This document shows positions 1 through 64,000 of a DNA stretch of 64,000 nt, one piece after another. Location of the stretch: positions 17,298,001 to 17,362,000 of the forward strand of contig OX597819.1 of assembly GCA_951406725.2 (NCBI GenBank). The letters run 5' to 3'. This DNA comes from Octopus vulgaris. Taxonomy: Eukaryota. The notes under the pieces are model-generated. The model made no database searches. It worked only from the letters and a program-made list of their open reading frames with translations, and had not been told where the DNA came from. The position numbers and the translations under genes are program-made. Every line of letters starts with the position of its first letter. The stretch's first letter is position 1.

Positions 1-698
1 CCGTTATGTTGGCAAACAATCTTGACTACAAAGTACTGTTGATGAATATATCTCGTTGGGAGATTTACAAATAGTAATTTTCTAATATTAATTCGAATAT
101 TTATAGCTTGTATTAACACTATGAATATTACTTAACATTAAGGTTTTTAATATAAATTACTTAATAAGTATAAGATTTTATTTAGATGTTTATTAAATAA
201 ATTAATTAATTAATAATTTAATTTAATGTATATAAGATTAAATTATAGTATTTAGTTTCCACTTAATGTATATTTTGTATTTTATACATATATATTTGTT
301 TTAAATATTTTAATTAATTGCATCTTATTTTTATTCTATTTTTTTTATTTAAACAAGAATATATTTGCTTAGATATTTCGTATTTTACAAGATTATTTAC
401 GTATATTTATTAATTTATCTAATTAATTATTTTATTGTTTTTATCTTTAACCTGAAGAGTGGCTATATTTATATAGAAGTGATTTTACTATTATTATTAC
501 TATTATCATTTCTTAAACATAGCCACGAAATACGCGTCGTTATTCTACCAAATATATACGTTTTATTTACTATTTTGCACATTACTTAATCATTGTTTAA
601 TGTTTTATCTTATATTAAATCTTTCTATAATATGTCATTTTTCAAAATGGTGTAATTTACTCTTTCATTATTGAATTGATAAAAGGTGTTTGTTTCTA

Positions 699-764
<66 letters not shown>

Positions 765-1165
765 ATGTGTATCATTCTTAAACAAGAATGTTCTTGATAG
801 CGACTTGAAAGTTTCGGCTAGCAAATCCATTGTCCGACAATGGGTTAGCTGGCCGAAAATTCGATGTTGTGAGTAAAAAGGTTATATTGCCTTTCGTTTG
901 AACCATTTCTTTTCTGTTGAAAAACTACTGACATCGAAATGAACAAATAGACAGAACTAATTTGGAATCGCTGACAAACTATGAAATTGTTGTAATTTTC
1001 GGAGCAAGAAATGGCAACGAACACGCTGCAGATTCGGTGAAACGCCGACTGCTACTCAAAACTTACTATGAAAGTTCGCAGAAAATTCTTGAGTGCAATT
1101 TCTTGGAAGCAGACGAGAAACAACAGAACGGATGTAGTAAATACTAACATTTAATACACACACGT

Positions 1166-1203
<38 letters not shown>

Positions 1204-1205
<2 letters not shown>

Positions 1206-1470
1206 CATCATCATCATCATTGTTCGACCGTGGTCGAGACTTTCATAGTATTTTCAAATGGCTAATAATGTGTGCGCGCGCCACTACTACACACATTGGA
1301 AAGCATTGTACAACCAAGTACTAAAGAAGATCTTTCCTCCTCCATGAAACAAAGCTGTTCCCGCTGGACCTCAACCCAGTATTTCTAAGCTACGGACCGA
1401 GTGATTTATTGTAAGGTTATCTCCCTAGATAGATTGCCTTCACTACGGCTAAGGAGCCCTTTCTACCCCA
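1204..1470 (-). mobile_element. Short non-autonomous RTE-related retroelement (RTE 5'UTR-like head plus (TGA)n tail)
   Basis: The minus strand begins ggggtagaaagggctccttagccgtagtgaaggcaatctatctagggag, resembling the ggct..tagcc..ggcaa..tctaggag motif of RTE 5' UTRs. It ends in a tcgaccacggtcga hairpin plus (tga)n. No ORF. Confidence 0.45.
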
Positions 1471-1559
1471 CATATATATACACACACACATAACTCTCAA
1501 AGCTCACCAAGAATTTTTAGATAAGAAGCACGCTTTTTCGTTTCACACACAGAATATTT

Positions 1560-1570
1560 ATATATATAAT

Positions 1571-1642
<72 letters not shown>

Positions 1643-1921
1643 AACATTTATAGATTTAAATATAAATAGTATACATACATGCACACACACATACATATAT
1701 ACATACATACAGCCATACATACATACATGCATACACACACAATATTTATATCTATAATTATGTGTATATACATATATACACATCATATAAATGTTTATAG
1801 ATTTAAATATACATATTATACATACATGCACACACATACATATATATATATACAAACAGCCATATATACATATATACATACATACACACACTCAATATCT
1901 ATATCTATAATTATGTGTGCG

Positions 1922-1952
<31 letters not shown>

Positions 1953-2085
1953 ACATTTATAGATTTAAATATACATATTATACATACATGCATACACATA
2001 CACATATACATACATACAGCCATACATACATACATACATACATACATACATACATACATACATACATACATACATACATACATAC
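1560..2085. repeat. Compound minisatellite: about three copies of a 150-190 bp unit built from (TA)n/(CATA)n
   Basis: The anchors tataattatgtgt, tttatagatttaaatata and acagccata recur in units starting near 1565, 1755 and 1906. Confidence 0.8.
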
Positions 2086-3406
2086 ACTCTCAGCCCATGA
2101 ATGTAAGTTCTGGGCGTTGTAAAATACGTATTGCACATAAGTAATGTTATAAAAATATTATTTGGTTTTCTGTAATTTATAAAAGAAAAAAAAAATTCAC
2201 AGAAATTTTTGTCATACTCGGTATTGAATCGCATGTATTTCCTTTTCACAACTGGTTGTGAGGTGAATAATATGTTGCTTTTTAATCCAGAGGCACGCAA
2301 ATAATTTGGACGTAGTTCCCTCATAACCAGCCAATGAATTTGATATGGTAGACAAACGTCTCTTAATTTACGCTCTGCCATTTAATGAAAATAAAGAAAA
2401 AATATACATTCTTTACATGTTATGGCGAGCATTCATTTATTGTTTTAGCGGGACAAGGCACTGACGTGAAGTCATATTAAGGCTCCATCATTGAGAACCC
2501 TACTTTTATTTTCTCTTACCTTTCCAATATTTTTATTACGTATTTCATCGACTATATTTGTCAAATTGATAACTTATAGAATATAATAAAACGGTATTGC
2601 TTTTCATTGACTGGTGTACTCGGAGCGCGGCACGCGCACACGCACACACATATCTCACAGATGATGCACTTTGACCCCTATGACGTAATTTGTCGTTGAG
2701 CATTCGCATTAGATAAATGCCTTATTTAAATAAATGATTTACATGTTCGAGGTATGGTCCATGCAAGAAAAGAAAAAATCCCTGGGATAATTTGCGCTTT
2801 CTAACTTGATATATTTACTAGCATTGGTACGCAGAGTTTTAGTTACTACATCACTAAGACAAAATAAATTTCGATTATATATATATATAAAAAAGGTCGC
2901 TTTATTCCTCTTCTTCGACTTAAGCCGCTTATTGTACTAAAACCTTGTTGATGACTATAATGTATACTGTATGTTTGCCTGTAGAACATGATATCACTGG
3001 TTCATAAGTAAAGATATCCATACCCTCTTTGTCGTGTATATCCGAGAGTTCTTATTTCCATCAATGTCTCTTACACATTGGTCATAGAACCTGATTATCT
3101 TTATTCGTCGAGCACTCTAGGTAGATATATATATATATACCTCGTTTACATGTATTCAAATGTAATAATGTATTGCTCATGTGCATCTAATTGACACACA
3201 CACAGACATGTATGTATGTCATTGTTCAGTTGTAATTCAAGATTTCTTGCCAATAGAGAAAGAGCCGGTTTCTAACCTAGATCCATGGCTCCTTTATTGG
3301 AATTTCAACATCAACAACAGGGCCTTTTTGTTTGTATGTATGTATGTATGTATGTATGTATGTATGTATGTATGTATGTATGTACGTGTGTATACAGGTA
3401 TGTGTG

Positions 3407-3450
<44 letters not shown>

Positions 3451-3613
3451 CATATTCGTGGCAAGTAGATATACGTACATACACATATATGCCTGTATGT
3501 GTAACCAGATATACGCATACACTTATATGAGAGTATGTGTGTGTATCTGACGGTATGTATGTGCCGTTGAATGTACCTATGTATGTATATATGTATGTAT
3601 GTATATATGTTTG

Positions 3614-3647
<34 letters not shown>

Positions 3648-4106
3648 TGTATGTATGTATGTATGTATGTATGTTTGTATGTATGTAAGTAAGAATGCAT
3701 TTCACCTTACCAGAAATAACACTCTCTCCCCGAATGTAAAGCAAAAAAAAAAAAAAAAGAGAAAAAGAGAAAAAAAATGAAAATCCAAACAGCAAGAAAA
3801 AGAAGAAAGAACCTTCTGTTACATATCAGCTGTGTGTTATCTTGACGGGGTGGAAAAAGTCATTGATGTAGACATAGAACGCACACCATTGTACAGTAGA
3901 AGGCCGTGTTTGGTTTTACTCTCAGACACGTACAGAATCACTGACGAGAAGATTATTCTGGTAAGAGGCGTTATCAGAAGAATTTATGGCCAACATCAGA
4001 AGGAAACAAATTGGCGCGGTTCTACTCACCGTCTTTCAGACATACACATATAGAAACACCACACACATACACACTGGCTTATTTATATACTGATGTATAC
4101 GCACAC

Positions 4107-4187
<81 letters not shown>

Positions 4188-4320
4188 TATGCATATATGT
4201 ATGTATGCATATATGTATGTATGTATGTGTGCATATGTATATATACACACACAAACACACAAACAGACACACACACACATACACACATGTCTATGTGTGT
4301 TTGTGTCTGTATGTATGTGA

Positions 4321-4355
<35 letters not shown>

Positions 4356-4396
4356 CATACATATGCTTGCATGTGTGTGTGTGTGTGTGCATGTAT

Positions 4397-4433
<37 letters not shown>

Positions 4434-4712
4434 TCACATACATACAGACACAAACACACATAAACATGTGTGTATGTGTGTGTGTCTGTTTGTGTGTGTG
4501 TGTATATACATATGCACACATACATACATACATATATACATATATATATATATACATACACTTGCGTGTGCGCACGTGTGTGTGCATATAGTATATATGT
4601 ATTATGTATATATATATATATATATATATATAGATAGAGAGAGAGAGAGAGAGATGGATACATACATACGTACATACATACATACATACATACATATATA
4701 CATACATCATAC

Positions 4713-4770
4713 ATACATAGACATAGATAGATAGATAGACAGATAGATAGACAGACAGATAGATAGATAA

Positions 4771-4842
<72 letters not shown>

Positions 4843-4843
4843 G

Positions 4844-4922
<79 letters not shown>

Positions 4923-4935
4923 GAAGATAGAGATA
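4713..4935. repeat. (GATA)n microsatellite
   Basis: Long agat/agac tetranucleotide run. Confidence 0.95.
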
Positions 4936-5466
4936 TATATTTATAGGCTCAGCAATGTAGACCCAGTGATAAATATAGATTTTCTTTACTGCAGTTTGAT
5001 CGCTGTGCACTTCTTTCAGTTGAAAGCCACACTTGGCAGTAATCATAAGGGTGCTTGCGTACCTAGGGTGGAATTTAGGGAGAATTAAGCGTTCCAGTTG
5101 TTCACTGCTAGAAATACCAGGGGATAAATATCCGAAAAGACAGCCTTTACGAATAAAAATGACCATTGTGTATAGTAATTAAAAGTAACTGCGAGTGTAT
5201 GTGTTAATTCGTATGTCAGAAAAGTATGTATTTGTGTGTGTGTGTGTGTGAATATATGTGTTTTTGTGAGCTTAACAACATCGTTTGATGAAAGTTGGAT
5301 GAATTTAGCGGGCATCGGTCTCTTGTCGGAGGACAACCTAAACCATTTCTATGAAAAGTAACGAACTTTATCAAGAAAACAACCAGGTAATCTAAGACTA
5401 TACGTTTTGAATAAGTCCCGAACATAAAAACAAAATTTCAACCTGCGATTAATATATTAATACAAA

Positions 5467-5695
5467 GCGGCGAGCTGGCAGAATCGTTAGCACGCCGGGT
5501 GAGATGCTTAGCGGTATTTCCTCTGCCGTTACGTTCTGAGTTCAAATTCCGCCGAGGTCGACTTTGCCTTTGATCCTTTCAGGGTCGATAAATTAAGTAC
5601 CAGTTGCGCACTGGGGTCGATGTAATCAACTTAATTCCTTTGACTGTCCTTGTTTGTCCCCTCTATGTTTAGCCCCTTGTGGGCTAAAAATAAAA
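5467..5695 (+). mobile_element. tRNA-derived SINE, family A
   Basis: A-box-like tggcagaatcgttagc, B-box gagttcaaattcc, central gtcgactttgcctttgatcctttcagggtcgataaattaagtaccag, and tail gccccttgtgggc. Matches more than ten other copies in the window. Confidence 0.9.
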
Positions 5696-5884
5696 TTAAT
5701 ATAGAATAAAATTAATGTAGTAGCCGAAGACTGGGTGTTTGGGTTGTGTGTCGTGAAATAAACAGCCAGCTACAACTTACGTATAGGATATTTGATATTT
5801 AAAACCTGGTTGTTTTCTTGATAAAGTGAACATTTATATCAGCGTGGATAAAAATATAGGTTTGTACGCTTATATTTTGCACCT

Positions 5885-5937
<53 letters not shown>

Positions 5938-6365
5938 CACACATACACACAGATATTTTTGTTTGTATATGTGTGTATATATATATAAATATATATGTGT
6001 GTGTGTGTGTGTGTGTATGCGTGTGTATGTATGCGTGTGTATGTATGTGGGGTATGTACGTGTATGAGTGTGTATGAGCGGGTATGAGTACACACGCATG
6101 TGTGTACATAAATGTGTAATTTTTACAACGATTGACAGCGACTCTGAAGTTGGCTTAGTCAGACGACCTGAAGACAGCGACTGTTCAGAAACTTCGAAGT
6201 CACTCTCAAACTTTTATTGCTAAAAATAAGATAAAATAAATATTTTATTTAAATATATTGAGCGAGCATTCAATTAACGTTTCATGATTTTTCCCCCTAT
6301 GCACTTAGTGCAAAGCATTGAAAGATCGTATACTCATACTTACGCTCGCACATATATATATATAT

Positions 6366-6479
<114 letters not shown>

Positions 6480-6507
6480 TTGTCATTATTATTATCATTA
6501 TTTCAGT

Positions 6508-6892
6508 GTGGAGGCGCAATGGCCCAGTGGTTAGAGCAGCGGACTCGCGGTCACAGGATCGCGGTTTCGATTCCTAGACCGGGCGTTGCGAGTGTTTATT
6601 GAGCGAAAATACCTAAAGCTCCACGAGGCTCCGGCAGGGGATGGTGGTGATCCCCTGCTGTACTCTTTCACCACAACTTTCTCTCACTCTTACTTCCTGT
6701 TTCTGTTGTACCTGTATTTCAAAGGGCCGGCCTTGTCCCTCTCTGTGTCACGCTGAATATCCCCGAGAACTACGTTAAGGGTACACGTGTCTGTGGAGTG
6801 CTCAGCCACTTACACGTTAATTTCATGAGCAGGCTGTTCCGTTGATTCGGATCAACCGGAACCCTCGTCGTCGTAACCGACGGTGTGCTTCC
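6508..6892 (+). mobile_element. tRNA-derived SINE, family B, tail type 1
   Basis: A-box tggcccagtggttag and B-box ggtttcgattcc. Near-identical to the reverse complement of 12628-13015. Confidence 0.9.
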
Positions 6893-7139
6893 CTCCCATA
6901 TATATATGTATGAATATCTATCTATCTGTCTGTCTGTCTGTCTGTCTGTCTTTCTATGTGCTTTATCGCCAGTTTCTGTTATAGAGCTCGGCCATTTTAG
7001 GGAACCGCCTTGAAGGACTTTCTTGAACAAATCAATCACAACACAACCTTCAAGTCTAATATTTATTCAATCGTTTTATTTTTAAATTTTGCAACTAAAA
7101 TAAAGGAAGCAGGGTGAGGGACACACACACAACGACTCA

Positions 7140-7312
7140 CATCCCACAGTTCCACACTTCCACGCAGTTTCCCCTCTACCAAATTCCTTTAGAAGGAATG
7201 AGTTGGACCAGGCCTTTAGTAAATGACACTTGCCCAAGGTGCTACGCAGAGGAAGTGAACGCGAAAGCACGTGATTGCAAAGCCAGATTGTTAACCACCC
7301 AACGATGCCTGT
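7140..7312 (-). mobile_element. Degenerate SINE family D head
   Basis: gacacttgcccaaggtgctacgcag matches the family D copies at 51506 and 52573. Confidence 0.65.
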
Positions 7313-7341
7313 ACCTAGTTAAGATGCCTGCATACACAAAT

Positions 7342-7395
<54 letters not shown>

Positions 7396-7429
7396 CGCAC
7401 ACACACACACACATATATATATATATACA

Positions 7430-7460
<31 letters not shown>

Positions 7461-7694
7461 TTACACAGGCAGACGTAGATATATATATATACATACATAC
7501 ATATTTACACAGGCAGACGTAGATATATATATATACATACATACATATATATGCGTGTTTCTGTGCGTAAAAATAAACATTGATGTATACAAACATTTGT
7601 GCGTATGTGTGTGTGTGTTTGTGTATATATATATATATATACACGCATGTACATATCTATATATACATACATAGATACATATATATATACATAG

Positions 7695-7737
<43 letters not shown>

Positions 7738-8120
7738 TACATAGATACATACATATACATATAGACAAAAACACACACACACACACACACACACTCACAC
7801 ACACATATATATAGCCATGGAGGGGAGCTTGTGTATAGAGAGATAGCGTGTGTGAAGCTATGTGCGTCAAATGTGGTTATTTTTAGGTGAAGCAACAACT
7901 AATCTTATTAATCTCTTTTACGTAATTGTAACATTTTCTCCTTCGCTTTAATCTTGCCTTCCTTCTTTCCTTCTTTTTCTTTTTATCTTCTTCTTTGCTT
8001 CCTTCGTTTCCTTCTGTCTTTCTTTTTCTCCTTCTGTCTTTCTTTCTTTCTTCCTCTCTTTCTTAGATGTATAATTAATTCATTTTCACAGTTGGTTTCC
8101 TATAAAGATTCATAAATACA

Positions 8121-8162
<42 letters not shown>

Positions 8163-8291
8163 TATCACACGCACACACAGAGACACACACACATACACAC
8201 ACACGGACACACATAGATACACATTTATACACATTTATACACACATAACTCACAATTACAAGCACACACATAAATACATGCACACATGCAC

Positions 8292-8352
<61 letters not shown>

Positions 8353-8788
8353 AACACGCAATCACAGATAGATTCGAACACATGCACACATATTAAATGT
8401 TACGTATATAAATTATCTGAGGCTCAGATAATCGCTTGTGTTTAATCCCATGGATATGAACATATCAACAAAATTCTAATCCTTGTGTGCATCTAAATAT
8501 ATTTATGTGTGAGTGTGTATGTATCTGTTTATATGTATATGTGAATGTGCGTGCCTATCTCTGCCTGAATCTGTCTGTCAATGTATCTGTATGTATGTAC
8601 GTACGCACGCGCGCGCACACAATACACACATACACACACACATCTATATTTATATATATATATATATATGCATACATGCTTCCATGTTGTGACTTCCGCT
8701 GCAGTCCACTATTTGAAATAGTCTTGTAATAATACCACCCGCCGTTAAATGCCAACTCTACTTCAACCCGTAATGTACATACTAATAC

Positions 8789-8846
<58 letters not shown>

Positions 8847-9462
8847 TGTGTGTGTTTGTGTAGGAATATATATAGAAAACTCAAATATTCGCACACATAT
8901 TATGCACATCCACAGAGACCCATCCACTACATCCATACACCTATTGATATAAGGCTAATATATGCGTGTTTATAGCCTAAAAGCACATAGAAATATATAT
9001 ACATATATACATAGGAAATTACTTAAGAGCTATCCTGTCAAATTCTATAGAAAGAAAAAAAAAATGCACGAAACCCTAATTCTCTTGATGAATGATGTGT
9101 CAGAAATCACATTGCTAATTCACCGTAAAGGAGCTGATGCAACGTAATAATAAGAGTACAGGCAAACTTCCTGCGTTAGCATTGGACTGTAAGTTACATG
9201 AAGACATGTTTATAACTTTGAAGAAACATTTCAGACGTTCTCATATTGACGAACAGTGACACTGATGTTGCAGTTGGTAAAAAACCTAAAGCGGAACATT
9301 AAAGAAACATTTCAAAACGTCCTTTTCTATTCTGTAAATTTTATTTATTGTGCTATAACTAAGTGTATATTTCTGTTTATAAAATTAAAAAAATATATAT
9401 ATATAATTAAAATATATTGCCACAGATTGGCTTGTTTGGCAAGGTTATATACACCGATAAGA

Positions 9463-9694
9463 AGGCGGCGAGCTGGCAGACGCGTTAGCGCGCCGGGCGA
9501 AACGCTTAGCGGTATTTCGTCTGTCGTTACGTTCTGAGTTCAAATTCCACCGAGGTCGACTTTGCCTTTCATCCTTTCGGAGTCGATAAATAAAGTACCA
9601 GTTTCGCACTGGGGTCGATGTAATCGACTTAATCCGTTTGTCTGTCCTTGTTTGTCTCCTCTATGTTTAGCCCCTCGTGGGCAATAAAGAAATA
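9463..9694 (+). mobile_element. SINE family A, full length with 16-bp TSD
   Basis: TSD tatatacaccgataag at 9446-9461 and 9695-9710. Confidence 0.95.
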
Positions 9695-10447
9695 TATATA
9701 CACCGATAAGTCCTAACAGCGCTTCCTAGCGCGTTCATGTTGTCTTCGCCTACAAACATAACACATTATTTTCCATAGGTGTATAGAATGTAGCTAAAGA
9801 GATGTTAATTCTAAATTTCTTTAAGTTGTCTCCCTTTTTCTTTGACAATCTTCAATAACTGTCGCTAGGTTTTCGTTTCCTTTCTCCGACAAAAGAGGAA
9901 ATCTCAATTACTAAAAATAATCTTAGCGTGCAACATTCAATATAACGAACGGTGCTTAATATTCTTTTTGTCATTCAAATTTATGCCGTTGATTCATTTC
10001 CCATATTTCTCTCTTTTTTTTTTTTTGTTGTATCTGAGAAATAATTTATGGTTACTCGATTTAAAAAATAAAAATTAACTTATAAAAACAGAAAAGCCAC
10101 AGTTGAACTATTGAAATACAAACCGAGGTATTAGATACCCTACATCACCGAAGAGACTGATTGTCAGCCCATCAGACCCTAAACCAGCCTATCAAAACTT
10201 CAAAGTGGATGAGAGCAGATAAACAATATATCATTAAAAGTACATGACCAGGAAAAGATCCAAAATACAGATTAAACAGAAAGTTCCCAGCCCAATTTAA
10301 AAGAAGAGTAGAAACATTTCCAAGAACTGACAATAATATTTGAACAGAGCAGGGTAATCTGTCAAAATAGCTGCCAAGTGCCATCAGTTCTCACTATAAC
10401 AGAGAAACTACTCAAGATAGAACTTTGCGACAGCACACGACACCATG

Positions 10448-10521
<74 letters not shown>

Positions 10522-10846
10522 ACACACACACACATATATATGATCAAAATAAGCAACAAGGATATCCAGAGGTAATGCAGTACGACCGTTTCATGCGACT
10601 CCATTTAACTGAACAATGCAAATATTACATCAGTTTTAAAATGTAGAGCAATCTTCGGCTGCATAAAAATATAGAATTTAGTTAAATGCAAAGAATTCAT
10701 TTGCATAGTTATTCTTTTAACCAAAATCACAAAGAGGATAAGTAGATAGACAAAGGACATGTTTCATCAACAACATCATAGTTGTAACTCAGTTCTGGTG
10801 CCTTTAACTTAAGTACCATATTCAACTGAATCTAAATTTTACTGAT

Positions 10847-10889
<43 letters not shown>

Positions 10890-11863
10890 TGTGTTCTCTA
10901 TCAATCTGGAGTGGATGAAATACATAGCAGTAATTTAATGGGGTAGAGGGTAACTAATATGCTGCTGTTATTGCAAAATATGGAGACTTGTTAGAAAATT
11001 ACTGTTTTACAATCTCACAACGAGAGATATTCAGCAACAGTACTTAGGAGTAAAGATTGTTTGCCGACATTACATGGCAGTCCTGGTTTAGGACGAATGT
11101 TGCTGTAATTTAGCCCCAGGTGACATCGTCTCCAGCTGGCTATGCAACACGATGTGTGTCCTGTCCTTATCTTTTTGAACAAGGGAATCCCTTGATCGAA
11201 AATATAAGGACACAGATCGTGTCGTATAGCCAGCTGGAAACGATGTCTCATGGGGCCCTGTGCCTAAATGAAATGCAAAATCGTTATATTCTCAGCTCCA
11301 AATGTGACTCTTTACTCCACCTTCATCCCCACCATCACCGTAGGCGTTGTTGAGACCACATTTGTCATCGTTTGTCGTCATTATCGTCGTCGCCGTTGCA
11401 GCTACCACCAATAGCCGCCACCACCAAAGCCAGCCACCCCCTCATCCTAAGTTTCGTCCTCCCTTCTTCCTCCTGCGTGTATGTATTTCCTCTCCTATTT
11501 TCAATTATTCGAACCCCATCTTTAAGGAAGGAGCTGGTTCTTATCAAAGATACACCGCTCCGTCATAAGAATGTAGATGAATAATACAATGCCACATATT
11601 GAACTTGAGAAAAGTCTTGCTTCTCTCTCCTGCTTCACTTACAGATCGCATTTGTAAGGTGCGTGGGGAATTCTATCACTGGTAGCGCAACGTATGATTA
11701 TTTTAGTTTAGCTGTTGTCTGCTGGAAACTTTATCTGGAGATCATATCGTTGGTGACATTATATCGGTCTTCCTGTTTTACTTAACTATTTCTATGGTCT
11801 GTTATTGGCTGTACTTTCAAATTTTGTTGCAGTTGTCTAGTAGTGAGAGGTGAATACAAAGAT

Positions 11864-11919
<56 letters not shown>

Positions 11920-12109
11920 TAGGGACTTCCACACAGTTTTCATCTACAAAATTTTTTATACAAGACAAGATCAGCAAAGAGCAATAGTAGAAGTCCTTCC
12001 TCAAAGTTCCAAGCAGTGGAACCGAACCAGAAACCCGGTGGTTGCGAAGCTAGCTTCTATTGATATTACAACTCTTTCGCTATTTTATAAGTACATATTA
12101 AGTATGTCG

Positions 12110-13140
12110 GGTCTCTAATTGGAGACCCCAACACAATTAGTATTACAAATGCCTCTGTATTTTGGTTAACCACTTGTCTATTCTGTTTCTCGCTTTACCT
12201 TGATGTCTCATCGTTGTGGATATAGCATGTATCTTCTTTAGTAAGCACATAGTTGCATCACTCGCTTGAAATCTTGATAATTCTTCAAATTATCTTTTAC
12301 CTTGGTCGAAACTTTAGTCATCCCAGGTATTACAATGTCAATTAGGCCAATTTCTGTCTACTACAGCACAATATCTGGTTTCCTTCTTTCTATAATATGG
12401 TTGCATTAGCTTGTGAAATCCTAAAAGGTTTTAATGTTCTTTGACTCGATTTTATGGAAATGCTGGTGTTCAAACAAATTCTGTGTCCTTGTTAATATAT
12501 ATTCCTCTCACATAATTCCCAGTGGACTATTCACGAGACGCTATAATGTCTTCTCTGATATTTCGTCGGTAATATTTCACTGTATACACTTACCAAATAT
12601 TCTACTCCTTCAATATTATATCCTGCTGGATGGAAGCACTCCGTCGGTTACGACGACGAGGGTTCCGGTTGATCCGAATCAACGGAACAGCCTGCTCGTG
12701 AAATTAACGTGTAAGTGGCTGAGCACTCCACAGACACGTGTACCCTTAACGTAGTTCTCGGAGATATTCAGCGTGACACAGAGAGTGACAAGGCTGGCCC
12801 TTTGAAATACAGGTACAACAGAAACAGGAAGTAAGTGTGAGAGAAAGTTGTGGTGAAAGAGTACAGCAGGGATCACCACCATCCCCTGCCGGAGCCTCGT
12901 GGAGCTTCAGGTGTTTTCGCTCAATAAACACTCACAACGCCCGGTCTGGGAATCGAAACCGCGATCCTATGACCGCGAGTCCGCTGCCCTAACCACTAGG
13001 CCATTGCGCCTCCACTATATCCTGCTACATACTAACGAAATAGTTTTATTTGTATAGATGTTGGTGAAATGTGTTCTAAGATCCACTTCTTGTGCTGTAG
13101 ACATTAATTAACCAGCCTTAACATGCTGACGAGGGTGCGT
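12110..13140 (-). pseudogene. Decayed R4/Dong-like LINE C-terminus (zinc knuckle plus restriction-like endonuclease), split by a SINE
   Basis: The minus-strand peptides TAQEVDLRT, VHWELC, NHIIERRKPDIV, IDIVIPG and NYQDF match the CCHC/REL PD..D region of R2-group LINEs. Many stops and frameshifts. Confidence 0.75.
12628..13015 (-). mobile_element. SINE family B, tail type 1, with 11-bp TSD
   Basis: TSD tatatcctgct at 12617-12627 and 13016-13026. Homologous to 6508-6892. Confidence 0.95.
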
Positions 13141-13670
13141 CTGCATGCCGAGCGGCTTTCTAAAATAATTTAAGGGCACATCGTATAGCAGAGGCCCAAA
13201 TAACCCAAGGGGATAAAAAAAAAAGATATGACTACATCTGGAACAATTTTGATGAGTTTTAAGTAATGATGACTGGAGTAAAACAATAACAGAGGCAATG
13301 AGGGTTCGGTACCAGCCTCTCTCTCTTTCTCTCTGTCACTCTTTCTGTCTCTCTATCTCTCTCTATGCACACACCATGCACACATATATACAAAATATTA
13401 TCCTAGTGCACAGAGGTTTGGTAAATATAATCGTATGCATAGGTATGTCTGTATGCATATGTGCGTGTGTGTGTGTGTGTCGGAGCTTTATCAGCTTAGA
13501 GTTGTTTCTACTTTATGATGGAATACACTCATAATTGAGGGGTTGTGTGTCATCCCGCAGCTTCATTGTGAACTAACAACGAATAAAAATATTTCTCTTT
13601 CCCACTGCACGTTTTTCTCTTTATTCTAATTGATGAAGAATTAAAGTCCGAAACGTTAACACACACACAT

Positions 13671-14122
<452 letters not shown>

Positions 14123-14514
14123 TATATATATATGTATATAGATATATATATATGCCCTCATTTGTTGTCTTCATAGTGTTCATTGTATTAACACTATATA
14201 CTTATTGTCATACATGCATTTATAGACACACAGACACTCACACTCACATTTCTCTCTCTCTCGCTCTCTCGCTCTCTCTCTCTCTCTATATATATTTAAC
14301 CGTCTGTTAAATTTTCTTATCTATCACCGTGATAGGATAGCCTATACCGTCAACCAAACCAAGACAAACTGTCCGTTCATTTTTCATTCATTGTTAAACT
14401 CTATCCATTTCCAAGTTATCTCATCTTCAATTCTCCTGATGCCATACATTTTTCAGTCTTAACCATTCCTCCAATCCTAATCTTTTTCCACCAGCAATTC
14501 TCCACTATTTCTTA

Positions 14515-14551
<37 letters not shown>

Positions 14552-14826
14552 CCCTCTCCATTTCTCACATCCAATTAATTTTCTCTCTCACACTTTACTG
14601 GGTATATATGTTTATGTAATGATACATGTACACTCATTGCTTTCCCAGTTCTATCATTTCAACTACAAATCCATTTTCCATTCCGTTTTAATATTTCTCT
14701 CGTAAAACTCACAAGAAATATGTTCCACATGTTTAATAGATGTTTGCTGTTATTATTTACATTAATTGAAGCACTAAGTTGTGGCTCTCTGCCAGTCTTA
14801 CCAGTCATTCTCACTTCTTCTCGTAC

Positions 14827-14857
14827 TTGTTGGTGTTGTTGTTGTTGTTGTTGTTCT

Positions 14858-14931
<74 letters not shown>

Positions 14932-15075
14932 TTCTTCTCCTTCCTCTTCATCTTCTTTATCTTCTTCTTCTTCTTCTTCTTCTTCTCCTTCTTCTTCTTC
15001 TTCTTCTTCTTCTTCTTCTTCTTCTGCTAACAACAACAACATTAATAATAATAGTTGTTGTTGTTGTTATTGTTG
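14827..15075. repeat. (GTT)n/(TTC)n/(AAC)n compound trinucleotide microsatellite
   Basis: Read directly from the sequence. It is the source of the poly-E/S/L/F ORFs. Confidence 0.95.
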
Positions 15076-15149
15076 ATGTAAAGAACTTCGCTGAAGGTAC
15101 CCATCGTCCAGGGCAAACTGACCTAACGTTTAACTGCATAATAAATTGC

Positions 15150-15520
<371 letters not shown>

Positions 15521-15551
15521 TGGTCTGTGTCGTGACCGAAGGGGGTCTCTC

Positions 15552-15591
<40 letters not shown>

Positions 15592-15689
15592 TTATAATAT
15601 ACTCTCTCAACAACTGCTTGTTGCTTGTCACTGTTTCAGCCTTTGTTTTATATTTGTTGGTGCGTCGGACAAAAGGCCGTATGGTATTC

Positions 15690-16880
15690 TATCTGGTTCT
15701 TTAAGTTCTGTGCTGAAACCTCGCCGAGGTCAACTTTGTCCTTCATCTGATCGATATCAATAGACATAGTAAAATCGATGACTTCGCGTGTGCGCTTCGA
15801 TCTTGGCTACTGGTCTTGCGTGCATAGTTTAGACACCATTACAAAGGGCCGTGGTGGCACAGTCGTTAGAGAGCAAGACAATATTTAGCTATGGTGAGAT
15901 GGCAGAATCGTTGGCAAAAATCAGGAGAAAAGGCTTTAGCGGCATTTCTTCCGACTCTGAGTTCAAGTGCCGCCAGGGTCAGTTTCGCCTTTCTTCCTTT
16001 CGGGGTCGATCAGATAAGTACTAGTTGGGCACTGGGGTTGATGTAATCGACTTAATCCGTCCCTCGAAATTGCTGGCCTTGTGCCAAAGTTTTTAATCAA
16101 CATTTAGTTATGGTCCTTTCGTTCTGAGTTCAAATGTGTCCGAGGTCAACTTTGTCTCTCAGACCTTCGGGGTCGATAAAATAATACATCGGCCAGTCAA
16201 TATAATCAATCAACAGAAGTCGATATAGTCAACAAATCTTGCCCTAAGCAAAAATACTGACCTTGTGCCTCTGTCAGAAACAATTGTTGTTATTATCAAG
16301 ATTGATATTTTGGCTGAAAAGCTGCTAAAGTTGGCTAATACCGCTTACAGTTTTAGTCGGAGAGAAGAAGTTGCGGATTTTCTGGTTCTTAACGTTGTGA
16401 GTTTGAATCCCGCCGAGGTCAGCTTTCCATTTCATCCTTTCCAGGTCGAGAAAATAATATACCAGTCAAGTCCCGGAGGTGATATAATCATTTATTCCCT
16501 TCAATCCAATTTGTTGCTTTTGCCTTTTGTTAGAAGCAGTTACTATTACAAAAGGGAAATGGATTAGCAGAAGCAACGCCGGGCGAAATGCTTAGCGGTA
16601 TTTCGTCTGCCGTTACGTTCTGAGTTCAAATTCCACCGAGGTCGACTTTGCCTTTCATCCTTTCGGAGTCGATAAATTAAGTACCAGTTACGTACTGGGG
16701 TCGATGTAACCGACTTAACCCGTTTGGTTCTCCTTGTTAGTTCTCTCTGTGTTTAGCCCCTTGTGGGTAGTAAAGAAATAGATTAGCAGAAGCGTTAGAG
16801 TCACACTATTTCGGCACTGAGTTCAGATCCTGCTTCGGCCAGTTCTGCATTTCATCTTTTCGGTGTCAAGAAAATTATGC
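15690..16880 (+). mobile_element. Cluster of at least five old family-A-like SINE fragments plus one young 5'-truncated copy (16575-16780)
   Basis: Repeated gccgaggtca.ctt..ctttcatcc cores near 15720, 15970, 16140, 16410 and 16830. The young copy has TSD gattagcagaagc at 16562-16574 and 16781-16793. Confidence 0.8.
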
Positions 16881-19309
16881 AGCAGTAAAATTCAGACGTT
16901 GTTATAATAAATTATTTCATTCTAATCTTTTGGCGTGTAATTCACGTTACAAACAATAGTAGCAGACCTCCTTGTAGATATAAAGTGCTATTTTGTGAGA
17001 AAAAAAATACACAGCTGTTTTTTTCTAGATTTCGGTAAAGTATTTGTCTGACACGAGATTTAATCTGAGACTGTGTTAAAACCAAACCAATAACAATCTG
17101 GAAGACGCAGCAGCCATTAAAAGACAAACATAATTTGTTGACTTGAACATTTATTATTTTTGTCAACATTTTCGTTGCACTAACTGCTACTTGGTAGCTG
17201 ACACGGTCCCAATCTCTTTAAAAAAAAAAATTTTTTTAAGTATTTACATTTATTTTTTTATTCTTTGACGAGTTATGCTTGCAGCCTTACAACAGATATT
17301 TCTCAATGATATTCTGCTTTTAAAACATGTCCATTCCCCATAAAAAAGGATATTTCTGTCGGTCCTTCGTTGTTGCACATAAAACATCATTATTCTTGTT
17401 TTATCTCTAGCTTTGCTAATTCAATTTGATTCAAGGTGAGGTTATATCTAAACCTTTTACCGGAACACCTGATGCATTGGCACTCATTATTTTGAGAATT
17501 TTACTAAATATTAATTCATCTTATATTCCTTCTTAATCTGAGAACGAAGCGCAGTGAGATACTAAATAACGATACACTGAGTTAAAAAGCTCTTGAACAA
17601 CAAACAAAAAAAAGGTGCAAATTTGCTTGCACGACATGGACAATGCATCTTCTGTAATCAAGACAGACATGCTAACAATTGCTTTAAAGTAACAACTCTT
17701 CCTTCTGTCAAATTAGTGACGCCTCACTCTTGATTACAGATGTGTTGTTCGGGTTACATCGGCAGCTTTCCTATTTTTTCTGTCCAAAGTTTCCCTTTTA
17801 ACCTAATGCATTATAATCATTAATAATCCATTTCTCCATGTTGCTGCGTTATAAACGTAATACATTTTGTCTCAGGTAAGACTGAGGTGTTTAATTTCTA
17901 TATTTACAGGTATGTCTACCTGAGCTACTCTAGGCTCATGGTTCGTATCTCACAAGCAATTTTCTGCTTGTGCTACATCGAAGGCATTTTTAATTCTATG
18001 TATTTCAATGTTTTATGGTTGATTTCGTTTGGCGATACATCCCTTCTTAAAGTTTAATTTCATTTGTCGATTTACTTTATTCATGAATTCTTTAGTCTTT
18101 CTCAGTCTCAATTTGTTCCTTATATTATCTCTGTTTATTTATCTAACATTTTACAAGTATTTTTCTAATAATTTTTCTAACTTTCGTCTAAAATTGGCGC
18201 GTTAGTCTAAACAGAATGTCATCCAAATTTTCCTATTGACTCTGGCTATTCTATGTAACAAGAGATCTGAGTTTTTTTTGTCAGGTGTAGCATAACTTTG
18301 AAAGTAACAATATTCTGGAGATAGGTGACTGTTATGCCATTGCCAACATAGCATAACATATCAATGAATAAGATAGCCAAGTGCCAGAAACTGAAGATTT
18401 CGATTTTACAAATCTACAAGCGTTGCGATACTTGTTTAGTAATTTTGCAACATCCCTTCACCCTAATTTTGCCTCAGAATTCCTTTAAGAATACACCTGT
18501 CTATGGAATACTCAATCATTTACAGACTAATTCGATGAGTAAGTGACTCAGTTAATCGAACATCTGAATCGCCGAACGAAGGAAAAGAATAAAAAAAACC
18601 ATTCAACCCTTCATCGCCTGAATGATCATTCGTCCGTTCCGCGTGAACTCCGACTAACAATCGGATGAATCACCCATTACATTCTAACCGTGGCCCTCAC
18701 GTAATTTCTGACACACAGGAAATCAGACACAGAAAATTATTTTTTATTACAACCATTACTTATTAGACGCGTTGAGTCTGATATGAGGGTTATTTGGCTA
18801 GTATTTCTAGCAGTGCAAACGTCTAAGTAGAGGTTCTTTCAATAGCTCGTTATGGCCACCCCTACACACACGCCATCACCCGTCTTTGGCTATTATCTGT
18901 TCTTATGTCCATCTAAGAAATACATTTTTATTAAACCGATAATGACCATGTTAAAAGCGATAATGTTAATCAGATTAAGTGTGAATATTGACCTGCAGGG
19001 GAAGACGGGGCTGGTCGTGGGGACAATGAAATATGATATGGATTAAGTATATGGCAGATTATGCCAGGAGAACGATGCACATTTATATACACACTCGTAC
19101 ATACGCATATATACACGCTGCTACACTTGTGCACACAATCATTATTATTATGCCCCCCTCCTCCTCCACCTACTACTACTACTACTACTACTACAACCAC
19201 CGCTACCACCATCACCACCACCACCACCACCACCACTACCACTACTTCAAGTAACTTATAGAAAAAACAAAAGAACAGATAGATAGATAGATAGATAGAT
19301 ATGGAGATG

Positions 19310-19366
<57 letters not shown>

Positions 19367-19634
19367 GGAGAGAGAGAATGGAGAAGCTTCCGCAGCCGCT
19401 CGACCCGCTAGAAAAAACTGCCAGTTAAACTGAAATCGCATACTATATTTTACAAAAGTAACGGGACACTGGTCAATAAAATAACGTGGGATGGTCACGG
19501 CTAAAATGTCTGCTTAGGATTAACAACAGAACAAGATTTTTCTCTCTGTCGTTGACTCTCTCAAACACTCATACACATACACACGTTCGCATACAAAGGT
19601 ACACATATGCATAGACAGTGACGTATATACTTTT

Positions 19635-20302
19635 CTACTCCCGGAAAGATGAAAAGCAAAGTCGACCTCGACAGAATTTGAACTCAGAACGTTAAGACAG
19701 ACGAAATATCTTTTTCTTTACTACCCACAAGAGGCTAAACACAGAGAAGACAAACAAGGACAGACAAACGGATTAAGTCGATTATATTGACCCCAGTTCG
19801 TAACTGGTACTTAATTTATCGACCCCAAAAGGATGAAAGACAAAGTCGACCCAGGCGGAATTTGAACTCAGAACCTAACGGCAGACGAAATACGGCTACG
19901 CATTTCGCCCGGTGTGCTAAAGTTTCTTATTTCTTTATTGCCCACAAGGGACAAAGAGGGATTAAGTCGATTACATCGTCCCCAGTGCGTAACTGGTACT
20001 TAATTTATCGACCCCAAAAGGATGAAAGGCAAAGTCGACCTCGGTGGAATTTGAACTCAGAACTTAGTGGCAGACGAAATACCTATTTCTTTACTACCCA
20101 CAAGGGGCTAAACACAGACCGGACCGACAGATTAAGTCGATTATATCTATTCCAGTGCGTAACTGGTACTTATTTAATCGACCCCGAAAGGATGAAAGGC
20201 AAAGTCGACCTCGGCGGAATTTGAACTCAGAACGTAGCGGCAGATGAAATACCGTTAAGTATTTCGCCCGGCATGCTAACGTTACTGCCAGCTCGCCGCC
20301 TT
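19635..20302 (-). mobile_element. Head-to-tail array of SINE family A (four units)
   Basis: Four copies of the aaagtcgacc..gaatttgaactcagaac core. Only the unit ending near 20300 has the full 5' head. Confidence 0.92.
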
Positions 20303-20482
20303 ATAGACAATGACGTATATTGATGTGTATATGTATTCGTTATGAGCATGTATGTATATATGTACGTATATATATATATGTGTGTGTGCGTGCGTGCGTG
20401 CGTGTGTGTGTATCTCTGTGTGTATGTGTGTATATACAAAGACACGCGCCCACACACACACATACACACGCACACACACACA

Positions 20483-20513
<31 letters not shown>

Positions 20514-20541
20514 CAAACATATGTATGTATATATATATATA

Positions 20542-20754
20542 TGAGGGGGTGCTGGAAAGTTCCTGATATTCGGTAAAAGAAAATACAAGAAAATCAGTTA
20601 ATTATGATTTTATTCAACATATTCGCCTCTCAGATTCACACACTGGTTGTAGTGGTCCTTCAGTTTTTCTAGGTCCTGTAAAAGAACTCGGAAGGCTGGG
20701 CCTCCAACCAGGCCTTTCGCGATAACCCTAAACGCCAGGAACATTTTTGTACGC

Positions 20755-20759
<5 letters not shown>
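20542..20759 (-). mobile_element. Mariner-derived MITE, about 220 bp
   Basis: Imperfect TIRs (tgagggggtgctggaaagttcctg and caggaacatttttgtacgctctcg), TA flanks, and the internal transposase C-terminus LEKLKDHYNQCVNLRGEYVE*. Confidence 0.8.
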
Positions 20760-20836
<77 letters not shown>

Positions 20837-21233
20837 ACAAATACACACACACACATTTCTATGTATATTTTATATATCAAGTCCAAGCGCGTTTATTACT
20901 TCATTTGCATCATTATTGCTCTCTCTCTCTCTCTCTTTCTCTCTCCTTCTTTATAATATATCTTTTTAAAGTTGGTTATGGTAGCGTTAAGGTTATGCAA
21001 ATAAGGCTCCTATTTCATTATGCCGGCTATCGTCAAATGATACAGACTAATGAGACAGTTTTTTTGTGGGTTGCATCATGGCTATACCGATACCAGGGTG
21101 GAATTTATAAACATTTAATACATCACTACGCGCGTTTCCACAAATCTCGTGATTTTAACATCAGAGTTGATATCCTTGGGATTAAAACAGTATAGTCCGT
21201 ATTATCCGTGGATATCATCATCATTATCATCAC

Positions 21234-21268
<35 letters not shown>

Positions 21269-21802
21269 CCACCACCACCACCACCACCACCACCACCATC
21301 ACAGACAGACCGTGTGCGTGTTTGTGTGTGTGTCTGTGTTTGTCTCGGCAAAATAACCGACAAAATAAGTAATAGGCTTACAAAGACTACGTCCTGGGGT
21401 CGATTTGTTTGACTGAAGGAGGTGCTCCAGCATGGCCAAAGTCAAATGAGTGAAATAAAAGAATATAAGTACACGTGCAAGGGAGATATCTATGTATCTT
21501 AAAGAATAGTTTTCGGAGATGATTTACAAGAAAGAAAAAAAATGAGGCAGAGGAAGGTTTAAGTGAGGCCGCTGCCGTTAGAGAAGTGTAAAAGTACAAG
21601 CACAAACTATCTGCAAACATAGAATGTGAGTAACGGCATTACGCGTCTGAAATCACCTTCCCGCAGCTGGTTAATAACAGCGGTGGGTGGGTGCTTATGC
21701 GCATACCTATAGAAGGATACATATATTTTGCGTATATACACATACTTGCACCCCCACACACACATACACACACATACAGATACACAACCATTCACCCAGC
21801 CG

Positions 21803-21883
<81 letters not shown>

Positions 21884-21885
<2 letters not shown>

Positions 21886-22390
21886 CGCCAAGCTAACATG
21901 GCAGTCCAGAAAAAAGGACGAATGCTGCCGTTGATTAGCTCCAAGAGGCCATCGCCTCTAGCTAGCTATGTGACACACGAGCCTGTGTCCATTATAACCT
22001 TCGAACAGGGAATTGCCATGTTAGCTTGGCGATAACTATTAATAGTTAGTCTCCTTTAGAGAGACTTAAAAATATTAATATTTCTATTTTTGAAAACCAA
22101 TGGATGTATTCCACTGAATTTAGGTAAATAATCCTTCGAACAGACGGCCAGTAGCGACACCTGCCTGGTTCGGCTGCTCTACATTGATAAGGGGCAAATA
22201 CCCTGAAACTAGTCTGTACATGCCAGACCGGCAAGGTGAAGCGGCTGACCTCCCTTGTTCGAAGGTTATAATGGACACAGGTTCGTGTGTCACATAGCTA
22301 GCTAGAGACGGCCTCTTGGATCCAATCAGCGGCAGCATTCTTCCTATTTTTCTGCACTGCCATGTTAGCTTGGCGATAACTATTAATATT
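21884..22390. mobile_element. Fold-back element with ~125-bp inverted arms enclosing a hammerhead motif (Penelope pLTR-like)
   Basis: 21884-22010 is the reverse complement of about 22250-22379. The terminal tgccatgttagcttggcgataactattaata is also directly repeated at about 22014-22044. The element is flanked by (TA)n. Confidence 0.75.
22158..22238 (+). ncRNA. Type I hammerhead ribozyme motif, U3-A8 core variant
   Basis: taca-TTGATAA-gggg caaata ccct-GAAA-ctag-TC-tgta, with extended stem I cacctgcc.ggtt.ggc / gcc.gaccggca.ggtg. Confidence 0.7.
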
Positions 22391-22392
22391 TC

Positions 22393-22443
<51 letters not shown>

Positions 22444-22679
22444 CTTTGCATTGGGACCTTGAAGACTGCTTTAATGCTAGAAAGTATACTAATCCCTTAA
22501 TATTTGATATTCAATATGTCATATATTCAATAAGGCAATCAATACTTCATTTCATTTTACACTATATATACTATTTATACTATTTATACTATATATTCTA
22601 TATTCTACATTAATGTCATAAAGAATATAAATAAAACATAAAAACCAGACAGAGTTGGAATTCCTTTGAATGATATATG

Positions 22680-22735
<56 letters not shown>

Positions 22736-23002
22736 CACATATATATATATGTGTATATATACACACGCATATATATGTATATGTGTGTGTGTGTGTATGT
22801 GTATATATTGCAGAAGTGAGTGACTCAAAATTAGAGAGTTTCGTGTGTTGGCACATACGTGTACATGTATCTACGCATCTATCTATGTCCCTCTCACCTT
22901 ATCTCTCCTTCTCTCTCTCTCACACACACACATATATATATATATGGGAAATTACGATGAGCACAATTATATATCAAACATATATATATAGATACACACA
23001 CA

Positions 23003-23060
<58 letters not shown>

Positions 23061-23156
23061 ACGGGAAGCTTTATGAAAATAGACAAAAGACGAAGGCAGG
23101 TGGAAAACAAACGAACAATTGTATTAGTATGGCGCTCAGGAAATATAAATAAAACA

Positions 23157-23197
23157 AGTCTTTAACGTTTCGAGCCTACGCTCTTCAACAGAAAGAT
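23157..23197 (-). ncRNA. Minimal hammerhead motif, CUGUUGA variant, in a ~250-bp (TA)n-flanked element (about 23061-23310)
   Basis: Minus strand tcttt-CTGTTGA-a gagc gtag gctc-GAAA-cg-TT-aaaga. Confidence 0.65.
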
Positions 23198-23366
23198 ACA
23201 CAGAGAGAAAAAAAAACACAGAAAGAAGGAGAGAAAAAAATGCGTGCAGTAGCTAACGAATCAACATGGCGATCTGATTTCGGCCAGAGGTCAAAGATCA
23301 AACATGATGTATATATATATATCCATACATACATATATATCCATCCAGGCATCCATCTATCCATCC

Positions 23367-23449
<83 letters not shown>

Positions 23450-23499
23450 TATTTGTGTCTATATGTAAACGTCATGGACATATATAATTAAATATATAG

Positions 23500-24362
23500 C
23501 CAGAAGTCCCTCTGTGCTAGTGGTCCTACAAAGGAATGGAGTCCTCTCCCCATTGGACAGTCAGAGGAATGTAAGTACTGCCACTAGAAAAAGAAGGAAA
23601 GAACACGAGCACAAACATAAAGCAGGAAAAGGAAAAGTTGAAATAAACTAAAACCGAAACCCCAAACCACCAAACAAAAACAGAAAACTCAAATATGGAG
23701 GCTCCAACGGAATCTAAAACCCCAGAGGAGAGAAGGAATTTGGAGTGAAATCAAGGACATGCAAATTTTACCTGCAAGGCAAATGTTGGCTTGGGGAAGA
23801 AGGTACAAACTGCCGGTTTGTTCACCCGAGACCCCGCCAAAACTACAGGGGCCTTAAGGAGAAATACTTCCCTGAGGAAAGGCACCAATCACCGCCAAAG
23901 AAAAACATGCAAAAGCTGTGCGCTCTTCAGATGTTATGCGCAAAGCAGCAGCTGAGCAAGTGTCTTTTTTGTGCATGGCGCAAAAGATTGACCTGACCAC
24001 ATCAAGCGCAAACAAGGAACCTTACCCCCCACTGCGCAAGATGACCACAATCAAGAGACACAGGATGACCTACTCTAACGTCTGCACAGTCGTTATACCA
24101 ATATTTTTACTAAAGATTGGGGGCCTGTTGCATCACAACAACAAAAGTAAAGTTTTTTCCTGAATGACCTTGCTGCATGCAGTCAAGCCCTTTGAATATC
24201 ACTCGTGGAAACTCATCGGAGCCCTGATACAGAGGATGCAGAAGTATACGTACCAAAATATACTATACTGCGAACAGACAGAAGGGTAAGGAACCATGGT
24301 GGAGTTGGTGTATACATCTGTGAAGACCTCATACCCCAGATCTTACTGTCATACTCAAATAT
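23500..24362 (+). pseudogene. Decayed CR1/L2-group LINE 5' part: CCCH zinc-finger ORF1 plus APE endonuclease start
   Basis: TCKFYLQGKCWLGEEGTNCRFVHP (C-x7-C-x8-C-x3-H), then LKIGGL, LVETH, YTILRTDR and HGGVGVYI, which are APE motifs. Confidence 0.8.
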
Positions 24363-25452
24363 ACAAACGAAGTGTAGATGCCAAAATATAGATATCTTTC
24401 TCGATACTATGAAAATGTTGATGCGGTTTTCGGCAGTTCTGTACATTAATTCGTGTAGACACAACTGTTTTAAGTTTGGTTGTAGAAATTAAATGAATTT
24501 ACATGGAATCGAACCGAGATATGATAACCCGAGTAAGAGTTAGAGAGTGAATAAAGATCGATTTAGTTGAAGCGGGATGTTAGAATGAAGGCCGGAATTA
24601 TTCATAAATGTTCGGTATAAGAAGTGAGATGTCACGAGAGAGTTTCAAAATAGTTACCTGTAAAAGGCAAAGCATTCAATTACTGCATGGGATAAAAGAT
24701 TACTTATGCAGAATAATATTTTTCTGGTGACAATAAAATTGAGTGGTTCGAAAATAAATGCACTATATGTCGGCAACGTAACATACCACTGATAGTGACA
24801 AGAAATAGAAGAAAAAAAAAAGAAAAGAAAAATAGTGATGTTCGAAAGTGGAACTGTCGTGTAAATATGATTTCATGAATTACTTGCTTTCTCTGCAGAG
24901 CATTAGAAAAGACTGAACCCCAAAGAGAACTGAATAAATTAAGGGGTGTGTTATCAGTATATGGTATTTTCCAGACAATCAGAGAAGTCACTTGAATCTA
25001 TTAATATACGGCAAGGTACATTCTTAATAATTGACTTGTTGATCTTGAGATTGTGATGTGTACCCCTAACATCCAGGCAACCAATATTATTCGGAAGTGC
25101 AATAGTATTTCCCTTTTTATTAAATTCTGTACGGCTACCTGTATATTATATTAACTTTGATTTTAAAGTTTTTTTCTGTCAGACAACTCTATCTTTATAT
25201 ACATGTATCTATGTGTGTATGCATGTATATATGTATGTATAAGTGTATGTGTGTGTGTTTAACTTCCTACCACTTGACAACCAATGTTGGATTGTTTAAG
25301 AGTCTGTAACTGAGCAGTTCGGCAAAATAATTTGATAAAATAAGCACCAGGTTAAAAGAGCTACTGGAATCCATTTTTTCGATTAGTCCTAAAACGCGGT
25401 GCTACGAATTATCTGTAGCTTAGTGATTGAAACAATTACACAAATATCTACA

Positions 25453-25486
<34 letters not shown>

Positions 25487-25491
25487 GCCTT

Positions 25492-25525
<34 letters not shown>

Positions 25526-25557
25526 TGATCGAAGCTTTCATGTGTTAACATGTACCT

Positions 25558-25756
25558 CCTTTCGACGATTGTATTTATTAAAGGGACTTTGGCGAACAAA
25601 ATATGAAAAAGTTCGGAATTACAGATGCCACAAAATTTTCTGCCCTTATCCGCACAGAATTTAATAAAGGGCAGAAAATTTTGTGGCATCTGTAATTCCG
25701 AACTTTTTCATATTTTGTTCGCCAAAGTCTCTTTAATAAATACAATCGTCGAAAGG
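25558..25756. repeat. Near-perfect inverted repeat with 90-bp arms and a 19-nt loop
   Basis: 25558-25647 pairs with 25667-25756 with one mismatch (G:T). Confidence 0.95.
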
Positions 25757-26357
25757 TCCTACAGGTGTTTACACTGGAAACGACACACCTTTCACTCATA
25801 CGAATAGTGACTAATATAGATAACCCCTCGATTTCCCAAAAAGTTTTGTTATATTTCACCCCAATAGTCAAAAGATTTTCTTATAATTCCAAGAACTACT
25901 ACCCATTCCAGCGTTGCCTCTCATCTCGCCCGACTCTTCCTCCTTTTCTCTCTCCACTTCCCTTTCTCTACAGTAAACACAATCGAACACACAGACACAG
26001 ACCTCTCACCTCACAGCTGTCAGTTTTCTGACATCTACCCATCCACAAACACAATCACGCATTCAAACACACACATACACACATTATGACAGTTATATAC
26101 AGTCACACACACAGGCACTCATTCATAAAAGAAATCAATTAAACCCACCATTCTTTTGACCTGCACCCTCTCACCTTACTATTCTTATGCCTCCCTCCTC
26201 CTACTTCGTTTGAACCCTTGAACCTTTAGATCCTTCTAGATTCTTCTACATTCAGCCACTCTGACGTCACTCCTTATAAACAGACACTCATTATCGCCAC
26301 GGGCTCCTTGAGAGCAGTCAGCTAAAAGTTTTTTTTGCATTTTGATGTCGACATAAG

Positions 26358-26456
26358 TTCCTTGCCTTTCCTGATGAGAAATCTGCATAATGTATTCCTT
26401 ATTCCTTCGGAATTAGGAATATGCAGCCTTCGAAACATATGTCGAAAATAAAGGAA
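26358..26456 (+). ncRNA. Type I hammerhead ribozyme, canonical core
   Basis: tttc-CTGATGA(26371-77)-long stem II (gaa..ctgcata..tattcct.attcc ttc ggaat.aggaatatgcag..ttc)-GAAA-catatg-TC-gaaa. Distal stem I is ttcctt/aaggaa. Predicted cleavage after C26443. Confidence 0.82.
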
Positions 26457-26650
26457 ATTTGTTAACAAGTCGTTCAACTCCATTCTTTCATAAACTTATA
26501 ATTTTAAAATAAACATACAAATTTCCGCACGAAAGCACGTAGTCTATGCCCTAGGGACGTAACTTCAATCGTGTTCTTTCTGATGTGAATTTGCTACCCA
26601 GGTATCGGTTATCTTTCGAATTATCCATAATAAGATAATTCATTCAACTA

Positions 26651-26705
<55 letters not shown>

Positions 26706-27017
26706 TTCTCATTTATTTATGGCTGGTTTTTTTTGTCACTGATGAGCTGAAAAGGATTTAATATCTCAAACAGTGAAATCTATAGTTATGGGACCATCCA
26801 AATTATTTAAAAATATCCATTCAGTCTATTTTCCTCACCTACAACCTTGTAGAAACTGGAATAATAGTCTAAGTGGTTTATAGGCCATTTGGGGGTCTAT
26901 TTCTAGCAGACTGTCATTCTCAATGTCCTTATTGTCATATTAATATGAATTAACCATTATAGTATTTTAGTCTGCTGGCCACTGATAAATCATTAAATAA
27001 CGTTATCCTAATTTATG

Positions 27018-27061
<44 letters not shown>

Positions 27062-27436
27062 CATACACACACATGCATACACAAATACGCATACATCCTG
27101 CGTATCTTCCAATCTCCATCTTCATTCGCTACCATTTATCACTCATTCTCTCAGCTACTCTTCCTGCTTCTTTCATTCTGTCGCTCACCTTCTCTCTACA
27201 TCCTGCTGAAACCGGAACTGATGCCATTCGTCTTATCCATGTTAGCCTAATAAGATAATCTGTAATCTTTACATCCTCCATTTACTTAGCTTATTCACCT
27301 AGACGTTCACACACACATCCCTTCACATCCACGCTCATATATCTTCATATGTATTTATTGATACGCATTTACTGTCTCACATAAATCTCCATCTTTCTCT
27401 TCCTCTCCACTGTCTTTCATTTCCTTCTGTCACCGT

Positions 27437-27530
<94 letters not shown>

Positions 27531-27599
27531 AATCAATTGCTTGCGTTCAAATAGTTTATTTGGTTTCTCAAGTGACAGAACCATATGACATACATATTT

Positions 27600-28974
27600 T
27601 GTGAAAGGTGACATTCCAACACGTTTTCCTTGAAAATCACTCTGTGGAAAGTCTATTGCTACCATTTTAATGTTAAAACTGAAAAGGGAAGAAAATGGAA
27701 GAAAATTAAATACACTTTCGTAATTCGATGCTTTTATTTCCAGGAAGGTAAAAAAAAAAAGCTGTACAGAGAGCAAAAAGATATGTTTAGTGATGCTGAT
27801 GGTGGCATAGCTGAGCGGACTCTCCTTAAATGGTTTGTTAAGTTTCAGACAGAAAATTTTGATCTGGACGTGCGTCGTTGAGCGATCGAAATAATCCTGG
27901 TCACACGACAAGAGGCATTGCAGAGAAACTCTACATATCTCGTATATGAGCGTTCCAAGACATCGAAAAAGGGAAACGTGGACGGCTATGAGGTTTGGAT
28001 CTCTCATAATTTAATCGAAACAATTTAGTAGACGGCATTTTCATCTGTGTTTGCTAGCTCAAACTGAACGAAAATGGCCCATTTCTGAAAAGAACAATAT
28101 CAGGTGATGTAAAATGGATTGTTTAAAACAATATGGAACAGAAAAGGTAAAAGCAATAGAAACGAACCACTTTTAATCCTTCCAAGAGCTGGTCAGTATC
28201 CGAAGCAGGTGATGCTTTATATCTGGTGAGATTGGAAGTGCATTGTGTATTAGGAACTCCTTGCAAAATGACAGACATTGAATTCAGACAATTATCGTTC
28301 TCAGTTGGACCCATGAAAGGGAGCAATCGATGGAAAACATCCAGAATTGACCAATGGGAATGGTGTCGTTTTCCTTCAGGGCGGCGCTGGTTCGTATGTT
28401 TCCTTCGTGACCTGGCAGAAATTGGCACAACATCCACCTGACTTTCTACCTTCGTATTACCATTTATTTTGAGTTCTGCAAAATTCTCTTAATGAGAAGA
28501 ACTTCAATTATTTGGAAGACTGTAAAAAACATTTAGAGAAGTTCCTGACCAAGAAAGATGCCAAATCCTGGGAGGTTGGGGTCATGAAACCGCCTCGAAG
28601 ATGACGAAGGTTAGCGGAATATAAGGGGACATATACCTATTTCTTTATTACCCACGAGGGGCTAAACATAGAGGGGACAAACAAGGGGACATACATAGGT
28701 ATTAAGTCGATTACATCGACCCCAGTGCGTAACTGGTACTTAATTTATCGACCCCGAAAGGATGAAAGGCAAAGTCAACCTCGGCGGAATTTGAACTCAC
28801 AACGTAATGACAAGCGAAATACCGTTAAGCATTTCGCCCGGCGTGCTAACGTTTCTGCCAGCTCTCCGCCATCGTATAAGGGGACATATACCGTTGAATA
28901 AAGCTATGTACAAGTAATGAAATAGTGTTATGAATTTTACTGGAGAAACGGTGCGAACTTTTGTTCCAATTCCA
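27600..28974 (+). mobile_element. Decayed mariner transposon, interrupted by a family A SINE
   Basis: ERTLLKWFVKFQTENFDLD, ISGDVKWIV and PDFLPSYYHLF are mariner transposase motifs. A TIR-like aacttttgttccaa lies near 28960. The left end is uncertain. Confidence 0.8.
28638..28874 (-). mobile_element. SINE family A with 18-bp TSD
   Basis: TSD tataaggggacatatacc at 28620-28637 and 28875-28892. Confidence 0.95.
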
Positions 28975-29809
28975 CCCCTCCACACACACAGACACACAGA
29001 CACACACAGATACACACGTGGAGTTAAAACAAAAGTATATGTGTGTGTTTGCATACATACGTATATGTACATATTTTTGTACGTGTATTTATATATAGTG
29101 CTCTAGATAATCTTTTAGTGTGCAATTAGTTTTGTTCTCCTCAAACCAGTCTTCTACAAATCAATATACACCCTTCGGTAAATCTTTTATTTCCTTGTTG
29201 CTTAACTTAGTTCTTTCTACTTAATTTTATATTTCATGTGTGTTGGTTTCGTTAAATGCACGTTTGTCAGTTAACTCTATCGTTATTCACCAATTTTACA
29301 CATCTACAAATTTCAAGAGTTTGCATTTACGGGGGGAAACTATAGAAGATATGCTGCACAATTTCTTGGTGTTACAGTGCCAGGTATTGCAGATTAGAAC
29401 AAGCGTTTTGACTACTATTATTTATTCGACGCTGGCTTACTGTTTCTCTTAATTTAATGCTCTTCCCATTCTTTCACTTCTCTCTCCCTCTCTGACCCCT
29501 GTCTCTTTCTGTTTGTGTGAGTATATTTGTCTTTATGCGTGCGTGACGGGAAGTTTTTATGTGAATCATGATCAATTAATAAATTTCAACAATCCCACTT
29601 CCCCCTTTCTCTCTCCCTTCCTCTTGTATGCGTATATTTCTGCGTGCACGCGTATGTTTGCCTTAAATGCCAAAAAAAAACTTACTGTCGCCCAAACAAG
29701 CCTTACCTCCAGTTAGCCATGCCAAATCATCAGCGTCTTAACTGCTGCGCCAAATTGTCTTATTCCGCGTAAAAAAAAATATGTGTCCTGCGAAGATAGT
29801 ATATTGTTC

Positions 29810-30150
29810 AAGATGTGAAAGACAATTGGAAACTGTTTTGTGTAGGATGTGAGCTATGTCTAGAAGTGTTGCATTTTGATATGTATATCCAGTTGTAAAT
29901 ACGACTTTGCTTTCATGCTCTTTTCTTCCTATTTGGTTTATGGTGATTTCTACTTCAATTATTATCGCTACCTTTTTACATTTATGACCCACATTCTATT
30001 CATTTCAATGTCAAGATCATGCTACTCTGACAGCTTATCCACATCCTTCCAAATAATGTTTAGGCAAGAATTGATCAAGAGATTTATCTGGTTACCAATA
30101 TCTTCGTTCCAGTTCTTGAAGATTGTCGCGGCCTCCTTGTCAGTGATTTT
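29810..30150 (-). pseudogene. 3' fragment of an R4/Dong-like REL LINE
   Basis: KLSE*HDLDIEMNRMW...QNATLLDIAHILHKTVS resembles the KY.DL..E..RMW...QK..LLGTAHILRK C-terminus of REL LINEs. Confidence 0.65.
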
Positions 30151-30379
30151 ATTCAACTTATATAACTGTCAAGTATGGTTTGTGAAAGGAAGAAGAAACA
30201 CAAAACTTGATTATTTTAACAATGGAAATCTGTTCAAAACGCATGTGACAGTGAAGCCTGTCAAAGCAGGTTATCTTGTTGATCCGGGTCGCAAATTAAG
30301 GCTACAACTCAAAACGACGCAGGCTTGTTATGAGAGATGTGACCAGTCTTAGGAAGCATGCTCACACAGACTGTTACAC

Positions 30380-30455
<76 letters not shown>

Positions 30456-31269
30456 CGGAGCTAACTTCTTACAGTACAATGTTATAGATTTCTAACAACT
30501 TTTGAAGCTACAACTCTTGAGGAAAATAGATCGGTTTAACAACTGATGTATCAAGATTTCAACTTAAATGGATCTCGTCAGCTTTTCTCAGATCGCTTAA
30601 CACTCGTGGATTTTATCTGTATCCCATAATGATTATGTTACTTTGAGTCGATGTAGAACATTTCATTTGGTGGAGTATATTTCGTAATTATTTTGAGATA
30701 TTGATTCACAAACCATAAAGTATTTGATCTAATTACTCGTAATTTGACAGCCAAGATTATAATGCAAATGATCCATGGATATTTTGATGAGTTTGCAAAA
30801 GAAACAAAAAGAGATAGACTCAGTGACGAGTGACGTTCGGTAAATGATAAAGGCAAGGCTGGGAGTCGGCTTTGTGCTTTTCTTTTTATTTCAAAATGAA
30901 GCATATTTCTAAGCCTTCTATCATGGATATAAGCCAATGAAATAAATCTGTACAGAATCGATTCAATAAAATATAGAATAAACTGCTTAATTGCCTTCTA
31001 AAATCCTACCTTGTCTTAAAAAAAGAACTATTAGAGAACGTGCGCCTTGATGTAGAAAACTGTGGAATAGTCAAAGGCTGAATGCTTTTACAAACAAATT
31101 TACTCGTTTGGGCTTCGTCTCAACGACAGCAACAACATCAAGAAAAACAATAACGACTTCACCATTATCTTCACCATGTATAAATTATGTTAGAAAGTAT
31201 AGGAATCGTTACAGCGTCAGATAAAATGTCTTATTCGTTCCAGCTCTTTGCGCTCTGAACTCAAATACT

Positions 31270-31500
31270 TATTTCTTTACTACCCACAAGGGGCTAAACA
31301 CAGAAGGGACAAACAAGGACAGACAAACGGATTAAGTCGATTTTATCGACCCCAGTGCGTAACTGGTACTTATTTAATCGACCCCGAAAGGATGAAAGGC
31401 AAAGTCGACCTCGGCGGAATTTGAACTCAGAACGTAGCGGCAGACGAAATAATGCTAGGCATTTCGCCCGGCGTGCTAACGTTTCTGCCAGCTCGCCGCC
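31270..31500 (-). mobile_element. SINE family A with 10-bp TSD, inside an older SINE remnant
   Basis: TSD ctcaaatact at 31260-31269 and 31500-31509. Confidence 0.92.
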
Positions 31501-32620
31501 TCAAATACTGACGAGGCGCTGGTGGCGGCCAGGTTAATCAACAGATGACGGGATTATTACATCCCAGTTGCAAGTCGATGGGTTTGCAATCGTCATAAGA
31601 GCTGGCTACAGCACAGCGAGGTTTCCTCCGACCGTGCATTGAAAAACGGTTTAACGGAAAGTAAGGAAATCTTTGCGACTCTGTTCAAGAAACTGGATAT
31701 TTGGAAAAAAAAAATGTTTGGGCAGAATAATAAGATGAGGGCGGCGAGCTTGGCAGAGTCGTTAGCACGTTCGGCAGAATGGTCAGCAGGGTCTCTTGCA
31801 TCTCTATACGTTCTGAATTTCAAGGCCACTAAGCTCAGCTTTGTCTTTCATCCTTTCGGGTTGATAACATAATGTATCAGTCAAGTGCTTTGGATGTTTC
31901 ACTCACACTCTTGCAATGGTGGTTTCGATCTCTGGGCCGAGTGGTGTGTTAAGTTCTTGAGCAAAAAACTTCATTACACGTTGTTCCACTCCACTCAGTT
32001 TTAAATGAGAGATCTTACGACGGACCGGGGTCCTGTCCAGCGGTGTATATATTGTGATTCCGGTCACTCATACTCCATGGAACCCTGGAAACCGACTCCT
32101 ATGACGCCCAAGACCCGACACAGCAACGTCCAGGTGTTAGCTTTACCTTTTACTTTCGTATATTTATTGAATATCTTCTATTGAATCGATTGGAAGGGCC
32201 CCAATATTTTGACAGGAAATTATGTTATGGATGCCGGAAGGATGGAAGGAAAGATGACCTCTGCAGAAATGTCACTTCCGTGAGAAGGAGCAAAAACGAA
32301 TTATGATCGAATTGTTGGCGATCTCAACACAGACGTTTAAACCATTTAGAGATTTTTGAAGTTGGAAAGAAACGCCAAGGTGTCAAAATATTAAAAACAC
32401 CAACAACTAGATGTAGAGTAAAGAGGCGGTGGCGGAGGAGGAGGAGTTACTAGTTACGTAAAAGTTTTGAAATAACTATTTCTTTCTATTCTTGGAGAAA
32501 ATCTAACGGCAGCTGTTCTAGATTTTGATCTTTGTAGACTCAAGGAGAGAATTGTGAGGAAAGGAATTATATCCATCCAGATAATATAGTATAAACTATA
32601 CCGTGTGTGAGTGAGCGTGC

Positions 32621-32674
<54 letters not shown>

Positions 32675-32826
32675 AAAAGTGAATGAGAGAGAGAGGACGA
32701 GAGGTTTAAAAATATCGCATTTCTTATAATTGGGCAAATCCATCTACTGATAATACTCGCTTATCCTTTCAAAAATATATCGCCAATGAAACACACACAA
32801 ACAGGCTTTTTATATACGCATATATT

Positions 32827-32921
<95 letters not shown>

Positions 32922-32948
32922 ATATATATATATATAACGTTCTACTTT

Positions 32949-32992
<44 letters not shown>

Positions 32993-33260
32993 AAAGTAGA
33001 ACGTTAATTATAGCGTGATATTAGCACGCACACACACACACACTCATCCACACAGACGTAAACTTTTTCTGCGCATGTGCATAGGTGTAAATAAACGCAC
33101 ACAGGCAAATACATACAGGCACACATGCACATACGCACGCGCGCGCGCTCGCGCCGGCTTGTAATTGTGTATTCGTAAGCGTATGCGTGTGAATGGCTGT
33201 GCGTATCCACGTGTATGTGCTTATTAGTTAAGGTATGTCTCAATGTGCATGTATAATTGA

Positions 33261-33325
<65 letters not shown>

Positions 33326-33547
33326 GTGAAAAAAAATGTAGCAGTGCAGGAAGTGGTGAGATGCAAAAGAATGGTAATAGGGCCAAGTGTAAAGAGGAAA
33401 AATAAGAGAAATCTGCCGAGGAAATATTTACACACAAACAGCCTTATATATGTATATGTATATCAGTAGGTATACACGCACAAACACGTGAATGTGTGTG
33501 TATAGTGACATAGATACAACAAATGCGTACACATATACAATCCCACC

Positions 33548-33603
<56 letters not shown>

Positions 33604-33672
33604 CATTTGTATATGTAGTATATTAGGTACATATGCATATATACGTATGTAGTCCATGTACATATGCATAAG

Positions 33673-33724
<52 letters not shown>

Positions 33725-33731
33725 GTATATG

Positions 33732-33783
<52 letters not shown>

Positions 33784-33908
33784 TATCTATATCTATATGC
33801 ATATCTATATCTAAAGCCATCTATCTACCTATCTGTATCTATATCTATATCTATGTATCTATCAATCTTTATATCTATATATCTATATATCTATATCTAT
33901 CTATATAC

Positions 33909-33970
<62 letters not shown>

Positions 33971-33971
33971 G

Positions 33972-34006
<35 letters not shown>

Positions 34007-34007
34007 G

Positions 34008-34109
<102 letters not shown>

Positions 34110-34469
34110 CACTTTGGGTAGGAGAGTTATAGTTCGGTAACGATAATTTCATCTGAAAGTTTGCCAAAACGGTATGGGAGTCTAAGGAATTTCTGATGGG
34201 CTCTTCTAGAGGACATAGATAGTGGAAAGTTACCTACAAAGGTCGGACGTAGTCTAGCGCAGATAAGACAACCTTTGAGAAGTTAGCATCTACAGAAACG
34301 GAAAAATTATAAAACCTTATCCATCCTTCATAGCTTTGTCGTTATGTGGTTATATAAGGAGAATAGATTTGCCTGTAAATGCTCTAGATATATGAATACG
34401 TTTATGCATATAGGGATGCGTATACGTACATAATAATGTACACTCACATTCATATATATATGTGTGTAT

Positions 34470-34505
<36 letters not shown>

Positions 34506-34726
34506 ACGTATGTATATATATATATATATATACATGAATGCTTATGCATATATAATACATACATAAATACGTATACGCATACATACACGCTCATATATTT
34601 GTATACACACACACGGACATAAATATGTCTATACACACACACACACACACACACAATGATATCATTATTGGGTCAAATATGCACCAATTATAACGAAAGT
34701 ACTTTTTGTGCAAGACGTTTAGCAGA

Positions 34727-34847
<121 letters not shown>

Positions 34848-35597
34848 CACACACATTGTATACTGTTCCGTAATAGTAAGATCAACAAAGAAACATAAAA
34901 TGTATACTGTGTTCATTAAACCATATATGTGTGTGCGTGCGCACATGTGCTTGTGTGTGTGTGTAGAGGAGGCCCGAAACGACCCAGGACGCGCACGTGC
35001 GTATAAAGACATGGGTCTACGCCCGTGCGCTCGCATGTATGCGCGCGCATGCACACACTCACACATACATCTAGCGCACTAATACAGTGATTTATAGGCC
35101 CAGCTGAAGCGAAGGGACAGTTGAAAGAAAGATAAACCAAAGGATATTGAAATAGCTTAGTGTTCTACTTATTTTGACTAATTCCGGATTTATATATCCG
35201 GATTTGAGACCAGGTCCTTTGCACAAAAATTATTTTCAGAACAAAAGAGACGGAATTAACGCTATAATTACAGTTTAATTTTTATAAATTCATTTTAAGA
35301 AGGAATCTATCAAGTCTTCATCAAACTTTCGTATCTCTGTGACCGTGTCTCTGTTTGGGGACCTGCCTCTCCCCATCCGGTCGCACTCCTTGATCGGGTT
35401 CCTCTGATACTCTCTCTCTCACCATCCAATTCCAGTAGTGTGGCCACAATCGGACTGTTTCCCAATGCAAACAGTTTGCGTGCATGGTTGTGCCTGTGAA
35501 TATGAGACATCTGACAAACACACACACACACACACATATATGTGTCCATGTATATATACACACACACACACACACACAGACACACACACACACACAT

Positions 35598-35654
<57 letters not shown>

Positions 35655-35789
35655 TATATACACACACAGACACAAGGGAAAGTGAAAAATTATCCGCACT
35701 TTCGCCATAATATATCTTTATTATTGTCACACTGCCTTCTGCGCATGCGTGCTTATAGTTGGTATTGTTGCGGTCACGTGATCGAAGTT

Positions 35790-36100
35790 TGAGCCTGATC
35801 GCTCCATTTTTCTCTTTGGCTTTTAGTGTGCAAGCATGGCCGCTCCACTAGCAACGTGCACCAGAGAAGAACAAAGCGCAGTGATCCTATTTCTCTGATC
35901 GGAATGTGTGTCAAATGCTGAAATTCATCGGAAGCTTTTAGCACAATACAGGGACAGTGCACTACCGTGGAGAAGTGTGTATGAGTGGATCAATAAGTTT
36001 AAACGTGGCCAGACAAGCGTGACGCACGAAGAGAGTGAAGGACGCCCATCAATCTCCACCACTGACGAGAAGATTCAGCTACCTCATCGATGATAACACG
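35790..36100 (+). mobile_element. Mariner transposase 5' fragment
   Basis: MAAPLATCTREEQ...NAEIHRKLLAQYRDSALPWRSVYEWINKFKRGQTSVTHEESEGRPSISTTDEKI, a helix-turn-helix followed by GRP. Confidence 0.85.
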
Positions 36101-36102
36101 CC

Positions 36103-36910
36103 GTTTTATTGGGGAGAGGGCCAATCGATTAGATCGAACCCAGTACGCAACTGGTACTTAATTTACAGACCCCGAAAGGATGAAAGGTAAAGTCGACCTC
36201 GGCGAAATTAGAACTTAGAACGTAACGACAGACGAAATACCTATTTCTTTAATACCCACAAGGGGCTAAACACAGAAGGGACAAACAAGGACAGACAAAC
36301 GGATTAAGTCGATTATATCGACCCCAGTCCGTAACTGGTACTTATTTAATCGACCCCGAAAGGATGAAAGGCAAAGTCGACCTCGGTAGAATTTGAACTC
36401 AGAACGTAACGGCAGACGAAATACCGCTAAGCATTTCGCCCGGCGTGCTAATGTTTCTTATTTCTTTATTGCCCACAAGGGGCTACACACAGAGGGGACA
36501 AACAAGGACAGACAAAGGGATTAAGTCGATTACATCGACCCCAGAGCGTAACTGGTTCTTAAGTTATCGACCCCGAAAGGATGAAAGGTACTGTCGACCT
36601 CGGCGGAATTTGAACTCAGGACGTAACGGCAGACGAAATACCGCTAAGCATCTCGCCTGGCGTGCTAATGTTTCTTATTTCTTTATTGCTCACAAGGGGC
36701 TACACACAGAGGGGACAAACAAGGACAGATAAAGGGATTAAGTCGATTACATCGACCCCAGTGCGTAACTGGTTCTTAATTTATCGACCCCGAAAGGATG
36801 AAAGGTACTGTCGACCTCGGCGGAATTTGAACTCAGAACGTAACGGCAGACGAAATAGCGTTGAGCATTTCGCCCGGCGTGCTAACGATTCTACCAGCTC
36901 GCTGCCTTTT
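36103..36910 (-). mobile_element. Head-to-tail array of SINE family A (four units)
   Basis: Unit junctions near 36240, 36457 and 36674. Only the last unit has the 5' head. Confidence 0.92.
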
Positions 36911-36988
36911 TCGATCTCATTCTTAGACGAATATTGACATTGCTTTACCTATCCTGGTTTTAACTTCAACACTTCTCCATAACCCTGG

Positions 36989-37024
<36 letters not shown>

Positions 37025-37555
37025 GTATGCGTGTGGTGTGTGTATATATAAACGCACAAAAGCACAATATGTACATTAGTGCCTGTGAATGCGCGTGAAT
37101 ATGTATATTGGTATGTGCATGCGTTCACATATAAGCGTTCATATGAATATATACCCAAATAAATACTCTATGATGTCAAATAATTACGTATACATTCGTA
37201 CAATAAATATATGCATGTATATAAATACGGTAAAAGTTGTAGCCAGCTTTGTGTTAGTTTTTATTGCATATTAATTAGAAAGAATACAAATGAAATACCA
37301 TAAAAGGCATTCATGCAAGTTTATTACCATTCCTTAAGCAGAATATGGACGACAAGTTGCAGGCATCAGTGAAGAATATGGTAGACTTTGGTCATAAATA
37401 TCTTGTAATGACTTCCTGGCATTGATAGCAATTACTTCCAGGTTAATGATACCGAATCAACAGTTCTCTTTCTCCCTCTCTCTTTCTTATTGGAAACACC
37501 AGTGAGGACTAATCCAAAATATCTTCCATTTTTATGGTGAAGTGTCAGGCGTGAC

Positions 37556-37651
37556 TAATCAAAAACACGTTATATATTTGTGATGGCTTATCACATAAAG
37601 ATGTAATCAAAAACACGTTATATATTTGTGATGGCTTATCACATAAAGATG
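37556..37651. repeat. Perfect 48-bp tandem duplication
   Basis: taatcaaaaacacgttatatatttgtgatggcttatcacataaagatg twice. Confidence 0.95.
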
Positions 37652-37757
37652 TTGGTGTCGAGCAGGCTCCTGATCAAATTTTTCACAGCTATAAGCATTC
37701 CATCTTTATAGCTATTATACTAGACCTGATTCTCTATCTATCTATCTATCTATCTAT

Positions 37758-37857
37758 CCCCCCCCCCTTTTTTTAATCCCTCCCTTTTTTTTGTCCTTTT
37801 TCTTTCCTTTTACGATCCCTTTTAATCGAAAACCACCACTCTCTTTTTTTTTACCCC

Positions 37858-37915
<58 letters not shown>

Positions 37916-38129
37916 GTCTGTCTGTCTGCCTGCCTGTCTGTCTGTCTGTCAGACTGTCTATCTATCTTTCTGTCTGTCTGACTGTCTATCCCCCGCCTTT
38001 TTTTGTCCTCTTTCTTTCCATTTACGATCCCTATTAATCGAAAACCAAACCCCCTTCTTTTAGCCCCCCCAAGCTCTACCTTGTAATTTTGTCCTGTCTG
38101 TGTGCAGCCCTGTGTGGCCTAAAGAAACA
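37758..38129 (+). mobile_element. 3' UTR fragments of the Tx1-clade LINE within (TATC)n
   Basis: tttacgatccct.ttaatcgaaa and aagctctaccttgtaattttgtcctgtctgtgtgcagccctgtgtggcctaaagaaaca match 58250-58465. Confidence 0.88.
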
Positions 38130-38195
<66 letters not shown>

Positions 38196-38297
38196 GCTGT
38201 CTGTCTGTCTGTCTGTCTGTATGTATGTATGTATGTATGTATGTATCTATCTATCTATCTATCTATCTATCTCTCTATCTCTCTATCTCTCTATCTC

Positions 38298-38354
<57 letters not shown>

Positions 38355-38781
38355 GCAAGAATATACGTATGTGTCTATGTACTTCAGGTTACATGTAACC
38401 CTGTTTAACTTGTCGCGTAGTCGGGCCTTCGGCGACTAAACCGACATGTGTACGAGGCCTGCTTATTAAAGAGGGTGGTTTTCGTTGGACGCTCAGCAAG
38501 AGGAAAAAAATATGTCAAAGGACGGAGGAACTGAACTGAGTCAATGGCCATCCAGCAGCTGGGGGGTGAGGGACGCCTGTTATTTGTTTAGTCTTTTGTC
38601 TGGGAGAGGGAAATTCTGAAATGCCCTTGCTAGTTACTGGTCCCCTTGGCTTTGTAGTTGAGGCTTAGCGGTATTGTGCAAGCTGTTATTGACTTTATAT
38701 TTTAACACATGTCATTGTCTTTAACAAGTAGGATATGATTTGTCAGTGATGGTCATATATTCATCTACGTGTCCACGGCCA

Positions 38782-38850
<69 letters not shown>

Positions 38851-38857
<7 letters not shown>

Positions 38858-39144
38858 ATCACATGACCGACCAGTCCATAAGATGTAGTTACACATCGCT
38901 GGTCACAATGCGTTCGCATTGTTTTAGCCTTCGAATGACGCCACCCCGCTGGCTAAGCGAGCAGGCCAACAGAAGAAAGAGTGGTGAAAGAGTACAGCAG
39001 GGATCACAACCCCCTGCCGGAGCCTCGTGGAGCTTCTATGTGCTTTCGCTCAATAAACACTCACAACGCCCGGTCTTGGAATCGAAACCGCGATCCTACG
39101 ACCGCGAGTCCGCTGCCCTAACCACAGGGCCATTGCGCCTCCAC
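38851..39144 (-). mobile_element. SINE family B, tail type 2
   Basis: Reverse complement of 13817-14122. The 3' end abuts (TA)n. Confidence 0.92.
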
Positions 39145-39146
39145 AA

Positions 39147-39178
<32 letters not shown>

Positions 39179-39576
39179 GTGTGTAAATGTGTGGCTGAGT
39201 TGGTCTGTGTGTTGAACTGTGGATGCATACACCCAAGTGTGCGCCTCTATTCACATAAGAATCTCAGATTGAGTATTTTGGAAATACCTTACAGATATTC
39301 ACTGTGCCACTGATAGACTGGATGCATGTATGTATATGTACAAACACACATACACACATATATACAGCGATCTACACACACACATACATGTACACACAGA
39401 CATTTTTTCTGTCCCCGTGGAAGTGTATTAGTAGGAGGAGGAGGAGGGGAGGAAGAAAAGAGTGTGGGGGGAGGCAAGGAAGAAGTGGTGCAAGGATAGA
39501 TGAGAAGGGTGAGATGTAGAGTTTTGCTAGGTGGGGGTTGAGGGAAGAGTGACAGGAGTAGAGCGATGGAAAAGGC

Positions 39577-39614
<38 letters not shown>

Positions 39615-40182
39615 TAAAGAGGGATAAAAAGGAAAGGGAAGGGGAATGGAGGGAAGTTAGAGAAAGTGAGATGAGTAATGGGAGGAGTAGGAGAAGTGAG
39701 AATAATAAAAGGGGAGAGATGGTGGGAGAAAAGCGAGGTAAGGGAACAGAGATAAACATTTCACATTTGAAAAGTTTTATCGTATATACACGCGCAAACA
39801 ACCGTACACACACGCACACTGCCATACACACACGCACACTGCCATACACACACGCACATCAGCATACATACACGCACACTACCACACACACAGACTATCA
39901 TAAACACACGCACACTGACATATACACACGCACTAACGCATGCCTACATTACTGCCAGACGGAAAGAAACACCTTTATTCATGTAGACACATGTTGAATG
40001 ACGAAACGTGGAAAATAAACCGAAATCTCTCTCATGTCAAGGAAGTTTAGAGATTTCTTATTAATTTATTTTTCTTCTCTCGTTCACCGACAGAAATTAT
40101 TCGAAAGAAATTAGATCTTTGAACGGCATTGTTTATTTATATACCTCTTATAATATCCTTCTTTCTGCGTAGCCATACATAC

Positions 40183-40241
<59 letters not shown>

Positions 40242-40272
40242 TATGTTTATGTATATATGTATATATATGATA

Positions 40273-40303
<31 letters not shown>

Positions 40304-40314
40304 ATATATATGTA

Positions 40315-40396
<82 letters not shown>

Positions 40397-40452
40397 TACA
40401 TATATATATATGTATATATATATATGTATATGTATATATGCATACATAAGTA

Positions 40453-40557
<105 letters not shown>

Positions 40558-41194
40558 GTATATATATATTTAAATACTTCTGAAATTATTTTTTAATATT
40601 CATTTTTTTATATATTTTTTTTATCATATCGTTCAGTACGAGAAGAACTAAGAAGGAAGGCCGCAAGTGCACCTCCCTCGTTTTGGTGATGGAAGTTTTG
40701 AGGGAATTTTATCCGTGTTATCTTTCGTAGATAAACCCAAGTAACTTAAGTGTGATCAGTAAACTCCGTAATTTTCCCCAAATTCCTGGCTTAAATCATG
40801 AATAAACATAGTTTATGCGTGAAACGCTGTCATTTTGATATATTAATGAAATAATTTGTAAAAGTCAAATGACGTTTTCATTGCTTAATCACAATAAATG
40901 ATTAAAACTGCATATAAAGCTTTACCTCATATTTAATTCACTTCGGAGCCAATCTTTCAAGGTATTTTCGATAATAAATTAAAGGATCTGATTCTACGAG
41001 CCTATATCAAACACATGGATGTGTTTGTTAAATACCATTAGCAGCTTATTTCACTGGAATGCCGTCATACTCTTTTGATGGTGTGGGTATAGAAGTGTGT
41101 GTATATATATATATATATTCAATATGTCACCGCTTGTGTATCGTTGGCGATCTTTTCCCCCGTCTTCCCTTCCTGGGATCTTTCCTTTTTCTAT

Positions 41195-41229
41195 GTTTCT
41201 GACGAAGAGCTCTGCTCGAAACGTTAAAT
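41195..41229 (+). ncRNA. Minimal type I hammerhead, canonical core, in a ~215-bp (TA)n-flanked element (about 41118-41331)
   Basis: gttt-CTGACGA-a gagc tct gctc-GAAA-cg-TT-aaat. Confidence 0.75.
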
Positions 41230-41330
41230 CCGCCTTCTTTCTTTCCTTTCCTGAGCGTCCAATAACACTGTACTTGTTCCAAGTCCTCGCGTTGTTGTGT
41301 TTTCTCTTTGTGTTTTCATGCTTGGATTAA

Positions 41331-41367
<37 letters not shown>

Positions 41368-41428
41368 GTGCCCACATATACATATATATATATACGTATA
41401 GATGTATGTGCATATACGTTTGTATATA

Positions 41429-41479
<51 letters not shown>

Positions 41480-41487
<8 letters not shown>

Positions 41488-41514
41488 TATATTACATATA
41501 TATATATTTATGTA

Positions 41515-41557
<43 letters not shown>

Positions 41558-41638
41558 TATATTACATATATATATATTTATGTATATATGTATATATATA
41601 TATATATTATTTATATTACATATATATATATTTATGTA

Positions 41639-41681
<43 letters not shown>

Positions 41682-41708
41682 TATATTACATATATATATA
41701 TTTATGTA

Positions 41709-41715
<7 letters not shown>
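41480..41715. repeat. Four-copy AT-rich minisatellite within (TA)n
   Basis: tattatttatattacatatatatatatttatgtatatatg recurs near 41481, 41551, 41605 and 41675. Confidence 0.9.
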
Positions 41716-41759
<44 letters not shown>

Positions 41760-41860
41760 ATATATATATATATACATTACTCATGATGTTCTCCGTGGGG
41801 CAGCTGATCAGGCAGTTGGATTGTTGGTATAGCTGAGAAATAGTAATATAGCACATCTTT

Positions 41861-41911
<51 letters not shown>

Positions 41912-41949
41912 TACGTGTGTGTATGTGAATGTAGTCTAATATTTGGAAT

Positions 41950-42830
41950 CGTAGAATCGTGTAAATATCATAGAAAGGCTGTGTAGTCCGCCTCGGCTAA
42001 CAGACCACATAGTCAGCCAATGTATAGGATGAGAGTAAAATAGTTGCAGGTCTCTCAGGCGCTTTGGGAGGATATAGAAGAGCTGTGGGCCCTTGAAACT
42101 CACGCTATTGAAGTATCTAGTCCTGTGTCTTGATGGCGATGTATGGGATGTTTCGAACCTCGCAGTAGCGCCCCGTTCTGCTTAGCCAACCCACTGTTGT
42201 TCCACTTTGCTCAACTTCTATTTTTGTGAGGCAGCCTTCAAACATGCTTCTGAGATTTGGAGCATGCGTTTGGTGATATGTAGAATATATAACAACATCA
42301 AGTTGCTTTGTATTTCCACTTTGAGTAACTCGTACTGAATATGAATATGACAGCCGGACCTGGGGCGTGAGGTCCTCATGGATGTATACTGCAATAGCAC
42401 CGTGGCTCCTTTCTGCATCTGCCCGTTCGTATTACAACATACTCTGGTATGTGTAGTTCTGTATCTCCTATATCAGGTCTAAGATACGCTTTCACAAGTG
42501 CTATTCATAGAGCATAGGTCTCTATGTGAAGAGATTTTTGTCATTTTGAAGGAACAACAGACCTCCGATATTCAATAGAAATATTGATGTGACGCATGTG
42601 CTGATGTTAGTGGTGGACATTCTGTATCTGTCGACTGCGGTAGTGGCTGCAAGTCTGTGCTTGAAATAGCCAAGTTAGCTGCTGCAGAATCTTTTGTGTC
42701 ATGCACAAAAAAAGATTTTTGGTTCAGCTTCTGCTCTTTTCACTGCTGGGCGAAGTGGGTTGTTTGAAGTAGCACTCTACATCTGGATGTTGTCTTTTAT
42801 AGACTGTGCGATTTCTTCTTTGCTGCCTCT
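41950..42830 (-). pseudogene. Second decayed copy of the CCCH-ORF1/APE LINE family
   Basis: Minus strand LLNIGGL, LRPDIGDTELHIPEYVVIRT and RSHGAIAVYIHEDLTPQVRLSYS parallel 24110-24360. The ORF1 end tttgtgcatg.c.caaaagat is shared with about 23970. Confidence 0.8.
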
Positions 42831-42841
42831 CTTTTCTTTGT

Positions 42842-42916
<75 letters not shown>

Positions 42917-43697
42917 CACACACACACACTCACACATTTATACGTGTGTGTATATAAATATGTATATACAAGATCCCCGATTTATAAACAAAAAATACTA
43001 ATTACTTTTTAACCTTTAAAAACATCGGTTTTGACAATTTGAACAGCGCTGTTAATAACATTAACACCTACAAGTATACACATTTTGCCCAACGAAGAAA
43101 CGAAGCCAATTTTGAGTAGGAAAATGTTTCTAGTGACAAACGGAACTGTCAGAATATTCTTCCTTAACCTTTTTGTCAAGAGAGGAATTTTCTCTTTAAA
43201 TTATTAAGTTCCGAGAGCCAACAAGGTAAGAATTCACAAATCACTGCTTGTCTAAAAGAACCGTGTATTTTCTATTGCCCTCAAAGCAACTACTGGAGAT
43301 AGCACAGGCTAACCTGTCGAGTAATATGTTCTCCATCGATGGGGTATAACTTGCAGAACCATATTCCTGAGTTTCAAAACGACGGACGGGTGAGAAAAGC
43401 ATATGGAGGTATATACATACTCAAATCTGTATACACTTGCTCAAAACTGCAACACATGTAGCTGTAAAATCCATTCAGGAGATTTATGTTCGGAAAGTAC
43501 TTGAAAAAAACAGAAAATAACAAATGTGAGAGCAGCGACAGCAACAGTAGTCCAAAGAATGAAATATTTTCTAAACAACATGGGCCTGAAGTTTTATAAA
43601 CAATGGAAGACATCGCTTCGTTCTCAATCCCTGAAGCCGAGTGTAAGTGAATCCTATCCTCGCAGCACCACAACACTGTTATGGAATTATATAAATA

Positions 43698-44968
43698 CGA
43701 GGGACGTTCAATAAGTAATGCCCCTGACCCACTTCCCATAGCAGTAGAGCAACGACACTTGGCACAGTTATTAGTCTTTTCCTACATAGGAACTACTCAG
43801 AGTTATGCATTTCTCCCATCGTTTGATACAGCTCTGGAGACCGTTTTTGTAGAAGACCCCAGCTTGGTCCTCCAACCACGACGTGACTTCAGAAATCAAG
43901 GCTGCATCATCTGGGAAACGCTTTCCTTTCAAAATCAACTTCATGGCTGGGAAGAGGTGAAAATCAGAGGGTGCAAGGAGAGGAGTTCATAGCTGCACGC
44001 CTGTGCTTCTGATCTGGCGACACGCGAGTTGTGGACCGGAGTGTTGTCCTGCAGGAGGAGGATGCCTTTGCTGATCTTGCCCCGCCTCTTGATTTTGATA
44101 GCTTCTCATAATTTCCTCAAAAGTGAAGCATAATAGGCTCCTGTAATTGTGGTACCATTTGCCAGGAAATCTGTCATCACTACTCCGTCCTGGTCCCAGA
44201 AGACTGTGAGCATAACCTTGTCAGCGGCGGGCTGCACCCTTGCCTTCTTTGGAGGAGGTGAGTCACGATGCTTTCACTGCATTGACTGGGCTTTGGTCTA
44301 TGGATCATAGTGATGGACCCAGGTTTTATCCTGTGTGATCAGTCTTTTGAAAAATTTTGACTCATCTTCTTGGCAACATCTCCAAATTCATCCTCGAGCA
44401 CTCAACGCGTTCTTGCTTCTGGAAAGGTGTGAGCAACCTGGAAATCCATCTGGCAGACACCTTTTGCATATGCAAATGGTCATGAATGATAGTTTCCACA
44501 GACCCGGTACTAATCTTGACCTTATGGGCTATTTGGCGAATAGTTATGCGTTGACCTTCCAAAATGGCAGCCTCAACTTGACGGACAGACGTCTCATCAA
44601 CGGCAGAAGGGGGCGACCAGATCTGGGAGCTGTTTCCACAGAGTTCCGACTATGTTTGAATTCACAATGCCAGCGTTTTACAAGGTCATATGATGGGGCA
44701 TCATCACCATAAGTTACTTTCATTTCATCAAAAGTCTCCCGTGGTGTGCGTCCTTTCAAATACAAAAACCAGATCACTGCTCGACACTCAACAGGCTCCA
44801 TTTCACACTTGACTCAGTTCAAACACCTGTAAATCAGAAACCACAATTAGTTCAGAACTGTAATTCGCCACTTAATCTATAGACGTATAAATAAGTGCAC
44901 ATGCAAAATTTCAGCTAGATCAAACAACTGCAAGTGGGTCAGGGACATTACTTATTGAACACCCCTCG
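43698..44968 (-). mobile_element. Full-length (~1.27 kb) mariner with a frameshifted transposase
   Basis: TA TSD and TIRs cgagggacgttcaataagtaatgcccctgaccc / gggtcagggacattacttattgaacacccctcg. Peptides MEPVECRAVIWFL..RSGRP, KVSARWI, QDKTWVHHYDP, KVMLTVFWD and LLQDN. Confidence 0.95.
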
Positions 44969-44978
44969 TATATGGGGG

Positions 44979-45806
44979 CGGGGTGTTCAGATGAAAAAAG
45001 GTAACACAAAATCCCATCCAAAAACAGAAAAACAGAAGTATTGCAAAAAAAAAGTATCAACTAGATTATGGCGGTTTACTCAAAATATCGGGCCTCATCT
45101 TTCACATGGAACTTAGCGCACGTATTACTCACTGAGTTCCTGGGAAGATTTTCGAACACCTCAATGATCTTAGCCACCAGTTCGGCCTTGATGTTGCAGG
45201 CAGAGCAACTGGTGTCTTTCTTAACTGCACCACACACATAGGATTACAATCGGGGGAACTTGGAGGTTAGAAATTCGGGTTGGTGAAGTCGTAGAAATTG
45301 TTTAACAACCACTTCTGACTCTTTCCCGAATGTATGGCAAGGAACCGAATCCTGCTGCCACACATATGACCCTCAAGCATCCACCTCTACCTGCTTGTGT
45401 TGGATCACAGGCAGTAGCATCTTTACATAACTGTCTGAATTGAGCTTAAGTCCCTGTTCAAAGATATTTGAACGAACCTTTGCGAACCAGTCAGAATGTC
45501 TGCTGCGTTCTTTCCTGCTGGCCACAATTCCGTAGTCTACATTGCAGCTGTCTGTGTCACGTTTTACAACAATTCCAGTTTTCAGAGAGCATCGATCAAC
45601 ATTCACGATGTCGGCATTTTGATACCGGGCACAAATCGTCATGATAATACAAGCAACTCTTTTCCAATATACAGGTGGCGTCCAATCCTCCATGTCATCC
45701 AGCCTTATCTCAACTACAACATTAATCTCTATGTTCTCCAACACCGGTGACTGTTCAACAAAAACAGGAGACATAAAAATTCGTCACATTTAGATCGAAC
45801 ACCCTG
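44979..45806 (-). mobile_element. Internally deleted Tc1/mariner-superfamily element (maT/DD37D-like)
   Basis: Termini cggggtgttc / gaacaccctg. Peptides WQQDSVPCH, PPSSPDCNP and FEQGLKLNSDSYVKML. Confidence 0.75.
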
Positions 45807-45828
45807 GAAATATAAATATATAAAAATA

Positions 45829-46150
45829 CTAGCAGTATCGCCCGGCGTTGCTCGGGTTTGTAAGGGAAATAACTATAAAGTAAATTTTTTTAAAATCGTT
45901 GACTCATCGTAGACATTTTTAGATAGTTACTTCCCTTTAAAAAAATATGCATTAAAATGGAAAAAATTATGGTAAATTATTTTAAAAATCGTAGACTCAT
46001 CGTAGACGCGCGCTAATAGCCAGAAGGGCTCGATATGAATCACGACTATAAGATACCCGGTTTTGGTTAAACTGCACCGCAAAATGTGGGAGTAGTTAGG
46101 AATCTAAATCGGAGTAGACAGACACACAACTTCACTTTTATATATAAAGA
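45829..46150 (-). mobile_element. Non-autonomous Helitron, about 320 bp
   Basis: Minus strand A|TCtttatatataaaag ... subterminal hairpin cccgagcaacgccggg ... CTAG|T, with no TSD. Internal direct repeat aaaatcgt.gactcatcgtagac. Confidence 0.88.
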
Positions 46151-46410
46151 TATGTATTTTTAAACCAAAAAGTTGACTGCGTGCTCGACGTTTCGTCTTG
46201 ATATCCACCATCAGGTTAGCAAAACTAAATTCAAAGTCATTGTCAACCCTTTTCTTGTAAAGATTAATAAGATATGCACTCTACAAATGAGTAGTAATCC
46301 TTCAGTTCATTATTATCATTATTATTGGTACTATTATTATTATTATCATTATTATTGGCGATACCCTGGCCAATGATGTAAATCCGAGGCGTGGTTATTG
46401 CTAGTTGGAA

Positions 46411-46494
<84 letters not shown>

Positions 46495-46534
46495 GTTATT
46501 ATTATTATTGCTGTTGTTGTTGTTGTTGTTATTA

Positions 46535-46593
<59 letters not shown>

Positions 46594-47098
46594 GAGTGAG
46601 AAAGCAGTGCATGCCATCAAAGTGACACTGGGGTAAAATATGCGAAGCCCAATATACCCATCATGACTACCCGTCTGATAAAGGTACACCAGGCACATGC
46701 ATCACAACCATATGTGCGCGACATGGTGATCTCATATCAAGATAAACAGCACATGACCTTGCAGGTGGGGCCCAGTTAGAATTTTCTTCAGGTTGAGTAG
46801 CCCATCCCGCTCAAACGGTCCCTGAATAAGGGTTGTTTAAGGATGTTGAAAGAACCACCCATGTTTCCAGAGGTGAACTATTCAAACCCCAAAGAATCCC
46901 TCTCAACACATGGCTATGATGCTCCCCCACTACTTCTGCTCGTGATCAGAGATGCACATATCGTCAGCCACTAAGGGACATGCTCAACTGGTTAAGGTCA
47001 AACAACTGACAAGCAAATCTGTGGTATTGAGCAGAATATTTGCTGTAGCCCATCTTTTATACCAAGACAAAACAATGTACATGATAACACTTCCAATC
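46594..47098. mobile_element. ~505-bp non-coding insert in a (TAT)n/(TAA)n microsatellite
   Basis: A complex, higher-GC block bounded on both sides by pure (tat)n. Its mobile nature is inferred. Confidence 0.55.
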
Positions 47099-47129
<31 letters not shown>

Positions 47130-47135
<6 letters not shown>

Positions 47136-47340
47136 TCGGCCTTAGCGAAGGCGAAGGTGTTGTTTACAGTTGTGTTTGTTTGTTTGTTTGTTTGTTTGCT
47201 CGTGGACAAGATATCTCAAGAACCGCTGGATGGATTCGGATGAAACTTTGAGGGATGTTTGGCTTTGTGACTGGCACAGACTGATTAGATTTTGGGATCG
47301 ATCCATTTCCGGACAAGGATTCTTGATTATTTTTTCATAT
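47130..47340 (+). mobile_element. Helentron-associated (HINE/DINE-1-like) element end
   Basis: ttacctcggcct..aggcgaaggt subterminal inverted repeat, a (gttt)n tract, then ggatggattcggatgaaactt. Confidence 0.65.
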
Positions 47341-47452
47341 TCTCTTTACTTTACACGTGTATGTAAAATTTCACACAGTTCTCTTGTACAGGCACCACAC
47401 ATACACACATATACTCTCACGTTTTCAGTGTTGAACATTACCACCCCATTTC

Positions 47453-47517
<65 letters not shown>

Positions 47518-47889
47518 CAAACACACTTCTCTTTTACTCACACATATACTCACACTTCAAACGCCTGTTATTGGCTTTTTCACTTCTTCCTTCGTTATTC
47601 ATCATCCCTTTTCTCATTCATACGAATCCCGCTTTGCCATTTATATCCTCTACTTTCACCTCGCTCTCTGGCTCTATTATATATATGTATATATATATAC
47701 AAATAAAAAAAAGACAACGCTCTTTATTATATTAGGAGATTATACATATGTTTTAACATTTTACAGTATACTTACATACATAATTCTATACATTGATCTA
47801 AAACAAAAGGGTTACTAAAGGAAAGGAAGAGAAAGTCAAAAGGTCTCATGATATATATTGAAGGATTTTATTTCAGATACAGTTCTATA

Positions 47890-49245
47890 TTTATTGTGAA
47901 CTGTAGAGGTTCAGTATGTCATCCACTGACCCGCTTCCTTGTGGATATAATCAGTCCATTAGCAGGAAAGTCAGCATCGTACGTGAAGAATTCCCCCCTC
48001 TTCACAAAATTGATCAAGGATACCCCCATTGAATCCAACAAGATGATGAGTCTAGATTAGATAAGCCTGTTCAATAAAATCCCAACTGGTGAAGCACTAT
48101 CGGTGATACAAGAAAAACTAGTGGCAGACATCATCTAAAAGAACGCACTAGTATACCAATAAGAAACTTGATGGAAATGTTGACCTTCTGTGTAGAAAAT
48201 ACCTACTACAGTATGGACACTAATATATATCGACGAGAGGAGGGTTTAGCTATGGGTTAGCCATTATCACCGATAATAGCCAACATATACATGGAATACT
48301 TTGAGAATTTGGCTTTAGGATCAGCACCACTAACATTAATACTATGGCTACGATATGTTGATGACACCTTTATAATCTGGCCCCACCAGGAAGATGTCAA
48401 AGTGCTGTTAGATCATGTGAACTCAATAAAGCCATCCATACAGTTCACAATGGAAAAGGAAAAAGACAATCAGCTGACATTCCTGGACGTATCAATAACA
48501 CGCACCAAGTATGGATTCAGGACATCCGTATACCGCAAGCCGAACTTTACTGGATGTTACCTCAACTTCAATTCCCAACATCCGTACAGTGTAAAGAGAG
48601 GGACTGCTCTGTGCCTAAGACAACGTGCAAAGAATATAAGTAGCGATCGTGATACACAACACGAAGAAATGATCAAGCTCAATAACGATCTGTTAAGCAA
48701 CAACTACCCCAAAAACATACTATCCACTCCAATTATGAAGAAGAGGGAGGATGATAAACTGTCCACATTCTGTCTACCCTATTTGAAAGGCCTCTCTGAA
48801 AAGATACAAAAAATATGCAGCCCATATGACATAAAGACAGTATTCAAAAGTAATACAACACTTCGCAAATATCTCCTTCGATTAAAACCACCAATAGAAG
48901 AGAATACGACTAAGGACTGCGTGTACTCCATCCCATGCAGCTGTGGTAGGTTATACAAAGGCGAAACATACCGCCCCTCAAAATAAGGGTAGACGAACAT
49001 TGCAGGAAACGAACATCGCAAAGCTGTGACACAGGGAGATATTGATAAATTCAGTACAGCTGATCATGTATGGAAAAATGGAGACCACCTCCCCCTGTGG
49101 GATGAAGTTAAAATAATAGAAAGAGAATACTACTGGAAATTATGAAAACGGAAAGAAGCAGCACATATGCTAGGACACAACAACCTCCTAAGCAGACTGA
49201 GTGCAGATATGAGCAGCATCTGGGAACCGGCATTAAGGAAGTATA
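47890..49245 (+). pseudogene. Penelope-like element ORF (RT plus GIY-YIG endonuclease), 5'-truncated with stops
   Basis: MMSLD*ISLF, GLAMG*PLSPIIANIYME, WLRYVDDTF, QFTMEKE..LTFLDV, VYRKP and VYSIPCSCGRLYKGET. Confidence 0.95.
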
Positions 49246-49557
49246 GGAGAATATTAGATTTATAAGCCCTAAAATTCACTCCGTAATTGTACGTGTATGT
49301 GTGCATGTGTTTACACTCATAACCCCAAGATTTCGAGTTCGATTCCAAGCAGTGACCTGAACCACCACCACCACCACCACCACCACCACCACCACCACCA
49401 CCACCACCACCACCACCACCACCACCACCACCACCACCACCACCACCACCACCACCACCACCACAACCACAACAACAGCAACAACAACAACAACAATAAT
49501 AATAACAGCATGGAAAAATACCTTAGGAATGAAACCCCAGGTTCGAAATTTCCCTAA

Positions 49558-49603
49558 AACACCTGAAGAAGGCTTGAGGGTATATCAACCGAAACGTTGT
49601 GTT
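49558..49603 (+). ncRNA. Minimal type I hammerhead, canonical core
   Basis: aacac-CTGAAGA-a gg.ttga gggtata tcaa cc-GAAA-cg-TT-gtgtt, with a perfect 5-bp stem I. Confidence 0.82.
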
Positions 49604-49757
49604 AACTAACAACAAACAAAATGAGGACAACTATCCGTCGAATGTAAATAGTGTAAATAATCTATTTCAGATATTCTCATTTTAAACATCAGCTCTGGTT
49701 AATTGTTGTGAGGACGTTGGTGTTGCGTTGGCGGAGTTTTGCCATCTCTGAGTGCTC

Positions 49758-49828
<71 letters not shown>

Positions 49829-50800
49829 TTATATATATATCACAGGAGAGAAAATCAAACACACATACACAAGGACACATATACACGCAGAGACACACGC
49901 ACGCAGACACACACATAGAAGCAGATACATACACGTCACACATACACGTAAATTATATTTAGCTGCGTAAATAAAATATATACGTAAATCTATATTTGGT
50001 ATGTATGCACCCGATTATGTGTTGTGAGTTTCAGTGTATCAGTGAATAACAAAATGTCCGCCGTAAGGAGATTAGCTATAAATATTAAATAGGAAAGTCA
50101 CGTGCCCACTATCTAGGCCATCAGAAATGTCAACATACGATATTCAGTCGATAGGACTTCTGAATTAGAGCACTTACAACTGGATCGAGGAGTGAGGGTG
50201 GAGGATAACGAATCGGTCAATCAGATTTTCTAGATCAATCACGGTGGGGTAGAGTGGTATTATGGTTATCGTTACGGTGTTAACAGTAAATTTCGCACCG
50301 GCATTTTCTAAGCGATCAAACGGGGCTATGTATGTATGTATGTATGTATGTATGTATGTATGTATGTATGTATGTATGTATGTATGTATGTATGTGTGTA
50401 TGTATGTATGTAATAATGTGCGTATGTATGTGTGTATGTATGTACGTATGTGTGTACGTATGTATGTATGTGTGTATGTAAGTATGTATGTGTGTATGTA
50501 AGTATGTATGTGTGTCAGTATGCATGTATGTACTTATGTATTTATATTTTGCAGAATTTGAGAGATTAAAGTATTAACATTTTTGTTAATATGTCACATA
50601 TACTGCTGTGTACATGTGATCTCTATGTATGTATGTATGTATGTGTGTATGTATGTATATATGTAAGTATGTATGTATGTGCGTGTATGTATGTGTGTGT
50701 ATGGATGTATATGTGTACGTATGTATTTGATTGTATGTGTGTGTATGAATGTACGTATGTTTATACGTAATACATATGTGTGTGCATATATATGTATATA

Positions 50801-50884
<84 letters not shown>

Positions 50885-51085
50885 ATAAGAGGTAATGGTG
50901 TCAGTGAGACGCAAAGGTGTCAGGTAATGCTGAATAAGTGCTATGAATAGACCATAGTTACGTTCCATAATTAAGGGGTCCAACTTAGGTCATATATCAG
51001 CGTGTGTATATATAAAATATGTTTTCGTAATGAGATAAAAAAAACCCCCAAGGTTGTGTAGATTTCAGAACATTTATAAACAGAA

Positions 51086-51290
51086 TGCTTTACAGCTGTT
51101 TCTAGGATATTTATTATATCCCTTCATCGGAGACGGTGTGAGAAGACGGTTAAGCAATAGTTAATTAACTAATATATATATATATATATATGTTACAAGC
51201 TTCATTAGCTTACAGCTGTTTCCGCTATAAGATGCAGTAGACTCAGAGTTGAGTGTTTGAATGATGCCTTATAGCTTCATCGGAGGCTCC
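51086..51290 (-). ncRNA. Two tandem hammerhead-like motifs with a CCGAUGA core
   Basis: Minus strand CCGATGA-agctataag..cttatagc g-GAAA-cagctg-TA and CCGATGA-agggatat aataa atatcct a-GAAA-cagctg-TA. Stem I is weak in both. Confidence 0.55.
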
Positions 51291-51505
51291 GATAAAGCTA
51301 TGAGTTGTTATTCAGATACTAAATATAAGCAGAGGAACTTCAATGGTGCTGACTACGAACATAAAGGATTGAAATGTAAATGTCACTTGTAATTGTATTG
51401 TTTGTACATTGCAAAGGATTAGAAAAGCTGCTATGATTGCGGTTGTCTCCCTTTGCATATGGCTTCAGATTACTTTATTGCAAGAGTGACACCCTACTGG
51501 GCGTA

Positions 51506-51921
51506 TACTCTTTACTCTTTTACTCTTTTAATTGTTTCAGTCATTTGACTGTGGCCATGCCGGAGCACCGCCTTTTTAGTCGAGCAAATCGACCCCCATG
51601 ACTTATTCTTTGTAAGCCTAGTACTTATTCTATCGGTCTCTTTTGCTAGCTTACGGGGATGCAAACACACCAGCATCGGTTGTCAAGCAGACACACAACA
51701 TGCACACACAACATACACACACAAACATACACACACACTCACATATATACATATATACGACGGGCTTCTTTCAGTTTCCGTCTACCAAATCCACTCACAA
51801 GGCTTTAGTCGGCCCGAGGCTATAGTAGAAGAAACTTGCCCAAGGTGCCACGCAGTGGGAATGAACCCGGAACCATGTGCTTGGTAAGCAAGCTACTTAC
51901 CACACAGCCACTCCTGCGCCT
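51506..51921 (-). mobile_element. tRNA/CORE-type SINE, family D (internal microsatellite, (gagtaaaa)n tail)
   Basis: Head aggagtggctgtgtggtaagtagcttgc, B-box gggttcattccc, and CORE-like ggcaccttgggcaag. Matches 52573-53004. Confidence 0.9.
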
Positions 51922-52128
51922 ATGTGTATGTGTGCATGTGTTTACACTCACTAATACATATTTATATATACACATATATACATATATATATGTATAATAA
52001 ATACTCACATCCTTACACATGCAGACACACGTACGAACGTACACTAACACACGCACAGAGACGCACACACACGGACACGTAAAAACATATGGAAGTGTGT
52101 CTGAAGAGAGCATGGCAACGATAGAGAT

Positions 52129-52555
52129 GCTATTGTAGTGTCAAGCGTCCTGGCAAGAATTCTTCATCGCCACCTAAATAAACACCCTGTCATTGATGTC
52201 CTTCCTGAATCTGAATGTAGCTTCCGTTCTGGCTGAGTAACAATTGATATGATTTTCACAGCAAGATAAACGCACAAGTGCAGTGAGCAGAACATGGATC
52301 TCGTCCAGGTTTTCATTGATCTAACAAATATATTCGCTACTGCGAGTAGGGCATCTATGGAAAATAATTTGCAAACGATTATGTATTGATAATTAAACAA
52401 TTCAACGATTTTATGGCAGCATTGGTCAGTGCTGGTTGGAGCATGGTGGGACCCATTAGTTGAAGAAAAGGTGTAAAACAGGGCGGTATCATTATACCCA
52501 TGTCTCATGTTTCTGTCAGCAGTAGAGTCTATATGGGGCTGAAACATTGAAGAAG
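52129..52555 (+). pseudogene. RTE (BovB-like) reverse transcriptase fragment
   Basis: LARILHRHL..VLPESECSFRSG*VTIDMIFTAR..KCSEQNMDLVQVFIDLT..GVKQG. Confidence 0.85.
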
Positions 52556-52572
52556 CAGTTGGACGGTCGTTA

Positions 52573-52813
52573 TACTCTTTTACTCTTTTACTCTTTTACT
52601 CTTTTACTTGTTTCAGTCATGTGACTGTGGCCATGCTGGAGCACCGCCTTTAGTCGATCAAATCGACCCCAGGACATATTCTTTGTAAACCTAGTACTTA
52701 TTCTATCAGTCTCTTTTTTGCCGAACAGCTAAGTTACGGGGACTTAAACACACTAGCATCGGTTGTCAAGCGATGTTGGGAGGACAAATACAGACACACA
52801 AACACGCACATGC

Positions 52814-52845
<32 letters not shown>

Positions 52846-53004
52846 ACGACGGGCTTCTTTCAGTTTCCGTCTACCAAATCCACTCATAAGGCTTTGGTCG
52901 GCCCGAGGCTATAGTAGAAGACACTTACCCAAGGTGCCACGCAGTGGGACTGAACCCGGAACCATATGGTTGGTAAACAAGCTACTTACCACACAGCCAC
53001 TCCT
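52573..53004 (-). mobile_element. SINE family D
   Basis: Homologous to 51506-51921. Confidence 0.9.
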
Positions 53005-53350
53005 ACGAGGATGCTTAGAATGGCACTCAGTGTCTCCTGGATGAGTAATACAACAAACGCCGACTTACACCAGGGACTACCAAAAGTAACAGTGATGAGG
53101 CTAGCTGGATATTGCATCAGACACACCGATGAATTTGCTAACAAGCTCGTGCTCTGGCAACCAATGGAAGGAAGAAGCAAGAGAAGAAGGAGGAAGACGA
53201 CGTGTATCGACAACTTGCTGGAGGATACTGGTATGGAAGGGGTACAGGAGCTGCGGACCATTATGGAAGAGCGAGATGAATGGGGAAAACGTGTAGAAAC
53301 AGTCTTGGGTTGTCCTATGGGACGACCTAGATGAGAGAGAGAGAGAGAGG
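53005..53350 (+). pseudogene. RTE-clade LINE 3' end
   Basis: RMLRMALSVSW..MRLAGYCIRH..KLVLWQP..GRSKRRRRKTTCIDNLLEDTG..MEERDEW, followed by (GA)n. Confidence 0.85.
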
Positions 53351-54060
53351 TCTCATTTTTTAAAATAATGTTCTGTTAGTCGTAATTTTGCCACTAACAC
53401 AATTGTTGGTCTTTACTTCAATTTGCTGCGTTTTATTACCAAAGCGGAAAGTTTTCAATTCCTTTTCCATGTCTTATTCTATGCAGATGTCTGTGACTTA
53501 GATGCACATTTAGTTGAATCTACAAGAAAATCTGACGGATTATATTTCTACATCTGGTTTTGGCTTTTGGTCTCGACATCAGCCTGCAGTGTTGTAATAA
53601 TTCTTCAGCAGTACACACATAAAATCAGCTATCATATTTGAAGGAGCGCAATTGAAATTCTTTGACAAGTTTCTCGACGTGGTCAGCACAATCAGCTCTT
53701 CATGTTGTTTAGTAGTATACCTTCAATTCTGCGGCTTCAGAAAACAACTGATTTAACAATAAAGGTTCCAGAGATTTTTGGATAAGATTCTAGATGGAAT
53801 GAAGATGGTGCAAACTAATCTTTTATTCTGTCTAGTTTTCCTTCATCTTCTGAATTATAACGCACTGTAAAGTCTCCTTATAGTAAATGCATAGTCAATT
53901 GACGGTAAAGTGTTAGATTTGTATGTCCCATCAGACATTTTGAGTTATGAACGAAGTTTGTAACTTTCGTGCTTAAATTCATATCTCAATTGCATTTTCG
54001 GACATTCTACATGTCAGATACTTGTATACACAATTCAATTTCTTTCTTTCTTTCTTTCAT

Positions 54061-54144
<84 letters not shown>

Positions 54145-54252
54145 TATATACATGGATACACACATATATGTATGTATGTATATATGTATACATACATTCA
54201 TACATACATACACACACACACACATATATATATATATATTTATATATATATA

Positions 54253-54520
54253 TCACGTGATCACGTGACCGACCAGTCCATCAGATGTAGTTACACATCG
54301 CTGGTCACAAAGCGTTCGCATTGTTTTAGCCTTCGAATGACGCCACAGAAGAAAGAGTGGTGAAAGAGTACAGCAGGGATCACCACCCCCTGCTGGAGCC
54401 TCGTGGAGCTTTTAGGTGTTTTCGCTCAATAAACACTCACAACGCCCGGTCTGGGAATCGAAACCACGATCCTACGACCGCGAGTACGCAGCCCTAACCA
54501 CTGGGCCACTGCGCCTCCAC
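54253..54520 (-). mobile_element. SINE family B, tail type 2, with a ~26-bp internal deletion
   Basis: Matches 38851-39144 but lacks cccgctggctaagcgagcaggccaac. Flanked by (TA)n. Confidence 0.92.
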
Positions 54521-54673
54521 ATATATATATATGGTTCCATGTTCCGTCCTACAGCATAGCAAAATGGAGAGGTGAATTCTTTAATAAGCCGATCAAAAGT
54601 ATACACATACATACATACATACATAAATAAATACATACGTACATACATATAGAATACATATATATACATATGT

Positions 54674-54726
<53 letters not shown>

Positions 54727-55471
54727 TATATGTTATATATATACAGGATGCATAAGGTATTTGAGGAATACAATTTTTGGGGTCATTGCTGCATAAATTC
54801 TTATAAAGGTTTTATCCTATTTTTAAATTGTAAATTTAACCGGAGTATATTCAGTAATGAATTTTTATTCCGAATAGGCACGTTATTACCGAAATGCAAT
54901 CCGAAAAAGCCCGCCATTTACATAGATGTATAAAGGGTGAACATTTCTATATGCTACGTTGGATACATTGGTTGTTCGTCTGGTATGTTGATTTTGTTCA
55001 TTCGTTATAAATATTGAACTATGTTTGCACTGATGACTAAAAAGTGCACTGCTGCACTAATTATGAAATCACGGTGATCTGCAGCTAAATTCTGTTTTTA
55101 AATTACTTGCTTCGAGAGTTGCACTCGGTACGATGTGTTTATCTTGGTAGTTTTGACTTTAAGAGTCCCACCTAGCGCGCGTGCGCGTGTGTGTGTGTAT
55201 AAAGGAATGCAAAAAAGGGACAACCATCTGGCCAGCCCCAAGGAAAAACTAAGCTGAGAGCATTCGATTCTTTGGAAGAAAGCAGCGAATGTATACGAAA
55301 ACAAAGACGAAAAAAACGGAGAACAGTTACACAAATACAAATGCAAATAACAGGACATAACAACAGTTGTCTTTCGACGACAACTATATATATATATATA
55401 TATAGTTAGAATTTACAGAAAAACAAAAACGAAAACAGGTGTATTAGTTCAACGCTCGGGAAGGTGAGAAA

Positions 55472-55510
55472 GTCGTCTACGCTTCGAGCCTACGCTCTTC
55501 AACAGAAACG
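55472..55510 (-). ncRNA. Hammerhead-like motif, CUGUUGA variant (degenerate GAAG), in a (TA)n-flanked element (about 55404-55585)
   Basis: Minus strand cgttt-CTGTTGA-agagcgtaggctc-GAAG-cgt-agacg. Stem II is identical to that at 23157-23197. Confidence 0.55.
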
Positions 55511-55584
55511 AACACAGGAAATAAACAAATAAAGCTTTAGAGTCTCGCGGTCTATCATGGCGGCTGGTTGCACAGAGGTGGTTT

Positions 55585-55700
<116 letters not shown>

Positions 55701-55898
55701 TTTAAGCCCATGTCCAGCGATAACATAGATAGAGGTACCTAGTAATATTAGTCGGTTTCAGATTGTTAGCAAGCAATGTATTGAAGGCTAACGCAGATTT
55801 GACAAAATTTCCTTAACTCGTATTTTCCCGTCATCACTGTGTTTATCTCTTAATCTTTTTATCTGATGGGTTTTATGATAATACGCACATACCACGCT

Positions 55899-55941
<43 letters not shown>

Positions 55942-56025
55942 ACGCACACACAAGCGCGCGCGTGCGAAGTTTTAATTGCATGCATCAGTGTATTGGGATA
56001 TTTACTCTGTGTGTATATATATATA

Positions 56026-56127
<102 letters not shown>

Positions 56128-56237
56128 GTTTTATATATATTGGTATACGCACGCACATATATGTGTATGTTCTCACTTCTATGAATGTATGTGTACCTGT
56201 GTGTATGAGATATTATGAGAGAAAGAGAGGGAGAGAT

Positions 56238-56292
<55 letters not shown>

Positions 56293-56619
56293 AGGGGAGA
56301 GATGGGGGTAGGGAAAGAGAGAAAGAGAGCTGAAATTAAAACAATATCGAATCGATTATCTGTCAGAAAGCTAAGAAGATTAACCAAATCGCCCCCAAGA
56401 ACATTTATAGATAATAAAACAATATTATAATCATTTAGTCCTGTTTGTCTCCATATCTGGCGGTCTGTCTGTGCATCGCTTTCTGTGTGTGTGTGTATGC
56501 GTGTGCAAGTGTGTGTACGCGCGTACGTGTGTATGTGTATATATATATATGTCTTTATTCATCGCTCTCTTCTCATGTATACTTGAAATTTATATATGTT
56601 CTTAAGTGTGAATTTATGC

Positions 56620-56771
<152 letters not shown>

Positions 56772-56788
56772 ATCTATCTATCTATCTA

Positions 56789-56867
<79 letters not shown>

Positions 56868-58465
56868 GTCGTGGGACGCTGGACCGACGGCCCGGTTGAG
56901 TTGCTCGGGGTCTGGTTTGGTCCGGACCTCCAAGTGGAGAAGAACTGGAACGAGATAACGAGTAGGGTGGTCACTCTCGCCCGGCAATGGGCCGAGAGGA
57001 AACTGTCCCTAAAAGGTCGAGCGGAGGTGGCGAACACGTACATCGCGTCCGTCATCTACTACCGCCTGACCGTCGTACCTTGTCCCGACCCTACCATCAC
57101 CAAACTACAACGCATCCTCTTTCGCTTCTTGTGGAAAGGATGCGTCCCGATGGTCAGGCGATCCATTTGCTGTCAACACCCGTTAAAAGGAGGGCTGGGC
57201 ATGCCGTGGTTGATGATGCGCAGACACGCGCTGAGACTGCGGCATCTCTGGCTCTATGTAGACGACGGTGAACAGGTGTGGTCGCCGTTTGTGAGGCACG
57301 CTTTCCCGCAGCTCGTCTCCATGACCGAACTGCAGTCGTGGATCAAAAAGAGGCCGAGGAAGGGCGAATGGCACCGCGAGTGTCGCGTTGCTCTCAAGCA
57401 ACTCTGCCGTCCTGGGTCGACCTTAAGTGACTTCAACACAACCAAAGCATTCTATAGGGGTTTAGTGGAGGGGAGGTACGACGACGAGCTCGGGGCGAAC
57501 CTGGACGTCGACGAGGAGTACCTGACCCGCCTGTTCAGGACGACTTTCGGGCCAGGGCCCATGGACAACTTCCAGAGATCCCTGGCCTGGCAGTGCTACC
57601 GAGAAGCGCTACCCGTTCGGGATAAGCTCTACAGACACGGCTCGAGAAACACGGGGCCGACCTGCCCGAGATGCGGTCAGAGCGACGAAACCGTTCTGCA
57701 CGCACTCGTTCAGTGTCCAACAATTTCCGACCTGTGGGCTTATGTCGAACAACTGCTGTCACGTGTGGGACGAGTCGGTTTATCAGCTGAGTCTATCGTC
57801 AATATTGTCACGCCTCCTTCCTTCAAACGGGAAGGAAGAGCTATTTTCATCATCCTTGTGGCTATGGCGAAAGAATGTATCTGGTGGACGCGTCTGAAAG
57901 GATTGGAGACAAACACTTTCCTCTCTGGTCAATCTCTCATCAACTTCTTCAAGTACCACTTGAAAAGGAAAGTGAGAGTAGAGAGGCAAGTTTTGTCTAG
58001 CGAATGTTTTAAAAAAAGATGGGTGAATGTAGCAAGAATGGCACGTATGAATGACGAAGCCACCTTGAGCATAGTCCTATGAACCCAGAAATCGAAAACA
58101 GAGAGTTGCTTATTTGCAAAAAAAAAAAAAAAAGAAATATAAAATGTGACTTCATTGACCGAGGTTACCGTGGTCTTTTCCGTAGGCTTTTCTTTCCACG
58201 GGTAAACCTCACCTGTCCTCCCCTTTACACTTCATATTGACATTTCTGTGATAACGATCCCTATTGATCAATTTTTTTTTCCTCTCCCCCTTTTTTTTAA
58301 CCCCCCTTTTTTTTGTCCTCTTTCTCTCCTTTTACGATCCCTTTTGATCGAAACTCCCCCTTCCTTTTTTTTTTTTTTTTTTTTTTTTTTAAACCTTCAA
58401 AAGAAAAGCTCTACCTTGTAATTTGTTCTATCTGTGTGCAGCCCTGTGTGGCTAATAAAGAAACA
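56868..58465 (+). mobile_element. 5'-truncated Tx1-clade non-LTR retrotransposon inserted in (TATC)n
   Basis: An uninterrupted GC-rich ORF followed by a pyrimidine-rich 3' UTR ending aataaagaaaca, with (tatc)n on both sides. Confidence 0.9.
56871..58082 (+). CDS. ORF2 C-terminal part of an L1/Tx1-type LINE (end of RT, thumb, zf-RVT CCHC); no true start
   Basis: LLGVWF, W..RKLSLKGRAEVAN, FRFLWKG, P.KGGLGMP, W.CYREALPV and CPRCGQSDETVLHALVQC. 403 codons without a stop. Confidence 0.85.
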   Translation: MGRWTDGPVELLGVWFGPDLQVEKNWNEITSRVVTLARQWAERKLSLKGRAEVANTYIASVIYYRLTVVPCPDPTITKLQRILFRFLWKGCVPMVRRSICCQHPLKGGLGMPWLMMRRHALRLRHLWLYVDDGEQVWSPFVRHAFPQLVSMTELQSWIKKRPRKGEWHRECRVALKQLCRPGSTLSDFNTTKAFYRGLVEGRYDDELGANLDVDEEYLTRLFRTTFGPGPMDNFQRSLAWQCYREALPVRDKLYRHGSRNTGPTCPRCGQSDETVLHALVQCPTISDLWAYVEQLLSRVGRVGLSAESIVNIVTPPSFKREGRAIFIILVAMAKECIWWTRLKGLETNTFLSGQSLINFFKYHLKRKVRVERQVLSSECFKKRWVNVARMARMNDEATLSIVL

Positions 58466-58508
58466 TATCTATCTATCTATCTATCTATCTAATCTATCTA
58501 TCTATCTA

Positions 58509-58554
<46 letters not shown>

Positions 58555-58575
58555 ATATCTATCTATCTATCTATG

Positions 58576-58741
<166 letters not shown>

Positions 58742-58802
58742 ATCTATCTATCTAGTTATCTATCTATCAAATTACAAATATATACATATATACACACACA
58801 CA

Positions 58803-59646
58803 CAAGGTGTAGTGAATAAAATGTTGTCTAAATTACGCAAAAATGAAAATAACACTCGTATCTCATTTTAACATATATATTTACCTAAATTGCTTAAAAA
58901 TATCTTGGAATACTAAAGAGCAAATTCATTCCATAAAATCGGCATTCGCTCCAACCACGTCCTCCAGACGAATCTCCTGCCCCTCCTCCTAGATGGTCAC
59001 CTTGTCTAAGTTGGTGAATGCTGCCATGATTCTTGCCTTCAGTTCATCTATGGTGTTACAAGGAGTTTTGTTGGTCTCTCTCTACACTGCGCCCCACACA
59101 TAATGATCAAAGGGGTTGCGGTCTGGGGAGATAGGTGGCCAGATGTTAGGGGTGATGTGGCCGCAGAAATTGTCTGACAGCCATGGCTGTGTTCTCCTGC
59201 TCGTGAGTCCTGTTGCCAGAAATAGGGTCTTCCAGCTGCCACCTTCTTGACTTAAGGCCGCACTACTTCATCAAGGCGGTTGATGTGGGCCTCCATGTTG
59301 AATCGGAAATCCTGTGAGATGATGAATGGAGGCACAACACAAAACACCGTTGAATGGATGTTTGATTTTTATCACTCTCGGTACATGTCCTTAGATTGCA
59401 CTGTCCCCAGATTGACACCCAAATACTCTGAAATATTCGTATTGAAGCTTCAGGTGCGAATGCCAAGCAGTACAGCATGTCGCTTGCGAACTTCTAGCAG
59501 AGTGAATTGGGTCATGGTGCTGTTTCTCTGTGAGACGGTGCCCAATTGACCCTGCTATACCGTGTAGTCGACAATATCAAAAACAAACAATGCGCGTGAA
59601 CGAAATTAAAAGTATAAAATGGCGACAACTCACCCGTTGCAGCCTG
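58803..59646 (-). mobile_element. Decayed maT/DD37D-like Tc1/mariner element
   Basis: GRPYFWQQDS, WPPISPDRNPFDHYVWGAV and CNTIDELKARIMAAF. Degenerate TIRs caaggtgtag.. / ..ttgcagcctg. Confidence 0.75.
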
Positions 59647-59647
59647 T

Positions 59648-59833
59648 GAGTGGCAAAATCCTTAGTACGCCGGACAAAATACATAGCGGCATTTTGTCCG
59701 TTCTTACGTTCTGAGTTCAAAGTCTTTTATCCTTTTGGGGTCGATAGAATAAGCACCAGTTGTATGCTGGGGTCGATGTAATCGACTATCCTTCTCCGCC
59801 AAAGTTTCAAAACTTGTTTCTATAGTAGACAGG

Positions 59834-59835
<2 letters not shown>
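59648..59835 (+). mobile_element. Old family-A-like SINE
   Basis: tacgttctgagttcaaa..atccttttggggtcgata..ctggggtcgatgtaatcgact. Confidence 0.7.
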
Positions 59836-59875
<40 letters not shown>

Positions 59876-60536
59876 TGAAAGAAAGCTTAGCAACAAGAAC
59901 TGCGCATTTTCGAATGGGTAGGCGGAATTATAAAAGTAGTGCCAAATATATTATACAATTGTTCTGAATTGGACCTTGCTTTTCGCCAGGTGGTTTATTT
60001 AGTCATAGATTGAATTAGGCACCAGGCGAAACTTGAACCTATCAAACTTTTACACACGGACGCTTTCTCTCTTTCTCTCTCTCTGTCTCTCTCACACACA
60101 TATACACACACACGTACCTATGTACCGCATATACCTATACGTATATTACCGATTAATAATAGGGACAAGGGGAGTGTCTATGACACTTTATTTTTCAAGG
60201 CCCATAGGGCTGGTATGCGAAAAAGATAAAGACATCTACAGCCTGGAGACCTGTCCCGAATGCTTAAAAAGTGGGATTCACTGTTATCCCCAAAGTACTT
60301 GATGATGGATTAAGTGACTTCCTAGCAAAGTATTCAGATAACAGGGGCTGCAAGAAATACTTTAATCTCTGCTTATTCGAACGAAATCGTAATACTTTTC
60401 TAAATCCAGGATTTCGGGATATTAACGTAGAAAGAGTGAAAGGTAAGGAAGTACTCAGGTAGATTTGAACTTGGAGCACAGAGAAAGACACAAGCGAGTC
60501 ATTTTGGCATATTCTCTAATGGATCTGCCATTACCT

Positions 60537-60985
60537 CATATGTACGTACGTTCGTACGTATGTATGTATGTATGTATGTATGCATGTATGTGTTCATGAT
60601 TGTGTGTATGTATGTGTTTGCATGTATGTATGTATGCATATATGTATGTATGCATGTATGCATGCATGTACGAATACATGTATGTATGCATGTATGTATG
60701 TATGCATGTTTGAATGTATGTATGCATGTATACATGTATGTATGCATGCATGTATGTATGCATGCATGTAGCATGTATGCTTGTATATATGTATGTATGC
60801 ATGTATGCATGTATGTATGTATGCATGTCTACATGTATGCATGTACGTATGCTTGTATGCATGTATGTATGCATGCATGTATGCATGTGTGTATGCATGC
60901 ATGTAGCATGTATGCTTGTATATATGTATGCATGTCTACATGTATGCATGTACGTATGCTTGTATGCTTGTATGCATGTATGTGT
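60537..60985. repeat. Degenerate (TATG/CATG)n microsatellite with internal duplications
   Basis: Read directly from the sequence. atgtagcatgtatgcttgtatatatg recurs near 60766 and 60901. Confidence 0.9.
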
Positions 60986-61147
60986 AGAAAATATCACTCA
61001 CATGCTAGATAGTCGAGGACTATTGTCGAAGAAACTAGATGAAGTTGCCGTGCAGTGAGATTGAACCCAGAATTCTGTGGTTATGAAGAGGACTACATAA
61101 CCTCACAACTATACCCTACACACACACGCACGCACACACACACACAC

Positions 61148-61194
<47 letters not shown>

Positions 61195-61195
<1 letters not shown>

Positions 61196-61361
61196 ATACG
61201 ATGAACTTCTTTCAGGTTTCCGTTCACCAAATCCGCTCACAAAGTCTTGGTCGGCCGAAGCTCGAGTAGAAGACACTGGCCCAAGCTGCCACGCTGCAGG
61301 AATGAACCCAGAACCTTGTAGTTGGGTAGTAAACTTCTTACTACACAGCCACGCCTGCGCC
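61195..61361 (-). mobile_element. SINE family D head, degenerate
   Basis: ccaaatccgctcacaaagtcttggtcggcc..gaagacactggcccaag..acacagccacgcctgcgcc. Confidence 0.8.
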
Positions 61362-62005
61362 TCTCTCTCCGTTCCTCCCTCTCTCTCTCACTCTCTCTTT
61401 TTGTGTATGTATATATATATATATGCACCCCCGCACCCACGCAACCACACTCACACATATACATATGCATGTATATACATGTGTCTGTATGAAACGTACG
61501 TATGTATGTTCATGAACCTCCACCCACCGCACATACGCTTCTAGATGCTTATACACAATATATCTCGCGAGTAGTTCAGTTTTATAGATCCTGCTAAAAG
61601 AAAACGAACGTTGTGATATGGTAGCGTCGTCGTATCAAACCGTTCATCTCCCGCTGACAACCTCATTAACTATTGAGATATTTATCACGATTCGTGCATC
61701 TTCCTTTCTAGAAAACATGAAATATATTTCCCAACATTTGCTTATTAACTTAGATTAACTTAGATTAGGTAGATTAGCTAAAATTATAGCTAATAAACAA
61801 CACTGGTCGTAGGATACTTATGATGTATAAGAGAGAATAATTAATAATTAAAAAATGTACTTATTAAATGTGAAAACTAATTAATCCTCATATATTGAGT
61901 GAATGCCATTTAATTTTTAGGTATCTAGTCTCTAGTGCAAGTTTTTGTTTACCTGGTAAAAAGAATATATATACATACATATATATATGTATATATGTAT
62001 GTATG

Positions 62006-62037
<32 letters not shown>

Positions 62038-62103
62038 TGTATGTATGTATGTATGCATGCATGCATGCATGTATGTATGTATGTATGTATGTATGTATGT
62101 ATG

Positions 62104-62138
<35 letters not shown>

Positions 62139-62154
62139 ATATATATAGAGAGAG

Positions 62155-62201
<47 letters not shown>

Positions 62202-63009
62202 CAGATAGATAGATATGCATATACATGTATACACACGCATAAACACAAACACGCACACACTATATGTGATTCGGTCATATATGTGATTCTGTGTATATGT
62301 GTGTACGTACAGACACATACACACAACAGCGGAAGCCTGCTTGAGAGACGCGACACATCGCACACAATCCTCTTCCCCTTATCAATAATTTCTTATTCTC
62401 CTTTATGTCAATTATCATCTAAACAACGAATTAATTGTGGTTCATTACTTTGAGTTGCATTGACAATCCTTTATTTTGCAACAAATATTTCTCATAGATG
62501 GATCCATTAATGTCTTTCAGCTTTCAGAACTACAAAGGCAGTAAGGCAAGGTTCATTAATTATAGAATTCGTTTCTGTTGCTCATGGAAAACATAGGAAA
62601 ACATAGGGGCTCTGCATTGAATATTTTTACAAGGTGAACTGATCTTATATTAGCTGTTGAGCACGTTGACAATGGCGCTGCATATTTGTGATACGATTCT
62701 CTCGCATCGGCCGTTTGTCAATGGTATCTTACTGATCTTCTTTGTGATTAGACAACCTGCTGAACATAGAAGAAAATATATTTCTCAAATCCCTTTATAC
62801 TTAAAAACGGAAGGGTATATTGAATGATATTGTTCTAATTATAATCTGAACACAAGACACGATGTTTGTGATTAAATATTCTTTGACCAATCATAACTGG
62901 TCTGAAGCTAAAAAAAACAAAAAACAAAATGGTCATCTTAAGCATGAAGATGTGGAAACGATCATTGAAATAAATGTTGTAATTGCTGTTCATGGTACTT
63001 CTTAAACTA

Positions 63010-63241
63010 GGGTGGCGAGCTGGCAGAACTGTTAGCATGCCGGGCGAAATGCTTAGCCGTATTTCGTCTGCCGTTACGTTCTGAGTTCAAATTCCGCCGA
63101 GGTCGACTTTGCCTTTCATCCTTTCGGGGTCGATTAAATAAGTACCAGTTACGCACTGGGGTCGATATAATGGACTTATTACCTATGTCTGTCCTTGTTT
63201 GTCCCCTCTATGTTTATCCCCTTGTGGGTAATAAAGAAATA
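63010..63241 (+). mobile_element. SINE family A with 17-bp TSD
   Basis: TSD ggtacttcttaaactag at 62994-63010 and 63242-63258. Confidence 0.95.
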
Positions 63242-64000
63242 GGTACTTCTTAAACTAGAAATATTAATCTATTGTTTGATAGAGAAATCTTAGTAATTCT
63301 TAACTAGAAATAATATTTGAGATCTTATGTCATTTGTGATTTTCCAGAATTCTTTCTTCTAATAGATCCAACAATGACTTACTGGACACAATCAATATAA
63401 TACTGAAAATCCTGCATCGCGCTGACAGAAACTGTGATTTTGTTATAGACAGGTATAGTGTCTGTGTTAGTTTTGCAGGGCTTCCGAGATTAGTGACGGA
63501 ATACATGCAAGGAAGAAAGTTAGACCTTCACATATCCTCAGTTTCTACTCATGGTATGGGTCCTTGCGACAGACTGACCCTGAAGTGTAAAATCACTTAA
63601 GGGACAGGTGGTGGTGTAAAACCGAACGATGGTTTGAATTTAACACTCACAAATAGTTACAGTCATCTCATTGTTTCTGTCTTACCAATTCCAATAATAA
63701 GGCTTTTGTCGACTCGAAACTATTGCAGAAGACAGGTGCTGTAGATCTCAAGCGTTGTATTAGAACCATGAAATCGCTGAAGTCGATGATTCTACTCGAA
63801 TCGTTGGCCTATCAGATTTCTCAGCCGATGAGGGCACAGACATTGGTAGAAATCTGGAGCAAACAAAATAGTCAAGAGTGGAGTTTTCATCAAAGACCTG
63901 CATCCATGGTTTTGTGTATAATAACGTTATTAGGAATAGAAACTTCAAGTTCGCATTTCATTTAGTAATCAGAACACATTAAACACCATGATAGGCAAAT

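What the first reader, a model, noticed from the sequence alone, without database searches (positions are those of the whole stretch)
58414..58465. The dominant SINE's 3' tail is homologous to the Tx1 LINE 3' end
Seen: the LINE end ccttgtaatttgttctatctgtgtgcagccctgtgtggctaataaagaaaca aligns with the SINE A end ccttgtttgtcccttctgtgtttagccccttgtgggtagtaaagaaata. Both keep a 4-bp stem-loop (agcc/ggct versus gccc/gggy) before taaagaaa. SINE A TSDs are 10-18 bp and it has no poly(A). Established: SINEs share 3' ends with stringent partner LINEs (usually CR1, L2 or RTE), and Tx1 partners are rarely reported. Inference: SINE A is mobilised by a relative of this Tx1 family with different target specificity, since SINE A is not in (TATC)n.
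Basis: partly seen in the sequence, partly recalled or inferred. Interest (0 to 1): 0.8.

Follow-up and report, generated by a model that had tools for sequence, protein, structure and literature searches.

The report
Octopus SINE with L1/Tx1-type tail
An abundant short repeat in an octopus-like genome ends in about 50 bases that match the end of a long L1/Tx1-type jumping gene, so it likely borrows the copying enzymes of a not-yet-found relative of that element, a tail-sharing partnership rarely described for this group in animals.

Summary
The homology is real. The claimed 4-bp hairpin can form but is no better than shuffles and is slid by one base between LINE and SINE. The LINE is L1-group with Tx1-like traits (inside (TATC)n, zf-RVT); strict Tx1 membership could not be tested. 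SINE A has TSDs of 10-18 bp and no poly(A), and 0 of 11 ends lie in (TATC)n. New here: 6 of 11 ends sit at two fixed sites in the head of another SINE copy, forming arrays, and 3 of 5 others resemble one of those sites; the same junctions occur in public contigs. Best reading (0.6): a sister L1/Tx1 family that recognises this tail mobilises SINE A. That partner was not found, because no genome was held. L1-clade tail sharing is known in maize and Chlamydomonas; the one Tx1-SINE pair I found rests on shared targets. New variant of a known kind.

The parts
58414..58465 (+). LINE copy 1, terminal 52 nt shared with the SINE A tail
56868..58082 (+). LINE copy 1, C-terminal 404 aa of ORF2 (open, zf-RVT), 5'-truncated
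58083..58465 (+). LINE copy 1, 3' UTR of 383 nt; no homology to the SINE outside the last 52 nt
   Evidence: 599 of 1000 shuffles as good
56620..56867 (+). (TATC)n target array, 5' side
58466..58768 (+). (TATC)n target array, 3' side
37988..38129 (+). LINE copy 2, 3' UTR end only, followed by (TATC)n; tail 47 of 53 columns identical to copy 1 and 38 of 53 to the SINE tail
37756..37857 (+). piece of the same LINE 3' UTR without the terminal tail, between microsatellites
9464..9694 (+). SINE A, full length, 16-bp TSD
16576..16780 (+). SINE A, 5'-truncated, 13-bp TSD read by eye, inserted in an older diverged SINE
   Evidence: host score 54; best of 1000 shuffles 34
28638..28870 (-). SINE A, full length, 18-bp TSD
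31270..31500 (-). SINE A, full length, 10-bp TSD; the copy used for laying contigs
63011..63241 (+). SINE A, full length, 17-bp TSD
5467..5694 (+). SINE A with damaged 3' end, no TSD found
19612..20300 (-). array of four SINE A units joined at the two head sites; the whole array has an 18-bp TSD with one mismatch (read by eye)
36125..36906 (-). array of three SINE A units plus a last unit without the A tail (SINE B type), joined at the same two head sites
59651..59875 (+). SINE B: same head and body, different tail ending in (ATT)n, no match to the LINE ends; internal control
   Evidence: scores 14 and 10

Best explanation
SINE A carries a roughly 50-nt tail homologous to the 3' end of an L1/Tx1-type LINE and is likely copied by a sister family of that LINE, which would recognise the tail instead of a poly(A) and would cut at sites resembling a site in the SINE's own head. 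Shown: the tail homology, its sharp limit to the terminal module, SINE B with the same head and body but another tail, TSDs of 10-18 bp, no poly(A), different flanks for LINE and SINE, and recurrent junctions at two head sites. Inferred: the tail was gained by a template switch from LINE RNA; ORF2p binds it and primes reverse transcription at a nick; insertion into a SINE head, with the cDNA joining the homologous upstream host sequence, gives the head-to-tail arrays. Speculative: SINE A has no T4 run, so read-through RNA from arrays would carry head sequence behind the tail and could pair with the target, reinforcing self-insertion.
For: Significance and end anchoring; two LINE ends carry the tail; 77% over 52 nt lies within the 72-95% over 35-61 bp accepted for bivalve pairs (PMC11481361). 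TSDs are 16, 13, 18, 10, 17 and 18 bp; 4 of 6 exceed the RTE range of 7-15 and all fit the L1 range of 7-18 quoted in PMC6007223. 6 of 11 ends lie at two exact head sites; 3 of the 5 others match the second site at 6 of 7 bases against a background of 215 of 119,682 (p about 6e-8, motif chosen after seeing the junctions). The same junctions occur in public contigs: loose end at 31451 in X16 (5 contigs), X19 (6) and X1 (1628); 184-nt back-joints in X19, X4 and X1 (1, 4, 30 contigs); 217-nt back-joints in X16 and X1 (1, 8). Sister ORF2 families exist, and O. vulgaris has 13 recently active L1-Tx1 families (PMC13282606). No T4 run in 6 of 6 stretches scanned.
Against: The partner with a SINE-like tail and SINE-like targets was not found: none of the 18 loose ends listed shows a LINE UTR at the tail border (610 more were not shown). 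The hairpin is not significant. Tx1 membership is indirect. Only two LINE ends were seen, so LINEs of other clades were never compared. Two units of the second array share private changes, so some array growth is local duplication, and junction counts overstate independent insertions.
Confidence: 0.6

Rival explanations
1. The (TATC)n-targeting family itself mobilises SINE A in trans, and the site is set mainly by pairing of the RNA 3' extension with the nicked DNA, so LINE and SINE land in different sequences.
For: It is the only tail-bearing LINE seen. It is young and widespread: 19 listed runs under five organism labels hold 0.93-1.00 of its words, 3 of them flagged as possible sources. A correlation between 3' repeats and TSD start is reported for RTE elements (PMC6007223).
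Against: 0 of 11 SINE ends lie before TATC repeats; tail identity is only 77% although SINE A bodies are 2.7-8.0% from their majority; in the crocodilian case SINEU shares the target of its Tx1 partner (PMC4494074).
Confidence: 0.13
2. The tail is shared by descent but this LINE group is not the mobiliser: both took it from a LINE of another clade, or the LINE captured a SINE end.
For: Tail exchange among SINEs is documented (PMC5786205 abstract; PMC4824008). RTE, CR1 and Dong-R4 families are also active in O. vulgaris. L1-clade tail pairs are rare, 3 of 58 (PMC3472496).
Against: TSD lengths favour the L1 group over RTE; only 1 of 11 junctions starts with T, the plant RTE signature; SINE A has no terminal microsatellite; SINE B shows that the tail is the swapped module on the SINE side.
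Confidence: 0.2
3. The match is convergence or chance, driven by a polyadenylation-signal-like end and TG-rich composition.
For: LINE copy 1 and several SINE copies contain AATAAA near the end; the match is short and the hairpin is weak.
Against: The match survives removal of the last 14 nt; LINE copy 2 lacks AATAAA yet matches; both ends coincide to the base; SINE B's tail does not match.
Confidence: 0.04

Closest known systems
SINEU with Tx1-Mar in crocodilians (PMC4494074; passages and section 16 read)
   Same: A SINE thought to be mobilised by Tx1-clade LINEs, with target preference for another repeat.
   Different: SINEU has snRNA heads and poly(A); the link rests on shared targets, ages and 5' heads. 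Here the link is a shared 3' tail without poly(A), and the targets of the SINE and of the LINE seen differ.
Maize ZmSINE2/3 with LINE1-1_ZM, and Chlamydomonas SINEX-3_CR with L1-1_CR (PMC3472496; passages read)
   Same: L1-clade LINE sharing a 3' end with a SINE, read as stringent recognition.
   Different: Plants and algae; the algal pair ends in poly(A); the monocot hairpin has compensatory changes (PMC3747384, passages), whereas the hairpin here is not significant.
Kibi, Koshi and crocodilian microsatellite-targeting Tx1 families (as described in PMC4494074)
   Same: LINE inserted in a microsatellite.
   Different: Their targets are (TC)n, (TTC)n, (TTCC)n and (TTTC)n; here (TATC)n. No tree with these families could be built.
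Mollusc SINE-LINE pairs and tandem SINEs in bivalves (PMC11481361, section 13 and passages; PMC4824008, passages)
   Same: One head and body with exchangeable tails; tail identity in the same range; tandem SINE arrays.
   Different: Partners named there are CR1, CR1-Zenon, L2 and Nimb. Their arrays have 3'-truncated units or repeated TSDs; here units keep the whole tail and start at two fixed head sites.
Octopus tRNA-derived SINEs of Ohshima and Okada 1994 (seen only as a citation)
   Same: Abundant octopus SINEs; SINE A may be one of them.
   Different: Not checked: the paper and Repbase/SINEBase entries were not available.

Membership tests
L1 group LINE | ORF2 with APE endonuclease, RT and C-terminal zinc-binding region, closest to L1 among reference RTs | tested here: met
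   window ORF has zf-RVT; relative P0002 (41% identical) has endonuclease, RT and zf-RVT and scores 1e-72 to L1 ORF2p against 6e-29 to R2 (only L1 and R2 types were hit). The endonuclease is absent from the truncated window copy
Tx1 clade | RT phylogeny with named Tx1 families | not testable with these tools
   no labelled Tx1 protein was returned; the quick tree of 28 rows has no Tx1 or L1 reference
Tx1 clade | insertion into a specific repeat such as a microsatellite | tested here: met
   2 of 2 3' ends are followed by (TATC)n and copy 1 is also preceded by it; n is small
Tx1 clade | ORF1 with RRM/zf-CCHC instead of Transposase_22 | tested here: inconclusive
   no ORF1 in the window; 4 of 8 proteins scanned, all distant lancelet or sea-cucumber relatives, carry zf-CCHC; PMC5203782 links such domains to Tx1; they lie outside the 14-row group that holds the window ORF
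tRNA-derived SINE | short, non-coding, dispersed, with TSDs | tested here: met
   231 bp, about 4% of the window, TSDs of 10-18 bp
tRNA-derived SINE | tRNA-related head with A and B boxes | tested here: inconclusive
   no ARAGORN or Rfam tRNA match; a loose recalled A-box pattern matched and the B-box pattern did not; the head folds with z -2.43
MetaSINE superfamily | 66-bp Meta domain after the head | not testable with these tools
   resemblance is recalled only; motif searches in supplements and full text found nothing (one file unsearched in each of 50 and 51)
stringent SINE-LINE pair | shared 3'-terminal sequence | tested here: met
stringent SINE-LINE pair | conserved 3' stem-loop | tested here: inconclusive
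   3-4 bp stem, none of 5 tails beyond z -1.55, register offset by one
stringent SINE-LINE pair | same insertion signature in SINE and LINE | tested here: not met
   0 of 11 against 2 of 2 before TATC repeats; so this LINE family is probably not the direct partner
stringent SINE-LINE pair | tail-dependent trans-mobilisation | not testable with these tools
   needs a cell assay
RTE-mobilised SINE | TSD 7-15 bp, starting with T in the plant pattern, microsatellite-like 3' end | tested here: not met
   4 of 6 TSDs over 15 bp, 1 of 11 junctions starts with T, no terminal repeat; animal RTE patterns vary, so this is not a full exclusion

The most novel reading that the evidence does not exclude
One of the most abundant octopus SINEs is moved by a Tx1 family through stringent, poly(A)-free tail recognition, and that family targets the SINE's own head, so the SINE manufactures its own landing sites and grows SINE-derived tandem arrays through read-through RNA that pairs with the target.
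Probability: 0.3. Interest if true: 0.72.

Novelty: new variant of a known kind. Interest (0 to 1): 0.5.

Why it matters
Ohshima's survey found 3 L1-clade pairs among 58 tail-sharing SINEs and left open whether ancestral L1-type enzymes recognised a specific tail or any poly(A) RNA. An animal L1/Tx1 pair without poly(A) would give a direct test. It would also name a likely motor for part of the octopus SINE load (11.6% of the O. vulgaris genome) and a route from SINE to tandem array by self-targeting.

Tried and rejected
No whole genome was held, so no genome-wide LINE search was possible. A tail pattern matching 7 SINE and 2 LINE ends in the window found 0 loci in viral contigs and 0 in bacterial/archaeal genomes. 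A looser pattern gave 5 metagenome loci, none with any blastn or tblastn similarity to the window or ORF2; treated as chance. The ORF2 alignment found no relative among 165 metagenome candidates. Laying contigs on a SINE copy listed no partner LINE. The low head depth in X16 and X19 is not used as evidence, since contig depth is no copy number and this copy has changes near 31452. Atlas searches gave only generic names. The careful tree did not finish; only the quick tree is used. The hairpin as a significant structure and homology beyond the last 52 nt were tested and not supported. Earlier scan notes: nothing for this genome or this SINE. Ten paper searches showed no octopus SINE-Tx1 pair; Repbase, SINEBase and subscription papers are not covered, and the supplement of PMC13282606 was listed but not read.

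Full report
Setting. The window is microsatellite-rich animal DNA. Named protein hits point to an octopod: an Argonauta hians protein 62% identical to the window ORF and a short hit in an Octopus bimaculoides model. No whole genome was held, so the analysis rests on the window, protein searches, public contigs and papers.

The LINE. 56868-58082 is an open frame of 404 aa with a zf-RVT domain, followed by a 383-nt UTR ending at 58465, with (TATC)n on both sides. Full-length relatives carry endonuclease, RT and zf-RVT; among solved structures P0002 is closest to L1 ORF2p (1e-72) and far from R2 (6e-29). The window ORF groups with four proteins at 62-75% identity with support 100 in a quick tree of 28 rows that holds no named Tx1. 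A second 3' end at 37988-38129 is also followed by (TATC)n. Microsatellite targeting is typical of several Tx1 families (PMC4494074, passages), so I call it L1-group and Tx1-like; clade membership is not proven. The family is young: 19 of 24 listed runs, under five organism labels, hold 0.93-1.00 of its sampled words, three of them possible sources of this DNA.

The SINE. SINE A is 231 bp and covers about 4% of the window. Bodies of 12 copies are 2.7-8.0% from their majority. TSDs are 16, 13, 18, 10 and 17 bp for five dispersed copies and 18 bp with one mismatch around the first array; the 13-bp and array values are read by eye, and none was found for the copy at 5467 or the second array. There is no poly(A). 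A tRNA origin is likely from general knowledge of such SINEs but was not shown. SINE B shares head and body and has another tail ending in (ATT)n.

The homology. The LINE's last 52 nt align with the SINE tail at 40 identities (77%); copy 2 aligns at 38 of 53. All 11 intact SINE ends beat 2000 dinucleotide shuffles, and the two LINE ends are the top two of 3980 non-SINE windows. The match survives removal of the last 14 nt (4 and 2 of 5000 shuffles), does not extend upstream (599 of 1000 shuffles as good), and is absent for the SINE B tail. This identity and length are within the range accepted for bivalve pairs (PMC11481361, section 13). The hairpin is the weak part: none of 5 tails folds better than z -1.55, copy 2 keeps three pairs, and the two stems are offset by one column. 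Read with a one-base loop difference the stem changes look compensatory, but that is an alignment choice, not a test.

Targets. None of 11 SINE ends is followed by TATC repeats, against 2 of 2 LINE ends. Six of 11 are followed by SINE head sequence starting at one of two fixed points (AGAAAC at position 15, GGTATTT about 33 nt further on), which builds the arrays at 19612-20300 and 36125-36906. A seventh lies in an older diverged SINE. Three of the five non-array ends match the second site at 6 of 7 bases; background 215 of 119,682, p about 6e-8, with the motif chosen after seeing the data. Public contigs show the same junctions: tail joined to the second site in X16 (5 contigs), X19 (6) and X1 (1628), 184-nt back-joints in X19, X4 and X1, and 217-nt back-joints in X16 and X1. 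X1 and X4 may be the window's source; X16 and X19 bear other organism labels. Only the best supported rows were shown (516 joints and 610 loose ends were not). Two units of the second array share private changes, so arrays also grow by duplication or multimer copying, and the junctions are not all independent.

Mechanism. Most likely (0.6) SINE A gained the tail of an L1/Tx1-type LINE by template switching, and a sister family with other target preference copies it by target-primed reverse transcription. TSD lengths fit the L1 range better than the RTE range quoted in PMC6007223 (passages). O. vulgaris has 13 recently active L1-Tx1 families (PMC13282606, first third and passages, which mention no partner or tail). 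The absence of T4 runs suggests read-through RNA that could pair with head targets; this is untested. Rivals are trans-mobilisation by the TATC family itself (0.13), a tail shared through a third element (0.2) and chance (0.04).

Prior art. Three of 58 tail-sharing SINEs had L1-clade partners, in maize and Chlamydomonas (PMC3472496 and PMC3747384, passages and one section). The one Tx1-SINE pair found is SINEU with Tx1-Mar, inferred from targets, ages and heads, with poly(A) tails. Mollusc papers name CR1, CR1-Zenon, L2 and Nimb partners. A Repbase-wide SINE-LINE comparison has no occurrence of Tx1 or octopus in its main text (PMC5786205). PMC8967140, PMC5203782 and PMC5753468 were seen as passages only. 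Ten searches showed no octopus case, but Repbase, SINEBase and the 1994 octopus SINE paper were out of reach, so prior description cannot be excluded. Three earlier scan notes from other genomes describe similar ideas; they are unchecked and not counted as support.

Verdict. Real homology, plausible but unproven partnership, with an added self-targeting pattern. New variant of a known kind; interest 0.5.

Noticed in passing
window 19612-20300 and 36125-36906: SINE A arrays whose units keep the full tail and start at two fixed sites of the SINE head; the same junctions occur in public contigs.
   Followed up: yes
window 31250-31520: 33 contigs of X1 join tail plus 7 target-like bases directly to a SINE head, which may be repeated insertion at the same target or TSD-separated dimers.
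   Followed up: partly
window 31410-31500: The SINE head folds into a long hairpin (z -2.43); both self-insertion sites lie within it.
   Followed up: partly
window 59651-59875 and 15893-16184: SINE B: same head and body as SINE A, other tail with (ATT)n; its partner LINE is probably different.
   Followed up: partly
window 6508-6896, 12628-13015, 13816-14154, 38820-39145, 54221-54521: A third SINE-like family with one head and two different tails.
   Followed up: no
window 51506-51922, 52581-53007, 61129-61362: A fourth SINE-like family with an internal microsatellite.
   Followed up: no
window 48261-48986: 241-aa frame with the C-terminal part of an RT domain, just under the Pfam cut-off; looks Penelope-like from recall, unrelated to the L1-group LINE.
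   Followed up: no
window 11113-11256, 21861-22405, 25536-25780, 43695-44971: Palindromic or terminal-inverted-repeat elements, MITE-like.
   Followed up: no
window 37756-37857: A tail-less piece of the LINE 3' UTR just upstream of LINE copy 2, between microsatellites.
   Followed up: partly
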